From positions 20,249 to 69,512 of the forward strand of contig JAIDWS010000034.1 of the NCBI GenBank assembly GCA_029059055.1: a stretch of DNA of 49,264 nucleotides, in the 5' to 3' direction. Below the pieces are notes generated by a model. The model was not told the origin of the DNA, ran no database searches, and worked only from the letters and a program-made list of their open reading frames with translations. Within the stretch, counting starts at the first letter, position 1; each line of letters begins with the position of its first letter. Source of the stretch: Alphaproteobacteria bacterium. Lineage in GTDB: Bacteria > Pseudomonadota > Alphaproteobacteria > Rs-D84. Below, piece by piece: positions 1 to 49,264 of this stretch. Both the position numbers and the translations under genes were made by a program.

Positions 1-272
1 GTGAACCTTGCCGCTTTCCTGGATTGCCGCGGTCGTTTCACTCCCTCGCAATGACAATGGGGACGCAGCGCCTGGCTCATTATCTCTCTTGTCATTGCGA
101 GCGAAGTGAAGCAATCCAGTAAATAGTGAACCTTGCCGCTTTCCTGGATTGCCGCGGTCGTTTCACTCCCTCGCAATGACAATGGGGACGCAGCGCCTGG
201 CTTTGTGTCTTGCCTGCTTCATCACACTTGTCATTGCGAGCAAGCGTAGCGCGCGTGGCAATCCAGTCAATA
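1..272. repeat. Tandem palindromic REP/RPE-like elements
   Basis: 1-77 is repeated exactly at 126-202. CTGGATTGC...CTCGCAATGACAA alternates with its inverse TTGTCATTGCGAG...GCAATCCAG. The same family recurs at 37962-38075. Confidence 0.85.
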
Positions 273-303
273 AAAGCGCCCGCCGAACGGCGGGGCACAA
301 AAC

Positions 304-332
304 AAAAAATCCCGCCGGTTGGCGGGATTTTT
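304..332. terminator. Bidirectional intrinsic terminator
   Basis: AAAAAATCCCGCC-GGTT-GGCGGGATTTTT just downstream of rlpA. Confidence 0.8.
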
Positions 333-336
333 CAAA

Positions 337-1209
337 TTAAATGCTGTCAGCATTGACCCAGCGACCGTTCTTTAACAGACCCGGTGCCATGCCTTCGTTA
401 CTGCGCAGGGCGTCAATCACACTGCGGGCCTTGGCCGCGTCCAGACCGACAATACGTACTTTGTACATATCCCCTTCCTTGACCACGGTGGCGTCGCCAT
501 ATGTGCGCATTCTGGCCGCCAATGCGTCCGCGCTGTCTTCGGCATAGAACGCCGCCAACTGAACGCTGTATTCGCCGCCCGATGTCGCAACCGGTTCAAC
601 CGTTACCGGGGTTGTCGTTGTCACTGTTTCGGTGACAGAATATGTCGTGGTCGCGCCCAATGTCGCGTTTTTCACCGCGATGGTCTGTTCCGGCAAAACC
701 TGAACCTGGACCTTGGACTGGCCGGTCATGCCGATTTTGCGGGCGGCCGCCGGGGACAAATCCATAATGCGGGTGTTAACAAACGGACCACGGTTGTTCA
801 CGCGAACAATGACAGAACTGCCGTTGTCCAAATTGGTGACGCGCGCGATTGTCGGCAACGGCAAAGTCTTGCTGGTGGCGACCATCTGGTTGATGTCAAA
901 TGTTTCACCATTGCTGGTTTTCGAACCGTTCAATTCGGACGGAATAATGCCCGCGATGCCGGTCTGGTTGTATGTCAAATCTTCGACCGGGATGTACTGA
1001 ACATCTTCGACCTTGTACGCGCTGCCGATATAATATTTCGGGGCGGCGGCCAACAAATATGTGTTATTTAATGTTTGATCTTCGCCGGTGACCAATACTT
1101 CTTCGCCAAAACCATCCGAACCGTAATCCGACCCAGACGGCTGGCCCGACGGGTTTGTACACGCTGCGACCAATGCGGTCAGCACAGCCAATGAAACAAT
1201 TTTCTTCAT
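337..1209 (-). CDS. rlpA: Septal ring lytic transglycosylase RlpA family lipoprotein
   Basis: Lipobox LVAAC; DPBB motif TLPLPT..RVTNLDNG..VIVRVNNRGPF...RIMDLS; C-terminal SPOR-like YSVQLAAF. Confidence 0.9.
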   Translation of the reverse strand: MKKIVSLAVLTALVAACTNPSGQPSGSDYGSDGFGEEVLVTGEDQTLNNTYLLAAAPKYYIGSAYKVEDVQYIPVEDLTYNQTGIAGIIPSELNGSKTSNGETFDINQMVATSKTLPLPTIARVTNLDNGSSVIVRVNNRGPFVNTRIMDLSPAAARKIGMTGQSKVQVQVLPEQTIAVKNATLGATTTYSVTETVTTTTPVTVEPVATSGGEYSVQLAAFYAEDSADALAARMRTYGDATVVKEGDMYKVRIVGLDAAKARSVIDALRSNEGMAPGLLKNGRWVNADSI

Positions 1210-1277
1210 GTGGGACTCCTTACATTCTTAATATTGATTTTATCATAAAAAAATCCCACATTCAACTGTATTTTATG

Positions 1278-2738
1278 TCAGATTTTCCGGTCGATAACCC
1301 ATGCCGCCGGCAGATATATTGCCCCGTATCCCGCAATCGCAATCCCCAACATCCAAATACTGGTGACCGGGACAAAACATAATCCAACCCCCAGGCCCGC
1401 CGCCAGCGCACCAAACGCCACCACCGCACGAATTGTCCGCCGGTCCGCCCGGAATAAATCACGCCGACGGCACGCACGCCCCAACAGATAATTTTTCAAA
1501 TATCCGCTGACCACGATGCCGACCGGAATCGCCAAATATCCCACCAACGGAAACGCCGCCACATAAATCAGTGCCGCCACCCCCAATGATATCATACTGG
1601 TGCGGACCGGGGTCCGAACATCCTGGGCCGCGTACAGTGTTTTACTGTACACCTGGCTGACCAACATGGCGGGTAAAACGAACACCTGAATCATAATGGC
1701 GGTTGCGACCGCATGGGTGGATTCGGCGGTCCATGCGCCGTATTCAAACAAATACCGGATAATCGGTTCGGCCAGCACAAACAGCCCCGCCACACACGGC
1801 AGTATCAGCATCAATGATTTGCGCAGCGATGAATTCTGTTGAATATGAACACTGCGCAGGTTTTTATCCGCCAACGCGTTGGATATTGACGACATTAATA
1901 CTGTCCCGACGGCCAACCCAATCATCGCAAAGGGCAACTGTACAATGCGGTCGGAATAATACAGCCATGACACAGCGCCGCTTTGGTAACTGGCGACCAA
2001 TGTGCCGACAATAATCGTGATTTGATAAAACCCACTGCCGACAATACTGATGGTCAAACGCCGAAACAGGCTTTTTATCCCCGGCGTCCATTTTGGCACC
2101 ACCAAATGCAATCCGAAATGACGCCGCCGTATCCGCCCCAGTAACACCAGACACTGAATCACGCCCGACAACACCACCGTCGCCGCCATGACATACAAAA
2201 TAATCCCATCGGCATAAAATGGCGCCGCCGCCAGTGCGGCAATCAGCATAATATTCAGCAGCACCGGCATAAACGCCGCCAACAAAAATCGTGAATGCGC
2301 ATTTAATATCGCCGACAAAAACGCCGCCCCGCACACAAAAATGACATAGAAAAACATAATGCGGGAAATCTGGACGGTCAGCTGCATCTTGCCCGGGTCA
2401 TCGGCAAACCCCGGTGCCAGTACCCAAATCACCAGTGGCATACAGATTTCAAACACCAGCGTTATCCCCAGCAACGCAACCATCAACCAAGAAAAGACGT
2501 TTTTCGCGAACGCGTCGTCTTTCTTTAAATCCGTGTACATGGGGATAAAGATGGCGGACAGTGCGCCTTCGCCCAGTAAATCGCGGAATAAATTCGGTAA
2601 CTTGAACGCCGCCAGAAACACGTCCGACAACCGCCCCGCCCCCAGATATCGCGCAATCAGCATGTCGCGAATAAATCCGAATATACGACTGATGCCGGTC
2701 ATGGCACCAACCCCGAAAATATGTTTGCCTAGTTTCAT
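1278..2738 (-). CDS. murJ: Lipid II flippase MurJ (MviN)
   Basis: SRIFGFIRD, AFKLPNLFR..GEGA and DRIVQLP motifs; many TM helices. Confidence 0.95.
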   Translation of the reverse strand: MKLGKHIFGVGAMTGISRIFGFIRDMLIARYLGAGRLSDVFLAAFKLPNLFRDLLGEGALSAIFIPMYTDLKKDDAFAKNVFSWLMVALLGITLVFEICMPLVIWVLAPGFADDPGKMQLTVQISRIMFFYVIFVCGAAFLSAILNAHSRFLLAAFMPVLLNIMLIAALAAAPFYADGIILYVMAATVVLSGVIQCLVLLGRIRRRHFGLHLVVPKWTPGIKSLFRRLTISIVGSGFYQITIIVGTLVASYQSGAVSWLYYSDRIVQLPFAMIGLAVGTVLMSSISNALADKNLRSVHIQQNSSLRKSLMLILPCVAGLFVLAEPIIRYLFEYGAWTAESTHAVATAIMIQVFVLPAMLVSQVYSKTLYAAQDVRTPVRTSMISLGVAALIYVAAFPLVGYLAIPVGIVVSGYLKNYLLGRACRRRDLFRADRRTIRAVVAFGALAAGLGVGLCFVPVTSIWMLGIAIAGYGAIYLPAAWVIDRKI

Positions 2739-2790
2739 GGTTTCGATTATACTCTGGTTTGAAAGATAAAATCAAGGCAGGAATAAACAC

Positions 2791-3537
2791 ATGAAAAAAG
2801 TATTTGCAATCTTGGGGGCGATGGCCGTACTGGCCGCGTGCGCCGGGTCCAAAGACACCGTTGTCCCGGACCAGACTTTGCCGGAATTATATGCAAACGC
2901 ATATGCGGAATTTAACAAAGAACATTATGAAACCGCCGCCACAGATTTCTTGGCGGTCGAAACCCAATATCCGGCCAGTCCCTGGGCCGCGGACGCATTG
3001 GTAATGGCCGCGTATTCCCAATATCTGGACAAAGATTTTGCCGGCGCCATCTTGGCCGCCGACCGGTTTATGCGATTCCACCCCGGACATGCGGATGTGC
3101 CGTATATCTTGTACCTGCGCGGGATGTGTTATTATCGCCAGGTCAGCGATGTGCGCCGCGAACCGGGCATGTCGGCGTACGCATTGCAACAATTTGAACA
3201 GCTGGTCGAACGATTCCCCCGTTCGGAATACGCGGAAAACGCAAAAAATAAAATCGCCATTTTGAAAAACTATATCGCGGGCAAAGTCATGTATGCCGCC
3301 CGCACAGACATGGCACGTGAAAACTGGCCCAGCGCGATTTCCCACCTGCAATCGGTGGTCACCGGCGCCCAGGAAACCGTCATGACACCAGAAGCCATGT
3401 TTCGCTTAACAGAATGCTATACCGCAATCGGATTGCCGGCCCAGGCATCCGGATATGCCGAAATGTTGCGCACCAATTTCCCAGATAACGAATGGACGAA
3501 AAAATTGGACGCCCCAACCAGCATTTGCGACAAATAA
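2791..3537 (+). CDS. bamD: Outer membrane assembly lipoprotein BamD
   Basis: Lipobox LAAC; TPR helices; YPASPWA, RFMRFHP..DVPYILYLRG and FPRSEYA motifs. Confidence 0.9.
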   Translation: MKKVFAILGAMAVLAACAGSKDTVVPDQTLPELYANAYAEFNKEHYETAATDFLAVETQYPASPWAADALVMAAYSQYLDKDFAGAILAADRFMRFHPGHADVPYILYLRGMCYYRQVSDVRREPGMSAYALQQFEQLVERFPRSEYAENAKNKIAILKNYIAGKVMYAARTDMARENWPSAISHLQSVVTGAQETVMTPEAMFRLTECYTAIGLPAQASGYAEMLRTNFPDNEWTKKLDAPTSICDK

Positions 3538-3585
3538 AAATCCCCCGCCGGGGGATTTTTTCTGGACACGGCCATAACACACGCT

Positions 3586-3975
3586 ATGATGGGACGTATG
3601 AAACAACTGACCGACCATGATATTGAACAGATGGGGAACACCGAATTTATCCCCGACGTTCGCGCCACCGTGCGCAGCGTGCGCGCAAATTTGCGCCTGG
3701 GGCAATTAATTCCGACGGAAACGCCCCACACACCACGATTTGCGCGGCTGGATTTGCATCATAATACAGAAGAACAGGCCTGGGCCAGAATCAATGAATT
3801 GGCCGACCGCGGCGTACGCGACGCCCAAATTATCACCGGCGCCAGTGGTATATTAAAAATCAAATTCCAGCAATGGGCCACCGCCAGTACTTTGGCCGAT
3901 AAAATCATATCTTGGGCACCGGTGAACAACGGCAGCTTTGTCGTCAAATTCCGGCGCCAACACACCACAAATTAA
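3586..3975 (+). CDS. Smr/MutS2-domain protein
   Basis: LDLH, IITGASGILK and NNGSF motifs of the Smr domain. Confidence 0.8.
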   Translation: MMGRMKQLTDHDIEQMGNTEFIPDVRATVRSVRANLRLGQLIPTETPHTPRFARLDLHHNTEEQAWARINELADRGVRDAQIITGASGILKIKFQQWATASTLADKIISWAPVNNGSFVVKFRRQHTTN

Positions 3976-5138
3976 AACGAAATTTTCAAATTAACATGCC
4001 CGCTGTGCGATGTGTAATCGCGACGCATATCCAATTGATATTCCAATCCAACAGAAAACATCGGCGCATACATACGCAATCCCAAACCGCCATTAAATGC
4101 CGCGCGACCGGGGGATTCGACCGGCATATCGTAACCTTGGCCACTTAATACATAAACGCGCACAGCATCATTTCCATGGCGCAGCGCGTCGTACGAACCG
4201 CCCACATGCAATGTCGGGCGCAACCGATAATCCGTCCCGACAAATTCATACCCGACCGTCACACCGGCCATGCCGGTAATCGTGTTAAAGAACCATTTTT
4301 CAAATGCCTGGGCGGCGGCATCAATGTGTTTGTCCGACCGGATATAAGTATACCGCGCACCGACCGACGGCGTCATACTGAACCGGCCACGCATTATCTG
4401 AACGCCGCCATCAATTTGCCCCGCCGCGTATTCGGTGTCAAAATCACCACTGTCCACAATGCCGGCCACGGTTTTATCATTGGCCCAGCGTGTTTTGCCC
4501 CCCATCACCGCCGCATTCATAAACAGCCCCCCGGCCCCCAGATATCGGGCCGACAATGTCAATCCGTTACTGACCGCGTCGGTATAAATACGTCCATGGT
4601 GCGTGTCGGTCATGCTGCGCGTGTATCCAATGCCCAGGGCGACGCCTTCGCTGACATATGTGTGGGCATGAACACTGACGCCGGTGGTGTCGGTTCGAAA
4701 ATCACCGTTGTGACGTGAATCAAAATCATTCACCCCGCCAAAGACCGTGCCGTCAATGGTAAATATCTGGTGGGCGGGAACGCATTTTTCATCAACCCAA
4801 TCGCATCCTGTGCGTCGCCGCGGCAACGGTCCCGCCATCGCCCCCAGTGCCACAGAAATATGCCGGTCGGTTTCAAACAGAGTTATCGCCGTATCATTAT
4901 GACCGATAATCGACACCAAATCATAAAACGTGGCCAAATCAGAATTGTGCGCATCCGCCATCTGCGCGGCGATTGCCCCGCCCGGCCCCACATTTCCCAA
5001 GATTGTCGCCCATGCATCCGCCACCCCGACCAAATAATCCGGCCCACCACCATGCGCCGCCGACACACCAAACGGCGTACGCGCCGCATGGGCAGCACCA
5101 CAGGACAACAATACGACAACAGGGAAAATATTTTTCAT
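3972..5138 (-). CDS. Autotransporter beta-domain outer membrane protein
   Basis: Signal peptide MKNIF...AAHA; amphipathic beta strands; ends YTSHSGHVNLKISF. Start chosen at MKNIF. Confidence 0.75.
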   Translation of the reverse strand: MKNIFPVVVLLSCGAAHAARTPFGVSAAHGGGPDYLVGVADAWATILGNVGPGGAIAAQMADAHNSDLATFYDLVSIIGHNDTAITLFETDRHISVALGAMAGPLPRRRTGCDWVDEKCVPAHQIFTIDGTVFGGVNDFDSRHNGDFRTDTTGVSVHAHTYVSEGVALGIGYTRSMTDTHHGRIYTDAVSNGLTLSARYLGAGGLFMNAAVMGGKTRWANDKTVAGIVDSGDFDTEYAAGQIDGGVQIMRGRFSMTPSVGARYTYIRSDKHIDAAAQAFEKWFFNTITGMAGVTVGYEFVGTDYRLRPTLHVGGSYDALRHGNDAVRVYVLSGQGYDMPVESPGRAAFNGGLGLRMYAPMFSVGLEYQLDMRRDYTSHSGHVNLKISF

Positions 5139-5203
5139 GACGCGCCTTGTTTTTTGATTATAATAAAATCCGATATACGAAAATTTAACAGGAACCATTT
5201 GCT

Positions 5204-6139
5204 ATGACCAAAGTCCAGACCGTTTATGACCATATCCGCCGCAATAATATCAAGACCATTGCACTGGTCTTGGGATTTCCATTAATCTTTGTCGCATTGA
5301 TATTTTTATTCGTCTGGATGGTCGCCCCCGCCGACCAGGCATTAAACACCACCATATCCGTCGCCATCCCCACGTTTATCGCATGCTTTATTTGGTTGGG
5401 GATATCGTGGGCGTTCGGGGATTCCATGATGCTGTCGTCGGCGCACGCCCATGAAATACACGATGACAATCCCGAATATCGCCAAATCTTTCGCCGTGTG
5501 GAAAACGTCGCATTGGCCGCGGGATTGCCGACACCACGGGTATATATCATTGATGATGACGGGATGAACGCATTTGCCACCGGGCGCAGCCCCCGCGACG
5601 CATCGGTCGCATTAACGCGCGGCATTATCAACGAATTGGATGGTCCGGAATTGGACGGGGTTATCGCCCATGAAATGGCCCATATCGGTAATCGCGACAT
5701 CCGATTGGACATGTTGCTGGTCACGGGCGTGGGCGTGACGGTATTTGCGGCGGACTTTATTTTACGCGCCATGATGGCGTCCAATAATAATCGCAGCCAG
5801 AACGACAAAAACAATGGTGCCGCCATTTTGATGATGGTGTGGTTGGCATTTATGGTATTTAATTGGATTATCACACCGATTTTGCGCATGGCGGTATCCC
5901 GCAATCGTGAATATGCGGCCGACGCCACCGGCGCCCAGATTACGCGCAACCCGCGCGCGTTGGCGTCGGCATTGGCCAAGATTACCAAAAACGCCCATGT
6001 GGCATGTCTGGCAAAGCAAAAATCGATGCACGCGGCATGTATCAGCAATCCCGGTGGCATGCGTGAATTTATGGGCGATTTGCTGGCCACACATCCACCG
6101 GTCGAACGTCGCATTGAACGTCTGGAATCAATGGCATAA
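5204..6139 (+). CDS. htpX: M48 zinc metalloprotease HtpX
   Basis: NAFATG, HEMAH, SRNREYAAD and THPP motifs. Confidence 0.92.
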   Translation: MTKVQTVYDHIRRNNIKTIALVLGFPLIFVALIFLFVWMVAPADQALNTTISVAIPTFIACFIWLGISWAFGDSMMLSSAHAHEIHDDNPEYRQIFRRVENVALAAGLPTPRVYIIDDDGMNAFATGRSPRDASVALTRGIINELDGPELDGVIAHEMAHIGNRDIRLDMLLVTGVGVTVFAADFILRAMMASNNNRSQNDKNNGAAILMMVWLAFMVFNWIITPILRMAVSRNREYAADATGAQITRNPRALASALAKITKNAHVACLAKQKSMHAACISNPGGMREFMGDLLATHPPVERRIERLESMA

Positions 6140-6159
6140 AAATCAAAGGATACACATCA

Positions 6160-6744
6160 ATGGCAAACCTGCACTTTCATTACGGAACCATGGGGTCGTC
6201 AAAATCGGCCCAACTGTTGATTAACGCATACAACCAAAACAAAAACGGGAACAAAACGGAAATATTAAAGCCCCAAACCGACACCCGTTTCAGCACCGAC
6301 CACGTGGATTCACGTATCGGCGGATTATCGGCACCGGCGACCGCATTGGCAAATTTAAATCAATACTGGCCCGCCACCGACACAAAAATGATACTGATTG
6401 ATGAAATCCAGTTCTTTGCACCATCGGACATTGACCGATTGGTCCGGATTGCAGATACAACACCGGTTATTGTCATGTGCTATGGATTAATGGTGGACAG
6501 TAACGAACAAATGTTCCCGGCATCACGCCGATTAATCGAAGTCGGCGCCAAACTGCACCGCATGGAATCGACATGCCAAATGCCGGGTTGCATGCGTCTG
6601 GCGACGCATCATTTGCGGTTTGATGCATCGGGGGCTGTGATTCGGGATGGCGACCAAATCTGTGTGGGCGATACCGCATTTAAATCGGTCTGTCGCCAGC
6701 ATTTTAATGCGATTTATCACAAATGGCATGCCCATACGAAATAA
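6160..6744 (+). CDS. tdk: Thymidine kinase
   Basis: YGTMGSSKS P-loop, IDEIQF, GLMVD, Zn-binding C..C and CR.H. Confidence 0.92.
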   Translation: MANLHFHYGTMGSSKSAQLLINAYNQNKNGNKTEILKPQTDTRFSTDHVDSRIGGLSAPATALANLNQYWPATDTKMILIDEIQFFAPSDIDRLVRIADTTPVIVMCYGLMVDSNEQMFPASRRLIEVGAKLHRMESTCQMPGCMRLATHHLRFDASGAVIRDGDQICVGDTAFKSVCRQHFNAIYHKWHAHTK

Positions 6745-6798
6745 ATCAAATATTTTCACTTGCAATCTGATTTATTTTGTATAGAATATAGAACCGTT

Positions 6799-6875
6799 GC
6801 GCCTATAGCTTAACTGGATAAAGCATCTGACTACGGATCAGAAGACTGAGGGTTCGAATCCTTCTGGGCGCGCCA
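6799..6875 (+). tRNA. tRNA-Arg(ACG)
   Basis: 77 nt cloverleaf; anticodon arm TCTGA-CTACGGA-TCAGA; GGTTCGAATCC T-arm; CCA end; upstream TTGCAA-N16-TAGAAT. Confidence 0.97.
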
Positions 6876-7345
6876 GTTAAATAAAAGAATGTCCCAACGG
6901 GGCATTTTTTTATTTAAACCCGTGAAACGGGATGGGTTCGAACCGTGGTTCGTCTGCGCAGTTGGCGAAAACAAGAGAAACGCAGTTTAAGCCATACGAG
7001 TGGAAAGGGACCCATCACGGCGCAACAGCGCCGTGATGGGAATTACAATCCGGCTGTCGCGCCAGAAATTCAACCGCCGTTTATCGGCGGTTTAATTTAT
7101 GTTGTGCGTACGGGATTTGAATCCGATACTGGGGTCGCCAAAACTTCATAATTGGGCAAGATTTTATTCCACAAACAAAATCAATAACATATTGAAAAAT
7201 CTTACTAAAAAATCAATTTTGCTTGCCGAATTTAATCGTACGGTTAAATTCAATGCAACTTTAACCCGAAAAACCGACCTGTGTCAAGGTGCTTTTACGC
7301 CGAATTTAACCGTAGGTTTTTATGCGTATACCACAAGGGTCGGGA

Positions 7346-7642
7346 ATGAGAAAAAAGGGATTATTATATCTTTGTAGTGGATGTATTGCGGCATTTACGT
7401 GCAACGTGACACATGGTGCAAAAATATGCAAAGTATACAGCTGTAATGTGGGATATTATGCTCTGGAATATTCTTGTCCCAGGTGCCCGTCGCTGGTGCG
7501 TGCCGACGGTAGTACGCAATATGGAACAACATCGGCGGCGGGGATGTCAGCTATTACTGCGTGCTATGTTCCGGCCGGCGTTAAGTATAAAGATGCCACC
7601 GGCCAGTTTGAATTCACATCAAACTGTAATTATTCACGATAA
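7346..7642 (+). CDS. Small secreted Cys-rich protein
   Basis: Basic then hydrophobic N-terminus; C..GYY....CPRCP; C-terminal CYVP...DATGQFEFTSNCNY. Confidence 0.7.
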   Translation: MRKKGLLYLCSGCIAAFTCNVTHGAKICKVYSCNVGYYALEYSCPRCPSLVRADGSTQYGTTSAAGMSAITACYVPAGVKYKDATGQFEFTSNCNYSR

Positions 7643-7657
7643 AAAAAGGGGGCAGTA

Positions 7658-8215
7658 ATGGCAAAACAGATAAAAAGCTTTTGGCTAAAATTAACCGCCT
7701 GTTTTCTAACATTGTATTTTGCACCGCTTGGGCATTTTATAATATCTTTGTTTGGTATTCGCAGCACCGATGGCAAGGCCTATGCGGGAACGGTATATTG
7801 CGACAACAATGCTGCAACCAAGACGGAATGTCCGGGGCACAGTGGAAATGTGGCAGGTGGCGAGACAATTCGATGTACGTGTCTTACGAATTCGTCAATG
7901 GTTAATGACCTGGAATGCATCCCTGAAGATCGTAACGCCTGGACTCATGAATATGAAGCAGCGCATTTTAAAGAGAGTGGCTGCTATTTGTTAAACAGGT
8001 GTTCTCCAAACGGGTCAACACAAGACTGTAGTACTGCATCGCAATATTGTACCCAGACCTGTACAGGCGGTGTCTGGGGGGTAAAAGTATGGGGTAATTG
8101 CAAGGCGGGATATATAAAAATCAATGGTTCTTGTATCGCGGAATGTTCTATTTCTAATGGCAAAGGGTATGAATATGAAGAATCATCGTCTTCGTCGTCA
8201 TCTTCTGAAATCTAA
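7658..8215 (+). CDS. Secreted or membrane-anchored Cys-rich protein
   Basis: SD-like GGGG; hydrophobic N-terminus; many Cys; CKAGY...GSC; poly-Ser tail within the overlap with the next gene. Confidence 0.7.
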   Translation: MAKQIKSFWLKLTACFLTLYFAPLGHFIISLFGIRSTDGKAYAGTVYCDNNAATKTECPGHSGNVAGGETIRCTCLTNSSMVNDLECIPEDRNAWTHEYEAAHFKESGCYLLNRCSPNGSTQDCSTASQYCTQTCTGGVWGVKVWGNCKAGYIKINGSCIAECSISNGKGYEYEESSSSSSSSEI

Positions 8216-8966
8216 TCTGTTTGTCCCGGCGTTTGTTTATAACCGACATCTGGATTCAACATTATGGGATGCAAATTTACAATTGCGAACGATACCGTCC
8301 AATTCACTCCAAATGATTGTATGGCACTATATCGCATATATGCAAAATGCTGGACTGGCCATCCGGGATGAAGACATTGCGGAAATTTTTTTGCATGGTT
8401 CTACGTCAAACTATTATTATGACGCCACCAGTGATATCGATATCTGTATTGTAATGGATACATCGCGGTTGGCCGCATCAATGCCGGGTGTTGATATATT
8501 TACTGTTACAACGGCAATGAAAATTGCGTGGATGCGCAAGCATAAAATTCGTATATATGGTCGTGGCGTTGATATCAGTATTGTTGATGTCCAGCACCCA
8601 AAATATGGCCCTGGTGTGTACAAGGTGGGACCCGCATATTCTTTACCACGCGATGTGTGGCTGCGGCGTCCCGTACGTATCGACGGAAAAGAAATCCGTA
8701 TTTTGCGGCGCCGCGCCCGGGACATATATCGTCGCTACAAGCGGCTGTTCCGCGAATGTTATAAAAACAAGATGTCTGATACATATCTTGATACATTCCT
8801 GTCGCGGCTGTGGTCCGAACGTCGCGCTGCCTATGACCGTGCCCCGCTTCAGCCTATAACGCCCGAAACAATGGCATTCAGAATGATGCGCCGCTGTGGC
8901 GTTTTGAACAAGATAAAAGAACGTCTGGATAAAATCCGAAATAAAAATTTTACGTTATCGGTGTAA
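8169..8966 (+). CDS. Pol-beta superfamily nucleotidyltransferase-like protein
   Basis: hGS...DxD motif LHGSTSNYYYDATSDIDI plus a later VDIS aspartate; start position uncertain. Confidence 0.7.
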   Translation: MNMKNHRLRRHLLKSNLFVPAFVYNRHLDSTLWDANLQLRTIPSNSLQMIVWHYIAYMQNAGLAIRDEDIAEIFLHGSTSNYYYDATSDIDICIVMDTSRLAASMPGVDIFTVTTAMKIAWMRKHKIRIYGRGVDISIVDVQHPKYGPGVYKVGPAYSLPRDVWLRRPVRIDGKEIRILRRRARDIYRRYKRLFRECYKNKMSDTYLDTFLSRLWSERRAAYDRAPLQPITPETMAFRMMRRCGVLNKIKERLDKIRNKNFTLSV

Positions 8967-9045
8967 AACCGCGGGGCATAAATTCACCCCCGCCGTGCAG
9001 ATTTTATTATTGCCAGAAATTTAATAAACGACTGTAATACTTTTT

Positions 9046-9258
9046 GAATCCACGGTTGTGGGTTCGGGACGTCGAAAATCCCTTATCTGGTCGGCATATT
9101 GTGTATGTCGTTATTTTGTGCGCGGCGCCTTGCCACGCCCCCCGACATTGGTCGGGTTGTTGCAGTTATACAACAGGGGCATCGCCCCAAAGGCTGCAAG
9201 GTCATTATCAGATATGATTTTTCGAACTTCCCGACCACCAGATTCTGGTGGTTTTCTT
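9046..9258 (+). ncRNA. C4-antisense-like structured leader RNA with terminator (copy A)
   Basis: Promoter TTGCCA-N17-TGTAAT at 9010-9038; main stem TGGTCGGG (9149-56)/CCCGACCA (9230-37); TCGAAAA/TTTTCGA and TATCTG/CAGATA complementarities; terminator ACCACCAG-ATT-CTGGTGGT-TTTC. Confidence 0.6.
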
Positions 9259-9280
9259 TGATAACCAAAGGATGGAAGAA

Positions 9281-9883
9281 GTGAAGAAAATCAAACAAAT
9301 TGGTAAAGTCTTGATAATGCTGACGCTGGTTATTATCCCCGGCGTGGCACGGGCGCTGTTGGTGCCACCGGTTGGGGAATGCGTGAGTGGCACATGCCCC
9401 AGCGATGGACAATAAATTGATGGCATCATGTACGGGTGCGGTCGTGCAACGGAATGTTACTGCGTCAACAGTGACGGCGAAGGAATCAATGTTCCCTGTG
9501 GATGCTTTGGCGACGCAGATTGCAAAACCAGCGGTTACGGATGTATTAACGGTCAATGCGCAAAATGCCGCAGTTGTACAAACTGCACCAGCAGCAACAC
9601 CTGGGATTCTGTCGCCACCGGGTATCAACGCCGGACCACAAAAACATGTGGATGTGACGGGACATGCAACACGTCATATTCTTACCGATGCGCGCCCGGA
9701 TATTTCGGCAACAGTTATAACGGCACATCGGGATGCACGCGTTGCCCGACCGATGGGGGCGTCACCGGGACATCTGTGGCGGGAACAACCGCACGAACGG
9801 GATGCTATGTCGGGGCAAACACGATGGGCCGCGATAATTACGGGGCGTTTGAATTCACCGGAAATTCTTATTATTGTGACTAA
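9281..9883 (+). pseudogene. Secreted Cys-rich protein gene interrupted by an in-frame TAA
   Basis: GTG at 9281 gives signal peptide MKKIKQ...GVARA; TAA at 9413-9415; the same frame continues into the Cys-rich ORF 9428-9883. Confidence 0.7.
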
Positions 9884-9953
9884 GGCCATTCAATCCCGCC
9901 CCGGCGGGATTTTGGTTTGACTTTTTGGGGGCGGCTGGCATAATACCATTACC

Positions 9954-10592
9954 ATGTTCACACGAAAAGATATTCACCCGGATATTGACCTCGTTTTGGC
10001 CGCCATCGCACGGGAATTAAAAATGTATGACAATCTGGCGCCGGATGAAATCAACGAATTGACCGGCATCAGCACACATCCCACATTTATCGAATTAAAT
10101 CGACGACATCATGTGTTACAGGCGCGCGCGATGGGTCACCAATATCCGGCCATGACGTATTATCAAATGCTGCGCCCAACCGTCGTGACCCAGATTGTTG
10201 ACATGGAACGCCATTTGGCGCGGTCACGCAACACACGCATTCGGACCATCATTGGCGCCCGGATTCGGGGCACACATTTCAAGCTGGAATTCAATAATGG
10301 TTTACATCATCAGGGATTGATAAAACTGGTTCTGGCATATCCACACATGTCGGCCGCGCAACTGGCCCGTCATTGCATTACGAATAAAATTAATGTTTTG
10401 GGCGATGCGGCACTGAACATGGATGCTGCGTGCATTTCTGAAATCATTGGCCATATACGGTCCTGTGTCAATGAGGACAAACACTGGGCCCCGCATCCCA
10501 TTACGGACCGCGAACACCTGTACGCATCACGATGGCTGGAAATTTTCGAACAATCAACCCAGGGAAAAAATACAAATGGCAAGCAGCGCTGA
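9954..10592 (+). CDS. Hypothetical protein
   Basis: 212-aa ORF with an upstream TTGACT/CATAAT promoter; overlaps the next gene in operon fashion. Confidence 0.65.
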   Translation: MFTRKDIHPDIDLVLAAIARELKMYDNLAPDEINELTGISTHPTFIELNRRHHVLQARAMGHQYPAMTYYQMLRPTVVTQIVDMERHLARSRNTRIRTIIGARIRGTHFKLEFNNGLHHQGLIKLVLAYPHMSAAQLARHCITNKINVLGDAALNMDAACISEIIGHIRSCVNEDKHWAPHPITDREHLYASRWLEIFEQSTQGKNTNGKQR

Positions 10593-10914
10593 ATTTATCG
10601 AATTTGTATATGACCAGGTTGCCGCCGCCGGCGCGGTCCGTTATCGCAAAATGTTTGGCGATTACATGCTGTATTGCGAAGACCGCCCCGTATTGTTAAT
10701 TTGCGACGACACAGTGTATGTTAAACAAATCCCGGAAACATTGACGGTCTTTGCCGCGCATGGCGTGACGCCCGACGCGGGCATTCCATACACGGGCGCG
10801 CGGCCGCACTATATCCTGGACATCGAAAATTCGGATTTGGCGGTCGACATGACGCGCATGCTGGCGCGTGTATTGCCGTTACCCAAACCCAAAAAGCCGC
10901 GGACAAAAAAATGA
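10576..10914 (+). CDS. TfoX/Sxy N-terminal domain protein
   Basis: MASSAEFIEFV.DQ, YRKMFGDY, ICDD.VYVK and PY.GA.P motifs. Confidence 0.85.
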   Translation: MASSAEFIEFVYDQVAAAGAVRYRKMFGDYMLYCEDRPVLLICDDTVYVKQIPETLTVFAAHGVTPDAGIPYTGARPHYILDIENSDLAVDMTRMLARVLPLPKPKKPRTKK

Positions 10915-11219
10915 ATCCGACCGATATTGATATTGACGCCCTGGGCGGGACATCGTTCCAGCGCGACGTATGGCGGGCATTAACCAAAATCCCGCGCGGC
11001 GAAACACGCACATATGCCCAATTGGCCGCGATGGCGGGCCATCCGACGGCAATCCGTGCGGTGGCCAATGCGGTTGGCAAAAATCCCATGCCGCCCATCA
11101 TTCCATGTCACCGCATTATCCGCAGTGATGGCAAAATCGGCGGATATTCCGCCCCGGGCGGCATCACGACCAAGCGGCGTCTGTTGCAATCCGAAGGCGT
11201 GAAATTCCCCAAAATTTAA
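10911..11219 (+). CDS. ogt: Methylated-DNA-protein-cysteine methyltransferase (MGMT family, C-terminal domain only)
   Basis: FQRDVW..L..IPRGETRTY, RAVANA, and active site PCHR. Confidence 0.9.
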   Translation: MNPTDIDIDALGGTSFQRDVWRALTKIPRGETRTYAQLAAMAGHPTAIRAVANAVGKNPMPPIIPCHRIIRSDGKIGGYSAPGGITTKRRLLQSEGVKFPKI

Positions 11220-11494
11220 GTCAACGGGCATATATCTTCAAAGCGCCAGACACCGGTATCATCACTGTATTCGGTATCGGCCGGTGCGAACATCATGCAC
11301 ACCCCGGCGGGCGTTGATAATAAACAGCTGGTCGCGTCACCCGCACTGCTGTATCCGGTGGGGCACGCACCATCGACAATAATCATCGCTGATTCATTAA
11401 TCGCGACATAGCCGGACGGGCAGCTGGTTCCGGGCGCCGCCGCCATCGCAGGCGTTGAAACGATTATGCCCACCAATAAACACACCAAACGCAT
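11216..11494 (-). CDS. Small secreted Cys-rich protein
   Basis: Signal peptide ending PAMA; CPSGY and CPTGY repeats; C-terminal DDTGVWRFEDIC. Confidence 0.7.
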   Translation of the reverse strand: MRLVCLLVGIIVSTPAMAAAPGTSCPSGYVAINESAMIIVDGACPTGYSSAGDATSCLLSTPAGVCMMFAPADTEYSDDTGVWRFEDICPLT

Positions 11495-11496
11495 CG

Positions 11497-11922
11497 TTAA
11501 TCACCCAAATTGGAAAATAAAATTGCTTGGAAATCGGTGGATGCCGCTGCAAAAGTTGCACAGCTACGTGCACAAATTTGAGCACAATTATAGGCCGATT
11601 CCCTATCTTCCAAATACACCCAAGACGATACAGCGGGTGTAACAATTTTACACCAACAATACCGATTATTCTCACTGGTGGTACTGATCTTAACTGTATC
11701 CGATATGGCACCTGTGTGGCTGCCCTTTTGGCTTCCACAAAACATAACACCATCTATCTGAATCTTATTACAACTAAATGTCCAGTTAGATTGGCCCAAT
11801 GCCACTGTCTGATTATATGCACAATTCGCACTGGGCGTTAATTTAACACATTTTGTTGCGGCATGTACGGATGACGTTGCCGCCATTAACCCCACAGTAA
11901 AACACAACAGATAAATTTTCAT
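11497..11922 (-). CDS. Secreted Cys-rich protein
   Basis: Signal peptide MKIYLL...VHA; YCWCK..PAVSSWV and CAQICARSCA motifs. Confidence 0.7.
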   Translation of the reverse strand: MKIYLLCFTVGLMAATSSVHAATKCVKLTPSANCAYNQTVALGQSNWTFSCNKIQIDGVMFCGSQKGSHTGAISDTVKISTTSENNRYCWCKIVTPAVSSWVYLEDRESAYNCAQICARSCATFAAASTDFQAILFSNLGD

Positions 11923-12170
11923 TTTGGTTGCAATCCCCCCATTTTTTGCCGCAATTAATCGGTGGTTTAGATTAGGCAATTTTTCCGTTTGACACATGCC
12001 CAGAAATTGTATATTTTTACATCAATTCATCAGGAATAAATACCGCCAAATTAATCGACCGATTATTTTAGCGGTGCTTTTTTATGCCACGCGCCCCGGA
12101 TTTTCGGGGGACGCAACCCTGTGCATTCGGCACAGATAAAACAACAAAAAATCCCCCGATTGGGGGATTT

Positions 12171-13433
12171 TTACAACTGGATAAACATATCCGGATGGTC
12201 GGCCAATTGCCCAATGGCATCATCGACAACCGCACGGAATTTCAAGAACCGTTCTTTTTCCGCCGCCCCCAGATTGCTGATGGCGGGCAATTTTACCGTC
12301 ATGGGATTGACGTGTTTGCCGTTCTTGATAATTTCATAGTGCAAATGCGGCCCCGTTGACATCCCGGTTGAACCAACGTATCCGATGGTCTGGCCCTGGC
12401 GGACATTGGTGCCGACGACGACACCCTTGGCAAATTTGGACATGTGCGCATACAGCGTTTCATATGACCCGTTATGGCGGATTTTGACATAATTTCCGTG
12501 GCCTTTGTTATAACTGCGCGCGACAACACGACCGGCGCCGGCGGCCGGAATCGGCGTACCGGTGGATGCACGGAAATCGACCCCTTTGTGTGCGCGTGTA
12601 TATCCCAAGACCGGATGTTTACGGCGCAGATTAAAACTGCTGGTGACGCGGGCGTTGTTAATCGGCGTACGCTTTAACGATTTAATCGCACCGTTACCAT
12701 CTTCGTCATAATATCCGGTGGTGCCATCCGATTTGCGGAAACGGTACATTTTGACATTGCCACGCAACGCTTCGAACGATACGGCCAAGACGCGACCATT
12801 ATCAACCTTGGCCCCGCCCAAAAAGTTTTCTTCGTACATGACGCCGAATTTCTGGCCAGCGCGGATATCACGTTCAAAGTCCATTTCAAACGCCAACAAA
12901 TCGTATACATCGGCCAAAATACCCGCCGGAATTCCCGCACGCTGGCCGGCAACAAAGAAGCTGTCGCCATCTTTGATTTCGCCCGCGCGATACACCACAT
13001 GCGTGTCGCGTTCGATATCCACAGTCTTGCATTCCCAAACGCCGTCGCCGGTGCATGTCAATTCCACCTGGCGCCAGGGGCCCGGGATTAACACAACCTG
13101 GTGTACGGGGGCGTCTTTGTCCGCACGGCGGAATTCAATTTTATCAGAATCCGCCCGCAGCGTCGAAATCCCCGCGTCTTTTTTCAATGTGGCGGCAATC
13201 GCGTCAATGTCACGGGTGGACAATCCCTGGGCCGATAATAATTGCCCCAGTGTATCCCCACTGGTGACGGCAACGGTCGACGTGCATTCCGACGACGACG
13301 CCCCGATTGCGCGACGCGCCACGCGCGGCTGGGTCCAGACCAAGACCACCGCCACCGCCGTTAATAAAAACGCCAGCGCCAGAACAAATTTGGTTAAACG
13401 ATGTGGGTTCAGAATATTTTTTGCTTTTTCCAT
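12171..13433 (-). CDS. M23 family peptidoglycan DD-endopeptidase (MepM-like)
   Basis: N-terminal TM; GDTL LysM-like motif; HKGVDF and STGPHLHYE Zn motifs. Confidence 0.92.
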   Translation of the reverse strand: MEKAKNILNPHRLTKFVLALAFLLTAVAVVLVWTQPRVARRAIGASSSECTSTVAVTSGDTLGQLLSAQGLSTRDIDAIAATLKKDAGISTLRADSDKIEFRRADKDAPVHQVVLIPGPWRQVELTCTGDGVWECKTVDIERDTHVVYRAGEIKDGDSFFVAGQRAGIPAGILADVYDLLAFEMDFERDIRAGQKFGVMYEENFLGGAKVDNGRVLAVSFEALRGNVKMYRFRKSDGTTGYYDEDGNGAIKSLKRTPINNARVTSSFNLRRKHPVLGYTRAHKGVDFRASTGTPIPAAGAGRVVARSYNKGHGNYVKIRHNGSYETLYAHMSKFAKGVVVGTNVRQGQTIGYVGSTGMSTGPHLHYEIIKNGKHVNPMTVKLPAISNLGAAEKERFLKFRAVVDDAIGQLADHPDMFIQL

Positions 13434-13454
13434 GACGGGGATTATAATTGCTTT

Positions 13455-14225
13455 ATGAAAATAAATCAAGCGTTCACAATCTTGCAATCGGCCGGCGGCA
13501 TTCGCGCGGCACGTATCATCACCGACAAATATAAAAATTTATCTAAAATTCGAACCTTATGGATGGCGCGACAGTTGCGCCGCGGGGTCCCGGTGGCCAA
13601 AATCATTCATCAAAAATGGTTTTATGGGCTGTCTTTTTATACAAACAAATTTACATTGGACCCGCGGCCGGATACCGAAACGGTGGTCGCGGCGGTCATT
13701 GCCGATTGCCCGGGGAATACCCCGCGGCGTATCCTGGATTTGGGAACGGGAACCGGATGTATTCTGGGGGCGTTGGTCAAAAACATTCCCGAATCTGTCG
13801 GGGTGGGCATTGACCGGTCGTACGGCGCGGTGCGCGTGGCACGACGCAACATGCGCATGTTGGGACTGGGGCGGCGGGTCACGGTGTTATGGCGCAGTTT
13901 CGGCCGAAAAAAAATGCCCGGCGCCCCGTTTGACATTATTGTATCCAACCCGCCATACATCGCACGTGGTGACACCCGCGTCAATGACGCCGCACGACAC
14001 GACCCGGCGGGCGCATTATATGCGGGGGCGGCGGGATTGGCGGCATACAAAACCATCGCGAACAATGCCGTCGCATGGTTGCGCGATGGTGGCCGGATAT
14101 ATTTGGAAATTGGGGACGGCATGGGGGCGGATGTACGCGACATATTCACCCGCGCCGGATGGACATTTGTACGCGCAGAATCCGACCTGGGCGGAATTGA
14201 ACGCGCATTGGTTTTCGAAAAATAA
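13455..14225 (+). CDS. prmC: Release factor glutamine methyltransferase
   Basis: LDPRPDTE, LDLGTGTGCI and SNPPYI motifs. Confidence 0.92.
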   Translation: MKINQAFTILQSAGGIRAARIITDKYKNLSKIRTLWMARQLRRGVPVAKIIHQKWFYGLSFYTNKFTLDPRPDTETVVAAVIADCPGNTPRRILDLGTGTGCILGALVKNIPESVGVGIDRSYGAVRVARRNMRMLGLGRRVTVLWRSFGRKKMPGAPFDIIVSNPPYIARGDTRVNDAARHDPAGALYAGAAGLAAYKTIANNAVAWLRDGGRIYLEIGDGMGADVRDIFTRAGWTFVRAESDLGGIERALVFEK

Positions 14226-14226
14226 A

Positions 14227-14865
14227 TTATTTGAAATACGGATTATAACGCCGCAAACCACCAATGGTCGAATCCGGACCATGCCCATGAATCACACGCG
14301 TATCATCCGGTAAATTCATGGCGGCGACACGCGCAATAGATGTGCGCAGCGTATTCAAATCCCCACCCGGCAAATCCCAACGCCCAACAGAATCTGCAAA
14401 AATTGTATCCCCCGAAATCAGAACTTTTTCACCCGCAAAATGGAACATCACCCCGCCCGGCGAATGCCCGGGGGCCGGCACAACCGCGGCAATCAGTTCC
14501 GGTAAAACCGTTATTTCCCGGCCCACAAGTGGCGTCGGCGCAACATTATCATCGGTTACATGCGGCAACCCAAAATAATCCAGCAAAGAATTCCCCCACG
14601 GGATAATTTCGTCATCGGGCGTCGCCAAAAACCATGGCACATTGTAATGCGCGGCCAAAAACGGTGCGGCGGAAAAATGGTCGGGATGACCATGCGTGGT
14701 ATATATCGCCCGCAGACGCAATCCACGGCCATCCAACAACCGCACCCAATCGTCGGCCCGTCCCCAGGCATCAAATATAACACAATCGCCGCCCATCGAC
14801 ACCAACACGGAATTGGTGTTTTCGGGCGGCATATGGATAACGTCAAATTCAGGCCGCATTGGCAT
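14227..14865 (-). CDS. MBL-fold metallo-hydrolase (glyoxalase II-like)
   Basis: THGHPDH, PGHSPG, GDTIF and GHG motifs; start overlaps the ftsH stop and is uncertain. Confidence 0.88.
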   Translation of the reverse strand: MPMRPEFDVIHMPPENTNSVLVSMGGDCVIFDAWGRADDWVRLLDGRGLRLRAIYTTHGHPDHFSAAPFLAAHYNVPWFLATPDDEIIPWGNSLLDYFGLPHVTDDNVAPTPLVGREITVLPELIAAVVPAPGHSPGGVMFHFAGEKVLISGDTIFADSVGRWDLPGGDLNTLRTSIARVAAMNLPDDTRVIHGHGPDSTIGGLRRYNPYFK

Positions 14866-16738
14866 CCGACTTCTGTTTACGGGTGGTCTTTTTCGGGGTG
14901 GCGGATTTTTTATGTCCCGAAACAATTTCACGAATTTCATCCCCGGTCAAAGTTTCACGTGTCAGCAATTCGTTCGCCAATTTTTCCACCGTCGCCCGGT
15001 TTTTACGCAGAATCGCGGTTGCATCGCGATGCGCCGTATTCAACCAAGTACGAATTTCATCGTCGACCAATTGGGCGGTTTTTTCAGACGCGTTTTCCAG
15101 CGCACTGCGGGCGTTGAAAGTGCCGACCTGATTAATCGCGGCCAGCCCCACCGTCGGTGACAGACCCGCGACCGTAATTGAATACCGCGCCAAACGGGTT
15201 GCCGATGCAATATCACTTTCGGCGCCGGTGGTGATTTTATCCGCACCGAAAAAGATTTCTTCGGCGGCGCGCCCGGCCAATGCCACCGCCAGATTGGCCC
15301 GAACCTCTGCAATGGTCATGGACACTTTGTCATCAATGGGCAAATGCTGAACCATGCCCAATGCCCGGCCACGCGGGATAATCGTTGCCTTGTGAATGGG
15401 ATCGGTCACATCGGCATACATCATGCTGACGAATGCATGACCGGCTTCGTGATATGCGGTTAACTTGATATCTTCGGGACGCATTTTGCGAACCTTGCGC
15501 GGGCCCATCAAGATTTTATCACGCGCTTCTTCGACGTCGATGGGTTCCACCGCCGCACGCCCACCACGCACCGCGTGCAGGGCCGCTTCGTTCAACAGGT
15601 TTTCCAAATCTGCGCCCGAAAATCCGGTGGTGCCGCGGGCCAAATCCTGTAAATTCACGTTGTCCGCAATTTTAACCCGTTTGGCATATAAATCCAAGAT
15701 TTCACGACGTCCCGCCAAATCGGGTAATTCAATGTGCACCTGGCGGTCAAAGCGGCCCGGGCGCAACAACGCCGCATCCAACATGTCCGGACGGTTGGTC
15801 GCCCCAATCACGATGATGCCGGTGTCATTGGAAAATCCGTCCATTTCAATCAGCAATTGGTTCAGTGTCTGTTCACGGTCTTGGTCATTATACGAATGCG
15901 TACTGCGCCGCTGGCCGATGGCATCAATTTCATCAATGAACAAAATGCACGGGGCGTTACGCTTGGCCATTTCAAAGATTTCTTTTATCTTGGCCACCCC
16001 CAGCCCCACGATAATACCGGAAAAATCACTGCCCGACGCGGCAAAGAACGGGACATTGGCTTCGCCGGCAATGGCGCGCGCCAACAGTGTTTTACCCGTT
16101 CCCGGTTCCCCCGACAGCAATACCCCACGCGGCACACGGGCGCCAACAGATTTAAATTTATCCTTGTTCTTTAAGAAATCGACGATTTCCATCAATTCTT
16201 GCTTTTCAGAATCAATGCCGGCGACGTCTTGGAACGTGGTCTTGGTTTTTCCGGTGGTGATTTTGGTCGGGTTTTGATTCACCAAACTGCGCGATAATCC
16301 GCCCGGCCCGCCACGCATCCCGCGCAGCAACCACCAGATAAACAGTCCCCCCATCAAAATCGGCACCCATATCCCCAGGTAATCAACCCATGTTTTATCG
16401 TCATTAATCGATATTGTCGCACCCGCCGCAGACAATTTGCCCAGCAATTCCGGGTCATATGTAATGGTTGCACGATATTTTGTCCCATCACGCAGTGTTC
16501 CCGTGGCCCGGGTTCCGCGAACATCCATGGTTTTAATATCTTTTTCACGGCGCAAAACATCCGAAAACGACAGTTCCACCGGCGCTGTCTGGGGGCCGGT
16601 TACGCCGGTAAATCCATTCGACATGCGGCCACCCGCCATCGGGCGCAACATTAATGCCAAAAATAACAGTCCGGCAAAAATCAAAAATACAGACGCACCG
16701 TCGCGTGGTAATTTTTTATTGTTGTTTTGTTTTTTCAT
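14849..16738 (-). CDS. ftsH: ATP-dependent zinc metalloprotease FtsH
   Basis: Two TM helices; GEPGTGKT; FIDEID; RPGRFDR; HEAGH. Confidence 0.96.
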   Translation of the reverse strand: MKKQNNNKKLPRDGASVFLIFAGLLFLALMLRPMAGGRMSNGFTGVTGPQTAPVELSFSDVLRREKDIKTMDVRGTRATGTLRDGTKYRATITYDPELLGKLSAAGATISINDDKTWVDYLGIWVPILMGGLFIWWLLRGMRGGPGGLSRSLVNQNPTKITTGKTKTTFQDVAGIDSEKQELMEIVDFLKNKDKFKSVGARVPRGVLLSGEPGTGKTLLARAIAGEANVPFFAASGSDFSGIIVGLGVAKIKEIFEMAKRNAPCILFIDEIDAIGQRRSTHSYNDQDREQTLNQLLIEMDGFSNDTGIIVIGATNRPDMLDAALLRPGRFDRQVHIELPDLAGRREILDLYAKRVKIADNVNLQDLARGTTGFSGADLENLLNEAALHAVRGGRAAVEPIDVEEARDKILMGPRKVRKMRPEDIKLTAYHEAGHAFVSMMYADVTDPIHKATIIPRGRALGMVQHLPIDDKVSMTIAEVRANLAVALAGRAAEEIFFGADKITTGAESDIASATRLARYSITVAGLSPTVGLAAINQVGTFNARSALENASEKTAQLVDDEIRTWLNTAHRDATAILRKNRATVEKLANELLTRETLTGDEIREIVSGHKKSATPKKTTRKQKSDANAA

Positions 16739-17690
16739 TTCTTTCCCTAAAACTTGTACTGCATCCTTCGGGGACAATCAGAATCCGGTCACGAAACCGT
16801 CGCACCGTCGCCCGCCCCAGGGTGAATTTGCAATCACATCCCAGTTTATGTAGCGCGCGTTCCAGCGAATTCAAGCGTGGCTGATAATTATCCCCCCCAA
16901 CCCGTTGCAATAAGTTGCCCAGCAACTTTAATCTAATATCGTCCGGTTCGTCAAACAGAAAAGATTCTGGCATGCACGCCGACCGACCATCAATGACAGT
17001 TTCAATGCGCGCATTTACATATTCATCAATCGCCGCACGCGTCCGCCCCAGATTTTCCATCGCCAGCAAGATGCGTTCGTCCGAAATCCCCAGCGCATCC
17101 CGTAATACATGGCGGCCCATGCGCATACGCACCCGGGCAAATCGCGTATCGTCATTCATTTCATCATGCACGTATTCAATATGACGGTCATCACAATATT
17201 TCTGTAATTCAGCACGGCGAATATTCAACATCGGGCGCACAATTAAAATACCGTCACGCATGGATTTCGGCCGCATCCCGCCCAGGCCCGCAACCCCACT
17301 GCCCCGGGCCAGATTCAACAGAAATGTTTCGATTTGGTCGTCCGCCTGGTGCGCAACCAACAAAGTATCAATACCCCGTTCGTGGCAAAAATCCGTCATC
17401 AATTTATATCGGGCGGTGCGGGCGGCGGATTCAATCCCGCGGGTGGGTTTATCCCCCACCCAATGCAAAACATGACAATCAATTCCCAAACGTCGGCATG
17501 CACGCCGAACCGCATCCGCATCATCGGCCGCCGCCGCGCGCAATCCGTGATTTACATGCACCGCCAACACATCGAATCCCGCCGTCACCAGCATATCCAG
17601 CAACGCCATCGAATCCACACCGCCACTGACCGCCACAGCCATCTTTTTGCCGGAAAACGGGCGCATAAAATCCAAAAACTTTTGATTCAT
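16716..17690 (-). CDS. tilS: tRNA(Ile)-lysidine synthetase
   Basis: AVSGGVDS, VNHGLR, ARTARY and AHQADDQIET motifs; conserved tilS-ftsH order. Confidence 0.94.
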   Translation of the reverse strand: MNQKFLDFMRPFSGKKMAVAVSGGVDSMALLDMLVTAGFDVLAVHVNHGLRAAAADDADAVRRACRRLGIDCHVLHWVGDKPTRGIESAARTARYKLMTDFCHERGIDTLLVAHQADDQIETFLLNLARGSGVAGLGGMRPKSMRDGILIVRPMLNIRRAELQKYCDDRHIEYVHDEMNDDTRFARVRMRMGRHVLRDALGISDERILLAMENLGRTRAAIDEYVNARIETVIDGRSACMPESFLFDEPDDIRLKLLGNLLQRVGGDNYQPRLNSLERALHKLGCDCKFTLGRATVRRFRDRILIVPEGCSTSFRERNEKTKQQ

Positions 17691-17739
17691 AACGGCATCA
17701 TTTTATGCTATAATTCGCAAAAATAAAGGAAAATGTAGC

Positions 17740-18306
17740 ATGACAAAAACGATAAAATCTGTCGCCGTTTACTGCGGTCATGAATTTGGGAATAACCCAC
17801 AATTTGCGCGCGATGCGGCACGTGTTGGTGAATTGTTGGCCCGCAATAAATTACGTATGGTCTTTGGCGGGGGCAACGTCGGATTAATGGGCGAATGCGC
17901 AACCGCGGCCATTAAAAACGGCGGTGATGTTATCGGGGTATCCACCCATCATGTGGTCGCCCTGCAAGAACCCGCCCACGAAGATGTCGATGTCGAAATC
18001 GTGGACGGCGTCAATGAACGCAAGCAAAAGATGTTCGACGCATCGGACGCGTTTATCATTTTGCCGGGCGGGATTGGGACACTGAACGAATTGACCGACG
18101 TTATGACCATGCAGCAAATCGGGGAAACAAAAAAGCCGTTGTTCTTTTTGAACACGGCCCGTTTCTGGGGGATTTTCGGGCGCGTTCTGGTTCATATGCA
18201 GCATAACGGATTTATCGCCAGCATGAAAGATTACGACATCACCGTCGCCAATACACCCGACGAATTGATTGAAAAAATCTTAAAACGCAACAACTTTGTC
18301 GCGTGA
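17740..18306 (+). CDS. LOG family nucleotide phosphoribohydrolase (TIGR00730)
   Basis: GGGNVGLMG, ERK..M and PGGIGTLNE motifs. Confidence 0.9.
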   Translation: MTKTIKSVAVYCGHEFGNNPQFARDAARVGELLARNKLRMVFGGGNVGLMGECATAAIKNGGDVIGVSTHHVVALQEPAHEDVDVEIVDGVNERKQKMFDASDAFIILPGGIGTLNELTDVMTMQQIGETKKPLFFLNTARFWGIFGRVLVHMQHNGFIASMKDYDITVANTPDELIEKILKRNNFVA

Positions 18307-18501
18307 TGTGGCGCCGCGGATAATTTCAATCTGGGATTTTGGCACGTCGAAATGGCGTGCCAATAATTTTATCACGGCCGCATTGGCATCCCCGTCCGCC
18401 GGGGCCGCCGTTGTGTGCACGCGCAGACCGCCGTCGGGCTGGACATCAACCCGGTCAAATTTGGCACGCGGAATAACACGAACATTTACGCGCACAGACA
18501 T
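18280..18501 (-). CDS. DUF167 (YggU-like) protein
   Basis: VRVIPRA, APADGDAN and IIRGATSRDK motifs. Confidence 0.85.
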   Translation of the reverse strand: MSVRVNVRVIPRAKFDRVDVQPDGGLRVHTTAAPADGDANAAVIKLLARHFDVPKSQIEIIRGATSRDKVVAF

Positions 18502-18866
18502 TTCAACATCGTTTTTAATTCATTACTGCGGTCACCGGCCATCAGATGCAGGTGGAAATGAAACACAGACTGTTTAAACAACGGGGCTGCCGTACCGGCA
18601 TTGGCCATGATATTAAAATCTGCATCAACCCCCAGTGCGGCGGCCGTTTTGGCAAAGCAATCCCAAAATCCCGCCTGGGCCGCGGCCGGCGCATTGCGCA
18701 CAAAATCCAGGATGTTTTCATACCCGCCCTTGGGGATGACCAATGCGTGCGTTGAACACATCGGTTCAATGTCATAAAAAGACATCGCATGGTCGTTTTC
18801 ATAAATCTTGGTACACGGGATTTCCCCACGGATAATCTTGGCAAAAACATTGTCGGGGTTGTACAT
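18486..18866 (-). CDS. HIT family nucleotide hydrolase
   Basis: NVFAKIIRGEIP, HALVIPK and histidine triad QSVFHFHLHL. Confidence 0.9.
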   Translation of the reverse strand: MYNPDNVFAKIIRGEIPCTKIYENDHAMSFYDIEPMCSTHALVIPKGGYENILDFVRNAPAAAQAGFWDCFAKTAAALGVDADFNIMANAGTAAPLFKQSVFHFHLHLMAGDRSNELKTMLKCLCA

Positions 18867-18985
18867 ATTGATATTCCTTTGGGCTGTATTATATTTACTT
18901 TACAATAACCAAAGCCCCGTATAAAATCAAGGCTTGAAATAACAGACAATTGTAATTATATCCTGCATGCAGGAGGAGGAAACAC

Positions 18986-19273
18986 ATGTTCAAACCATTA
19001 CACAATTACGTTCTGTTGGAACGTATCGAAGAAGATAATAAAACCGCCGGCGGGATTATCATCCCGGACAACGCGCGGGAAAAACCGTCCCGCGGACGTG
19101 TTATCGCCACCGGTGACGGGGCCATGGACGGTGCCGTACGCGTGCCGATGGCGGTCCAGACGGGCGACATCGTCTTGTTTGCGAAATGGGCGTCGTCCGC
19201 CAACGAAGTCAAAATTGATGGCAAAGATTATGTATTAATCAAAGAAAACGATATTTTGGGAATCTTGCAATAA
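18986..19273 (+). CDS. groES: Co-chaperonin GroES
   Basis: [21 protein letters not shown] and E.DILG motifs; SD GGAGGAGG. Confidence 0.97.
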
Positions 19274-19289
19274 CATAAGGATAATAACA

Positions 19290-20906
19290 ATGGCAAAAGA
19301 AATCGTATTTGATACGGACAAACTGGCCGCCGGTGTCGATAAATTGGCCAACGCGGTCAAAATCACCATGGGCCCCAAGGGACGCACGGTCGTCATTGAA
19401 AAATCGTACGGCGCACCCGTCGCAACCAAAGACGGCGTAACCGTCGCCAAAGAAGTGTCTTTGAAAGACCCGATTGAAAACGTCGGCGCCCGCATGGTCC
19501 AAGAAGTCGCAAAAAAGGCCGGCGACAAAGCCGGTGACGGCACCACCACCGCCACTGTATTGGCCCAGAAATTAATCCGCGAAGGCCGCCGCGTCATCGC
19601 CGCCGGCATGAACCCGATGGATGTTAAGCGCGGTATCGATATCGCGGTGGCGGCGGTTATGGCCGACATTGACGCCCACGCCCGCCCGGTTAAAAACAGC
19701 GCCGAAATCGCCCAGGTTGCGACCATTTCCGCAAATTCCGACCGCGACATCGGTGAAAAAATCGCCGGTGCCATGGAACGCGTCGGCCAAGAAGGCGTCA
19801 TCACCGTCGAAGAAGCCAAAGGATTGGACACAGAAATCGACGTCGTCGAAGGAATGCAATTCGACCAAGGATTCATGTCCCCGTACTTTGTCACCAACAG
19901 TGAAAAAATGCTGGCGGAATTGGATGGCGCGCAAATCTTGGTTTCTGAAAAGAAAATCACCGGGTTGCAGGCATTGTTGCCGATTCTGGAACCGATTGCG
20001 CAATCGGGCCGCCCCCTGTTGATTATCGCCGAAGACGTCGAATCCGAAGCCTTGGCAACACTGGTGCTGAACCGTCTGCGCGGCGGATTGAAAGTCTGCG
20101 CGGTCAAAGCCCCCGGTTTCGGTGACCGCCGCAAAGAAATGCTGAAAGACATCGCCATTGTCACCGGTGCCACCATTATTTCCGACGACATGGGCATGAC
20201 ATTGGAAAACATCACCCCGGCGGTATTGGGCAGTGCCAAGAAAGTTGTTGTCAGCAAAGATGCCACATTGTTGGTTGACGGCGGCGGCGACAAAGGCGCC
20301 ATTGCCGCACGCGCGGACGAAATCCGTCGCCTGTTGGCGGACGCGTCCAGCGAATACGACCGTGAAAAACTGTCGGAACGTTTGGCCAAATTGGTGGGTG
20401 GCGTCGCCGTGATTAAGGTTGGCGGCATGACAGAATTGGAAGTCAAAGAAAAGAAAGACCGTGTTGACGACGCATTGGCCGCAACACGCGCCGCGGTTGC
20501 CGACGGCATTGTTGCCGGTGGCGGTATCGCATTGGTGCGCGCCGTGCGGGCATTGGAAAACCAGACCGGTGCCAACACCGACCAAAACGTCGGTATCGAC
20601 ATTGTGCGCCGCGCCATCGTTGCCCCATGCGCCCAGATTGCAGAAAACGCGGGTGTATCCGGTGAAATCGTTGTCGGCAAAGTCATGGAATCCACAGATT
20701 ACAATTTTGGATACAACGCCCAAACCGGCGAATACGTCGACATGATGCAGGCGGGCATTATCGACCCGGCCAAGGTTGTCAAAACCGCGATTCAGGCCGC
20801 CGCCAGCACCGCGGGGGTATTATTGACCACCGGTGCCGTCATGTCGGAAATCCCCGAAGAAAAACCGGCCGCACCCCAAATGGGTGGCATGCCGGGCATG
20901 ATGTAA
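19290..20906 (+). CDS. groEL: Chaperonin GroEL
   Basis: [32 protein letters not shown], and GGM tail. Confidence 0.98.
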
Positions 20907-20962
20907 AAACCGTCACGCAAATAAAAACCGCCCATACCGGGCGGTTTTGTTTTATACCATCT

Positions 20963-21700
20963 TTAACGGCCGCGTTCCAATGCCGATGTAAATTGGATAA
21001 TTCTGGTCATTTCACGTTCCAAACGCCCGGCGGTAAACGAACTGGTGCTGGAATCCACATGAATTCGACATCCATCCGTATCCGCCACGCCATATCCGCG
21101 AATTTTGGATTGAACATCCAAATACACAACCCCAGGCTGATGCCCACGATTAATAACCGACGGGTCAAACACCATGTTATAACGTGCCGAAATTTGCGCA
21201 CAGACGCGTGCAACATTCCCCAGGCACCGAAAAACAGGCACAACCTGGCAACGCCCCCCCCCGGCGATATTTTTAACATATTCGTTGGTTCCACACAGTG
21301 ATGTATACCCATGGCGACGATAAAATTTTTCCGCACGCGGCATAGACACCAAATCAACCGTATTGGTATGAACGGCGGCGGCCGATTCCGCATGGGCCAA
21401 CAATCTGGCCCCAATCCCGCCGGATTGATATTCCGGCAATACAAACAAATTGTGAACGACGGCCTGTTTCCGTTGGATGTCCCCCTGGATGAATCCAATC
21501 ATATGGTCCCCATCCCATGCCCCGAATGCAAATCCGGTCGGCTTTTGCTGTTTCAACGTCTGGTAAAAATGCGCCGCATACACATCCGACCACGCATTGG
21601 CCGATAACGCGCGCGACGCCGCCCCGCGAATACGAACAAAATCATCCCAGATGCCGGGGATACGCTGATTAAAAATCGGATAGATGCAGATATTTGTCAT
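20963..21700 (-). CDS. GNAT family N-acetyltransferase
   Basis: LFVLPEYQSGGIGARLL acetyl-CoA motif; A.KFY...GY. Confidence 0.8.
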   Translation of the reverse strand: MTNICIYPIFNQRIPGIWDDFVRIRGAASRALSANAWSDVYAAHFYQTLKQQKPTGFAFGAWDGDHMIGFIQGDIQRKQAVVHNLFVLPEYQSGGIGARLLAHAESAAAVHTNTVDLVSMPRAEKFYRRHGYTSLCGTNEYVKNIAGGGRCQVVPVFRCLGNVARVCAQISARYNMVFDPSVINRGHQPGVVYLDVQSKIRGYGVADTDGCRIHVDSSTSSFTAGRLEREMTRIIQFTSALERGR

Positions 21701-21826
21701 ATATAAAATATAATACAAACAAATCGTTTGTCAATACCATGATTATCAAAAAACATTCCCTGCCCCGTCTGGGGGATGGATAAAATCTGTTTTTATCGGG
21801 CATCAATTTGTGATATAATACGGGAC

Positions 21827-22804
21827 ATGAAATTAAAATCGATATTTATTGTTTCACTGATATCCGCGCTGGGCGCGGCACCGGCACATGCAAATTGGCA
21901 ATATGACGGCGAATTTGTCCGTGACGGGTGGTATATGGATGATGGGTCACGCTTTACCATATCGGTCCGTGGCGGCGCATCCATGGGTTTCGGCGCGATT
22001 AAAAACGATGTCGGTTCCATGACCAGTGAATATTATTACAGCCCGGACAACGGGATGGTGATATCTGCGGCGTACTATGACGCGTGCCTGGAAAATGGCG
22101 GATGCGAAAACTTTGTTTATGCCGGGATTGGCGAATTATCCGAATTGCCCGCGTCCCAGGATTATGAATCTTTTTCATTTGCGGCCGGGGCCAGCATTGG
22201 TTGGACCATACCCAACGCGCCGCAATGGCGTTTGGAATTGGGATGGGACCACATCGCGGAAAGCGAATATAACGCATCCCCATTGTACGAAGGGGATTTA
22301 CCCCTGACGGGGGGCAACATCGACGGCATCACCGTTCACGTGCAAAGTGGTGGCGTTCATTCCAAATTGTCCGCCGACATCATCAGCGCAATGGCGTTTT
22401 ATGATTTCTTTGATGGCATGCAAAAGCCCACACGCCAGGTTATTCCATACGTCGGGTTCGGGGTCGGATATGCGGATGCGAAAACAATTCTGAATCTGTC
22501 GGATTTGTATGGTGATTTGTCATTGTCGGTGGATTTACAGAACTTTGGCGAATTGGACAAATACAACGTATTACAGTTTTATAAATCGGAAAAAAGCACG
22601 TCCACCATTGCGGGTTTGGTCGCGGTTGGATTGTCATATGGCATTACCGATACACTGTTCCTGGATTTTGGTGCACGCATTACATACGTGCCAAAGGTTA
22701 AATGGGCCCTGTCCAACCAAGACGGCAGCCGTGACCGCGATTGGTTCAGTGCCGAAAACGTCATCTGGGCCAATGTGATGTTGGGACTGCGATTTGAATT
22801 TTAA
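21827..22804 (+). CDS. Outer membrane beta-barrel protein (opacity/OmpA-like)
   Basis: Signal peptide ending PAHA; WRLELG; PYVGFGVG; terminal LGLRFEF. Confidence 0.8.
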   Translation: MKLKSIFIVSLISALGAAPAHANWQYDGEFVRDGWYMDDGSRFTISVRGGASMGFGAIKNDVGSMTSEYYYSPDNGMVISAAYYDACLENGGCENFVYAGIGELSELPASQDYESFSFAAGASIGWTIPNAPQWRLELGWDHIAESEYNASPLYEGDLPLTGGNIDGITVHVQSGGVHSKLSADIISAMAFYDFFDGMQKPTRQVIPYVGFGVGYADAKTILNLSDLYGDLSLSVDLQNFGELDKYNVLQFYKSEKSTSTIAGLVAVGLSYGITDTLFLDFGARITYVPKVKWALSNQDGSRDRDWFSAENVIWANVMLGLRFEF

Positions 22805-22891
22805 AGAAAAAATCCCGGGTTTCCGGGATTTTTTATTGCCTGTGAAATGGTTCTTATGGATTCAAATTTGCGGGCGCGACATAATGTCGGC

Positions 22892-23983
22892 ATGACATTC
22901 CAAAAACTTTTTTCCGCGTTACTGATTGGCACTGTCGCAATTGCGCATACCAATACGGGACACGCATGCACCGGCATCACATTGGCCCCAAAAGATAAAT
23001 CTGTTGTCGTCGCCCGCACCATTGAATGGTCCGGCAGCGAAATGACCAGCCAATACGTCATCGTCCCCCAGGGATACACCCAAAAATCGTTCGTCCCCGG
23101 CGGCCAGAAAGACGGCCTGGAATTTTCTGCGCTGTACGGATACGTCGGGCTGGCCGTCGAAGAACCCGAATACGTCGTCGAAGGATTGAACGAAGCGGGT
23201 CTGTCGGCGGGTTTATTCTATTTCCCCGGATATGGCCAGTACCAGGCGTACGACCCGGCCGATAACGCAGAAACCATTTCAGATTTTCAATTGGTATCAT
23301 GGATTTTGTCGCGCTTTTCCACCATCGACCAGGTCCAAGAAGCCATCAAAGACGTCCGCGTGGTCGGCATAGACCCACGTTCATCCACCGTGCATTGGCG
23401 CATCGCCGATTTTACCGGCCGCCAGGTGGTCTTGGAAATTACCGGCGGTGTGCCGCATTTCTATGAAAACACACTGGGGGTTTTGACGAATGCCCCGGGA
23501 TTTGAATGGCAAATGACCAATTTAAATAACTATGTCAATCTGGCCCCCGGTACCGCCGGCCCGACCAATATCCGCAATCTGCATATGACAGCATTTGGCG
23601 GCGGCAGCGGTATGTTGGGATTGCCCGGGGATGCAACACCACCGTCACGGTTTGTGCGCGCCGCGTTCTATGCCGCGACCGCTGTGCCGCAAAATACCGC
23701 GTACGGCGCCGTGATGCAGGCGTTTCATATCCTGAATAACTTTGACATTCCGGTGGGTATCCAATACCCCATCGACCAGGTCCCCACCCCCATGCCCAGC
23801 GCGACGCAATTTACCGCCGTCACGGACATGACCAATCGGATTCTGTATTACCGCACCATGTACAACAGCGTTATTCGGGCAATCGACCTGTCGAAAATCG
23901 ATTTTGGCGATGTTACGTACCAGACACATCCGCTGGACGCAATACGGGAACAAACCGTCATACAGATTACACCAGACGCATAA
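22892..23983 (+). CDS. Choloylglycine hydrolase / penicillin V acylase family Ntn-hydrolase (paralog 1)
   Basis: Signal peptide then catalytic CTG; ART.E; GLNEAGL; TNAP; GLPGD.TPPSRF. Confidence 0.9.
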   Translation: MTFQKLFSALLIGTVAIAHTNTGHACTGITLAPKDKSVVVARTIEWSGSEMTSQYVIVPQGYTQKSFVPGGQKDGLEFSALYGYVGLAVEEPEYVVEGLNEAGLSAGLFYFPGYGQYQAYDPADNAETISDFQLVSWILSRFSTIDQVQEAIKDVRVVGIDPRSSTVHWRIADFTGRQVVLEITGGVPHFYENTLGVLTNAPGFEWQMTNLNNYVNLAPGTAGPTNIRNLHMTAFGGGSGMLGLPGDATPPSRFVRAAFYAATAVPQNTAYGAVMQAFHILNNFDIPVGIQYPIDQVPTPMPSATQFTAVTDMTNRILYYRTMYNSVIRAIDLSKIDFGDVTYQTHPLDAIREQTVIQITPDA

Positions 23984-24048
23984 ATCAACGCCCCACGGGG
24001 CGTTTTTTATGCCTTGCATTTTGACAGACATACGATACCCTGCGGGGC

Positions 24049-24831
24049 ATGAATAAAAACAAAATTCTGATTTATGACGATTATGGGGTCGGCGATACAA
24101 AAATATTGGGCCGCGCCATGGGGGACTATTTTATCCCGCGCGGTATTGAAATTCATACGACAAACGCCCGCGATATCATCCATCGTTGGGCATTGAACGA
24201 CAATGTTGCCGCACTGGTCATGCCGGGCGGGCGCGCCATCGGGTACCAGGCCCGATTACACCCCCACGGCAACAAAAAAATTACAGATTGGGTTATGAAC
24301 GGCGGGGTGTATTTTGGCATCTGTGCCGGGGCGTATTATGCGGCCGAACGCATTATATTTGAACCCGACATCCCAGAATTGGCCGTACAGCAAAACGGTG
24401 GATTGGGCCTGGTATCTGCGGACGCGATTGGCACATTACACCGGGAATTGAACATCGCCCCATATCGGGCCGATACCGCATCCATGGCCGCACCACAAAT
24501 CGAATGGGTGGCGGACGGACGTCTGCATCTATCATATTATCATGGCGGCCCATATTTTCAGCCGCGCGGTAACAATATGGAAATATTGGCACAATACGTA
24601 CTGGACGATGGGGACCGACCGGCCATCGTGGCACAACGCGTTGGCAATGGGCGCGTCATTGCATCGGGCGTCCATGTGGAAGTATCCGGCCCCAGCCTGG
24701 CCGCGACATTTGCCCACCCAATGGCCATTGAACCCCATGCGCGTCATGTGGCCCGCACATTACAGCAATATGAAACATATCGAAAATCGTTATTTGACAA
24801 AGTCATGAACGAAATCATTTCGCAGCGATAA
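24049..24831 (+). CDS. BPL-N (class I glutamine amidotransferase-like) protein
   Basis: IY.DYGV, LVMPGG, GG.Y.GICAGAYY, Y.GGP.F and SGVH.E motifs. Confidence 0.82.
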   Translation: MNKNKILIYDDYGVGDTKILGRAMGDYFIPRGIEIHTTNARDIIHRWALNDNVAALVMPGGRAIGYQARLHPHGNKKITDWVMNGGVYFGICAGAYYAAERIIFEPDIPELAVQQNGGLGLVSADAIGTLHRELNIAPYRADTASMAAPQIEWVADGRLHLSYYHGGPYFQPRGNNMEILAQYVLDDGDRPAIVAQRVGNGRVIASGVHVEVSGPSLAATFAHPMAIEPHARHVARTLQQYETYRKSLFDKVMNEIISQR

Positions 24832-24926
24832 AAATAAAAAAAGGCAGATAAAAATCTGCCTTTTGGTTGGGTACGTTCATTGTACCACCGCGCCGCGACC
24901 CACGCAATAGGAACGAATTTCCATAT

Positions 24927-25352
24927 CTATTCAATAACAACCGTCTGGGGGGCATTATCAAAATTGATATTATTACCCATGGCGGACAACATATCCGTGT
25001 AATCATAGACACCTGTGGGCTTTTTATCGCCGGCGGGCACCGGGCGCGCATAATTGATATACGTTTTTTTGTGCCCGGACATATTTTTGTCTGCGTCAAA
25101 GATTATGATGGTAAATTCATCACCAGAAACCCATTCTTTACTGCCGGACACCAGGTTACTTTTTCTGTAATACCACGTTTCTGTACCGTTTTTGTTTATA
25201 ATTTTATTATACGGTTCCCCGAATGCACCCCAGACGCGATTCTGGCTGATTTGTTCATGCCGATACGAATCCACAATTTTGCGTTTATCGGACGCACACC
25301 CACAAATCATCAAACACACGGCCAGTAAAAACATATTCTTTATGATATTCAT
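24927..25352 (-). CDS. Lipoprotein, SmpA/BamE-like motif
   Basis: Lipobox ICGC; FGEP......G.ETWYY; lies in the tRNA-Gln accessory region. Confidence 0.7.
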   Translation of the reverse strand: MNIIKNMFLLAVCLMICGCASDKRKIVDSYRHEQISQNRVWGAFGEPYNKIINKNGTETWYYRKSNLVSGSKEWVSGDEFTIIIFDADKNMSGHKKTYINYARPVPAGDKKPTGVYDYTDMLSAMGNNINFDNAPQTVVIE

Positions 25353-25529
25353 TTTGTATCCCCCATATTTGAACAATCCCATCGCCCAAAAACCAAAATT
25401 TAAACGCCCATACAGGGCGTTTGAATTTTGGTTGTGCCTGGCGTGCAATCCGCGAACCGATATTTATCAGGATTTAATAAAAATCGGTGATGAAATTGAG
25501 AATGTTAAACAAATATTAGGTGGTCGGGG

Positions 25530-26732
25530 TTAGTAATCATCGTTTTGATGCATCTGATATTTTATTATTGTTGCCTCCATTTGTTTAACAATTTCTGATA
25601 CTTTGGCGCGCACGCCGTTTGGGTTGATAACATAGTCACCTTGCTCGGTCTGTATCGCGGTTGATTTTAATATGTCGTTCAATTCTTGTTGCCAATTTTT
25701 GCGTATCATAAACAACTGATTGTTTTCCAATACACACGCATACACGCCGGCAATATATGGTGCGGCAGAACTCTCGCCGCCAGCTACTCTATATTGCCAG
25801 CCGTTTGATTCCAACGGTGTTGTACGCATATTGGTTGGAATGCCAATTCTTTTGTCTGGACCAAACGGCAGATTCATCATGCGAATTGTTTCATCACCTG
25901 CAGCCCGAACATTTGGTTGAATATTCGTCATGTTTGGATTGTTACAAGGCATAAAATCACGGCCGGATAGTGTGGCGGCATTCATATAATCAGATGTGCA
26001 TAAAATTATCTTCACACCGTCTGATTCCAATTGGTCCAGTAAAGCACAAACCTCGGGCGAATGCTTTTTCCGCGCACCCCAACTGCACGACAGAATATTT
26101 ATTTTATTTTCTGGTTTTTGTGCCCGATTGAAATCGATTACATTTTTCAGAATCTGGGTAATGTCTTTATCAAACTTTTTACGGTCTTGGTATGACACCT
26201 TGGTGAAATAATAAACATTCGCATCCGGCGCGATGCCAGTGCTTTTCCCAACCAGTTGCCCCATAACCATACTGGCATGTTTGTTTTGGGGCATTTTCTG
26301 GTCGTGTAAAGGTCCTTGAATAAACTTTATACTATCGGCATATTCTGGGTTGGTGGCGTCCAACATATTGTCTATTACCGCGATGTTTATACCACGCCCG
26401 GTTGCGCCGTTTGGTTTTCCGGCCGGTGCCTTGGCGCGTTCCATTATGGCCAGTGGATTGACCCCAGCCGGCATTTTGTCTGGTGACGGCCAAATTACAT
26501 TTGTGGTCCAACCACGAATTCCGGAACAGGGTAAGGATTCTGTGGGCGCATAGTCAAACAAATGTTTATATTCGCGCAAATCCAGTTCAGACAGGTCGTG
26601 ATAGTCCAATATATGCGCATCTTTAATTTCGTCAATACTGTGAACTTTGATGTACTGCACGCCTTGTTGTGCGGCATTTTTTTGTTTCAGACTGGTTATC
26701 GCATGGTAAAATTTCTTTATATAATTATTCAT
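25530..26732 (-). CDS. S8 (subtilisin-like) serine peptidase
   Basis: G.GINIAVID (Asp), HASMV (His), GIAPDA, S.SWG, GESSAAPYIAG (Ser); AT-rich; no signal peptide. Confidence 0.85.
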   Translation of the reverse strand: MNNYIKKFYHAITSLKQKNAAQQGVQYIKVHSIDEIKDAHILDYHDLSELDLREYKHLFDYAPTESLPCSGIRGWTTNVIWPSPDKMPAGVNPLAIMERAKAPAGKPNGATGRGINIAVIDNMLDATNPEYADSIKFIQGPLHDQKMPQNKHASMVMGQLVGKSTGIAPDANVYYFTKVSYQDRKKFDKDITQILKNVIDFNRAQKPENKINILSCSWGARKKHSPEVCALLDQLESDGVKIILCTSDYMNAATLSGRDFMPCNNPNMTNIQPNVRAAGDETIRMMNLPFGPDKRIGIPTNMRTTPLESNGWQYRVAGGESSAAPYIAGVYACVLENNQLFMIRKNWQQELNDILKSTAIQTEQGDYVINPNGVRAKVSEIVKQMEATIIKYQMHQNDDY

Positions 26733-26951
26733 CTATTAGCCTTTGGGTCAATAATACCAGATAGTTCAATATATTGCAAAATTGCTCATGACGAATTCGT
26801 ACTTATAAGAAAGACTGGTTTTCTAGTCTTTTTTGTTTAATTGGTTCGAAAGTCAGCAAAAATTGTCATTTTTCAAAATCAAGCTTTCGAACTCCGCACA
26901 ATGCTTGCGCATCCAACTAAAAACCGCCCTTTTGGGCGGTTTTGTCTATCT

Positions 26952-27025
26952 TGGTTGGGGCAGCTGGATTCGAACCAACACTGACGGAGTCAGAGTCCGG
27001 AGTTCTACCGTTAAACTATGCCCCA
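26952..27025 (-). tRNA. tRNA-Gln(CTG)
   Basis: Minus strand TGGGGCATAGTTTAACGGTAGAACT...CTCTGAC...GGTTCGAATCCAGCTGCCCCAACCA; terminator at about 26919-26943. Confidence 0.95.
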
Positions 27026-27125
27026 AGCGCGCCCATTATATGAGCATTCTGTTACGATTTCAAGTCTTATTTTCATAAAATTTATTTGTCCCGCAGATAT
27101 CCCGGATTTCATGGCCCGATTTGGG

Positions 27126-28343
27126 TTATTCATAGCGCAGGCTGTCAATGGGATTCAATTTTGATGCCTTGATCGCGGGAACAACGCCCGAAACCAATCC
27201 AACCACAACGGCAACCGTTACCGATACAACCACCGGCCATATACTGAACGGAACGTTATAGTTCAATAAAATGCGGCCAACGCCCTGGGACAAACCAATA
27301 CCCAACAGCAATCCAACCATCGACCCCATAAACGAAATCAAAATGGATTCTGATAAAAACTGGATGATAATGACTTTTTCTTGGGCACCGATTGCTTTGC
27401 GGATACCAATTTCCCGGGTGCGTTCCGCAACCGATACCAGCATCATATTCATAATCCCAATTGACCCAACCAATAATGATACCGCGGCAATCGCAACCAA
27501 CAACATTTTCAAATACCCCGTCACGGTTTCCATTGTTTCCATGACCTGTTTCATGTCGGTCACCTGGAAATCGTCTGCGTCACTGTCTTTTAGATTATGA
27601 CGCTGGCGCAACAGTGCGGTTATTTGGTCGGTCACAATATTGTTATCGGCATCCTGGTACAGTTTCAGCGAAATCATTTGAACAGAATTATAAAAACGAC
27701 TGCCCGACAGGCGCTTTTTCAATGTCGTAATCGGGATGATTATCATGTCATCCTGGCTGCCCATGGTGGAATCCCCCTTGGCCCGGGTTACGCCAATGAT
27801 GGTGAACGGCGTGCTTTGGATACGGATAACCTGGCCAACGGGGTCGTCCGGCAACCCCAATTCTGTGGCGGTTTCCGGCCCAATAACCGCGTGCGTGGAC
27901 GCATTGCGCACCGACGACGAATCAAAAAAAGTCCCATATGCCATTTCAATATTTTGCACCGTCGCATAATCCGGATAACATCCCACCAAAGAAGTTGCCC
28001 AGTTTTTATTACCAAACACAACCTGGGCCGAACCGTTTTGGACCGGGGTTACGGCGGCGACATCCGGCAATTGGCCGATGTATTGGGCATCTTCCATGGT
28101 CAACGTATTTCTGTTACCGCCACGGACACCGGCGCTTTGTGCCGCGCCGGCGCGTATCATAATGGTGTTCGTCCCCAGCGATGAAAACTGGTCTGTGACC
28201 TGTTTTTCAACGGTTTCGCCGACCGCCACCATAATTACAACGGCCATAACACCGATAACAATCCCCAGAACCGTCAGAAAAGACCGCATTTTGTTGCCGC
28301 CAATCGACAGCCAGGATTCCTTTGCAATATCATAGATTGTCAT
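27126..28343 (-). CDS. MacB-type ABC transporter permease
   Basis: NKMRSFLTVLGIVIG, GIMNMMLVSVAERTREIGIRKAIGA and L.PIDSLRYE motifs. Confidence 0.93.
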   Translation of the reverse strand: MTIYDIAKESWLSIGGNKMRSFLTVLGIVIGVMAVVIMVAVGETVEKQVTDQFSSLGTNTIMIRAGAAQSAGVRGGNRNTLTMEDAQYIGQLPDVAAVTPVQNGSAQVVFGNKNWATSLVGCYPDYATVQNIEMAYGTFFDSSSVRNASTHAVIGPETATELGLPDDPVGQVIRIQSTPFTIIGVTRAKGDSTMGSQDDMIIIPITTLKKRLSGSRFYNSVQMISLKLYQDADNNIVTDQITALLRQRHNLKDSDADDFQVTDMKQVMETMETVTGYLKMLLVAIAAVSLLVGSIGIMNMMLVSVAERTREIGIRKAIGAQEKVIIIQFLSESILISFMGSMVGLLLGIGLSQGVGRILLNYNVPFSIWPVVVSVTVAVVVGLVSGVVPAIKASKLNPIDSLRYE

Positions 28344-29086
28344 TTTTTCCGTACCTTGGTTCCTGATTTTGTTAACACAGATTCGCATGATGGGACACGC
28401 CCGTCATAAGTTATATGGCCGTCATGAATATGGATAACGCGATGCGAATACCGGGCAATATCAAATTCATGCGTAATCATGACGATTGTAATTCCGCGTT
28501 CTTGATTTAACTGTTTCAAGAATTTCAAGATTTCATTGCCCATTTTTGAATCCAATGCGCCGGTCGGTTCGTCCGCCAAAATCAGTTTCGGATCACCGGC
28601 CAAGGCGCGCGCAATCGCAACCCGTTGCTTCATACCGCCGGACAATTGGGTCGGCAAATATGTTTCAAATTTTTCCAAGCCCACCAATTTTAACTTTTCA
28701 CGCGCACGGCGCACCCGTTCGCGCATCGGCAAACCGCGATACATCAATGGCAACATGATGTTGTCCAGTATGTTACGCTTTGGCAACAGGTTAAAGTTTT
28801 GAAACACAAACCCAATGTATTCGTTGCGAACCGTGGCCAATTCATCCGGTGTCATCTGGGTGATGTCTTTGCCATACAGGCGGTACACCCCCGATGACGG
28901 CGTATCCAACGCGCCGATAATATTCATACACGTTGATTTGCCCGACCCGGACGGCCCCATAATGGAAACGAATTCACCGGGGAAAACATCAAATGTGTTA
29001 TCAAACAAAACCTGTTGTTCGCCCCCCATTTCCAAGGGAAAGCGTTTGCAGATTTTCTGCATTGAAATAATCGGAATATCTTTCAT
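28340..29086 (-). CDS. MacB/LolD-type ABC transporter ATP-binding protein
   Basis: [33 protein letters not shown] and ADEPTGALD motifs. Confidence 0.94.
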
Positions 29087-29106
29087 TTTATGCCCCATCG
29101 GTTTGT

Positions 29107-30300
29107 TTACATTGGGCCGCCACGACCACCCGGCCCACCCATCATGCCGCCGCGATGCGACGTGTTTGTGGTGGATGTGGTGGTTTGACCGATATATCCC
29201 ACAATAATTTTATCCCCCGGCTGGATACCGTCCGAAATAATCTGGGTTTCGGTTGCCGTCGACAGCCCTTTTTCATATTCGACAAAGACAACGTCCGAAC
29301 CACGCAAAATCGCCAGATGCGTCGTCGGTGAAATGGATTCATCCAATCCATCAAACAGATTGGCATACGACCGAACCAGAAAGGCCGCATTTTGCGCTTT
29401 CCACGCATCGGACGCCGCATCCACAACAATGGTGACAAAGGCTGTCATCCCCGGCATCAAATTCAAATCCGGATTTTCAACATCAATGACAACCGTATAA
29501 ACAACAACGTTGGATGTCGTGATTGGCGATAAACGAATTTGTTTGACGACACCATCAAATGTTTCGGTCGGATACGCATCAACCGTAAAGGTTACCGATT
29601 GCCCCTGTTTGATAACACCAATATCCGCTTCGGATACAGATGTTTCAATCTGCATCTTGGTCAAATCTTCGGCAATTTCGAACAAATCCGGCGTTTGAAA
29701 CGATGCCGCAACGGTTTGGCCTTTGTCGACCTTGCGCGAAATGACGGTACCGTCCACCGGCGATGTAATGGTGGCGTATCCCAAATTGGTCAACGCACGT
29801 TCGTATTGTGATTGCGCCTGTAACACAGATTGTTCGGCGGTTTCATAATTGGTCTGTGTTGATTCCAATTCAGCCCGGGAAATATACCCGTCCGCATATA
29901 AAATTTTATTGCGTTCGTATTCTGCCATGGCCAGATTTCGCTTGGATTCCGCAGACATCAGCGACGCCCGGGATTCGTTCACAGACGCCTGTAACACAGT
30001 CGGTTCAATCGTCAGCAAAACGTCACCCTTTTTAACCTGGGAATTATAATCGACATACAGATTATCAATCGTGCCGGACACCTGGGACCCGACGGACACA
30101 GTGTTGACCGGTTGAATTTCACCGGTGGCGGTCACTGTTTGGGACAAATTGCCGCGGGTGACAGCCACAGTCACATAGTCTTTTTTGGCGCCGCCATTGC
30201 CCCCGCCAAAGATTGCCCAAATACCGGCTGTTAACACCGCAACCATTAAAATCAGATACTTATGCCGCCATACCCATGGCTTGTTTTTTTTATTGTTCAT
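29107..30300 (-). CDS. macA: MacA-type periplasmic adaptor subunit
   Basis: N-terminal TM; V.VGSQVSG; I.SPVDG.V; GQTVAASFQTP.LF; L.PGMTA. Confidence 0.88.
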   Translation of the reverse strand: MNNKKNKPWVWRHKYLILMVAVLTAGIWAIFGGGNGGAKKDYVTVAVTRGNLSQTVTATGEIQPVNTVSVGSQVSGTIDNLYVDYNSQVKKGDVLLTIEPTVLQASVNESRASLMSAESKRNLAMAEYERNKILYADGYISRAELESTQTNYETAEQSVLQAQSQYERALTNLGYATITSPVDGTVISRKVDKGQTVAASFQTPDLFEIAEDLTKMQIETSVSEADIGVIKQGQSVTFTVDAYPTETFDGVVKQIRLSPITTSNVVVYTVVIDVENPDLNLMPGMTAFVTIVVDAASDAWKAQNAAFLVRSYANLFDGLDESISPTTHLAILRGSDVVFVEYEKGLSTATETQIISDGIQPGDKIIVGYIGQTTTSTTNTSHRGGMMGGPGGRGGPM

Positions 30301-31618
30301 CTTTTACCCCGTCCAGTTCAGATTTGATATCACCAATTGCCAGCGCAACCGCGGCACGTTTAATAAACAGGTCATATTTTGCAGAATTATGTTGCTTTTG
30401 CGCATCCACCAATTCTGATTGCGCCTGTTGCCAATCCAGCATGGTGGCCCGACCAACCTTGTACATGCCGGCCGTGACTTTTTCAGATTCCGTGGCAGAT
30501 TTGACCAACGCATGCGTTTGGGTCAATACGGTGCGCGCCGTTTTATAGTTCTGGTATGCGGTAAACACATCCATCATGGCCTGGTTCGATGTATCACGCG
30601 CCTGGTACTTGGCACGTTCATAATCGGCCTGGGCCTGGCGGGCGCCATAGACATTTGCAAATCCCGCAAACAACGGCATTGATGCGCGGATACCAATGCT
30701 GCCATTGATTTTGTCACCGGTTGGCGCAAACGTATCGGCAAAACGGTCATCATTCCATGACAGCGACCCCGTTGCCGATATAGACGGCAAATTTTTCAAG
30801 AACGCCGAATTACGCTTATGCCATGCCGCGTCTTGGTTTGCCGATGCACGTAACAAATCCGGGCGTTGTTTCTGGGCAATCGCAATCAGATTATCAATAC
30901 TTTCGCTTTCTGCGTCTGTGCCGAATGTGGACGACATATCCGCAATTTTTATCTGTTGGTCCGCCGGGAACGATAATTTGGTTAACAGCGTTCCCTGGGC
31001 AATTTCACGGTTATTTTTTGCGCGTTCCAAGGATAATTTTGAACTGGCCAATGTGGTTTCAGCCTTTAACACATCGGATTTGGCAACGGCGCCGGCCTTG
31101 TACTTCTTATTGGCGGTGTCGTACGCCGTTTGGGCAACGGTCAACGCCGATGTGGCCGTTTCAACGTCCGCATCTGCATTTAACAGTTCATAATATGACC
31201 CGACCATGCCGTAAACAAAGTTCTGGATTGTTTCACTGAATTCAAATCCCGCGGCACGATATGTATCAATCATTTGATTCATGTCCGACAGACGCTTGCC
31301 AAAATCAAATATCAAATACGATGCGGAAATGGATGCACCATACGACCAATCGTCCCATTGCCGGTTCTGATAATTTCGGCCCATGGACAGCCCGGCATTA
31401 ATACTGGGCAAATAATTGGCGTAACCGGCGTTTTTACCGAACCGCGCAGATTGCAACGAAGCATAGGCCGCAGCCGTTTGGGGATTGCGACACAACCCCA
31501 ATTCTATTACCTGTTGCAGGGTTAATTCATCATCCGGGACATTTCGGCGTGTGGCACAATCATCCACCCCCCAGGCCAGACTTGGCACCAGCCCACAGAT
31601 TAAGGCATATTTTTTCAT
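30290..31618 (-). CDS. TolC family outer membrane efflux protein
   Basis: LTL..VI..GL..NP; two OEP repeats with LPSI and Y.AG/Y.VG; first gene of the macAB operon. Confidence 0.88.
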   Translation of the reverse strand: MKKYALICGLVPSLAWGVDDCATRRNVPDDELTLQQVIELGLCRNPQTAAAYASLQSARFGKNAGYANYLPSINAGLSMGRNYQNRQWDDWSYGASISASYLIFDFGKRLSDMNQMIDTYRAAGFEFSETIQNFVYGMVGSYYELLNADADVETATSALTVAQTAYDTANKKYKAGAVAKSDVLKAETTLASSKLSLERAKNNREIAQGTLLTKLSFPADQQIKIADMSSTFGTDAESESIDNLIAIAQKQRPDLLRASANQDAAWHKRNSAFLKNLPSISATGSLSWNDDRFADTFAPTGDKINGSIGIRASMPLFAGFANVYGARQAQADYERAKYQARDTSNQAMMDVFTAYQNYKTARTVLTQTHALVKSATESEKVTAGMYKVGRATMLDWQQAQSELVDAQKQHNSAKYDLFIKRAAVALAIGDIKSELDGVKDEQ

Positions 31619-31642
31619 TAAATTCCTCCCTACATTTTTGTA

Positions 31643-31668
31643 TAACGATATTATTCCTAGGGAAGTTC
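31643..31668 (-). promoter_or_regulatory. ECF-type promoter for tolC-macAB
   Basis: GAACTT-CCCTAGGAATAAT-ATCGTTA. Confidence 0.75.
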
Positions 31669-31740
31669 AAAAAAAATGAACCGCACCAGCATTTTTTTCG
31701 TTTCACATGGTACAGGACCCCATAGAAAGGAGAAAAGTCC

Positions 31741-32070
31741 ATGAACAAAAAACTGATTATCGCATCACTGGGCGCGGTATTGTCGTTCGGGGCATTTGCC
31801 GACACGCCCCAGCCCCCACAGAACGCCGATGAACACGGCCCGCGCAATGGCGGCGGCATGATGGCCAATTTGACCGAAGACCAGAAATCTTGCATCGCCC
31901 AATATGGATGCGCCATGCCGGAAAAAACCGCCCCAGGCGAAAAACCGGAAATGTCCGCCGAAAAAACAGAATCCATGGAATGTATGCGCAATGCAATGAC
32001 ATCATGTGGGGTACAAATGCCCGACCGCCCGGAAAAACCACGTGGCGAAAAACCGGCCGATGCGCAATAA
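31741..32070 (+). CDS. Small secreted helical protein with 4 Cys
   Basis: SD AAAGGAG; signal peptide ending AFA; LTEDQ motif. Confidence 0.72.
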   Translation: MNKKLIIASLGAVLSFGAFADTPQPPQNADEHGPRNGGGMMANLTEDQKSCIAQYGCAMPEKTAPGEKPEMSAEKTESMECMRNAMTSCGVQMPDRPEKPRGEKPADAQ

Positions 32071-32143
32071 CCCACCCATCCCCACAACAAATAAAACCCC
32101 GGTTTCCCGGGGTTTTAAATATCCAAGCCAATACGTTTATTGT

Positions 32144-32764
32144 TTATTTTCCGTCTGGCTGCGGGTCGACTGTTGCAGTGCCCGCATCATTTCTTGCGCC
32201 AGTTTTTCCAGCGCCCGGGGCCGGCGTTTTATTGTGATTTTCATTGTGTTTCTGTTCCAGTGCTTTTTTCTGTTCATCGGTCAGGATAGATTCAAAATCA
32301 CGCTTATGCTTTTCCATGACATCGTGTTGTTGTTCACGCAATTTCTTCATATCCTTGCGCAGGTCATTACGCATGGTTTCAATTTTGCGAAATTGTTCAT
32401 CGGTCAATATGGCTTCGAACCGTTCGCGGTATTTTTCACGCAAATCATCTTCGTCATCGCGCAATCTTTTCATATCTTTTTTCAGATTTTTATCCAAAAC
32501 CTTGATTTTATCGCGCTGTTTATCGGTCAATTTGATTTTTCCGCCAAACGGTTCACCGCCAAATCGCCCGGGCCATCTGTTAAACCCGTGGGGCGGCGGC
32601 ATCATCGGTCCACCGTCAATGACAAATACGGGGCGCGGCCCACTGTCCAGCATGACATTTTCAAAACGCCGGTCGCCACCATCGGTGGATTTGCCGTTTG
32701 CCATGGTAACGGTGGCACACAACATAACCACAGATAATGCAGATATAAGTGTCGTTTTGTTCAT
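32144..32764 (-). CDS. Spy/CpxP-like periplasmic chaperone (LTxxQ repeats)
   Basis: Signal peptide; LTDKQ, LTDEQ and LTDEQ motifs within charged helices. Confidence 0.75.
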   Translation of the reverse strand: MNKTTLISALSVVMLCATVTMANGKSTDGGDRRFENVMLDSGPRPVFVIDGGPMMPPPHGFNRWPGRFGGEPFGGKIKLTDKQRDKIKVLDKNLKKDMKRLRDDEDDLREKYRERFEAILTDEQFRKIETMRNDLRKDMKKLREQQHDVMEKHKRDFESILTDEQKKALEQKHNENHNKTPAPGAGKTGARNDAGTATVDPQPDGK

Positions 32765-32796
32765 TTTGTTCTTCCTTTTGGCTTGTACACTGTATA

Positions 32797-32822
32797 TAAC
32801 GATTTTTTATCCGTCAAAGTTC
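32797..32822 (-). promoter_or_regulatory. ECF-type promoter for the Spy-like gene
   Basis: GAACTT-TGACGGATAAAAA-ATCGTTA; overlaps the sigma factor stop codon. Confidence 0.75.
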
Positions 32823-33308
32823 ATTTGGTTTCAAGAAACACAACCGCTGGGCCAGTATTTTCCGCGCCGAAAACAGGCGTGATTTAACCGTACCAACCGG
32901 GACATTCAACCGTTTGGCAATATCGTCCAGGGGCATGTATTCAAATTCGTGTAAAACGATGACTTGGCGCATTTTGCGCGGCAAACTGTTGACCGCGGCC
33001 AAGATAATCTTTTGCCGTTCGTTTTGCGTGAATTTGATTTCCGGATTTTGACGTTCATCCGTGACATCACGCGGCATATCGACATGTTTACAGGCATGGA
33101 CAACAAATTTGGATTTGAAATAATCCCGGCATATATTTGTTGCCACGATACAGACCCAGGCGCGTTCTTTGCCCTGGTCGACATATTGTTCCTGTTTCTG
33201 CCACAAACGAAAGAAAATTTCTTGTTCCAAATCCGGATTGGCACCACCCGTTTTTTGACGGATAATTTTACGAACGGTTTTGCTGTATTTATCGACCAGA
33301 TTGAACAT
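32814..33308 (-). CDS. ECF sigma-70 family RNA polymerase sigma factor
   Basis: Region 2 DLEQEIF..LW...W...A.N.CRD; region 4 LP...R.V..L.......IA..L.VP.GTVKSRLF.AR. Confidence 0.9.
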   Translation of the reverse strand: MFNLVDKYSKTVRKIIRQKTGGANPDLEQEIFFRLWQKQEQYVDQGKERAWVCIVATNICRDYFKSKFVVHACKHVDMPRDVTDERQNPEIKFTQNERQKIILAAVNSLPRKMRQVIVLHEFEYMPLDDIAKRLNVPVGTVKSRLFSARKILAQRLCFLKPNEL

Positions 33309-33559
33309 TAAATGACCCCCAGTGCGTCAAACTCGTCAATATAATACGCGGTTTGAATTTCGGACTGGGAATTGGTGTATAATTTTGCATACAAATCATC
33401 AATGCGGTTTTGGTTATTATGAAAACCAATGATTGCCGGCGCAATCACCAACACCGCAAACGCGGTTGCGAAACCATACCTTATACACACTCTCCTTTCC
33501 TGTTTGTTTCTAAGGTATAATGGTCTTGCTTCTTGTAACAAACTTGAAACGGAATCCAT
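33308..33559 (-). CDS. Small single-pass membrane protein (candidate anti-sigma factor)
   Basis: One TM helix; TAATG stop/start overlap with the sigma gene; SD GAGG. Confidence 0.65.
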   Translation of the reverse strand: MDSVSSLLQEARPLYLRNKQERRVCIRYGFATAFAVLVIAPAIIGFHNNQNRIDDLYAKLYTNSQSEIQTAYYIDEFDALGVI

Positions 33560-33586
33560 TGGGCTTTACCTCTTATTCAACTATAC

Positions 33587-33612
33587 TAACGATAATTGAA
33601 CAAATAAAGTTC
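33587..33612 (-). promoter_or_regulatory. ECF-type autoregulatory promoter
   Basis: GAACTT-TATTTGTTCAATT-ATCGTTA. Confidence 0.75.
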
Positions 33613-33616
33613 AAAA

Positions 33617-34702
33617 TTATTTGCCGGCGTATGGTGCCGCCGTTATGGTTTCCGCGTGGCGCATATCCAACGGATGCGCCTGGTATGGGACGGTTTCAAA
33701 ATCTATTTGGGACAAATCAATCGACCGAATGGCGCGACTGTACATCGTATGGTAATAAATCGTGCCATTGGCCATGTCTGTCGCCACCGTCCACTGGGTC
33801 GCAGACGGCATGTTATTCGGCGCGGTACCGACGGCAAACTGGGCGCCGACCGGCACATCAAAGTTATTCAGAATATGAAACGCCTGTAAAACCGTCTGGT
33901 ACCCGGTATCTTGGGGGATGGCCCCTGATTGCAAAAACGCCGCACGAACGAACCGCGACGGTGGGGTCATATCCCCCGGCAATCCATGCAGCCCACTGCC
34001 GCTGCCGAATGCAGCCATATGCAAATTGCGAATATTTGTGGGCCCCGCCGTGCCGGGATGCAGATTCACATAGTTATTCAGATTGGTCACCATCCACGGG
34101 AATCCCGGCGCATTGGTCAAAACCCCGATTTCATTTTCATAAAAATGCGGCACCCCGTCGACAATTTCCAAGACAACCTGGCGGCCGGATGATTCTACAA
34201 TCCGCCAATGGACGGTTGTCGTGCGCGTATCCACATTGACAATGCGCACATCTTGGATGGCGGCTTGGACCTGGTCGATGGTGGAAAACTGGGATAAAAT
34301 CCATGACACCACCTGGAAATCCGCCAATGTTTTATCATTATAATCGGGGTTATATTCCACATATTTGCCATATCCCGGGAAATAAAACAGGGCCGCCCCC
34401 AGACCCGCTTCGTTGATGCCATCGATAACAAATTCCGGCTGTTCCACCGCCAGGCCCGCAAATCCGTAACGCGTGGTGAATTCAACCCCGCCCGACCGAC
34501 CGTCGGGCAAAACAGATTGCGTCGTCCGCCCACGCGGGACAATCACATACATGTTGTTCAATTCTTCGCGGGACCAATCCATCGTCCGCGCGACAACCAA
34601 TGAATTATCTGTGGATTTTAACGTAATCCCCGTACAGGCATATCCCCCACGCCCCGCACCACACATGGCAATCGCCATCGCAATTATGGAAATATATTTC
34701 AT
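33617..34702 (-). CDS. Choloylglycine hydrolase / penicillin V acylase family Ntn-hydrolase (paralog 2)
   Basis: Signal peptide then CTG; ARTMD; GINEAGL; TNAP; GLPGD.TPPSRF. Confidence 0.9.
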   Translation of the reverse strand: MKYISIIAMAIAMCGAGRGGYACTGITLKSTDNSLVVARTMDWSREELNNMYVIVPRGRTTQSVLPDGRSGGVEFTTRYGFAGLAVEQPEFVIDGINEAGLGAALFYFPGYGKYVEYNPDYNDKTLADFQVVSWILSQFSTIDQVQAAIQDVRIVNVDTRTTTVHWRIVESSGRQVVLEIVDGVPHFYENEIGVLTNAPGFPWMVTNLNNYVNLHPGTAGPTNIRNLHMAAFGSGSGLHGLPGDMTPPSRFVRAAFLQSGAIPQDTGYQTVLQAFHILNNFDVPVGAQFAVGTAPNNMPSATQWTVATDMANGTIYYHTMYSRAIRSIDLSQIDFETVPYQAHPLDMRHAETITAAPYAGK

Positions 34703-34772
34703 TGTAATCCCCCCATGGGATTACAGTATACCGACACCCCCATCCCCAATCCACAGGAAGCATTCCCGTCCA

Positions 34773-36545
34773 TCATTTCACAATTTCATGAAATATTTCA
34801 GCCGGGACCGTACCACCGGTCATTTTACCGTGCATGGGGGTAAAATCGTCATTGCCCATCCAAACCCCGATAACCAGTTTATCCGTCGCCCCCACAAACC
34901 ATGCGTCACGGTTACCGTTACTGGTCCCGGTTTTGCCGCCCAACACATTCGGGGCCGCCGCCCGTCGGCCGGTACCACCCGGTTTAATCACATCCGCCAA
35001 CAATTGCGACATATATTCCACCGTGGTCGGGGCCAAAATCTGGATGGCATCGGACGGGTTGCGTTCGTATAAAACGCGCCCCGACGGGTCGACAATCCGG
35101 GTAATTGAATACGGCCGCACAGATTTCCCATCATTCCAAATCACCGCATAAATTGTGGTCAAATCCAGCAAATTCATTTCCGACGCACCCAACACAGTCG
35201 AATATTCACGGCGCAATTGCGTTCCCACCCCCAAACGCCCCGCCATGTCCAAGACCGTATCAATGCCATATTGCTGGGTTAATTTCAACGGGACCGAATT
35301 AACACTTTTTGCGAATGCGGTCGCCAACGTGATATCCCCATAATAACGTTCATTGTAATTTTTCGGGTTATAATCCCCAATGGCAAACGGTGAATCATTA
35401 ACATACGCATCCGGCGTCATTCCGTTTTCCAACGCAACCAAATACACCACCGGTTTGAAACTGCTGCCGGGTTGGCGCATGGCCAATGCGCGATTAAACT
35501 GGCTGGCCTGGTAATCCGCACCACCGACCATCGCACGCATGGCGCCATCGCGCGTCATGGCGACAACGGCCCCCTGGTATTCGCCGACATTATCCGTCAC
35601 AGTCGCGGCAACATGTTCCTGTAACCCACGGTCCAGCGTGGTGTAAACAAACAAATCAGAATCCCAGAGCCCGATGCGCGAACGCACTTCGTCAATAACG
35701 AAATCCGTCCAATAGCGGTAAATGTTTGTATCCGGCGCGGGGGTCGCCGGCATCAATTGTTTGGCCGCGGCGCGGGCATCGTTCAGGCTGATGTATCCCT
35801 GGCGCACCATTTCGGTTAACACAACACGGGCACGGGCAATATTCTTGTCCGGATTTTTCAGTGGGCTGTACGTGGTGGGTGCCTTTAACATGGCGGCAAT
35901 TTGCGCACTTTGCGCCAACGTCATTTTGGATGCGGGCACCTGGAACAGAGTACGGGACGCGGCGTCAATTCCCCGCATCCCCCCCACCAACGATACGCGG
36001 TTCATGTACAAATCCAGAACCTGGTTCTTGGTAAAGCGATTTTCCAACCAGTATGATAAAATCAGTTCTTGGACCTTGCGCGAAATGGTCTTTTCCCGGG
36101 ACAAGAACACATTTTTTGCCGTTTGTTGGGTAATGGACGACCCACCGGCGGCGATGCGACCACGGACCAGGTTCGACAACATGGCACGTGTAATGCCGCG
36201 CATATCAATGGGACCGTGTTGAAAGAATCGTTTATCTTCGATGGCGATAATCGCCTGCCATACGTGGGGCGGCAGATTTTCCGTCGACACCGGGGCGCCC
36301 ATGATGCGGTTTGCACTGCGTATTTCCACACCATCGCGGTCCAACACCGTCACCGCCGCGGGCCGCGTTTCATGCAATATCGCGTCCAGCGATGGCATTT
36401 GCAAGAACACCGTCAACACCCAAACCGCCACCGCGGCAATCGCCACCACAACCAAGTTAAACAGCCACACCAACAACCGCGTCCGCAGCGACGGCCGTGT
36501 TTTTTCCGTGGCAATATTTTCATCCGACAAATTGCGACGTGGCAC
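34773..36545 (-). CDS. Class A penicillin-binding protein (PBP1A family)
   Basis: EDKRFFQH, GSSITQQTAKN, RKVQE, GSSFK (SxxK), SVN and KTG motifs. Confidence 0.93.
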   Translation of the reverse strand: MPRRNLSDENIATEKTRPSLRTRLLVWLFNLVVVAIAAVAVWVLTVFLQMPSLDAILHETRPAAVTVLDRDGVEIRSANRIMGAPVSTENLPPHVWQAIIAIEDKRFFQHGPIDMRGITRAMLSNLVRGRIAAGGSSITQQTAKNVFLSREKTISRKVQELILSYWLENRFTKNQVLDLYMNRVSLVGGMRGIDAASRTLFQVPASKMTLAQSAQIAAMLKAPTTYSPLKNPDKNIARARVVLTEMVRQGYISLNDARAAAKQLMPATPAPDTNIYRYWTDFVIDEVRSRIGLWDSDLFVYTTLDRGLQEHVAATVTDNVGEYQGAVVAMTRDGAMRAMVGGADYQASQFNRALAMRQPGSSFKPVVYLVALENGMTPDAYVNDSPFAIGDYNPKNYNERYYGDITLATAFAKSVNSVPLKLTQQYGIDTVLDMAGRLGVGTQLRREYSTVLGASEMNLLDLTTIYAVIWNDGKSVRPYSITRIVDPSGRVLYERNPSDAIQILAPTTVEYMSQLLADVIKPGGTGRRAAAPNVLGGKTGTSNGNRDAWFVGATDKLVIGVWMGNDDFTPMHGKMTGGTVPAEIFHEIVK

Positions 36546-36651
36546 CGTATTTCCCCCAATATCTGTTATTCAAAGAATTATATCACAAAAATCCCGCATC
36601 GCACCAGATGAATAACGATTGAAAAAAATCCCCGGCGAACCGGGGATTTGG

Positions 36652-36927
36652 TTATTTCTTTTTAACCGATTTTTTCGGCGCAGTCTTTTTCGACGCCGGC
36701 TTTTTCACGGACGCCGGTTTTGTCGTCGCGCGCGGTGCGGATACCCGTACATATTCTTTGTACAGCAATTCAACGCAGATATACGCAATCAGCGCCGATG
36801 CCGCCGTAATCAGACCAGCCAACAGCCCGTCGGAAAAGATGGCGAACAGCACAATCGCCACAGCCAATATAACGGTATAGAAAATATTCTGTGCCATTAC
36901 ATTAACGATTTTTTCAAATGTTTTCAT
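36652..36927 (-). CDS. Small two-TM membrane protein with Lys/Ala-rich tail
   Basis: SD GGAG; two hydrophobic segments; KKPASKKTAPKK tail. Confidence 0.65.
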   Translation of the reverse strand: MKTFEKIVNVMAQNIFYTVILAVAIVLFAIFSDGLLAGLITAASALIAYICVELLYKEYVRVSAPRATTKPASVKKPASKKTAPKKSVKKK

Positions 36928-37047
36928 TTTTATACTCCGTTTGGATTCGGGCATATTATATCAGAAAAAATCCCCAATGTGTACGAAATAACGAACAACC
37001 GCCCCACACAGGGGCGGCATGTACCAAGGGAGAAACAAAAATCCGTT

Positions 37048-37779
37048 TTACAAAATCACCTGGCCACCCAGACGCGCCGTGGACGGAATCGGTCCGAACG
37101 ATGAACGGCGGCTGACATAAATATTGCCGGTGATGACGAAATCCCCACAGAACTGTAACATGTTCACATCGCGCAGGAACAGGTTTCCGTCAATATATGT
37201 ATCGCACGGCAAAACATATTTACGCATGTTTTGCAGATACACATTACCCTGGACGCGGATACCGCGGGTTAACATGTGACCGTCGCCACGCCCATTAACC
37301 ACAACATCCCCGGTCAAATTATATCGCGGCGCAACAACCTGTTGGGGACGCGGTGCGGCAACCACATCACGGCGCAGCGGCAATGTCGGACGCACCGCAC
37401 GCGGCTTTACCTGGCGCGGCGATACATCAGACGCGGCCACGCGGGGGGTGTCGCTGACAATAACCGGAACTGCATCGGCATCAACAACCACAACCGTTTT
37501 TTTACCACAACGGCTGATATCAATAATCAACATGGAAAACAAAACGATGATTGACACCAACAAAGTCAAATTCACCATACCAATTAAATCAATCGTGCGC
37601 AGCCAATCCCACACGCGACGGGCCATACGCCCCATCCAGCGAAACGGACGGCAAATCAAATCCCATGCGCGCGCCCAAAACCCGGCGGCGGTGCGGTTCG
37701 TTTTACGACGGGCAGCGGTGCGTTTTTTGTTTTTTTCAACGCGACGTGCGGCGATTTTCATCTTTAATTGTTTGAACAT
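37048..37779 (-). CDS. Membrane-anchored hypothetical protein with C-terminal beta-solenoid-like repeats
   Basis: SD AAGG; TM helix; repeated (V/I)xGN(V/L/I) units. Confidence 0.65.
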   Translation of the reverse strand: MFKQLKMKIAARRVEKNKKRTAARRKTNRTAAGFWARAWDLICRPFRWMGRMARRVWDWLRTIDLIGMVNLTLLVSIIVLFSMLIIDISRCGKKTVVVVDADAVPVIVSDTPRVAASDVSPRQVKPRAVRPTLPLRRDVVAAPRPQQVVAPRYNLTGDVVVNGRGDGHMLTRGIRVQGNVYLQNMRKYVLPCDTYIDGNLFLRDVNMLQFCGDFVITGNIYVSRRSSFGPIPSTARLGGQVIL

Positions 37780-37961
37780 TTGCTCACCTTTTTAGAATTT
37801 CTGTCCTAAAAATAATATTTGTCAACACATTTGTCAAGGATTATTTGTCCAAAAAATACATTTTTGTCAATTTGTTGCCCACCCCATCGATGTGTTATGA
37901 CACCCCAGGGCATGGCGCGGGGGATTTTTATGGACCGGACAGCCCGCGCATCCGCGCAACA

Positions 37962-38075
37962 TTATTGACTGGATTGCTTCGTTCCACTCGCAATGACAAT
38001 GGTGTCTAATTTCCAGGAACTTTATCACCCTTGTCATTGCGAGCCACGACAGTGGCGCGGCAATCCAGTCAATAA
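37962..38075. repeat. Palindromic REP/RPE-like element
   Basis: Perfect 16-bp outer IR TTATTGACTGGATTGC and 13-bp inner IR CTCGCAATGACAA; same family as 1-272. Confidence 0.85.
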
Positions 38076-38137
38076 ACCAACACACCTGGCGTGATATAAT
38101 TCTTGAACATTCGCGTATGATGCGATATACTGGACCT

Positions 38138-38300
38138 GCATTGGGAAACCGGTGTAGGCTTCAAAACCTGACAAAAGCAGTCGAAAGACTTTAAACACTC
38201 CACATTGGTTGGAGGGTCGTGAATATCCAATAAACGACGCTATTGCTTTTGATAGTTTTGAACCTCCAACCGCCCCACAAAATGTGCGGCGGTGTTTTTT
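38138..38300 (+). ncRNA. C4-antisense-like structured leader RNA with terminator (copy B)
   Basis: Promoter TTGAAC-N17-TATACT at 38103-38131; stem GGTTGGAGG/CCTCCAACC; TTCAAAAC/GTTTTGAA and CAAAAGCA/TGCTTTTG pairings; covaries with copy C. Confidence 0.7.
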
Positions 38301-38324
38301 ATAAACGTAAAAGGAGTTAAAACT

Positions 38325-38552
38325 ATGGCTAAATTATTAATTGATGCAAATTATTACGGTAACATTATGCGCTGTGCGCGGCAACACCTGCGCATCAGTG
38401 TGGCGGACGCTGCGGCGTTATTGAAAATGAGCAAGAAAGATTATCAAAAATGCGAACGCGGGGATGAATTATTTAGCGAAGGCACGCTTCGCCGCTTTTT
38501 CCACGGGGCGTTCGCATTGCTGATTATCAAACGCAGCCGGGCAAATTTATAA
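38325..38552 (+). CDS. Small XRE/Cro-like helix-turn-helix protein (copy 1)
   Basis: SD AAGGAG; G..MR.AR..L.IS..DAA.LL.MS...Y...ERG; duplicated at 42171-42398. Confidence 0.8.
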   Translation: MAKLLIDANYYGNIMRCARQHLRISVADAAALLKMSKKDYQKCERGDELFSEGTLRRFFHGAFALLIIKRSRANL

Positions 38553-38626
38553 CCCGCGCCCGCCCGTACGTTTCCCTGGGGGCGCATTCCACACAAAAAA
38601 ATCCCCCATCCGGGGGATTTTTATTC

Positions 38627-38950
38627 TTAATTTTCCGGGACCACGGGTGTTGGTGCGGAATCTGCGTTTTCCTGCATAATGATTTCCTGGCGCAAATCGC
38701 TTTGCCGGGTGGCCATGTCGGATTTCGACGCAACCAACGCCAATGCCGCGCACAATACAAAGAATATTGTCGCCAACCATGCCGTCGTCTTGGTCAAGAA
38801 ATTCCCCGCCGCCGCACCGGTCAACGCACCGCCAAACATCGACGCCGCCGATGAACCGGACATGCCGCTGCCTTCGGATTTTTGTAATAAAATCAATCCT
38901 GTCATGAAAACCGATACGACAATCAAACAAACCAATAAAATCGAAAACAT
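38627..38950 (-). CDS. secG: Preprotein translocase subunit SecG
   Basis: ILLQKSEG.G...FGG...NFLTKTT..LA..F. Confidence 0.92.
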   Translation of the reverse strand: MFSILLVCLIVVSVFMTGLILLQKSEGSGMSGSSAASMFGGALTGAAAGNFLTKTTAWLATIFFVLCAALALVASKSDMATRQSDLRQEIIMQENADSAPTPVVPEN

Positions 38951-38996
38951 TCTTTATCCTTAAATTTCTTCTGTGCGAATTTTAGCCATCCTGCCC

Positions 38997-39629
38997 TTAA
39001 ATTGCAAGGATTTTCAACAACGCATCTGCGGCGTTTATACTGGCGGCCTTTTTCGATGTGCCCGTTCCCGTGGCACTGTGACCCATGGCCGTGACAGCCA
39101 CGCGGAAAACCGGACTGTGTGATGCGCCCGTCGGCGCCAGGTATTCATATGTCGGCAACGCACCGCCGGAATGTTTTTGCACATATTCTTGCAGGCGGGT
39201 TTTGGGGTCTTTGGGTGCGACCGTGTCGGCCGCCGCCAAATCACGCCACAATTCGGTAATTACACCCGATGCCGCGTCAAATCCCCCGTCCAGATAAATC
39301 GCGCCAAAGACCGCTTCCATCGCGTCGGCCAAAATGTGCATAATCCGGCCGCCGGTCATATGACCGTGGCGAACACATGTGTCCAATCCCAATTCTGTGG
39401 CGACATGCGCCAATGTATTTGTCGACACCAACACCGCATGACGGCGGGCCAATTCACCTTCGGCTTCGTCGGGGAACATACGGTACAGCATTGTCGCCAC
39501 CGTCAATCCCAACACGCGGTCCCCGATAAATTCCAAACGTTCATTATTTTGGGCCGCATTGGCACCGCTTTGCGTCAATGCCAAATCCAGCAACGTCGCG
39601 TCATTAAAAGTATAATTCAGTTTTAACAC
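38997..39629 (-). CDS. rnc: Ribonuclease III
   Basis: NERLEFIGD signature; AD..EA..GAIYLD.G; dsRBD DPKT.LQE. Confidence 0.95.
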   Translation of the reverse strand: MLKLNYTFNDATLLDLALTQSGANAAQNNERLEFIGDRVLGLTVATMLYRMFPDEAEGELARRHAVLVSTNTLAHVATELGLDTCVRHGHMTGGRIMHILADAMEAVFGAIYLDGGFDAASGVITELWRDLAAADTVAPKDPKTRLQEYVQKHSGGALPTYEYLAPTGASHSPVFRVAVTAMGHSATGTGTSKKAASINAADALLKILAI

Positions 39630-40508
39630 TTAATTTATCCCCATGCCAAATCGATTCCAGCGCATCTTGTTCCCCCAATTCCAGATGGCCAACATCGACG
39701 AATGATAGTTGTGTGAATACCAGACAAACCATACTTTGCCCAGCAAATTGTCACGCGGCACAAACCCGACCGGACCACGGCTGTCGCCACTGTTGTCGCG
39801 ATTGTCCCCCATAAAGAAGTAATGGCCGTCCGGCACCGTAAAGGCCGGCGTGTTATCGTACATCGCGTTGTCCGCGTATTCAATAATGCTGTGCGATACG
39901 CCGTTCGGCAATGTTTCGGTGTATTCGGTCACCTGGAAGACGCCGCATTCGGTCGGATACATGTTGCAAAAACGGTTGTCTTTGTATTCAATGGTGTAAT
40001 TGAAATCAACCGGGGCGTTATCCATCCAAATCTTGTTCCCCTTAATCGAAATGTTATCGCGGTAATACCCGACACTGCGCAGTGATTTCGGTAATGTCGC
40101 GACAATATACGGCCGCGGGTTGGACCGTTCAACCTGTTGCCCATTGATGTACAGACGACCGTCAATCATCTGGATGGTGTCGCCGGGTCGCCCGATTAAG
40201 CGTTTGACATAATCCAACCGTTCATCGACCGGGTTGCGGAATACAATCACGTCGCCCACATCCGGTTCCGATGCCAAGAAACGCCCGTTCCACAAATGCC
40301 ATGACCCAAACGGGAAAGAATATCGGGAATACCCGTACGCCCATTTTTCAACAAAGATATGGTCCCCGATATGCAGTGTCGGAATCATTGACCCGGACGG
40401 GATGTTAAACGGTTCGATTAAAATACTGCGAAACGCGATTGCAATCAGCGCCCCGTAAAACAAAGTATTAAACCATTCGCGTGCTGTGTTTTTGTTTTTT
40501 GCCGGCAT
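39630..40508 (-). CDS. lepB: Signal peptidase I
   Basis: IPSGSM.PTL, YVKRLIG.PGD and GDNRDNS.DSR motifs; lepB-rnc order. Confidence 0.95.
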   Translation of the reverse strand: MPAKNKNTAREWFNTLFYGALIAIAFRSILIEPFNIPSGSMIPTLHIGDHIFVEKWAYGYSRYSFPFGSWHLWNGRFLASEPDVGDVIVFRNPVDERLDYVKRLIGRPGDTIQMIDGRLYINGQQVERSNPRPYIVATLPKSLRSVGYYRDNISIKGNKIWMDNAPVDFNYTIEYKDNRFCNMYPTECGVFQVTEYTETLPNGVSHSIIEYADNAMYDNTPAFTVPDGHYFFMGDNRDNSGDSRGPVGFVPRDNLLGKVWFVWYSHNYHSSMLAIWNWGNKMRWNRFGMGIN

Positions 40509-40579
40509 AAATTTCAATCCTTTCTTTGTTCGATATATTAAAACTTGAAATGAATTTGCGCAAGCTATAATATGCACAT

Positions 40580-42106
40580 ATGATTTCTTTGAATTCCATT
40601 ATTTTCAACGGCATGGACAGCACGCGTATTGATGTCCAGGTTCAATTGTCCAGCGGTTTGTCCAAACCGGAATTTAACATTATCGGGTTGGCCGACCGCG
40701 CGGTCAAAGAATCTGCGGAACGCATTCGCAATGTGTTGGCGGCACTGAACCTGTCATTACCGCCCAAGCGGTTAACGGTCAATCTGTCCCCGGCCGACGT
40801 GGAAAAATCCGGGTCGCATTTTGATTTGCCGATATTGTGCGGCATTCTGTGCGCACTGGGCGTATTACCCGAAGACCAGATATCCAAATACATCATCCTG
40901 GGCGAAGTGGGGCTGAACGGCGCAATTGTAAAGGCCGGCGGCGTTCTGCCCGCCAGTGTCTGGGCCGGGGCCAACGGATATGGCATCATTTGCCCCGCAT
41001 CCCAAGGGGCCGAAGCACGCTGGGCCGGTCACACCGACATTGTGGCGGCCGCACATGTCTTGGATTTAATCAATCATTTCAAAGGAACACAGATTCTGCC
41101 AATTCCCCCGATGACAACGCCCGGCACCGATGCAACGCAACCCACGGCCGACCTGGCCGAGGTACGCGGCCAACAGGCGGCCAAGCGGGCCCTGGAAATC
41201 GCGGCGGCGGGCGGGCATGCCATGTTAATGGTCGGGCCACCCGGGTCGGGCAAAACAATGTTGGCGTCACGGTTGCCCACAATTATGCCGGAAATGACCG
41301 CGGACGAAATCTTGGAAACATCCATCATTTATTCAATCGCCGGGCAATTGGATGGACAATCATTGGTATCTGCCCGCCCATTTCGCAGTGTTCATCACAC
41401 CGCCAGTGCTGTTGCATTGGCCGGTGGCGGGTCGGACGCGCGACCGGGCGAAATATCATTGGCACACAATGGGGTATTATTTCTGGACGAATTGCCGGAA
41501 TTCAGTCGGACAACACTGGAAATCCTGCGCCAGCCGATGGAATCGGGCAAAATCATGATTTCACGCGCGCGGCGTAACGCCACGTATCCGGCACGATTTC
41601 AATTAATTGCGGCCATGAACCCATGTCCGTGTGGGCATTTGGGCAATCCCAACATGTCTTGTTCGCGTGCGCCGCGTTGCGCCGAAGCGTACCAGAACAA
41701 AATATCCGGCCCACTGTTGGACCGCATTGATTTGCATGTGGACGTGGATGCGGTCAACCCATGGGAAATGGACCGTGTTGACGATACGCCCGCCGAATCC
41801 AGCGCCACGGTTCGCGCCCGTGTTGTTGCCGCCCGCAATATGCAAATCGCCCGCCAGGGATGCGTAAACGCACAACTGGATGGCGCGGCATTGGATGCGG
41901 CCGTCAAATTATCACCGGAATTAACACAATTCTTGAACGCCGCCGCGGAAAAGATGGGAATGTCGGCCCGCGGCTATAACCGGATAAAGCGTATTGCGCG
42001 TACAATTGCGGACCTGCGCGGGGCGACGGATGTTGAAATGGCGGACCTGGCCGAGGCTTTATCGTACCGTCCCATCAATCGGGGCAAATACGGCGTGCGA
42101 TTATAA
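40580..42106 (+). CDS. comM: YifB/ComM Mg-chelatase-like AAA+ ATPase
   Basis: NLSPAD..K.G..FDLP, GPPGSGKT, PGEISLAH.GVLFLDE, MNPCPCG and SGPLLDRID motifs. Confidence 0.94.
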   Translation: MISLNSIIFNGMDSTRIDVQVQLSSGLSKPEFNIIGLADRAVKESAERIRNVLAALNLSLPPKRLTVNLSPADVEKSGSHFDLPILCGILCALGVLPEDQISKYIILGEVGLNGAIVKAGGVLPASVWAGANGYGIICPASQGAEARWAGHTDIVAAAHVLDLINHFKGTQILPIPPMTTPGTDATQPTADLAEVRGQQAAKRALEIAAAGGHAMLMVGPPGSGKTMLASRLPTIMPEMTADEILETSIIYSIAGQLDGQSLVSARPFRSVHHTASAVALAGGGSDARPGEISLAHNGVLFLDELPEFSRTTLEILRQPMESGKIMISRARRNATYPARFQLIAAMNPCPCGHLGNPNMSCSRAPRCAEAYQNKISGPLLDRIDLHVDVDAVNPWEMDRVDDTPAESSATVRARVVAARNMQIARQGCVNAQLDGAALDAAVKLSPELTQFLNAAAEKMGMSARGYNRIKRIARTIADLRGATDVEMADLAEALSYRPINRGKYGVRL

Positions 42107-42170
42107 AAATCCCCGCAATCGGGGATTTTTTTGTGTGGAATGCGCCCCCAGGGAAATGGGCGGGCGCGGG

Positions 42171-42398
42171 TTATAAATTTGCCCGGCTGCGCTTGATAAT
42201 CAGCAATGCGAATGCCCCGTGGAAAAAGCGGCGCAGCGTGCCTTCGCTAAACAAATCATCCCCGCGTTCGCATCGCTGATAATCTTTCTTGCTCATTTTC
42301 AATAACGCGGCGGCGTCCGCCACACTGATGCGCAGGTGTTGCCGCGCACAGCGCATGATATTGCCATAGTAGTTTGCATCGATTAATAATTTAGCCAT
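42171..42398 (-). CDS. Small XRE/Cro-like helix-turn-helix protein (copy 2)
   Basis: 73 of 75 aa identical to 38325-38552. Confidence 0.8.
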   Translation of the reverse strand: MAKLLIDANYYGNIMRCARQHLRISVADAAALLKMSKKDYQRCERGDDLFSEGTLRRFFHGAFALLIIKRSRANL

Positions 42399-42422
42399 AG
42401 TTTTAACTCCCTTGGTTTTTTA

Positions 42423-42591
42423 TAAAAAACACCGCCGCACATTATGTGGGCGGTTGGAGGTTAGTAACTATTGAAACGATAGTGTCGCTTATTCAGATAT
42501 ATCGCGACCCTCCAACCAATGGTTGGAGATGTTTTGTGTCTTCGCAGACAGTTTCAACGGGTTACTACACCCTGCACCGGATTCCCAATGC
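42423..42591 (-). ncRNA. C4-antisense-like structured leader RNA with terminator (copy C)
   Basis: Promoter TTGAAC-N17-TATACT at 42598-42626 (minus); same stems as copy B; TAGTAAC/GTTACTA and TTGAAAC/GTTTCAA pairings. Confidence 0.7.
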
Positions 42592-42652
42592 GAATCCAGT
42601 ATATCGCATTATACGCGAATGTTCAAGGAATTATGTAATATTTGGTGTGTAT

Positions 42653-44680
<2,028 letters not shown>

Positions 44681-44778
44681 TCAAAAAAATCACGCAATTG
44701 AAATATCAATGTTTGACAATCTGTCCTATGTGTTTTTATAATTTGTGCTGTGAATGTAATCCCAACCAAAGAACCAAA

Positions 44779-45144
44779 ATGAAACAGATAATCGTATTAA
44801 TGTTACCATGGGCATTGGCGGCGTGCGGAACCATGGGCATCGGCAGCAATCATAAAACAACCGTATTCAATAATTCCGGCGATGTTGTTTTCGCAACCGG
44901 CGAAATGGGCCGTATTAAAATCCAACCCGAAACATCCACCGAAATCCATACCGGGGAACGCTTTGAATTATCCAGCAAAAACCCGGACTGTGATACGTTG
45001 GTGGTGGATGGGCGTCTGAATACGGCCGCGGTTTTTCTGGACATTATACCCGGGGGATTGTTGGGTGTGTTGCCCATATTTGTGGACGCCATGACAAAAA
45101 ATATGTATAAAATGCCCCACGAATATATATACGAATGCCAATAA
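44779..45144 (+). CDS. Lipoprotein of unknown function
   Basis: Lipobox LAAC; C-terminal hydrophobic hairpin followed by VDAMT..MY. Confidence 0.7.
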   Translation: MKQIIVLMLPWALAACGTMGIGSNHKTTVFNNSGDVVFATGEMGRIKIQPETSTEIHTGERFELSSKNPDCDTLVVDGRLNTAAVFLDIIPGGLLGVLPIFVDAMTKNMYKMPHEYIYECQ

Positions 45145-45174
45145 GAATTACAAAATCCCGCATCTGCGGGATTT

Positions 45175-45438
45175 TTAATCGCCCCCAGGCGCATCATCCG
45201 TTTCAGACGCGTCCCCGGTCATCAGACTGGTGAATTCCGCCATCGGTGTGTTGGTTGCCGCCAAAACTTTCTGAATTGTTCCCATGGATAAATATCGCGG
45301 TTTGCCATCACGGGTGGTCCGCTTGCTTTTGTTAAACGTTGTCGCATTCAGTCCACTGACCACCGCCAGGCGGGAACATGACATATTCAAACGGCGGGCC
45401 AGTGCATCAATCGCATCCCATAATGCTTTATTACTCAT
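45175..45438 (-). CDS. Helix-turn-helix transcriptional regulator (alphaproteobacterial XRE type, no S24 peptidase domain)
   Basis: LWDAIDALA...S.LA..SGL..TTFNKSKR...G.PR..S..TI.KVL; SD AGGAG. Confidence 0.85.
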   Translation of the reverse strand: MSNKALWDAIDALARRLNMSCSRLAVVSGLNATTFNKSKRTTRDGKPRYLSMGTIQKVLAATNTPMAEFTSLMTGDASETDDAPGGD

Positions 45439-45614
45439 TCTTCTCTCCTGTTTTTATTCTACATTAAAACACAGACAGCATACCGCATTATGATTGTATT
45501 CCTGAAACAATTCAAGTGATTTTAGTAAGCAAATATTCCTAACCGCACCCTGCGCCAATTTTACGCAAATAAAAATCCCGGTCATACCGGGATTTCAAGG
45601 TTACCAACGGGGGC

Positions 45615-46427
45615 TTATTTTTCTTCCAGCCCACGCAGAACGATGTCTTTTAAATCGTTCGGCATCATACCGGTGGTCGAATAACCACAATCGACGTGAT
45701 GCACTTCGCCGGTGACCGCACTGGACAAATTGCTGAACAAATACAGTGCCGCACCCGAAACATCATCCAACGTCATATTGCGACGCAGCGGGGTCTGGTC
45801 CGCGTTCAGGCGCAACATCGCCTTGAACCCGCCAACACCACTGGACGCCAATGTCATAATCGGCCCGGCACTGATGGCATTGACGCGAATGTTGTCACGT
45901 CCCAAATCAGACGCCAGATAACGCACACTGCTGTCCAGGGCGGATTTAGCCACGCCCATAACGTTGTAATTCGGCACGGATTTTTCCCCGCCAAAATATG
46001 TCAATGTGACAATGCTGCCGCCATCTTTCATCAATTTGGACGCACGACGTGTCAAATCGACCAGGGAATAAACAGAAATATCCATGGTGTTTTTGAAATT
46101 ATCGCGTGATGTATCGGCATAGCGGCCCGTCAATTCGTTTTTATCCGAAAAAGCAATCGCATGCAGCATCCCGTCCAGATGGCCCCATTCCTTTTCAATG
46201 GCGGCGAACAAAGCATCCATTTGTTCATCGTTCTGTACGTTGCATTCCTGAACAAACTTTGCGCCGATGGATTCGGCCAGCGGGCGAACCCGCTTTTCCA
46301 GCGCCGGCATCGCGTACGGCATGGCGATTTCCGCCCCTTCTTCGTGGGCGCGTTTGGCAATAGCCCAGGCCATAGACCAGTCATTGGCCACGCCTGTGAT
46401 TAAAATCTTTTTTCCTTTCAATAACAT
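45615..46427 (-). CDS. fabI: Enoyl-ACP reductase FabI
   Basis: GVAN..S.AW.IA, H.IAF, YNVMGVAK, RVNAISAGPI.TLA and TGEVHHVD.G motifs. Confidence 0.95.
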   Translation of the reverse strand: MLLKGKKILITGVANDWSMAWAIAKRAHEEGAEIAMPYAMPALEKRVRPLAESIGAKFVQECNVQNDEQMDALFAAIEKEWGHLDGMLHAIAFSDKNELTGRYADTSRDNFKNTMDISVYSLVDLTRRASKLMKDGGSIVTLTYFGGEKSVPNYNVMGVAKSALDSSVRYLASDLGRDNIRVNAISAGPIMTLASSGVGGFKAMLRLNADQTPLRRNMTLDDVSGAALYLFSNLSSAVTGEVHHVDCGYSTTGMMPNDLKDIVLRGLEEK

Positions 46428-46546
46428 TTTGTATCCTTTTAAGTGATATTGGACGGTAAAAAATATAGCATCAAAATACAAAGATGGCAATAATTAAAAA
46501 AAAGACTTGAAATGGGTAAAAATACAGTATAATATATGCGGGCAAT

Positions 46547-46622
46547 TCGGGCATAGTTCAGTCGGTAGAACAACGGACTGTTAATCCGTATGTCGCTGGT
46601 TCGAGTCCAGCTGCCCGAGCCA
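46547..46622 (+). tRNA. tRNA-Asn(GTT)
   Basis: 76 nt; acceptor TCGGGCA/TGCCCGA; anticodon arm ACGGA-CTGTTAA-TCCGT; GGTTCGAGTCC; CCA. Confidence 0.97.
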
Positions 46623-46873
46623 AGAATTCCGCGCCTTTCGTCAGATTGGCGCGTTTTTTGTTTTTCCCTATGGGGCCCGTATGGGGCACTTGCTTTAATA
46701 AAGCATAACACTTCGTGGCAAGTCATAACCAAAATAAAAGCTCTGAATTCCGAGTCTTTTTTTGTGTTTTTTAGCCCGCTAGTGCCCCGAATTTGCCCCA
46801 CACACAACACAGATCGCCAAAAACCCAGTTTTTCAAGCACTTAAACCAAAAGACAACCAGATTAACAATCTTG

Positions 46874-47143
46874 TTACCTACCGCTTTTGCCATATACTAT
46901 TTTAAAATTCCATCTGTTCTTTTTGCGGAATGAGATATGTGGGCGCTTTGTGCTGATAACCAGCACAAGATGCCCAATCCATACGCGTATGTATCGTTCC
47001 GTAATCTGCGCAAGTTTTATCTTTTGATGTGTACGCATTTCCGTGCCATTGGTGTATTCTACTTCAACGCTGCGGCCAAGGCCATATTTGTTGTTATTGA
47101 AATCCAGCCCATATTCTACAAAGATTTTTTTAATTCCGGCCAT
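46874..47143 (-). CDS. DUF3977-like small protein
   Basis: Recalled pattern K..E.G...R..E.E..GTE...YIR.WI...L...K..R..FK...G. Confidence 0.6.
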   Translation of the reverse strand: MAGIKKIFVEYGLDFNNNKYGLGRSVEVEYTNGTEMRTHQKIKLAQITERYIRVWIGHLVLVISTKRPHISFRKKNRWNFKIVYGKSGR

Positions 47144-47196
47144 TTGATTAAATTTATATCACAAATTTGACTCGCAAGAAAGGCTTTTTAGTTTTA

Positions 47197-47352
47197 TAAA
47201 CTCATCCGGGCATTCTGCTCGATAATTGCAAGTTATCCCGAGCCAAGATTTATGAGACGCCCCACCGGGGCGGTTTTTGTTATGGTGACCTTGGCCTATG
47301 TGCCGTTCGATAATTTGTGAATTAAAATGGCAGATTTTTCATAATTATCGAA
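47197..47352 (+). repeat. 156-bp structured direct repeat, copy 1
   Basis: Ungapped alignment to 48740-48895. Confidence 0.9.
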
Positions 47353-47468
47353 TACTGAAAACAAAAAGAGCTGGAAATCCAACCTTTTTCATATATTCGA
47401 GTCCGACTGCCCTGGTTTTTATTGTTTTGTGCACAAGATACGATTATAATCCCAGAAAAGGATTACAA

Positions 47469-47768
47469 ATGAAAAAACTATTCTTGATTTTACCAATGTC
47501 TATTTTTCTATTTGGGTGCGATGATAATAACAAAGAATATACATCGCCAGTTGTTGAAATGAGAGTAGAAAAAGACCAATATGGTTTCGGAGCAAAATCA
47601 GAACCGTTTAGAATTTGTGAGAATACAGGCGGCCCCGCTTCATTGGGTGTGAACACTAATGATAAAAGTGACTGTTTGGATGATAAATATTATCAAATCG
47701 TCTACTTCGTTGACACATCTTCTATGTATGGTAAGAAAATGATGTGCAGACTAATTCCAACAAATTAA
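47469..47768 (+). CDS. Small lipoprotein
   Basis: SD AAGGGA-like; MKKLF...LFGC lipobox. Confidence 0.7.
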   Translation: MKKLFLILPMSIFLFGCDDNNKEYTSPVVEMRVEKDQYGFGAKSEPFRICENTGGPASLGVNTNDKSDCLDDKYYQIVYFVDTSSMYGKKMMCRLIPTN

Positions 47769-47782
47769 AAGCGGTGATTTCG

Positions 47783-47959
47783 ATGACAAATATTTATATT
47801 AAACCTGATATATATGAAAAAGCTTTAAGGTTGATAGATAAAAATGGATGTCTAAGTATCTCGCAACTGAAACAAGAATTATTGGTCAGCCAAGATACCG
47901 CAAAAAAGATAGCTACACAGTTGCTATCTGACTTCCCGGACATTAAGATTGCCGAATAA
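47783..47959 (+). CDS. Small winged-helix protein, FtsK-gamma-like
   Basis: D.YEKA..LI...G..SIS.L...L.V....A.KI..QL. Confidence 0.5.
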   Translation: MTNIYIKPDIYEKALRLIDKNGCLSISQLKQELLVSQDTAKKIATQLLSDFPDIKIAE

Positions 47960-47967
47960 GTTTCTTA

Positions 47968-48678
47968 TTACCACAACCTATCTTCGTAATTAAACAATGC
48001 GACATAGGTTATAAAGGCTCGCCCTTTACTTGTTATTGCGTATTCGCCATCCTTATAACTCATTACCCCCTGCGAAATCAAAAAACGTTTCCAAGGTTCT
48101 AGCTGTATTTCTGCATCCGGCATTTTGCGTTTTTCTTGCTTAAAGAATTTGTCTACTTCGCTTACAGTCTGAGTTTTGACCATATCAAGATGTCTCAGCA
48201 AGCGCATTTGACTACCAAATATAATTCTGTATATTCTTTCAAATTCGGTTGAAAGTCGATAACTAGCAGAATCTCTAATTATTAAATCCATTTTTTTATA
48301 TGGAGATGCAGCTAGGTCTTTCTTTAGCTTAGCTTCTATTTCCAGAGTGTAGTCTCTCAAGCCAGATTGAGCAATTTCTGGCAGTTCATATTCTTTTTTG
48401 CGTTTCTTTAAACTTTTATCGGACGTTGTTGCTGGTATCTCATATAAATTACTTGATATTTCTTTGTTTAAATCCTGTTGCTCTGCCCCAAGATTCACTT
48501 TATTGTCTTTAACTCGCAGTTCCTTTCTTATCTTGACCAAGATTGCTACAATATGTTTTCTCAAGCAAATAAACATCATAAAGACGACAAAAGGCCAACT
48601 AACAAAAAGTGCCATAAAGTTTTTAATCATATAATCTGCTCCACTAGCAAAATATTCCAACAGATTACAAGTGTTCAT
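47968..48678 (-). CDS. Membrane-anchored hypothetical protein with C-terminal winged helix
   Basis: SWP.V TM segment; FERIY..IFGSQ..LL; Y.IT.KGRAF. Confidence 0.65.
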   Translation of the reverse strand: MNTCNLLEYFASGADYMIKNFMALFVSWPFVVFMMFICLRKHIVAILVKIRKELRVKDNKVNLGAEQQDLNKEISSNLYEIPATTSDKSLKKRKKEYELPEIAQSGLRDYTLEIEAKLKKDLAASPYKKMDLIIRDSASYRLSTEFERIYRIIFGSQMRLLRHLDMVKTQTVSEVDKFFKQEKRKMPDAEIQLEPWKRFLISQGVMSYKDGEYAITSKGRAFITYVALFNYEDRLW

Positions 48679-48739
48679 AAAATATCCTTTTTTTGAATTG
48701 TAAGGAATAAATATCAATAAATCAACTTCTGAAATTGTT

Positions 48740-48895
48740 TAAACTCATCCGGAAATTCTGCTCGATAATTGCAAGTTATCTCGAGCCAAGGTTTATAAAC
48801 CGCCCCATCGGGGCGGTTTTTGTTATGGTAACGCTGGCCTGCGCCCGGTTCGATAATTTGCGGCAGGAATTGGCGGATTTTTACCAGTTATCGAA
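48740..48895 (+). repeat. 156-bp structured direct repeat, copy 2
   Basis: Ungapped alignment to 47197-47352. Confidence 0.9.
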
Positions 48896-48955
48896 CAAAA
48901 TATATTGACACAGAGCAATTTTGTGCAAATATATCATTGATAAAAGGATACCCGC

Positions 48956-49264
48956 ATGTTCAAAAATAAATTTGGAGCATTGATAAGCCACCCTTTGGTT
49001 CGGCAAATCGAACAGGACATCAACAAAACCAAAGATAAATGGGAAACGCAGGAGGCGCAAAATTTCCTGAGTCTAATATTCGGCAGTTATAACCCAGAAG
49101 ATTTTGAGCATTTAATCTTTGATAAAAAACCAACCCGATATAATATCGAACAGATGTTGCGTTGTGATAATTTGCCATACAACTATGGCAACAAAACTCA
49201 ATATTATATGAAATGGTTGGTATGCCAAATAACAATGCCAAATAATGTGGATTCTTTTAATCAT
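48956..49264 (+). CDS. Hypothetical protein, truncated by the window end
   Basis: TTGACA at 48905; SD AAGGA; frame MFKNKFGALISHPLVRQIEQD... stays open for 103 codons to the edge (not in the ORF track). Confidence 0.6.
   Translation, partial: MFKNKFGALISHPLVRQIEQDINKTKDKWETQEAQNFLSLIFGSYNPEDFEHLIFDKKPTRYNIEQMLRCDNLPYNYGNKTQYYMKWLVCQITMPNNVDSFNH

Follow-up and report, generated by a model that had tools for sequence, protein, structure and literature searches.

The forward strand of the stretch of DNA analysed here (49,264 nucleotides, hereafter the window) carries at 9043-9262 (+) one paralogue of a large family of structured RNA leaders, and this leader is probably a cis-acting attenuator of transcription in which two folds compete. 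A leader unit, as we read it, would consist of its own promoter, a structured RNA of about 215 nt and an intrinsic terminator, with a ribosome-binding site (RBS) and a gene following 20-30 nt downstream. The parts of this copy are listed below.

9011-9038 (+): putative promoter predicted from sequence, -35 TTGCCA (9011-9016), 16-nt spacer, -10 TGTAAT (9033-9038)
9046-9065 (+): P1, the 5' hairpin, GAATCCAC-GGTT-GTGGGTTC, present in the MFE fold
9066-9082 (+): P2, small hairpin GGGA...TCCC, whose loop holds key a1; forms in the truncated-transcript fold
9072-9078 (+): key a1, TCGAAAA, in the loop of P2; its partner is a' at 9219-9225
9084-9091 (+): key b1, TATCTGGT, including TATCTG (9084-9089); its RNAduplex partner is 9207-9214
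9092-9110 and 9120-9138 (+): P3 and P4, variable hairpins, both in the computed folds
9141-9156 (+): alternative hairpin CCCGA-CATTGG-TCGGG, segment 1 (CCCGAC, 9141-9146) paired with segment 2 (GTCGGG, 9151-9156); in the MFE fold
9149-9237 (+): main stem, segment 2 (TGGTCGGG, 9149-9156) paired with segment 3 (CCCGACCA, 9230-9237)
9160-9199 (+): P6, outer stem TTGCAG/CTGCAA and inner hairpin GGGGC-ATC-GCCCC (9176-9188), with flanks TTATACAACA and AAAGG
from 9202 (+): P7, hairpin TCAT...ATGA, with anti-key b' (9207-9214; CAGATA is 9209-9214) in its loop
9219-9225 (+): anti-key a', TTTTCGA, 3' of P7; its partner is a1
9233-9262 (+): intrinsic terminator from a consensus terminator scan, 9-pair stem (9233-9253) followed by TTCTTTGATA, a T-rich tail
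9281-9883 (+): downstream gene, signal peptide from GTG (9281-9412), in-frame TAA (9413-9415) and Cys-rich domain from ATG (9428-9883) in the same frame

The keys, anti-keys, alternative hairpin, main stem and overlapping terminator had all been recognized in a preliminary description of this DNA, and every one of them lies where it was placed there. The promoter proposed in the same description stands in part: it lines up with conserved TTG...TATAMT columns in the alignment of 24 paralogues of the same subfamily, which gives TTGCCA/TGTAAT for this copy, but the -10 element is weak, and a generic sigma-70 scan, whose sole call near the leader was TTCACC-16-TATTAT at 8983-9010, missed it because position 2 of the -10 is G.

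Folding of the region 9040-9262 yields -92 kcal/mol, compared with -65.6 +/- 4.5 kcal/mol for 200 shuffled sequences (z -5.8), none of which folds as well, and the MFE fold combines the 5' hairpin, both key:anti-key helices, the alternative hairpin and the terminator. Two subfamilies of the leader were aligned, namely the A type, to which the leader at 9043-9262 belongs (24 copies), and the B/C type (41 copies), named after copies B (38133-38308) and C (42416-42596) of the window. Across the A-type helices, 93.7% of positions are paired compared with 84.9% in shuffles, and 19 of 37 pairs covary; in the B/C type, pseudoknots included, the corresponding values are 94.9% and 79.5%, with changes on both sides in 28 of 38 pairs. 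Among the individual A-type helices, P1 is 92.2% paired (3/7 pairs change on both sides), the a1:a' helix 92.6% (3/7 likewise), the outer stem of P6 96.7% (all 7 pairs covary) and P7 98.6%, and the B/C-type equivalent of P3 is 93.9% paired with covariation in 4/4 pairs.

Key:anti-key pairing in A-type leaders is copy-specific. Among the 24 A-type paralogues, the RNAduplex energy of a key with its own anti-key is -16.7 kcal/mol, against -7.2 kcal/mol for cross pairs; 22 of 24 keys have their own anti-key as the best-ranked partner, and all 24 anti-keys their own key. The main stem behaves similarly (93.2% paired and 4/10 pairs covarying in the A type, 98.1% and 5/9 in the B/C type), its own duplexes reaching -19.0 kcal/mol compared with -10.2 kcal/mol for cross duplexes. 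In the A type the alternative hairpin is 85.5% paired and covaries weakly, a double-sided change being seen in only 1/7 pairs; for the B/C type the figures are 95.7% and 3/7 covarying pairs. Over 28 distinct triples its own duplex has -12.5 kcal/mol and the cross duplex -7.6 kcal/mol. Segment 2 thus pairs copy-specifically both with segment 1 and with segment 3, a three-way co-variation. The key/anti-key pairing and the alternative hairpin of the preliminary description are upheld by these patterns.

The keys themselves have diverged strongly: identity is only 34-37% for b1 and b' in copies that share 73% identity in their coding sequences. Accelerated diversification of the keys was considered and is unsupported: the coding sequences of the 75-aa gene downstream of such copies average only 73% identity, so near-random keys fit old paralogues evolving under the pairing constraint alone.

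Judged by covariance models, the leader at 9043-9262 is a true, diverged homologue of copies B and C. A model built from the 41 B/C-type copies only (R1), and hence without this leader, matches 9043-9267 over its full length (model positions 1-185) with 27.1 bits and an E value of 1.3e-6, the next match outside the family scoring 11.7 bits, and it recovers 21 of the 24 A-type copies at E<=1e-3, two of the 21 in part only. The preliminary description had tied its proposal of homology to the leaders at 38138 and 42591 to just this detection by a B/C model and to folding in support of the stems, and both came out in its favour; the accompanying statement that the leader shares almost no primary identity with B and C was too strong, given that the B/C-only model detects it. 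Nor is this the third copy, as had been thought: iterated nhmmer searches identified 80 non-overlapping paralogues in the 998-kb genome, many of them close to contig ends. R1 also matches 108 of 121 genomes of the order (this genome counted in) and 16 of 149 genomes from other families of the class. The family is not in Rfam, where the only matches at gathering score, in the window and 19 leader loci, were tRNAs.

Central to the attenuator reading is the competition between helices at the 3' end of the leader. The terminator stem and the 3' arm of the main stem share 5 nt (9233-9237) in this copy; the median overlap is 5 nt in the 24 A-type copies and 4 nt in the 41 B/C-type copies, and an overlap of at least 3 nt is present in 23/24 and 38/41 copies, respectively. 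The two states are close in energy, the gap for the 3' domain alone being -0.4 +/- 4.9 kcal/mol in 19 A-type copies and 2.8 +/- 5.5 kcal/mol in 40 B/C-type copies, and stepwise folding of the growing transcript arrives at the OFF fold. The leader hence has what an attenuator generically requires, an alternative helix that shares nucleotides with the terminator and a third segment able to sequester that helix.

In the OFF fold, segment 1 would pair with segment 2 in the alternative hairpin, the a1:a' and b1:b' helices would seal the molecule and run on into the CCC of segment 3, and the full 9-pair terminator would form, so that transcription would end after a short RNA. In the ON fold, segment 2 would instead pair with segment 3 in the main stem and take 5 nt from the base of the terminator, and we propose that RNA polymerase therefore reads into the gene. 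We infer that the leader switches and that OFF is its default state. Given their hypervariability and the lack of any other target, the keys would serve as structural partners and not as a sequence-specific sensor. The overlap of the main stem and terminator is only 3-5 nt, so mutual exclusion of the two folds is not absolute; furthermore, the key:anti-key helices cross the main stem and could form a static double pseudoknot that is present in ON and OFF alike, with at most a putative part in switching. A single RNA-library contig (X7, depth 3) spans 9076-9330 and thus runs across the terminator; it is the sole such contig and could be DNA carry-over. Parts of 8800-10000 lack cover by assembled contigs of the RNA libraries, gaps to which we attach no interpretation.

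The Cys-rich ORF downstream of the leader matched no family in Pfam, and the ten neighbouring ORFs gave NTP_transf_2, TfoX_N and HTH_31 (sub-threshold), with no antirepressor and no icd/ant-like gene among them. Given the in-frame stop in the assembly, the leader may regulate a dead gene; position 9415 is T, giving the codon TAT, in RNA-library runs X1 (depth 6.5, 251 nt from the contig end) and X13. Genes of at least five unrelated classes follow the leaders; a crude classifier applied to the 80 copies counts among them Cys-rich ORFs with a signal peptide (26 copies), 75-aa HTH genes (17), other signal-peptide or membrane ORFs (10) and XRE regulators (5). This diversity agrees with the earlier proposal that the RNA moves independently of its gene, but duplication has often taken both along: in a set of 51 copies, alignable leaders went with homologous proteins in 141 pairs and with unrelated proteins in only 16. 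The suggestion that the RNA may have been recruited for surface-protein control is likewise supported only in part by the variety of downstream classes. In the alignments, most copies lie at a fixed distance of 20-30 nt upstream of an RBS and start codon, in the same orientation. An orientation test on raw ORFs found a downstream ORF in 73/80 copies and in 63/80 of the mirrored control, and with such a control the test is uninformative without gene calls.

A promoter of its own and a strong terminator would also befit a stand-alone small RNA gene, in which the terminated RNA of about 215 nt, or its core of about 90 nt, acts in trans on mRNAs or proteins and the downstream gene is merely adjacent or separately expressed. 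Seven of the 80 copies have no same-strand ORF of at least 50 aa within 200 nt, three of the seven forming a head-to-tail run on one contig; sRNA-Xcc1, the nearest Rfam model, is reported as an 88-nt RNA detected on Northern blots (PMC2996969), and the authors of the Bartonella Brt studies also propose a trans role for those RNAs (PMC5387305; PMC8070961). Against this stand the fixed placement of most copies before an RBS and start codon and the fact that the hypervariable exposed segments, which are the keys and anti-keys only, complement each other and nothing else, 38 of 40 copies lacking a further exact bipartite site in the genome, so that we consider a trans-acting RNA unlikely, if worth keeping in mind. 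Less probable again is a structured 5' untranslated region that controls translation or mRNA stability through pairing of a free, C-rich segment 3 with the purine-rich RBS. Segment 3 does resemble an anti-Shine-Dalgarno sequence (CTTCC at 9228-9232 facing GGAAG at 9274-9278), 6 of 9 copies of an intermediate subtype have CAGGAG at the RBS as a copy of their own segment 2, one A-type fold pairs segment 3 with a downstream GGGGG, and the RNA-library contig crosses the terminator. Extended complementarity to the RBS is, however, confined to that one subtype, the B/C type showing a match of 4 nt (judged by eye from the alignment), and in nearly all copies segment 3 and the RBS are separated by a canonical terminator and its U-tract.

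The very high copy number (80 in 998 kb) and the proximity of many copies to contig ends, typical of repeats that break assemblies, would fit a selfish repeat of the MITE or REP kind, without any part in regulation, that happens to carry sequences resembling a promoter and a terminator. Such a repeat is very improbable in view of the compensatory changes in all helices while the sequences diverge, b1 and b' included, of the conservation across the order and into other families of the class, and of the fixed position and orientation relative to start codons. We give as little credence to a c4-type antisense RNA, in which a processed core with a' and b' would repress an a2/b2 target at the downstream RBS, as at the immI locus of phages P1 and P7. 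The logic is the same insofar as a core closed by a stem contains b'/a', and a1/b1-like keys complementary to them lie upstream; Citron and Schuster reportedly described in 1990 that a1b1 segments are complementary to segments in the c4 RNA. In 16 of 24 A-type copies RCCA directly follows the main stem, like a tRNA acceptor end, and an end of this kind would suit RNase P processing. RCCA occurs, however, in only 1 of 41 B/C-type copies, and there is no match to an Rfam C4 family at any threshold tried (C4, c4-2 and c4-a1b1, searched at gathering score across the window, at E<=10 around this leader and copy B, and at E<=1 in a further 20 copies). The anti-keys pair with the 110 nt downstream no better within their own copy (-9.45 kcal/mol) than across copies (-8.88 kcal/mol), with scattered ranks, and in RNAduplex comparisons the keys likewise show no own-copy preference over the same 110 nt. 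Genome-wide, no second bipartite site was detected beyond extra exact sites for 2 of 40 copies, both with short blocks, and icd/ant-like genes are absent from the neighbourhood. A loose genome-wide bipartite search was uninformative. The c4-type reading is thus already largely refuted, and the label "C4-like" is not supported in the sense of family membership, there being no Rfam match to the three C4 families, no a2/b2-type target and no phage immunity context. The reading of the window shifts from a phage c4 element to a probable chromosomal attenuator.

Compared with known RNAs, the leader family resembles c4 (RF01695) and c4-a1b1 in having two short upstream segments that complement two segments of a stem-closed RNA and that vary between copies while keeping their complementarity, as those of c4 are said to do. 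It differs from c4 of phages P1 and P7 in being present as dozens of chromosomal copies before cellular genes. Both the c4 and the c4-a1b1 motif are tabulated in Weinberg et al. 2010 (PMC2864571).

The core that the main stem (9149-9237) forms by enclosing P6, P7 and the anti-keys is similar to sRNA-Xcc1 (RF02221), which has a main stem around two hairpins, then a U-rich single strand and then a C-rich closure. RF02221 matches 9150-9244 over its full length (model positions 1-87) with 30.2 bits, and it is the only Rfam match on copy B (34.8 bits) and on 11 of 20 other copies (28-40 bits), none of these scores reaching the gathering threshold of 53 bits. As modelled in Rfam, sRNA-Xcc1 lacks the upstream key domain, the alternative hairpin and P1-P4 of the leader family, and its taxa and context differ, sRNA-Xcc1 being an RNA of Xanthomonas integron cassettes. 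It is found upstream of genes as well, namely of symE, as a preprint describes (10.1101/2025.06.18.660453), and in APSE phages of an ORF6N gene.

The closest known relatives of the leader family are the Brt RNAs of Bartonella, and the relation is distant. Like Brt1-9, the family consists of multi-copy RNAs of about 200 nt with their own promoter, located directly upstream of a gene and co-oriented with it, and the order of modules, mapped in 10 Brt loci, is common to both: P1; P2 with a1 in its loop; b1; P3; the segment 1/segment 2 hairpin; P6 with an inner hairpin; P7 with b' in its loop; a'; and segment 3, which pairs back to segment 2. Brt keys and anti-keys also prefer their own partners (-17.2 kcal/mol compared with -10.6 kcal/mol for cross pairs, 87 pairs), and 11 of 14 Brt key:anti-key pairs covary (6/8 in a1:a', 5/6 in b1:b'). 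A covariance model of 30 Brt sequences only (R2) matches six A-type copies of this genome in their core, with E values from 3e-4 to 0.035, and detects an intermediate element with an E value of 2e-9. Weak reciprocal matches of the models meet in this intermediate element, L122, which scores 39 bits with R1 and 40.7 bits with R2, and the Brt HMM matches it at E 1.4e-4. On the leader at 9043-9262, R2 gave no match at E<=1 in a search of 105 kb, and with filters off in a search of 501 nt it aligned 9151-9235 in the correct register (14.6 bits, E 1e-4). A further R2 match at 48950-49119 (-), with 14.7 bits, was taken as chance, as it lies in coding sequence and has no family features.

In the opposite direction, R1 detected none of 40 Brt loci with default filters and none of 9 with filters off, and Rfam returned nothing on 9 Brt loci. 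The 3' end of Brt is a GC hairpin that no U-tract follows, whereas the leader family has canonical terminators; with R1 blind to Brt as well, the similarity behind the functional analogy is therefore remote. The BrtR primer has no site within 3 mismatches in five genomes of the class, so none of these five is a close relative of Bartonella. All 9 Brt copies of B. henselae precede XRE genes, whereas the 80 copies of this 1-Mb genome mostly precede secreted Cys-rich proteins, outer-membrane-type proteins and a 75-aa HTH gene; the leader at 9043-9262 stands before a signal-peptide Cys-rich ORF and not before an XRE/trp gene as in Brt, and other copies of this genome precede XRE or HTH regulators, as Brt does. 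Brt RNAs are described as specific to the genus Bartonella and as highly transcribed, unlike the downstream trp genes (Tu et al. 2016, PMC5387305), and Brt is reported as a transcription attenuator, deletion of the 3' stem-loop of brt1 leading to high transcription of trp1 (PMC8070961). As a candidate signal, the work on Bartonella suggests heme, which we regard as no more than a lead.

More tentatively, Brt-type RNAs could extend beyond Bartonella and belong, as one branch, to a superfamily of bistable attenuator leaders with double pseudoknots that spans the class. Expansion in this reduced gut lineage would have brought the superfamily to about 80 copies per Mb, or roughly 1 gene in 12, and the copies studied here might then constitute one RNA regulon that gates surface and secreted proteins together with small HTH regulators by one shared signal, private key:anti-key pairs keeping the abundant paralogous RNAs from cross-misfolding. 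We know of no riboswitch or attenuator family of comparable density. If this is true, a single RNA architecture would control a sizeable fraction of the genes for the cell envelope and for regulators across a whole order of small-genome gut bacteria. The comparison would also tie uncultured organisms to the only relatives of these leaders that have been handled experimentally, the Brt RNAs of Bartonella, which gain a structure supported by covariation, and the leader family would gain a testable function, transcription attenuation.

The preliminary description of the leader RNA at about 9043-9262 of the window is confirmed, each of the motifs that it named being present in place. The terminator was located by a consensus scan and the other elements were read from the window sequence:

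9072-9078, key TCGAAAA
9084-9089, key TATCTG
9141-9156, alternative hairpin CCCGA-CATTGG-TCGGG
9149-9156 with 9230-9237, main stem
9209-9214, anti-key CAGATA
9219-9225, anti-key TTTTCGA
9233-9253, nine-pair terminator followed by a T-rich tail

Positions 9233-9237 are common to the terminator and the 3' arm of the main stem. The proposed stems were borne out by folding: the leader region reached -92 kcal/mol, whereas shuffles averaged -65.6 +/- 4.5 (z -5.82) and 0 of 200 folded as well, and copies B and C (38133-38308 and 42416-42596) gave z of -5.5 and -7.4 against shuffles.

The leader had been taken for a third copy; it is instead one of about eighty in the source genome (998 kb, 38 contigs, 50.0% G+C). 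Iterated nhmmer searches of this genome yielded 56 matches of the B/C type and 45 of the type represented by the present leader (A type), which merged into 80 non-overlapping copies: 24 clear A-type, the leader at 9043-9262 among them, 9 intermediates, through which the A-type profile reached B/C-type copies, and 47 B/C-type. The predicted homology to B and C was upheld. R1, a covariance model for which 41 B/C-type copies were the sole input, matched 9043-9267 over its full length (27.1 bits, E 1.3e-6; best non-family match, 11.7 bits) and at E<=1e-3 found 21 of the 24 A-type copies, 2 of these partially, missing L036, L044 and L046. The leader at 9043-9262 is thus a real, diverged paralogue of copies B and C.

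Alignments of 24 A-type and 41 B/C-type copies share a single architecture, with the modules in one order: promoter, P1 hairpin, P2 hairpin with key a1 in the loop, key b1, variable hairpins P3 (plus P4 in the A type), segment 1, segment 2, P6, P7 with anti-key b' in the loop, anti-key a', segment 3, terminator, and then the ribosome-binding site and start codon. In the B/C type, the helices were 94.9% paired compared with 79.5% in shuffled alignments, with both-side changes in 28 of 38 pairs; the corresponding A-type values were 93.7% and 84.9%, with both-side changes in 19 of 37. Because column alignment of the variable keys is poor, they were tested by duplex energy, which averaged -16.7 kcal/mol for a key with its own anti-key and -7.2 kcal/mol with foreign ones; the own anti-key ranked first for 22/24 keys and the own key for 24/24 anti-keys. 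Conservation within the leader is lowest in the keys: where the 75-aa coding sequences share 73% identity, b1 and b' share 34-37%, which fits a constraint on pairing only.

Segment 2 (9149-9156) can pair either with segment 1 (9141-9146), forming the alternative hairpin (proposed OFF state), or with segment 3 (9230-9237), forming the main stem (proposed ON state). Both pairings are preserved as the segments change together, as in the segment 1/2/3 triples CTCCAAC/GGTTGGAGG/CCTCCAACC, CTCCTGA/GGTCAGGAGG/CCTCCTGACC and CCCCGAC/GGTCGGGG/CCCCGACC, with further variants in other genomes of the class. Across 28 distinct triples, segments 1:2 gave -12.5 kcal/mol in own and -7.6 kcal/mol in cross duplexes, and segments 2:3 gave -19.0 and -10.2 kcal/mol, respectively. 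By column counts, the alternative hairpin was 95.7% paired with 3/7 pairs covarying in the B/C type, and 85.5% paired with little covariation in the A type. The main stem overlaps the 5' arm of the terminator by a median of 5 nt (A type) or 4 nt (B/C type), and by at least 3 nt in 23/24 and 38/41 copies, respectively. When only the 3' domain is considered, the two states have almost equal energies in both types, differing by -0.4 +/- 4.9 kcal/mol in 19 A-type copies and by 2.8 +/- 5.5 kcal/mol in 40 B/C-type copies; 5 A-type copies and 1 B/C-type copy, with too few pairs placeable by column, were dropped. Nested folding of the leader at 9043-9262 gave -92.0 kcal/mol with the alternative hairpin, keys and terminator and -80.1 kcal/mol with the main stem forced, and stepwise folds of the growing transcript end at the terminator fold. 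Because the helices formed by the keys cross the main stem, they would either be pseudoknots in both states or be confined to the OFF state.

R1 matched 108 of 121 genomes of the order (the source genome included), 80 of 81 other genomes of the genus and, at full length and up to 92 bits, 16 of 149 genomes in other families of the class. Judging from translations, the genes 3' of leaders in distant genomes appear to encode outer-membrane beta-barrel-like proteins, lipoproteins, pilin-like Cys-rich proteins and one XRE regulator. In the source genome, a crude classifier assigned the 80 copies to 26 signal-peptide Cys-rich ORFs, 17 75-aa helix-turn-helix (HTH) genes, 10 other signal-peptide or membrane ORFs, 5 XRE genes, 4 Cys-rich ORFs lacking a signal peptide, 11 other and 7 none. 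The 75-aa protein matched Pfam HTH_31 below threshold. Copies B and C each form a module with such a gene behind them (38103-38552 and 42170-42640); the two modules point towards one another across about 3.6 kb and resemble inverted terminal modules that flank three ORFs, and several similar modules lie elsewhere in the genome near contig ends. Outside the window, four head-to-tail copies occupy contig C11:20323-21356 on the minus strand (starts 21356, 20975, 20750 and 20473), three with no ORF of at least 50 aa within 200 nt downstream. At 6 of 9 intermediate-type copies (e.g., L056, C15:45680-45941), the ribosome-binding site contains CAGGAG, a repeat of segment 2 (GGTCAGGAGG) complementary to segments 1 and 3; translation could therefore also be gated in this subtype.

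Behind the leader at 9043-9262, a signal-peptide ORF (9281-9412) and a Cys-rich ORF (9428-9883; no Pfam match) share a reading frame that is interrupted by TAA at 9413-9415. A T at position 9415, giving TAT, is read in sequencing-library contigs X1 (DNA-like run, depth 6.5, 251 nt from the contig end) and X13 (RNA library, 6 nt from its end), and hence related strains probably have an intact version of gene 9281-9883, which is either broken or mis-called in the present assembly. RNA-library contig X7 (258 nt, depth 3) spans 9076-9330, across the terminator, and two others cover 9410-9557 and 9666-9824; contigs of this kind reveal neither the ends nor the levels of RNA, and they may stem from carried-over DNA. 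More Cys-rich ORFs occur on either side, at 7322-8215 and 11216-11997 (106 and 185 aa, plus strand; 92 and 166 aa, minus strand), some sharing a C..GYY...C..CP-type tail with ORF 9428-9883 and one with sub-threshold Pfam matches to CC and cEGF only. The ORF just upstream of the leader (8124-8966) carries a nucleotidyltransferase domain (NTP_transf_2, 27.1 bits), and ORF 10423-10914 downstream a TfoX N-terminal domain (36.2 bits).

The label c4-like holds as an analogy for the key/anti-key logic but not as family membership: Rfam returned no c4-family match for this leader, copy B or 20 other copies, and no target site was found. At gathering scores only tRNAs were detected in the window; under E-value thresholds the sole matching family was sRNA-Xcc1 (RF02221; gathering score 53 bits), with 30.2 bits on 9150-9244, 34.8 bits on B and 28-40 bits on 11 of 20 other copies. 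Within 110 nt downstream, neither anti-keys (-9.45 vs -8.88 kcal/mol) nor keys (-14.3 vs -15.0 kcal/mol) showed own-copy complementarity, and 38 of 40 copies lacked an extra exact bipartite site in the genome. RCCA, resembling a tRNA acceptor end, directly follows the 7-8 bp main stem in 16/24 A-type (e.g., 9238-9241) and 1/41 B/C-type copies. The core of phage c4 is processed by RNase P, and by analogy RCCA might permit such processing of the leader core.

A closer parallel in architecture, module by module, is provided by the Brt RNAs found upstream of trp (XRE) genes in Bartonella. The authors of PMC5387305 consider Brt genus-specific, report abundant Brt RNAs with barely transcribed trp genes and hypothesise a riboswitch-like antiterminator; PMC8070961 describes increased trp1 transcription upon deletion of the brt1 3' stem-loop and a heme response of a reporter placed behind brt1. 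The BrtR primer, whose sequence is given in the PMC5387305 supplement, has exact sites at 116 loci in many Bartonella species; R1 detected none of 40 such loci under default filters or of 9 with filters off, and Rfam none of 9. Brt shows co-variation between keys and anti-keys (-17.2 kcal/mol for own and -10.6 kcal/mol for cross duplexes, 87 distinct pairs), with both-side changes in 6/8 a1:a' and 5/6 b1:b' pairs. Segments 1, 2 and 3 are invariant in 30 aligned Brt sequences, in part a selection effect because the primer lies on segment 2. At the Brt 3' end (L131-L210, e.g., L147:601-825), an invariant hairpin, GCGAGGGCGCTCGC, without a U-tract, is followed by AACCGG(N)GGGG just 5' of the trp start. 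A covariance model built solely from Brt sequences (R2) matched an intermediate element of another genome of the class (40.7 bits, E 2e-9) that also matched R1 (39 bits) and a Brt HMM (E 1.4e-4), and six A-type copies of the source genome in the correct register (E 3e-4 to 0.035). The leader at 9043-9262 gave no R2 match at E<=1 when 105 kb were searched, and 14.6 bits (E 1e-4) when the search was restricted to 501 nt with filters off. Given the shared architecture, co-variation and model matches, we regard Brt as a remote, likely homologous relative of the leader family, and of the mechanisms considered, attenuation of transcription in cis by a bistable, Brt-type leader has the best support.

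Follow-up and report, generated by a model that had tools for sequence, protein, structure and literature searches.

A recombinase-less cassette with ends like those of a serine recombinase island behind a tRNA-Gln gene of a small-genome gut bacterium

Behind a tRNA-Gln(CTG) gene of a small-genome gut bacterium (998 kb, 95.8% complete) lies a 1,523-bp unit (25429-26951 in the window, that is, in the whole analysed stretch of 49,264 nucleotides) that we read as a recombinase-less cassette held between both ends of a tRNA-targeting island of a large serine recombinase (LSR). According to this reading, to which we assign a probability of roughly 0.7, the cassette was likely inserted at the tRNA gene's 3' end by a helper LSR, and a tail encoded by the cassette would complete that enzyme upon joint excision. 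The original prediction had envisaged a stack of two units at this place; the one with an S8 peptidase gene is an insertion, but the boundary of the other at 24864 is not an att end. What is present is one genuine LSR-type recombinase-less cassette and one coincidental boundary, not two stacked cassettes.

The comparison covered 257 genomes of the genus, likely Enterousia, the own genome included. G-numbers denote genus genomes (G000 being the own genome), L-numbers loci, and C-numbers contigs of the own genome. Records that share the distal arm pattern described below belong mostly to Candidatus Enterousia or other gut Alphaproteobacteria; the runs X4-X20 gave small shares only and are uninformative on habitat. 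Reduced-genome gut lineages of this kind are said to be the subject of a published paper.

The S8 unit as an insertion

The unit holds a single gene, the cargo, which encodes a subtilase (S8) peptidase of 400 aa (25530..26732, minus strand; PF00082, E 1e-11), and contains no integration or transfer genes. This gene and the lipoprotein gene of the other proposed unit are both present, as had been claimed; the description of the S8 unit as AT-rich is correct in that its GC content is low, yet this is not distinctive (the two proposed units have 41.7% and 42.7%, the window 49.6%). The tRNA-Gln region is flanked by the MacB and BPL-N genes. The BPL_N-domain gene (24049..24831, plus strand) was tried as a comparative anchor and dropped, being present in 0 of 36 and later in 1 of 256 genus genomes (2 of 257 with the own genome, the other being G081). 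The tRNA-Gln gene was taken instead, and a tRNA search across 151 genomes yielded 30 tRNA-Gln loci for comparison.

In the closest relative, G081, the alignment shows an empty site: tRNA-Gln is joined straight to a hairpin and the lipoprotein gene, the break falls at the CAACCA core, and no S8 unit is found in the 20-kb region of that genome. Thus both ends of the S8 unit fall on the core, as the original prediction required of true breakpoints. The segment 25380..25428 (minus strand; hairpin 25402-25422), which adjoins the tRNA in G081 and resembles what follows tRNA-Gln in many relatives, is the native sequence behind the tRNA, displaced by the insertion. In the strain X2, whose sequence is close to that of the window on both sides of the S8 unit, one contig covers the lipoprotein side as far as 25433. 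Another follows the proximal hairpin up to 26957 and there passes into a different arm of this kind (88% likeness, with other organisms as a possible source), and further contigs carry related arms at 25428-25475. The S8 gene is uncovered in X2, yet no contig bridges the gap; hence this strain is not counted as evidence of S8 absence. The proposed join of 26951 to 25429, the junction of a circle or of excision, did not turn up in the contigs of X1-X4, a search confined to contigs.

Homologs of the S8 gene occur in 60 of the 257 genomes, and the three closest sit in complete cassettes in G279, G263 (83-84% identical) and G280 (69%). The G263 cassette lies behind a tRNA-Gln(TTG)-type repeat and that of G280 at tRNA-Glu(TTC), with the core CTGCCA, so that the S8 cassette of the window recurs at two other tRNAs in relatives. 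The homolog in G218 has a Glu-type proximal end, and cassette ends are absent around five further homologs with 63-66% identity. Conversely, ends 84-86% identical to those of the window unit surround an HNH gene in G064. The S8 cassette of G263 (L201) has a mutated distal core, the first tail codon being a stop, and may be immobilised.

The distal arm and its coded tail

The target, tRNA-Gln(CTG) (26952..27025, minus strand), has an attB-type arm in its 3' 25 nt, with GTTCG 24 nt from the CCA end, and its antisense strand encodes WLGQLDSNQH*, the end of the integrated form of the LSR in relatives. At the other end of the unit, the 30-nt segment 25429..25458 (minus strand; core CAACCA at 25434-25429) is a distal arm of the attP type. 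Its GTTCG stands at a distance of 29 nt from the CCA end and thus 5 nt farther out than that of the tRNA, the shift by which attP differs from attB. The pattern of this arm, built from arms found in the present analysis, matches 117 of the 257 genus genomes, the own included, as against none for a reversed-pattern control; in viral contigs there were 0 matches. The copies of the tRNA end noted originally are real (TGGTTG at 26952 and 25429, TGGTTGGG at 24864), and so are the terminator hairpins at 26920-26943, 25402-25422 and 24839-24864, which lie 8, 6 and 0 bases ahead of the respective cores on the plus strand. Their treatment as three equivalents fails: the copy at 25429 has a conserved arm of 30 bp, and the one at 24864 has neither GTTCG nor a recombinase-type tail.

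Across the distal arm, a start-less frame of 34 codons (25429..25533, plus strand) begins WLCLACNPRT, ends GGRG* and is predicted to be the C-terminal LSR tail of the excised form. Such a frame had been pointed out before; it is there, but reads WLCLACNPRTDIYQDLIKIGDEIENVKQILGGRG*, four residues longer than first given. We collected 76 distinct complete units that lack an LSR (median 933 nt, 47 cargo families). Over tail codons 11-22, stops occur in 2 of these units in the tail frame, compared with 66 and 67 in the other frames; among 140 distinct distal ends, the same codons contain stops in 5 in the WL frame, in 116 and 117 in the other frames of the same strand, and in 35-74 in the frames of the opposite strand. 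The pN/pS ratio of the tail (codons 11-20), computed from 1,206 related pairs, selected by identity of their DNA, is 0.25, as compared to 1.06 and 1.47 in the other frames; an earlier value of 0.32 came from a peptide-filtered subset (91 of the 140 ends) and is superseded by this unfiltered one. The 76 units and the 1,206 pairs share ancestry, so that the counts overstate independence. These patterns indicate that the cassette tail is under coding constraint.

The tails differ in register by multiples of three, with 37 units short, 5 long and 34 unclassified. The five clade-B-like island tails inspected are in the long register, as is the tail of the window. A clade-B LSR that reads into a short, cassette-type tail is represented by the database protein P0022, a 213-aa fragment, and five remnant frames likewise run from a clade-B LSR into a short-type tail. 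In the predicted structure of P0022 the coiled coil is confident and the tail is helical at pLDDT of about 45-70; a fold search with it returned generic coiled coils and was uninformative on the tail. Pfam has no family for the three tails compared with it. As to recombinases with WL...RT tails, for which the original prediction proposed a search, there are islands that end in this way and the P0022 fragment, but no full-length LSR with a cassette tail was among 21+13 database matches.

The proximal end

The tRNA-proximal end of the cassette (26843..26951, minus strand) is a non-coding relic of LSR 3' coding sequence that comprises the hairpin 26920-26943 and an inverted repeat; it was considered as a coding frame and rejected as such, with stops in 51-69 of the 76 units per frame. 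The inverted repeat (26843-26893, 51 bp: AGTTCGAAAG-N31-CTTTCGAACC) lies 58 nt from the core. Inside LSR genes it takes a 52-bp form 80 nt from the core, over the SSK..LLSN codons; thus, it is 22 nt, or about two helical turns, nearer to the core in the cassettes, and a phased binding role of the repeat is our guess. A repeat of 50-52 bp at 58 nt is found in 68 of the 76 LSR-less units, units being defined by a repeat at 50-60 nt. At seven loci, 55-70 LSR codons (72-89% identity) are retained and the rest of the gene is missing.

Zinc-ribbon motifs are located at 16-24 in attP and 5 bp nearer to the centre in attB, according to Rutherford et al. (PMC3783163, as far as the accessible part of that paper goes). 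Applied to GTTCG, this A118 numbering would place the crossover at the CA that starts CAACCA. The consensus of the 68 ends shows no mirrored motif at 16-24 on the primed side, taking GTTCG as the putative motif, from which the true motif of the LSR may differ. The lack of a mirrored binding motif at the A118-model distance suggests an atypical recombination site.

Helper islands and mixed arrays

In autonomous islands the LSR gene crosses the recombination core: when integrated, it ends in the antisense strand of the tRNA, and an in-frame alternative tail lies at the far end. The cassettes have kept the far arm and the tail, together with some 110 nt from the 3' end of the LSR gene. These comparisons of sequence show that the ends of the S8 unit derive from LSR islands.

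PF07508 matches were obtained in 84 of 151 genomes. At 8 loci, selected among about 150 genomes for a PF07508 match beside tRNA-Gln(CTG), an LSR of ~500 aa reads into this tRNA and ends in WLGQLDSNQ, and 6 of these 8 islands close with a WLT..RT arm; an LSR reads into tRNA-Gln(CTG) in 7 further genomes as well. The likeness to the alternative C-termini of large serine recombinases, pointed out in the original prediction, is hence matched on both sides, by LSRs that read into tRNA-Gln and by islands that end in WL...RT tails. Clade-B islands closing with WLC-type arms like that of the window are present at tRNA-Gln(CTG) in G228 (9.2 kb) and G235 (13.4 kb) and at tRNA-Met in G238 (11.8 kb), and related arms close islands at tRNA-Pro and tRNA-Glu. 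The island LSRs of G228 and G085 have the domains PF00239, PF07508 and PF13408, and the helper LSR matches the A118 integrase at E 8e-5. The G228 island further encodes a 199-aa resolvase, a DUF3768 protein and a cytosine methylase.

At least one cassette unit is carried by 32 of the 71 tRNA-Gln(CTG) loci examined. Members of the cassette family stand in tandem with an autonomous element in G228, G235, G237, G220, G004 and G238; the copy in the window does not. Where tRNA-Gln(CTG) arrays are mixed and hold complete cassettes, the LSR island lies proximal to the tRNA in each of the 4 cases; L179 and L261 show the same order, so that all six mixed arrays found with complete cassettes agree. At none of the loci retrieved does a cassette separate the tRNA from a whole LSR gene. 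There are also arrays without any LSR, comprising up to 5-6 units, and unit number varies between arrays. The array parse retains false arm matches (for example, L064 with 88 nt, L262 with 190 nt, and L080), and the set of 76 units was defined more strictly.

The term 'integrase-less' is apt for the S8 unit, inasmuch as there is no LSR in the unit and no close LSR homolog in the genome. The own genome encodes two LSRs, one of which reads into tRNA-Glu(TTC), and neither is close to the Gln-type enzyme; a search of this 95.8%-complete genome for a close Gln-type LSR gave 0 matches at 1e-20, the best having 20% identity. Accordingly, the helper was likely transient, or else it is unassembled. At C11:48300-49920, an LSR in a 540-aa frame, of another subfamily (ending in GFRT...LAAPTGFEP), reads into tRNA-Glu(TTC); the far end of its island was not located in a quick look.

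Proposed mechanism and alternative explanations

The movement of such a cassette can be envisaged as follows. The crossover would occur at the CA that opens CAACCA, or at CT or GA in the Glu and Asn/Pro types. A CA crossover would let one type of cassette enter tRNA-Gln(CTG), tRNA-Gln(TTG) and one tRNA-Met, and cassettes with a CT core would enter tRNA-Glu. A helper island would insert itself on the tRNA side of the cassette, next to the tRNA; if excision then took place at the far arm of the cassette, it would yield a composite circle, in which the LSR is finished by the cassette tail, and after re-integration the helper could leave alone. Co-excision with a tail supplied by the cassette would account for the coding constraint on the tail. 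We consider it likely that the S8 cassette travels with a helper element.

The foremost alternative, which we deem unlikely, is that S8-type cassettes excise and integrate alone as small circles, with an LSR acting in trans, the tail frame being merely inherited from the parent islands. That most units have both ends conserved, the inverted repeat keeping its distance of 58 nt in 68 of 76, that LSR-free arrays exist and that the same cassette occurs at different positions and tRNAs all agree with such movement. It leaves unexplained, however, why units lacking an LSR keep an open frame with so low a pN/pS; moreover, the five clade-B-like island tails have a register longer than that of most cassette tails, and at none of the loci retrieved is a cassette closer to the tRNA than a whole LSR gene. 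Co-excision in cis agrees at least as well as movement in trans with the conserved tail frame and with the sequence in which elements follow one another in mixed arrays.

It is less probable still that the unit is an immobile, decayed island and that cargo passes from one such scar to another when their shared ends recombine homologously, whereby the tails would be refreshed. In 12 pairs with cargo at least 90% identical, the ends are less alike (medians 0.80, 0.88 and 0.87) than the middle (0.95), which suggests that ends are also exchanged, by some other route. This faster divergence of the ends, the occurrence of the same ends with different cargo and the reverse, the existence of decay intermediates and the mutated core of the G263 cassette would be natural for decayed islands. 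The precise empty site in G081, the strain-level change at the cores and the differing unit numbers of arrays are at odds with immobility and favor the cassette reading.

The lipoprotein region and the match at 24864

The second unit of the original prediction was the lipoprotein region (24864-25428), whose gene (24927..25352, minus strand; 141 aa) is SmpA/OmlA(BamE)-like as judged from language-model features only and is found at high identity solely in G081 among the 257 genus genomes. This region has no GTTCG distal arm, no W..R tail and no proximal inverted repeat; its far end consists of an orphan promoter and leader, so the claim of a second cassette finds no support, and the region would rather be the displaced neighbour of the tRNA. 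The orphan promoter with a ribosome-binding leader of the choloylglycine-hydrolase type (24859..24918, minus strand; ATTCGTTCCT...TACAAT...CAACCAAAAGG), which has no gene after it, includes positions 24864-24871, where the tRNA end is matched. It is separated from BPL-N by a hairpin terminator (24839..24864, no strand assigned), AAAAGG being common to hairpin and leader. At five loci, the leader ATTCGTTCCT..TA(C/T/A)AAT..ACCAA..GG runs into the start of a choloylglycine-hydrolase-like gene; among 42 such genes, the strict form of the motif stands upstream of 9, and the ACCAA..GG site is found with 8. AACCAAAAGG has 5 copies in the genome, 3 of them directly before an ORF.

CCCAACCA alone has 86 copies in the genome, or 0.043 per strand-kb, so that ~0.09 would be expected in 2 kb. 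The copy at 24864 is the only one of the 86 to pass a strict test for an adjacent hairpin, which makes it more than plain chance, though it is otherwise explained by the orphan leader. Judging from these sequences, the 8-bp match is best read as part of a ribosome-binding leader whose gene was lost. Its reading as the end of a tRNA-linked repeat was dropped once the leader matched sequences upstream of choloylglycine-hydrolase genes. What counts against the leader reading is that the region is 95.5% identical to that of G081 (96.9% in the coding part), compared with 72-89% for the five flanking genes tested, which suggests a recent exchange.

That the lipoprotein region is nevertheless a mobile second cassette, with a degenerate or pseudo att site at 24864, is very improbable: its excess of identity to G081 and the 8-bp match with a hairpin retained in both genomes would suit such an element, but it lacks arm motif, tail and inverted repeat, the match belongs to the leader that precedes choloylglycine-hydrolase genes at the five loci, a genome without the region at that core did not turn up (among the 257, only G000 and G081 have BPL-N and the lipoprotein gene), and X2 retains the 24864 junction intact.

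Choloylglycine-hydrolase-like genes (window 22847-23983 and 42 loci) have in common an upstream motif of the TTCCT type, some 25 nt ahead of the -10 box. They are often found 200-800 nt from tRNA-Gln(CTG), on either side.

Other repeats at tRNA genes

Gene-less units of 140-260 bp, sometimes in tandem, stand behind many tRNAs of the own genome, for example at 6876-7090 in the window (tRNA-Arg ACG) and on contigs C6, C10, C11, C15, C16, C29, C33 and C38. In this order, they comprise a hairpin, a degenerate tRNA end in inverted orientation and 13-20 bp that repeat the tRNA 3' end, and they make up a second, T-loop-type repeat system that is interleaved with LSR cassettes in relatives. A conserved hairpin unit stands behind tRNA-end copies on C10, behind tRNA-Gly(CCC), and at L041, L063, L074 and L182; on C10 and at L041 it is followed by a small ORF that, we presume, starts like a GIY-YIG nuclease. 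Further arms with W..R tails are located in the own genome at C28:67493 and 69036 (window ~47245 and ~48788), C29:64929 and C29:72325, at tRNA-Asn, tRNA-Gln(TTG) and tRNA-Glu(CTC). In G016, G076, G106, G075 and G064, additional partial copies of tRNA-Gln with a split close to the anticodon loop point to a third insertion system at this tRNA. On C38, two permuted tmRNA calls lie 18 kb from each other, which could reflect a duplication or an assembly artefact.

Implications and comparison with known systems

Cassettes of this kind explain how gut bacteria with genomes of ~1 Mb keep changing the accessory gene set at their tRNAs, and, owing to cores of only 6 bp, they are likely missed by repeat-based island finders. 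If the tail requirement is true, an element that is not itself autonomous contributes a portion of the enzyme of its helper. As natural integrases, moreover, the LSRs seem to accept the 3' end of a tRNA regardless of the downstream sequence. As a tentative generalization, which we would not yet bet on, Enterousia might run an integron-like exchange system on serine recombinases, with ~1-kb cassettes that carry the missing C-terminus of the helper under purifying selection, such that the passenger must switch on its driver, with the central dinucleotide routing cassettes to tRNAs and an inverted motif pair in the integrase gene replacing the missing half-site.

Accretion and an attP inside an integrase gene are each known; for their combination no published match was found, and a literature search, with most subscription journals and supplements outside its scope, returned no paper on LSR-less tRNA cassettes with integrase tails. 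The resident tyrosine integrase IntI of an integron is absent beside the cassette, the two PF00589 matches of the genome being at C33 and C28:2976, more than 40 kb from tRNA-Gln; the cassette ends are explained as pieces of an LSR gene, as against integron attC sites. The integrase of the myxophage Mx8 is of the tyrosine type. Its attP lies inside int, and upon integration the recombinase gene acquires a different 3' terminus, reportedly with a change in activity, so that the gene is split as it is here; passenger cassettes with spare tails are not described in the accessible sections of that paper (PMC6070905).

The att sites of the A118/LI type show the same 5-bp shift of a motif between attP and attB as GTTCG does here, but in our case the motif is visible in one half-site only, and a second, inverted pair lies 58-80 nt inside the element (PMC3783163, in part). 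The ssrA islands of Dehalococcoides (DsiB/DsiA) are likewise in tandem at the 3' end of an RNA gene, and the integrase module, present in 16 of 31, comprises a ~540-aa serine integrase on the reverse strand beside attL and a ~200-aa PinR-like protein, to be compared with the 199-aa resolvase of G228. There, however, a 20-bp repeat results from insertion in the tmRNA T-loop, whereas here a 6-bp core lies at the tRNA CCA end, and neither a switch of tails nor a coding constraint on islands lacking the module is mentioned in the passages on these islands (PMC3146451).

In tycheposons, cargo elements pile up at the tRNAs of streamlined genomes, the new pushing the old outward, as they do here, but, in the part of the preprint available, 910 of 937 use tyrosine recombinases and each has its own integrase, unlike the cassettes described above (bioRxiv 10.1101/2020.12.28.424599). 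The cassettes also resemble CIMEs and their tandem accretion with ICEs/IMEs: such elements have no integration or transfer genes, keep attL and attR, stand in tandem at the end of a target gene and can move in cis with a neighbour, as the cassette would (PMC5704250, in part). Both att ends of a CIME have their counterpart here, since the arm and the proximal end match those of autonomous islands and the empty site falls at the core; unlike with ICE-linked CIMEs, no transfer system was identified. Moreover, in the accessible text, CIMEs are described as decayed, whereas the units considered here form a standardised ~1-kb family with conserved ends, associated with a serine recombinase whose tail the cassette would encode (PMC5704250).

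Follow-up and report, generated by a model that had tools for sequence, protein, structure and literature searches.

The two HTH cassettes found in a 49,264-nt stretch of an Alphaproteobacteria bacterium (Rs-D84), hereafter the window (GCA_029059055.1, contig JAIDWS010000034.1, positions 20,249 to 69,512 of the forward strand), are headed by a leader RNA with two exclusive folds, a closed precursor and an open fold held by a closing stem, and with a bipartite key matching two boxes of its own 5' region. The 998-kb source genome contains 71 to 75 copies of this leader (75 nhmmer matches; 71 covariance-model matches at E ≤ 0.01), and the leader was present in 141 of the 151 sampled genomes of the order. 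About 20 of the copies stand before HTH genes. Most of the others precede genes for small secreted cysteine-rich proteins, glycosyltransferases, an outer-membrane protein, or longer XRE regulators, and these classes of downstream genes are kept across genomes. Since the leader is found before dozens of other host genes and in nearly all sampled genomes, it is a regulatory device of the whole lineage, and the HTH cassette is one user that has expanded. The original prediction is supported as regards a family of leader RNAs with differing self-complementary bipartite keys, but not as regards Rfam C4 membership, a target at the start codon, or a selfish element or addiction module. On balance, the sequences favor a C4/sRNA-Xcc1-like riboregulator that would control terminator read-through privately at each locus.

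Coordinates below are window positions, position 1 being the first letter of the window. Copy B (38096–38622, + strand) and copy C (42105–42635, − strand) are inverted with respect to each other and display 86% identity over 527 nt. Both consist, in this order, of a promoter-like site, the leader, a hairpin followed by a U-run, a Shine-Dalgarno sequence (SD), a 75-aa open reading frame, and a terminal terminator, as originally described from the sequence. Cassettes flank secG, rnc, and lepB (− strand) and a comM/yifB-like gene (+ strand), and ligA is also listed as a cassette neighbor. The list of open reading frames of the window contained no phage gene near either copy, in agreement with the original prediction.

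In copy B, the promoter-like site (TTGAAC-17 nt-TATACT, 38103–38131), which is also conserved across HTH-type copies, is followed at the 5' end of the leader by hairpin H1 (38138–38155), which has a GAAA loop, was predicted by RNAfold, and is conserved or covarying in the alignment. Key a1 (TTCAAAAC, 38160–38167) is located on the loop side of hairpin H2 and complements a' (GTTTTGAA, 38255–38262); key b1 (CAAAAGCA, 38172–38179) complements b' (TGCTTTTG, 38244–38251). Hairpin H3 (38179–38190) and an anti-P1 segment (38198–38202), predicted here and family-wide to pair with the 5' strand of stem P1 in the full-length fold, precede the closing-stem core (38207–38271). The core, delineated by covariation and by a sub-threshold sRNA-Xcc1 match at 38207–38279, comprises the P1 5' strand (38207–38215), hairpin 1 (38216–38238), hairpin 2 (38239–38256), and the P1 3' strand (38263–38271). 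The leader terminator (stem 38269–38293, U-run to 38300) overlaps the P1 3' strand by 3 nt at its base. The putative XRE-type HTH gene (38325–38552 including the stop codon; SD GGAG, 38313–38316) is followed by a bidirectional terminator (38597–38622) common to the convergent secG.

Copy C, on the − strand, has the same promoter-like site (42598–42626). Its key a1 (TAGTAAC, 42561–42567) pairs with a' (GTTACTA, 42468–42462) and its key b1 (TTGAAAC, 42551–42557) with b' (GTTTCAA, 42477–42471). The core (42452–42517) is delimited by the P1 5' (42517–42509) and 3' (42460–42452) strands, the latter overlapping the leader terminator (42424–42454) by 3 nt. The HTH gene (42171–42398 including the stop codon) and a terminator common to the convergent comM-like gene (42105–42132) complete the cassette. 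Alignment of the two copies confirmed the keys and the compensated stem changes that had been reported, AGTC/GACT to TGTC/GACA in H3 and GTCGT/ACGAC to GTCGC/GCGAC. The window contains a third leader, a member of subfamily 2 (nhmmer match G000:C28:29398-29492; 9150–9244, + strand), with a sub-threshold sRNA-Xcc1 score of 30.2 bits.

The existence of two exclusive folds was supported by covariation and by folding of 52 full-length leaders. For the open fold, 94.2% of the alignment cells were paired versus 81.9% after shuffling, none of 500 shuffles scored as high, and slid controls reached at most 64%. Sixteen of the 23 pairs had changed on both sides, and stem P1, hairpin 1, and hairpin 2 were each backed by covariation. 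For the closed fold, the minimum free energy (MFE) structure paired the key region with the upstream boxes in 49 of the 52 leaders and contained the anti-P1 hairpin in 50 of them. In 44 of the 52 leaders, the anti-P1 segment paired over 7 or more contiguous positions, and it covaried with the P1 classes. Enforcing stem P1 in the full-length leader cost 10.5 ± 4.3 kcal/mol, whereas the stem formed in 34 of the 52 cases when the RNA began at P1. Stem P1 starts with G in 52 of 52 leaders, with a second G in 44, and R-C-C follows the P1 3' strand in most copies; both features would be consistent with 5' processing by RNase P, which in C4 yields an RNA of roughly 77 nt.

A terminator was found downstream in all 52 leaders. 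The base of its stem overlaps the P1 3' strand by 2 to 6 nt, most often by 3 or 4 nt (44 of the 52 leaders), and this short overlap may affect termination. The leaders are 160 to 240 nt long and the intrinsic terminator lies 25 to 35 nt ahead of the start codon; the gene would therefore be made only by read-through. The modeled accessibility of the ribosome binding site gave no clear direction, the mean probability of being unpaired being 0.44 with free keys and 0.31 with a1 and b1 blocked. The P1 3' strand was the partner of the SD in only 14 of 45 MFE structures.

The keys occupy the loop of hairpin 2 (b') and the 3' junction (a'). In the 58 family-1 leaders, the 3' key region was compared with the upstream region of the same leader; the perfect two-block complement had a median length of 14 nt, versus 5 nt for the 3,306 non-cognate pairs, and the cognate partner was the unique best in 41 leaders. 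Key matches of at least 12 nt were found in 50 of these leaders and matches of 15 to 18 nt in all 12 subfamily-2 leaders. Thus, key complementarity exceeds chance. The 50 family-1 copies that reach 12 nt carry 50 different b' sequences and 50 different key pairs, each with a site in its own leader, and only four had another perfect bipartite site elsewhere in the genome. Compensated changes were also detected between near-orthologues, with a1 TAGTAAC replaced in the sister genome by TAGTTAC and a' GTTACTA by GTAACTA, and, in a second pair, a1 TTAACAAC by TTAGAAAC and a' GTTGTTAA by GTTTCTAA. The covariation of keys and anti-keys noticed in copies B and C thus also holds in further copies. Between two sister genomes, 7 of 14 keys were identical. 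Intramolecular pairing alone accounts for most of this covariation.

Key matches between units were found in one tandem array, on contig C11. One unit there, consisting of a promoter and a core but no boxes of its own, matches a1/b1 of the upstream unit over 14 nt, and the core of the upstream unit matches a1/b1 of the next unit, also over 14 nt. No cognate target was found in the 130 nt following the terminator (mean complement of 6.1 nt for cognate and 5.8 nt for non-cognate comparisons, 56 copies). Accordingly, the complement originally pointed out between ATAGTTTT and AAAACTAT at the start codon is present in copy B but is not a feature of the family.

The proteins of copies B and C are 97% identical, with 2 differing residues out of 75, as originally stated. 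They scored 23.3 and 25.4 bits with Pfam HTH_31, just under the 27-bit cut-off, and a cassette protein matched PHROG 955 ('HTH DNA binding protein') with 26.5 bits. The predicted structure has four helices (moderate confidence, pLDDT 69), and the best Foldseek matches of this model in the PDB were XRE-type regulators (E 0.014–0.1, TM 0.62–0.65).

The following model is inferred from the sequences, including transcription from the promoter, termination, processing of the RNA, and any effect in trans. A sigma-70-type promoter would drive a leader ending at the intrinsic terminator, the gene being expressed via read-through only. In the closed fold, a1 and b1 would pair with a' and b', the anti-P1 segment would hold the P1 5' strand, and the terminator would be complete. 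In the open, C4-like fold, P1 would close hairpins 1 and 2, expose b' and a', and take 2 to 6 (mostly 3 to 4) nucleotides from the bottom of the terminator stem. The short RNA released by termination or processing, with a possible RNase P cut at the initial GG of P1 as in C4, could then act in trans: it would pair with a1/b1 on any nascent transcript whose keys match, which would normally mean a transcript of the same locus. Such pairing would flip the nascent leader from closed to open and change read-through and possibly ribosome access. Each locus would have a private feedback loop, separated by its unique keys from about 70 paralogues. Comparable steps are described for IsrK, the short form of which displaces in trans an intramolecular helix of its own read-through mRNA, and for P4 CI, which pairs with seqA upstream and seqC downstream, leading to termination (PMC4825925).

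A purely cis-acting attenuator or sensor, with a1:a' and b1:b' as long-range helices of one fold and nothing acting in trans, is a less likely alternative to this model. The switch between the closed fold and P1 would then be set by another input (temperature, a protein, a ligand, or the speed of the ribosome or RNA polymerase), and the diversity of the keys would result from neutral drift and compensation. The presence of the key helices in nearly all full-length MFE structures, the combination of two exclusive covarying folds with a terminator, which is a riboswitch-like pattern, and the fact that neither trans nor downstream targets were found are all consistent with this explanation. The key columns vary about as much as the remaining unconstrained columns of the cassette and no more, so diversifying selection lacks support. 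Nonetheless, b' differs in 50 of 50 copies although stem P1, the stem of hairpin 2, and H1 are near-invariant among close paralogues, and the box-less unit of the C11 array is keyed to the boxes of its neighbor. Leader copies without a gene, both orphan and tandem, also speak against a purely cis-acting device, as do the architecture and the weak profile likeness to sRNA-Xcc1 and C4-type RNAs, which are described as trans-acting (PMC5320573, PMC12189769).

If the RNAs do act in trans, they might be independent small RNA genes whose true targets are other mRNAs, a1 and b1 serving only to mask the keys until processing and the downstream gene being incidental. We consider this improbable. In its favor, the leader is equipped with a promoter and a terminator of its own, and both sRNA-Xcc1 and the Acinetobacter C4-like small RNAs, which have variable loops, are regarded as trans-acting (PMC5320573, PMC12189769). 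However, 46 of the 50 copies have no perfect bipartite complement in the genome other than their own leader, the distance from the leader to the SD and start codon is fixed in nearly all copies, leaving no room for another promoter, and the downstream-gene classes are conserved. Still less probable, to the point of being barely tenable, is the selfish mobile element or addiction (toxin-antitoxin-like) module originally put forward for the RNA and HTH cassette. The distribution of the cassette is suggestive: 19 to 20 HTH copies are present in the source genome and one sister genome only, versus 1 to 6 in 50 other matching genomes, and all 13 relatives lack the comM-side cassette at the orthologous site. 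Cassettes are also found at contig ends, where they break assemblies, a palindromic repeat flanks 13 of 19 of them, and the modeled HTH fold is similar to those of antitoxins, for instance HipB, and of restriction-modification controller proteins. Against this, the 530 bp contain a single open reading frame, with no toxin partner, transposase, or integrase, and no match to PADLOC defense families was obtained for the cassette. Furthermore, the RNA is not confined to the cassette: it heads dozens of other genes and is order-wide, and the keys are stably inherited between sister genomes.

If the locus-private control of read-through holds, a tiny genome of a gut alphaproteobacterium commits about 70 promoters to one RNA device belonging to an order-wide family. 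The principle of phage C4, P4 CI, and IsrK, namely an RNA that acts on the very leader from which it is made, would be extended from single loci of mobile elements to genome-wide orthogonal addresses, and sRNA-Xcc1-type RNAs would gain a concrete, testable mode of action. The device may explain how many secreted cysteine-rich and surface proteins are controlled with few protein regulators in uncultured bacteria with reduced genomes. At least 50 bipartite RNA keys, no two of them alike, occur in these leaders together with their cognate boxes, and this natural library can be used directly for cross-talk tests. More speculatively, and with a low likelihood in our view, the leaders could be private self-reinforcing switches, each short RNA opening only its own nascent leaders, which in a reduced genome would amount to phase variation based on RNA. 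The genes concerned, whether for surface or secreted proteins, glycosyltransferases, or regulators, could each be held ON or OFF independently, the state being inherited via the RNA pool, and some units would be linked into cascades through shifted keys like those of the C11 array.

The layout originally likened to C4 matches the phage P1 immI region in the order of its elements, a promoter, a1, b1, and a closing-stem RNA with b' before a' (a1, b1, c4, a2, b2 in the phage P1 record), but no leader matched Rfam C4 (RF01695; gathering score 45 bits). Searches with this model returned nothing at E ≤ 10 for copies B and C and nothing at E ≤ 1 for 20 further copies; the two matches in the whole genome (about 19 bits) were not at leaders. 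Conversely, the covariance model of the leader family did not detect phage P1 c4. The c4-a1b1 model (RF03163; gathering score 46.7 bits) gave two sub-threshold matches among the 22 copies scanned, both in the expected position (11.8 bits, E 4.5, at 42554–42604 on the − strand in copy C; 19.7 bits, E 0.17, in one other copy). The leaders resemble C4 in the nested a1:a' and b1:b' complementarity, the closing stem around hairpins exposing a' and b', and the GG at the start of P1, similar to the GGW RNase P site described for C4, and small changes in the keys are reported to set specificity in phages P1 and P7 (PMC5320573). The leaders differ from C4 in that an intrinsic terminator directly follows the RNA, neither icd/ant nor a phage is present, about 70 copies occur per genome, and a2/b2 targets at the regulated gene are lacking, so the classical C4 occlusion of the ribosome binding site was not seen.

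P4 CI (seqA, seqB, and seqC) is likewise an RNA from the leader of the operon that it controls, pairs upstream with seqA, and controls termination (PMC4825925); it differs in being a single copy in a mobile element and in using a downstream site, seqC, none having been found for the leaders. IsrK, from the Salmonella Gifsy-1 prophage, shares the succession of promoter, small RNA, terminator, and read-through into a gene, a read-through RNA with two alternative structures, and a short terminated RNA acting in trans on its own long isoform (PMC4825925), but is a single locus controlling an antirepressor and antiterminator cascade. The sole match to the Rfam isrK model was at chance level (14.1 bits, E = 2, box region of copy C). 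The 'Group 1' RNAs of Acinetobacter baumannii are also a chromosomal, non-phage C4-type expansion, with an upstream 'Region 1' hairpin, apparent GGW processing, and a variable a' loop (PMC5320573). Unlike the leaders, they match Rfam C4, and the available text describes them neither as gene leaders nor with self-complementary upstream boxes; their density appears far lower (21 copies reported in one genome, versus 71 to 75 in 1 Mb). The only consistent Rfam similarity was to sRNA-Xcc1 (RF02221; gathering score 53 bits), which matched one of the two window cassettes and 13 of the 20 further copies. At E ≤ 0.01, 26 matches were detected in the genome, ranging from 27 to 40 bits (best 40.4 bits, none above the cut-off), and relatives in other alphaproteobacterial families scored 31 to 35 bits. 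The original sRNA-Xcc1 RNAs are reportedly associated with integrons, transposons, or plasmids, and no such context was seen at the leaders of the source genome. The likeness consists of a closing stem enclosing two hairpins and a short 3' junction, with full-length profile matches (1–87) on the cores. Multi-copy tandem arrays are also reported for sRNA-Xcc1, as in a Xylella island where the spacing between five homologues is about 385 bp (PMC12189769). The RNAs of the present family differ from sRNA-Xcc1 in being 5' leaders of host genes, with an anti-P1 segment, a terminator, and upstream boxes that match their keys.

Copy B (38096-38622, + strand) and copy C (42105-42635, - strand), the two cassettes delimited from the sequence read and the ORF list, are inverted relative to each other and bracket secG, rnc, and lepB (all on the - strand) and a comM/yifB-like gene (+ strand), with ligA (- strand) next. 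The alignment of the two copies gave 86% identity over 527 nt. Each contains a promoter-like site (TTGAAC-17-TATACT), a leader of approximately 165 nt ending in a GC-rich hairpin and a U-run, a Shine-Dalgarno (SD) sequence, an ORF encoding a 75-aa helix-turn-helix (HTH) protein, and a hairpin terminator common to the cassette and the convergent neighbor gene. The coordinates of the keys and the covarying stems described in the original prediction were all correct. Scanning the window with Rfam at gathering thresholds revealed three tRNAs only. The cassette-end terminator (38597-38622 and 42105-42132) consists of an A-run, a CCCC-loop-GGGG hairpin, and a T-run. Near-identical copies recur at some 24 other sites in the genome, many of which are ends of convergent genes (matches of 93-100% to positions 500-527 of the query), and the element seems to serve this genome as a standard bidirectional terminator. 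A search of sequencing runs for the window sequence gave 10 DNA runs from four studies and no RNA run. The best of the DNA runs were gut metagenomes, and the 3.5-kb segment between the cassettes was recovered as a single contig with 0 differences in one gut metagenome DNA set. In four DNA contig sets, the cassettes were fragmented into short contigs with summed depth, no strand-changing joint around the segment was listed, and inversion was neither supported nor opposed.

Alignments revealed a common plan for the leaders. Downstream from the -35 and -10 boxes, hairpin H1 is followed by H2 (GGG...CCC, with box a1 in its loop), box b1, and hairpin H3. A spacer rich in A then leads to an anti-P1 segment of the CTCCAAC type, which precedes the 5' strand (GGTTGGAGG type) of P1, the stem that closes the core RNA in its open, C4-like fold. 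The core continues with hairpin 1, the loop of which is AT-rich and conserved, and with hairpin 2, in which the complement of b1 (b') forms the loop. A junction complementary to a1 (a') and the 3' strand of P1 (CCTCCAACC type), which is followed by R-C-C in most copies, complete it. The terminator, the SD sequence, and the gene come next. A second group of approximately 12 to 15 copies (subfamily 2) differs in its P1, which is of the GGTCGGGG type, and in the branching of hairpin 1, the overall plan being unchanged. The window contains a third member of the family, at approximately 9150-9244 (+ strand), which belongs to subfamily 2 (GGTCGGG-type P1, branched hairpin 1), scores 30.2 bits with the Rfam family sRNA-Xcc1, and is followed by a small signal-peptide-like ORF.

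The assembly (998,104 bp in 38 contigs, 95.8% complete) was searched with the leader by iterated nhmmer, which returned 48 places at first and 63, 69, and 75 in successive rounds. With R1, a covariance model based on 52 copies, 71 places were found at E ≤ 0.01. Downstream genes were assigned for all 75 places by a heuristic ORF call. Small signal-peptide proteins rich in cysteine (9 to 23 Cys) were found behind 28 of the 75 leaders, the 75-aa HTH gene behind 18, XRE regulators of about 120 aa behind four, and other or doubtful ORFs behind 18; the seven leaders followed by no ORF were located at contig ends or were orphan units. Beside the 18 leaders preceding the HTH gene, two more end at contig ends before reaching any gene. 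A Pfam scan of 20 downstream proteins identified one GT92/GT2 glycosyltransferase, one GT8 glycosyltransferase, one OMP_b-brl/Opacity-like barrel, one HTH_31/HTH_3 protein, and one protein at the cut-off for Ephrin_rec_like; two proteins had sub-threshold matches only and 13 had no match. The Cys-rich signal-peptide proteins, at least 28 in number, are mostly without a Pfam family, one of them reaching Ephrin_rec_like.

Among 151 genomes sampled from the order, all of 0.5 to 1.1 Mb, 141 had matches to R1, copies being scored up to a maximum of 23 per genome. By rank, matches were obtained in 106 of 107 genomes of the genus and 118 of 121 genomes of the family. Among other alphaproteobacterial families, 12 of 149 genomes harbored one to seven copies each. 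The leader in other genomes precedes small HTH proteins, secreted Cys-rich proteins, and a pilin-like protein, and also occurs in tandem arrays; Cys-rich signal-peptide genes similar to those found here are located behind the leader in further genomes of the genus. The observation of two keyed cassettes was confirmed and extended to 71 to 75 leader copies and to the whole order.

Key complementarity was scored as the longest perfect Watson-Crick complement, in two blocks, that the 28 nt immediately preceding the P1 3' strand could form with an upstream region. For the 58 leaders of family 1, the cognate complement had a median of 14 nt (mean 13.5), versus a median of 5 nt (mean 4.8) for 3306 non-cognate pairs. 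The leader's own upstream region ranked first, alone or tied, in 47 of the 58 copies, and was the unique best partner in 41. The cognate complement was 15 to 18 nt in all 12 copies analyzed in subfamily 2 (non-cognate mean 8.6, maximum 14). Fifty copies with a complement of at least 12 nt harbored 50 different b' sequences, 26 different a' sequences, and 50 different pairs. The bipartite key site was present in the own leader of each of these copies, and another perfect site was found elsewhere in the genome for only four of them; these additional sites appear to be by-products of shared a' types. All 14 HTH cassettes of a sister metagenome-assembled genome (MAG) were also self-keyed (12 to 16 nt); in comparison with the cassettes analyzed here, seven had both keys in common and four had b' only. 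Two near-orthologous pairs displayed compensation, TAGTAAC (a1) and GTTACTA (a') being replaced by TAGTTAC and GTAACTA in the sister MAG, and TTAACAAC (a1) and GTTGTTAA (a') by TTAGAAAC and GTTTCTAA. Since self-keying and compensation were both observed, the covariation of key and anti-key clearly holds in further copies. When positive selection on the keys was considered, per-column identity showed them to be variable, but loops, spacers, and many codon positions were likewise variable. The family as a whole does not share the start-codon pairing of ATAGTTTT with AAAACTAT that had been proposed: in the 130 nt following the terminator (56 copies), cognate complementarity (mean 6.1) was at the non-cognate level (5.8). 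A downstream target similar to a2/b2 was rejected on this basis.

RNAalifold analysis of 52 cores led to an open fold comprising P1 (9 bp), hairpin 1, and hairpin 2, with compensatory changes in 14 of 20 pairs. For the 23-pair structure of this fold, 94.2% of the cells were paired versus 81.9% after shuffling, with 16 pairs and 158 cells altered on both sides. None of 500 shuffles was as high, and slid controls did not exceed 64%. RNAfold analysis of the full-length leaders gave a closed fold, in which the key region was paired with the upstream boxes in 49 of 52 leaders and the 5' strand of P1 with anti-P1 in 50 of 52. P1 formed in only two of the 52 full-length leaders, enforcing it having a cost of +10.5 ± 4.3 kcal/mol. 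P1 was formed in 34 of 52 copies when the RNA started at P1, as it would after 5' processing. In 44 of the 52 copies, anti-P1 formed seven or more pairs without interruption. It also covaried with the classes of P1, upstream segments of the TTG class pairing on average over 8.2 nt with TTG-class P1 and over 4.5 nt with TCA-class P1. The 5' arm of the terminator starts inside the 3' strand of P1 in all 52 copies. The overlap measures 3 or 4 nt in most of them (20 and 24 copies, respectively), and 2, 5, or 6 nt in two, four, and two copies, respectively. Because of this overlap, the complete P1 and the complete terminator stem are mutually exclusive at the stem end adjoining the U-run. Gene expression would require read-through, since the spacing between the terminator and the start codon is too short for another promoter. 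When masking of the ribosome-binding site was modeled, in-silico blocking of a1/b1 only reduced the accessibility of the SD-AUG region from 0.44 to 0.31, with mixed pairing partners.

Five leader units are present in tandem upstream from an XRE gene on another contig of the genome (C11, approximately 20300-21400, - strand). In unit T2, the promoter is directly followed by the core, without boxes of its own, and the keys (CTTTG plus GGTTACCAT) match a1/b1 of the upstream unit T1. The core of T1 (TCTTTC plus GGCTATCA) matches the boxes of the downstream unit T3 rather than its own. Only 10 of the 3306 non-cognate pairs had matches of at least 14 nt, a background that is higher with wider windows, and two such matches in one array are therefore, by a rough estimate, unlikely to have arisen by chance. 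No target for the a' key of T3 was found in the assembly. Judged from its sequence, the array looks like an RNA cascade, and its shifted keys provide the only direct hint, from a single array, of action between transcription units.

The 75-aa proteins encoded by copies B and C differ at 2 of 75 residues and have Pfam HTH_31 scores of 23.3 and 25.4 bits, just below the cut-off of 27. The predicted structure, of moderate confidence (pLDDT 69), resembles XRE-type regulators, such as ClgR, restriction-modification controller proteins, and HipB (E 0.014-0.1, TM 0.62-0.65). Searches with the protein gave no match in PADLOC and nothing better than E 0.32 among PDB sequences. Among 5.8 billion proteins, only 42 close clusters were retrieved, all unnamed, by a word index that may miss remote kin. 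Of 201 genomes of the order, 52 carried the HTH family, and these belong to the same genus with one exception. Copy numbers per genome were one to six, values of 19 to 20 being observed only in this genome and its sister; a profile search of this genome detected 20 HTH genes or fragments. The lepB-comM locus was kept in the 13 relatives examined. Since none of them has a cassette at this conserved locus, the HTH cassettes have multiplied recently. In these relatives, lepB and comM adjoin and ligA is not next to comM (comparison with 38627-42106), and the comM-side cassette lies at a rearrangement breakpoint peculiar to this genome. Just upstream from 13 of 19 HTH cassettes, and downstream from some, there is a palindromic repeat of about 115 nt (37962-38075 in the window, with half-sites also near 45-100 and 170-240). 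Folding of the repeat as single-stranded DNA gave -37 kcal/mol (z -9.8), and its 11-mer occurs 70 times in the genome versus 0.5 expected. It is possibly of REP- or MITE-like nature, and may be relevant to how the cassettes spread. HTH cassettes were also found at many contig ends (C5:1-396, C13:355, C1:289, C17:8, C10:58676-58930, and C38:23819-24085). Cassette counts in draft genomes are probably underestimates because the cassettes break short-read assemblies, as seen from these contig ends and from the fragmented public contig sets.

The model towards which we lean, with moderate confidence, is that of a locus-private, partly trans-acting leader RNA. Of this model, the sequence analysis shows the leader anatomy, the unique self-complementary keys, the two covarying and exclusive folds, the overlap with the terminator, and the requirement for read-through. 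According to this model, the closed fold would be the default and would lead to termination. The released short RNA would expose b' and a' after occupation or removal of its 5' part, cleavage by RNase P at the P1 GG being one possible means. It could then pair with matching a1/b1 boxes of nascent transcripts, and such pairing would push these transcripts into the P1 fold, weaken the terminator, and alter gene expression. Unique keys would keep the approximately 70 loops separate.

A switch acting purely in cis in response to some other input is a possibility to which we give limited weight: the pairing of keys with boxes of the same leader in the closed fold is compatible with it, and the shifted keys of the tandem array hint at action between transcription units. 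Small RNAs with other targets appear improbable. The selfish element or addiction module put forward in the original prediction is very hard to credit; recent multiplication of the HTH cassettes may speak for selfishness, the same leader precedes numerous genes encoding Cys-rich signal-peptide proteins, and the addiction-module reading was wrong. The interest of the leader element lies in its scale (71 to 75 copies in 1 Mb, order-wide), in a fully orthogonal set of keys, and in the connection with secreted and surface proteins.

The C4/CI antisense layout recognized in the original prediction was retained in part: the layout is keyed, C4-like, and phage-free, whereas membership in C4 and a target at the start codon were not upheld. 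Rfam C4 gave no match at any leader, and R1 gave no match at c4 of phage P1. The c4-a1b1 family matched at the right position in two of 22 copies scanned (11.8 and 19.7 bits). A permissive Rfam scan provided full-length but sub-threshold matches to sRNA-Xcc1, with 34.8 bits for copy B and 27 to 40 bits for 13 of 20 other copies; 26 places matched genome-wide, none over the 53-bit cut-off. Scanning four loci in four genomes of other alphaproteobacterial families gave two sub-threshold matches to sRNA-Xcc1, both at one locus. Such leaders were not described for Alphaproteobacteria in titles and abstracts naming C4 antisense RNA, which is not proof of absence.

The leader parallels the annotated order of immI in phage P1 (promoter, a1, b1, c4 with b' before a', a2, b2, and icd), but lacks the a2/b2 pair and has a terminator following the RNA. 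Two mechanistic precedents are described in PMC4825925. The leader-derived CI RNA of P4 pairs with two sites, upstream (seqA) and downstream (seqC), and causes termination. The short form of IsrK displaces an intramolecular helix, and in this way acts in trans on the read-through mRNA of its own locus. Chromosomal expansion has a precedent in Acinetobacter baumannii, for which PMC5320573 reports 21 C4-like sRNAs that have a hairpin upstream and an a' that varies, and tandem homologues of sRNA-Xcc1 are reported for Xylella in PMC12189769. Because the layout and these precedents run parallel and the Rfam scores are sub-threshold, we would file the leader element as working like the C4, CI, and IsrK class, and as a distant relative of sRNA-Xcc1 belonging to no Rfam family at curated thresholds.
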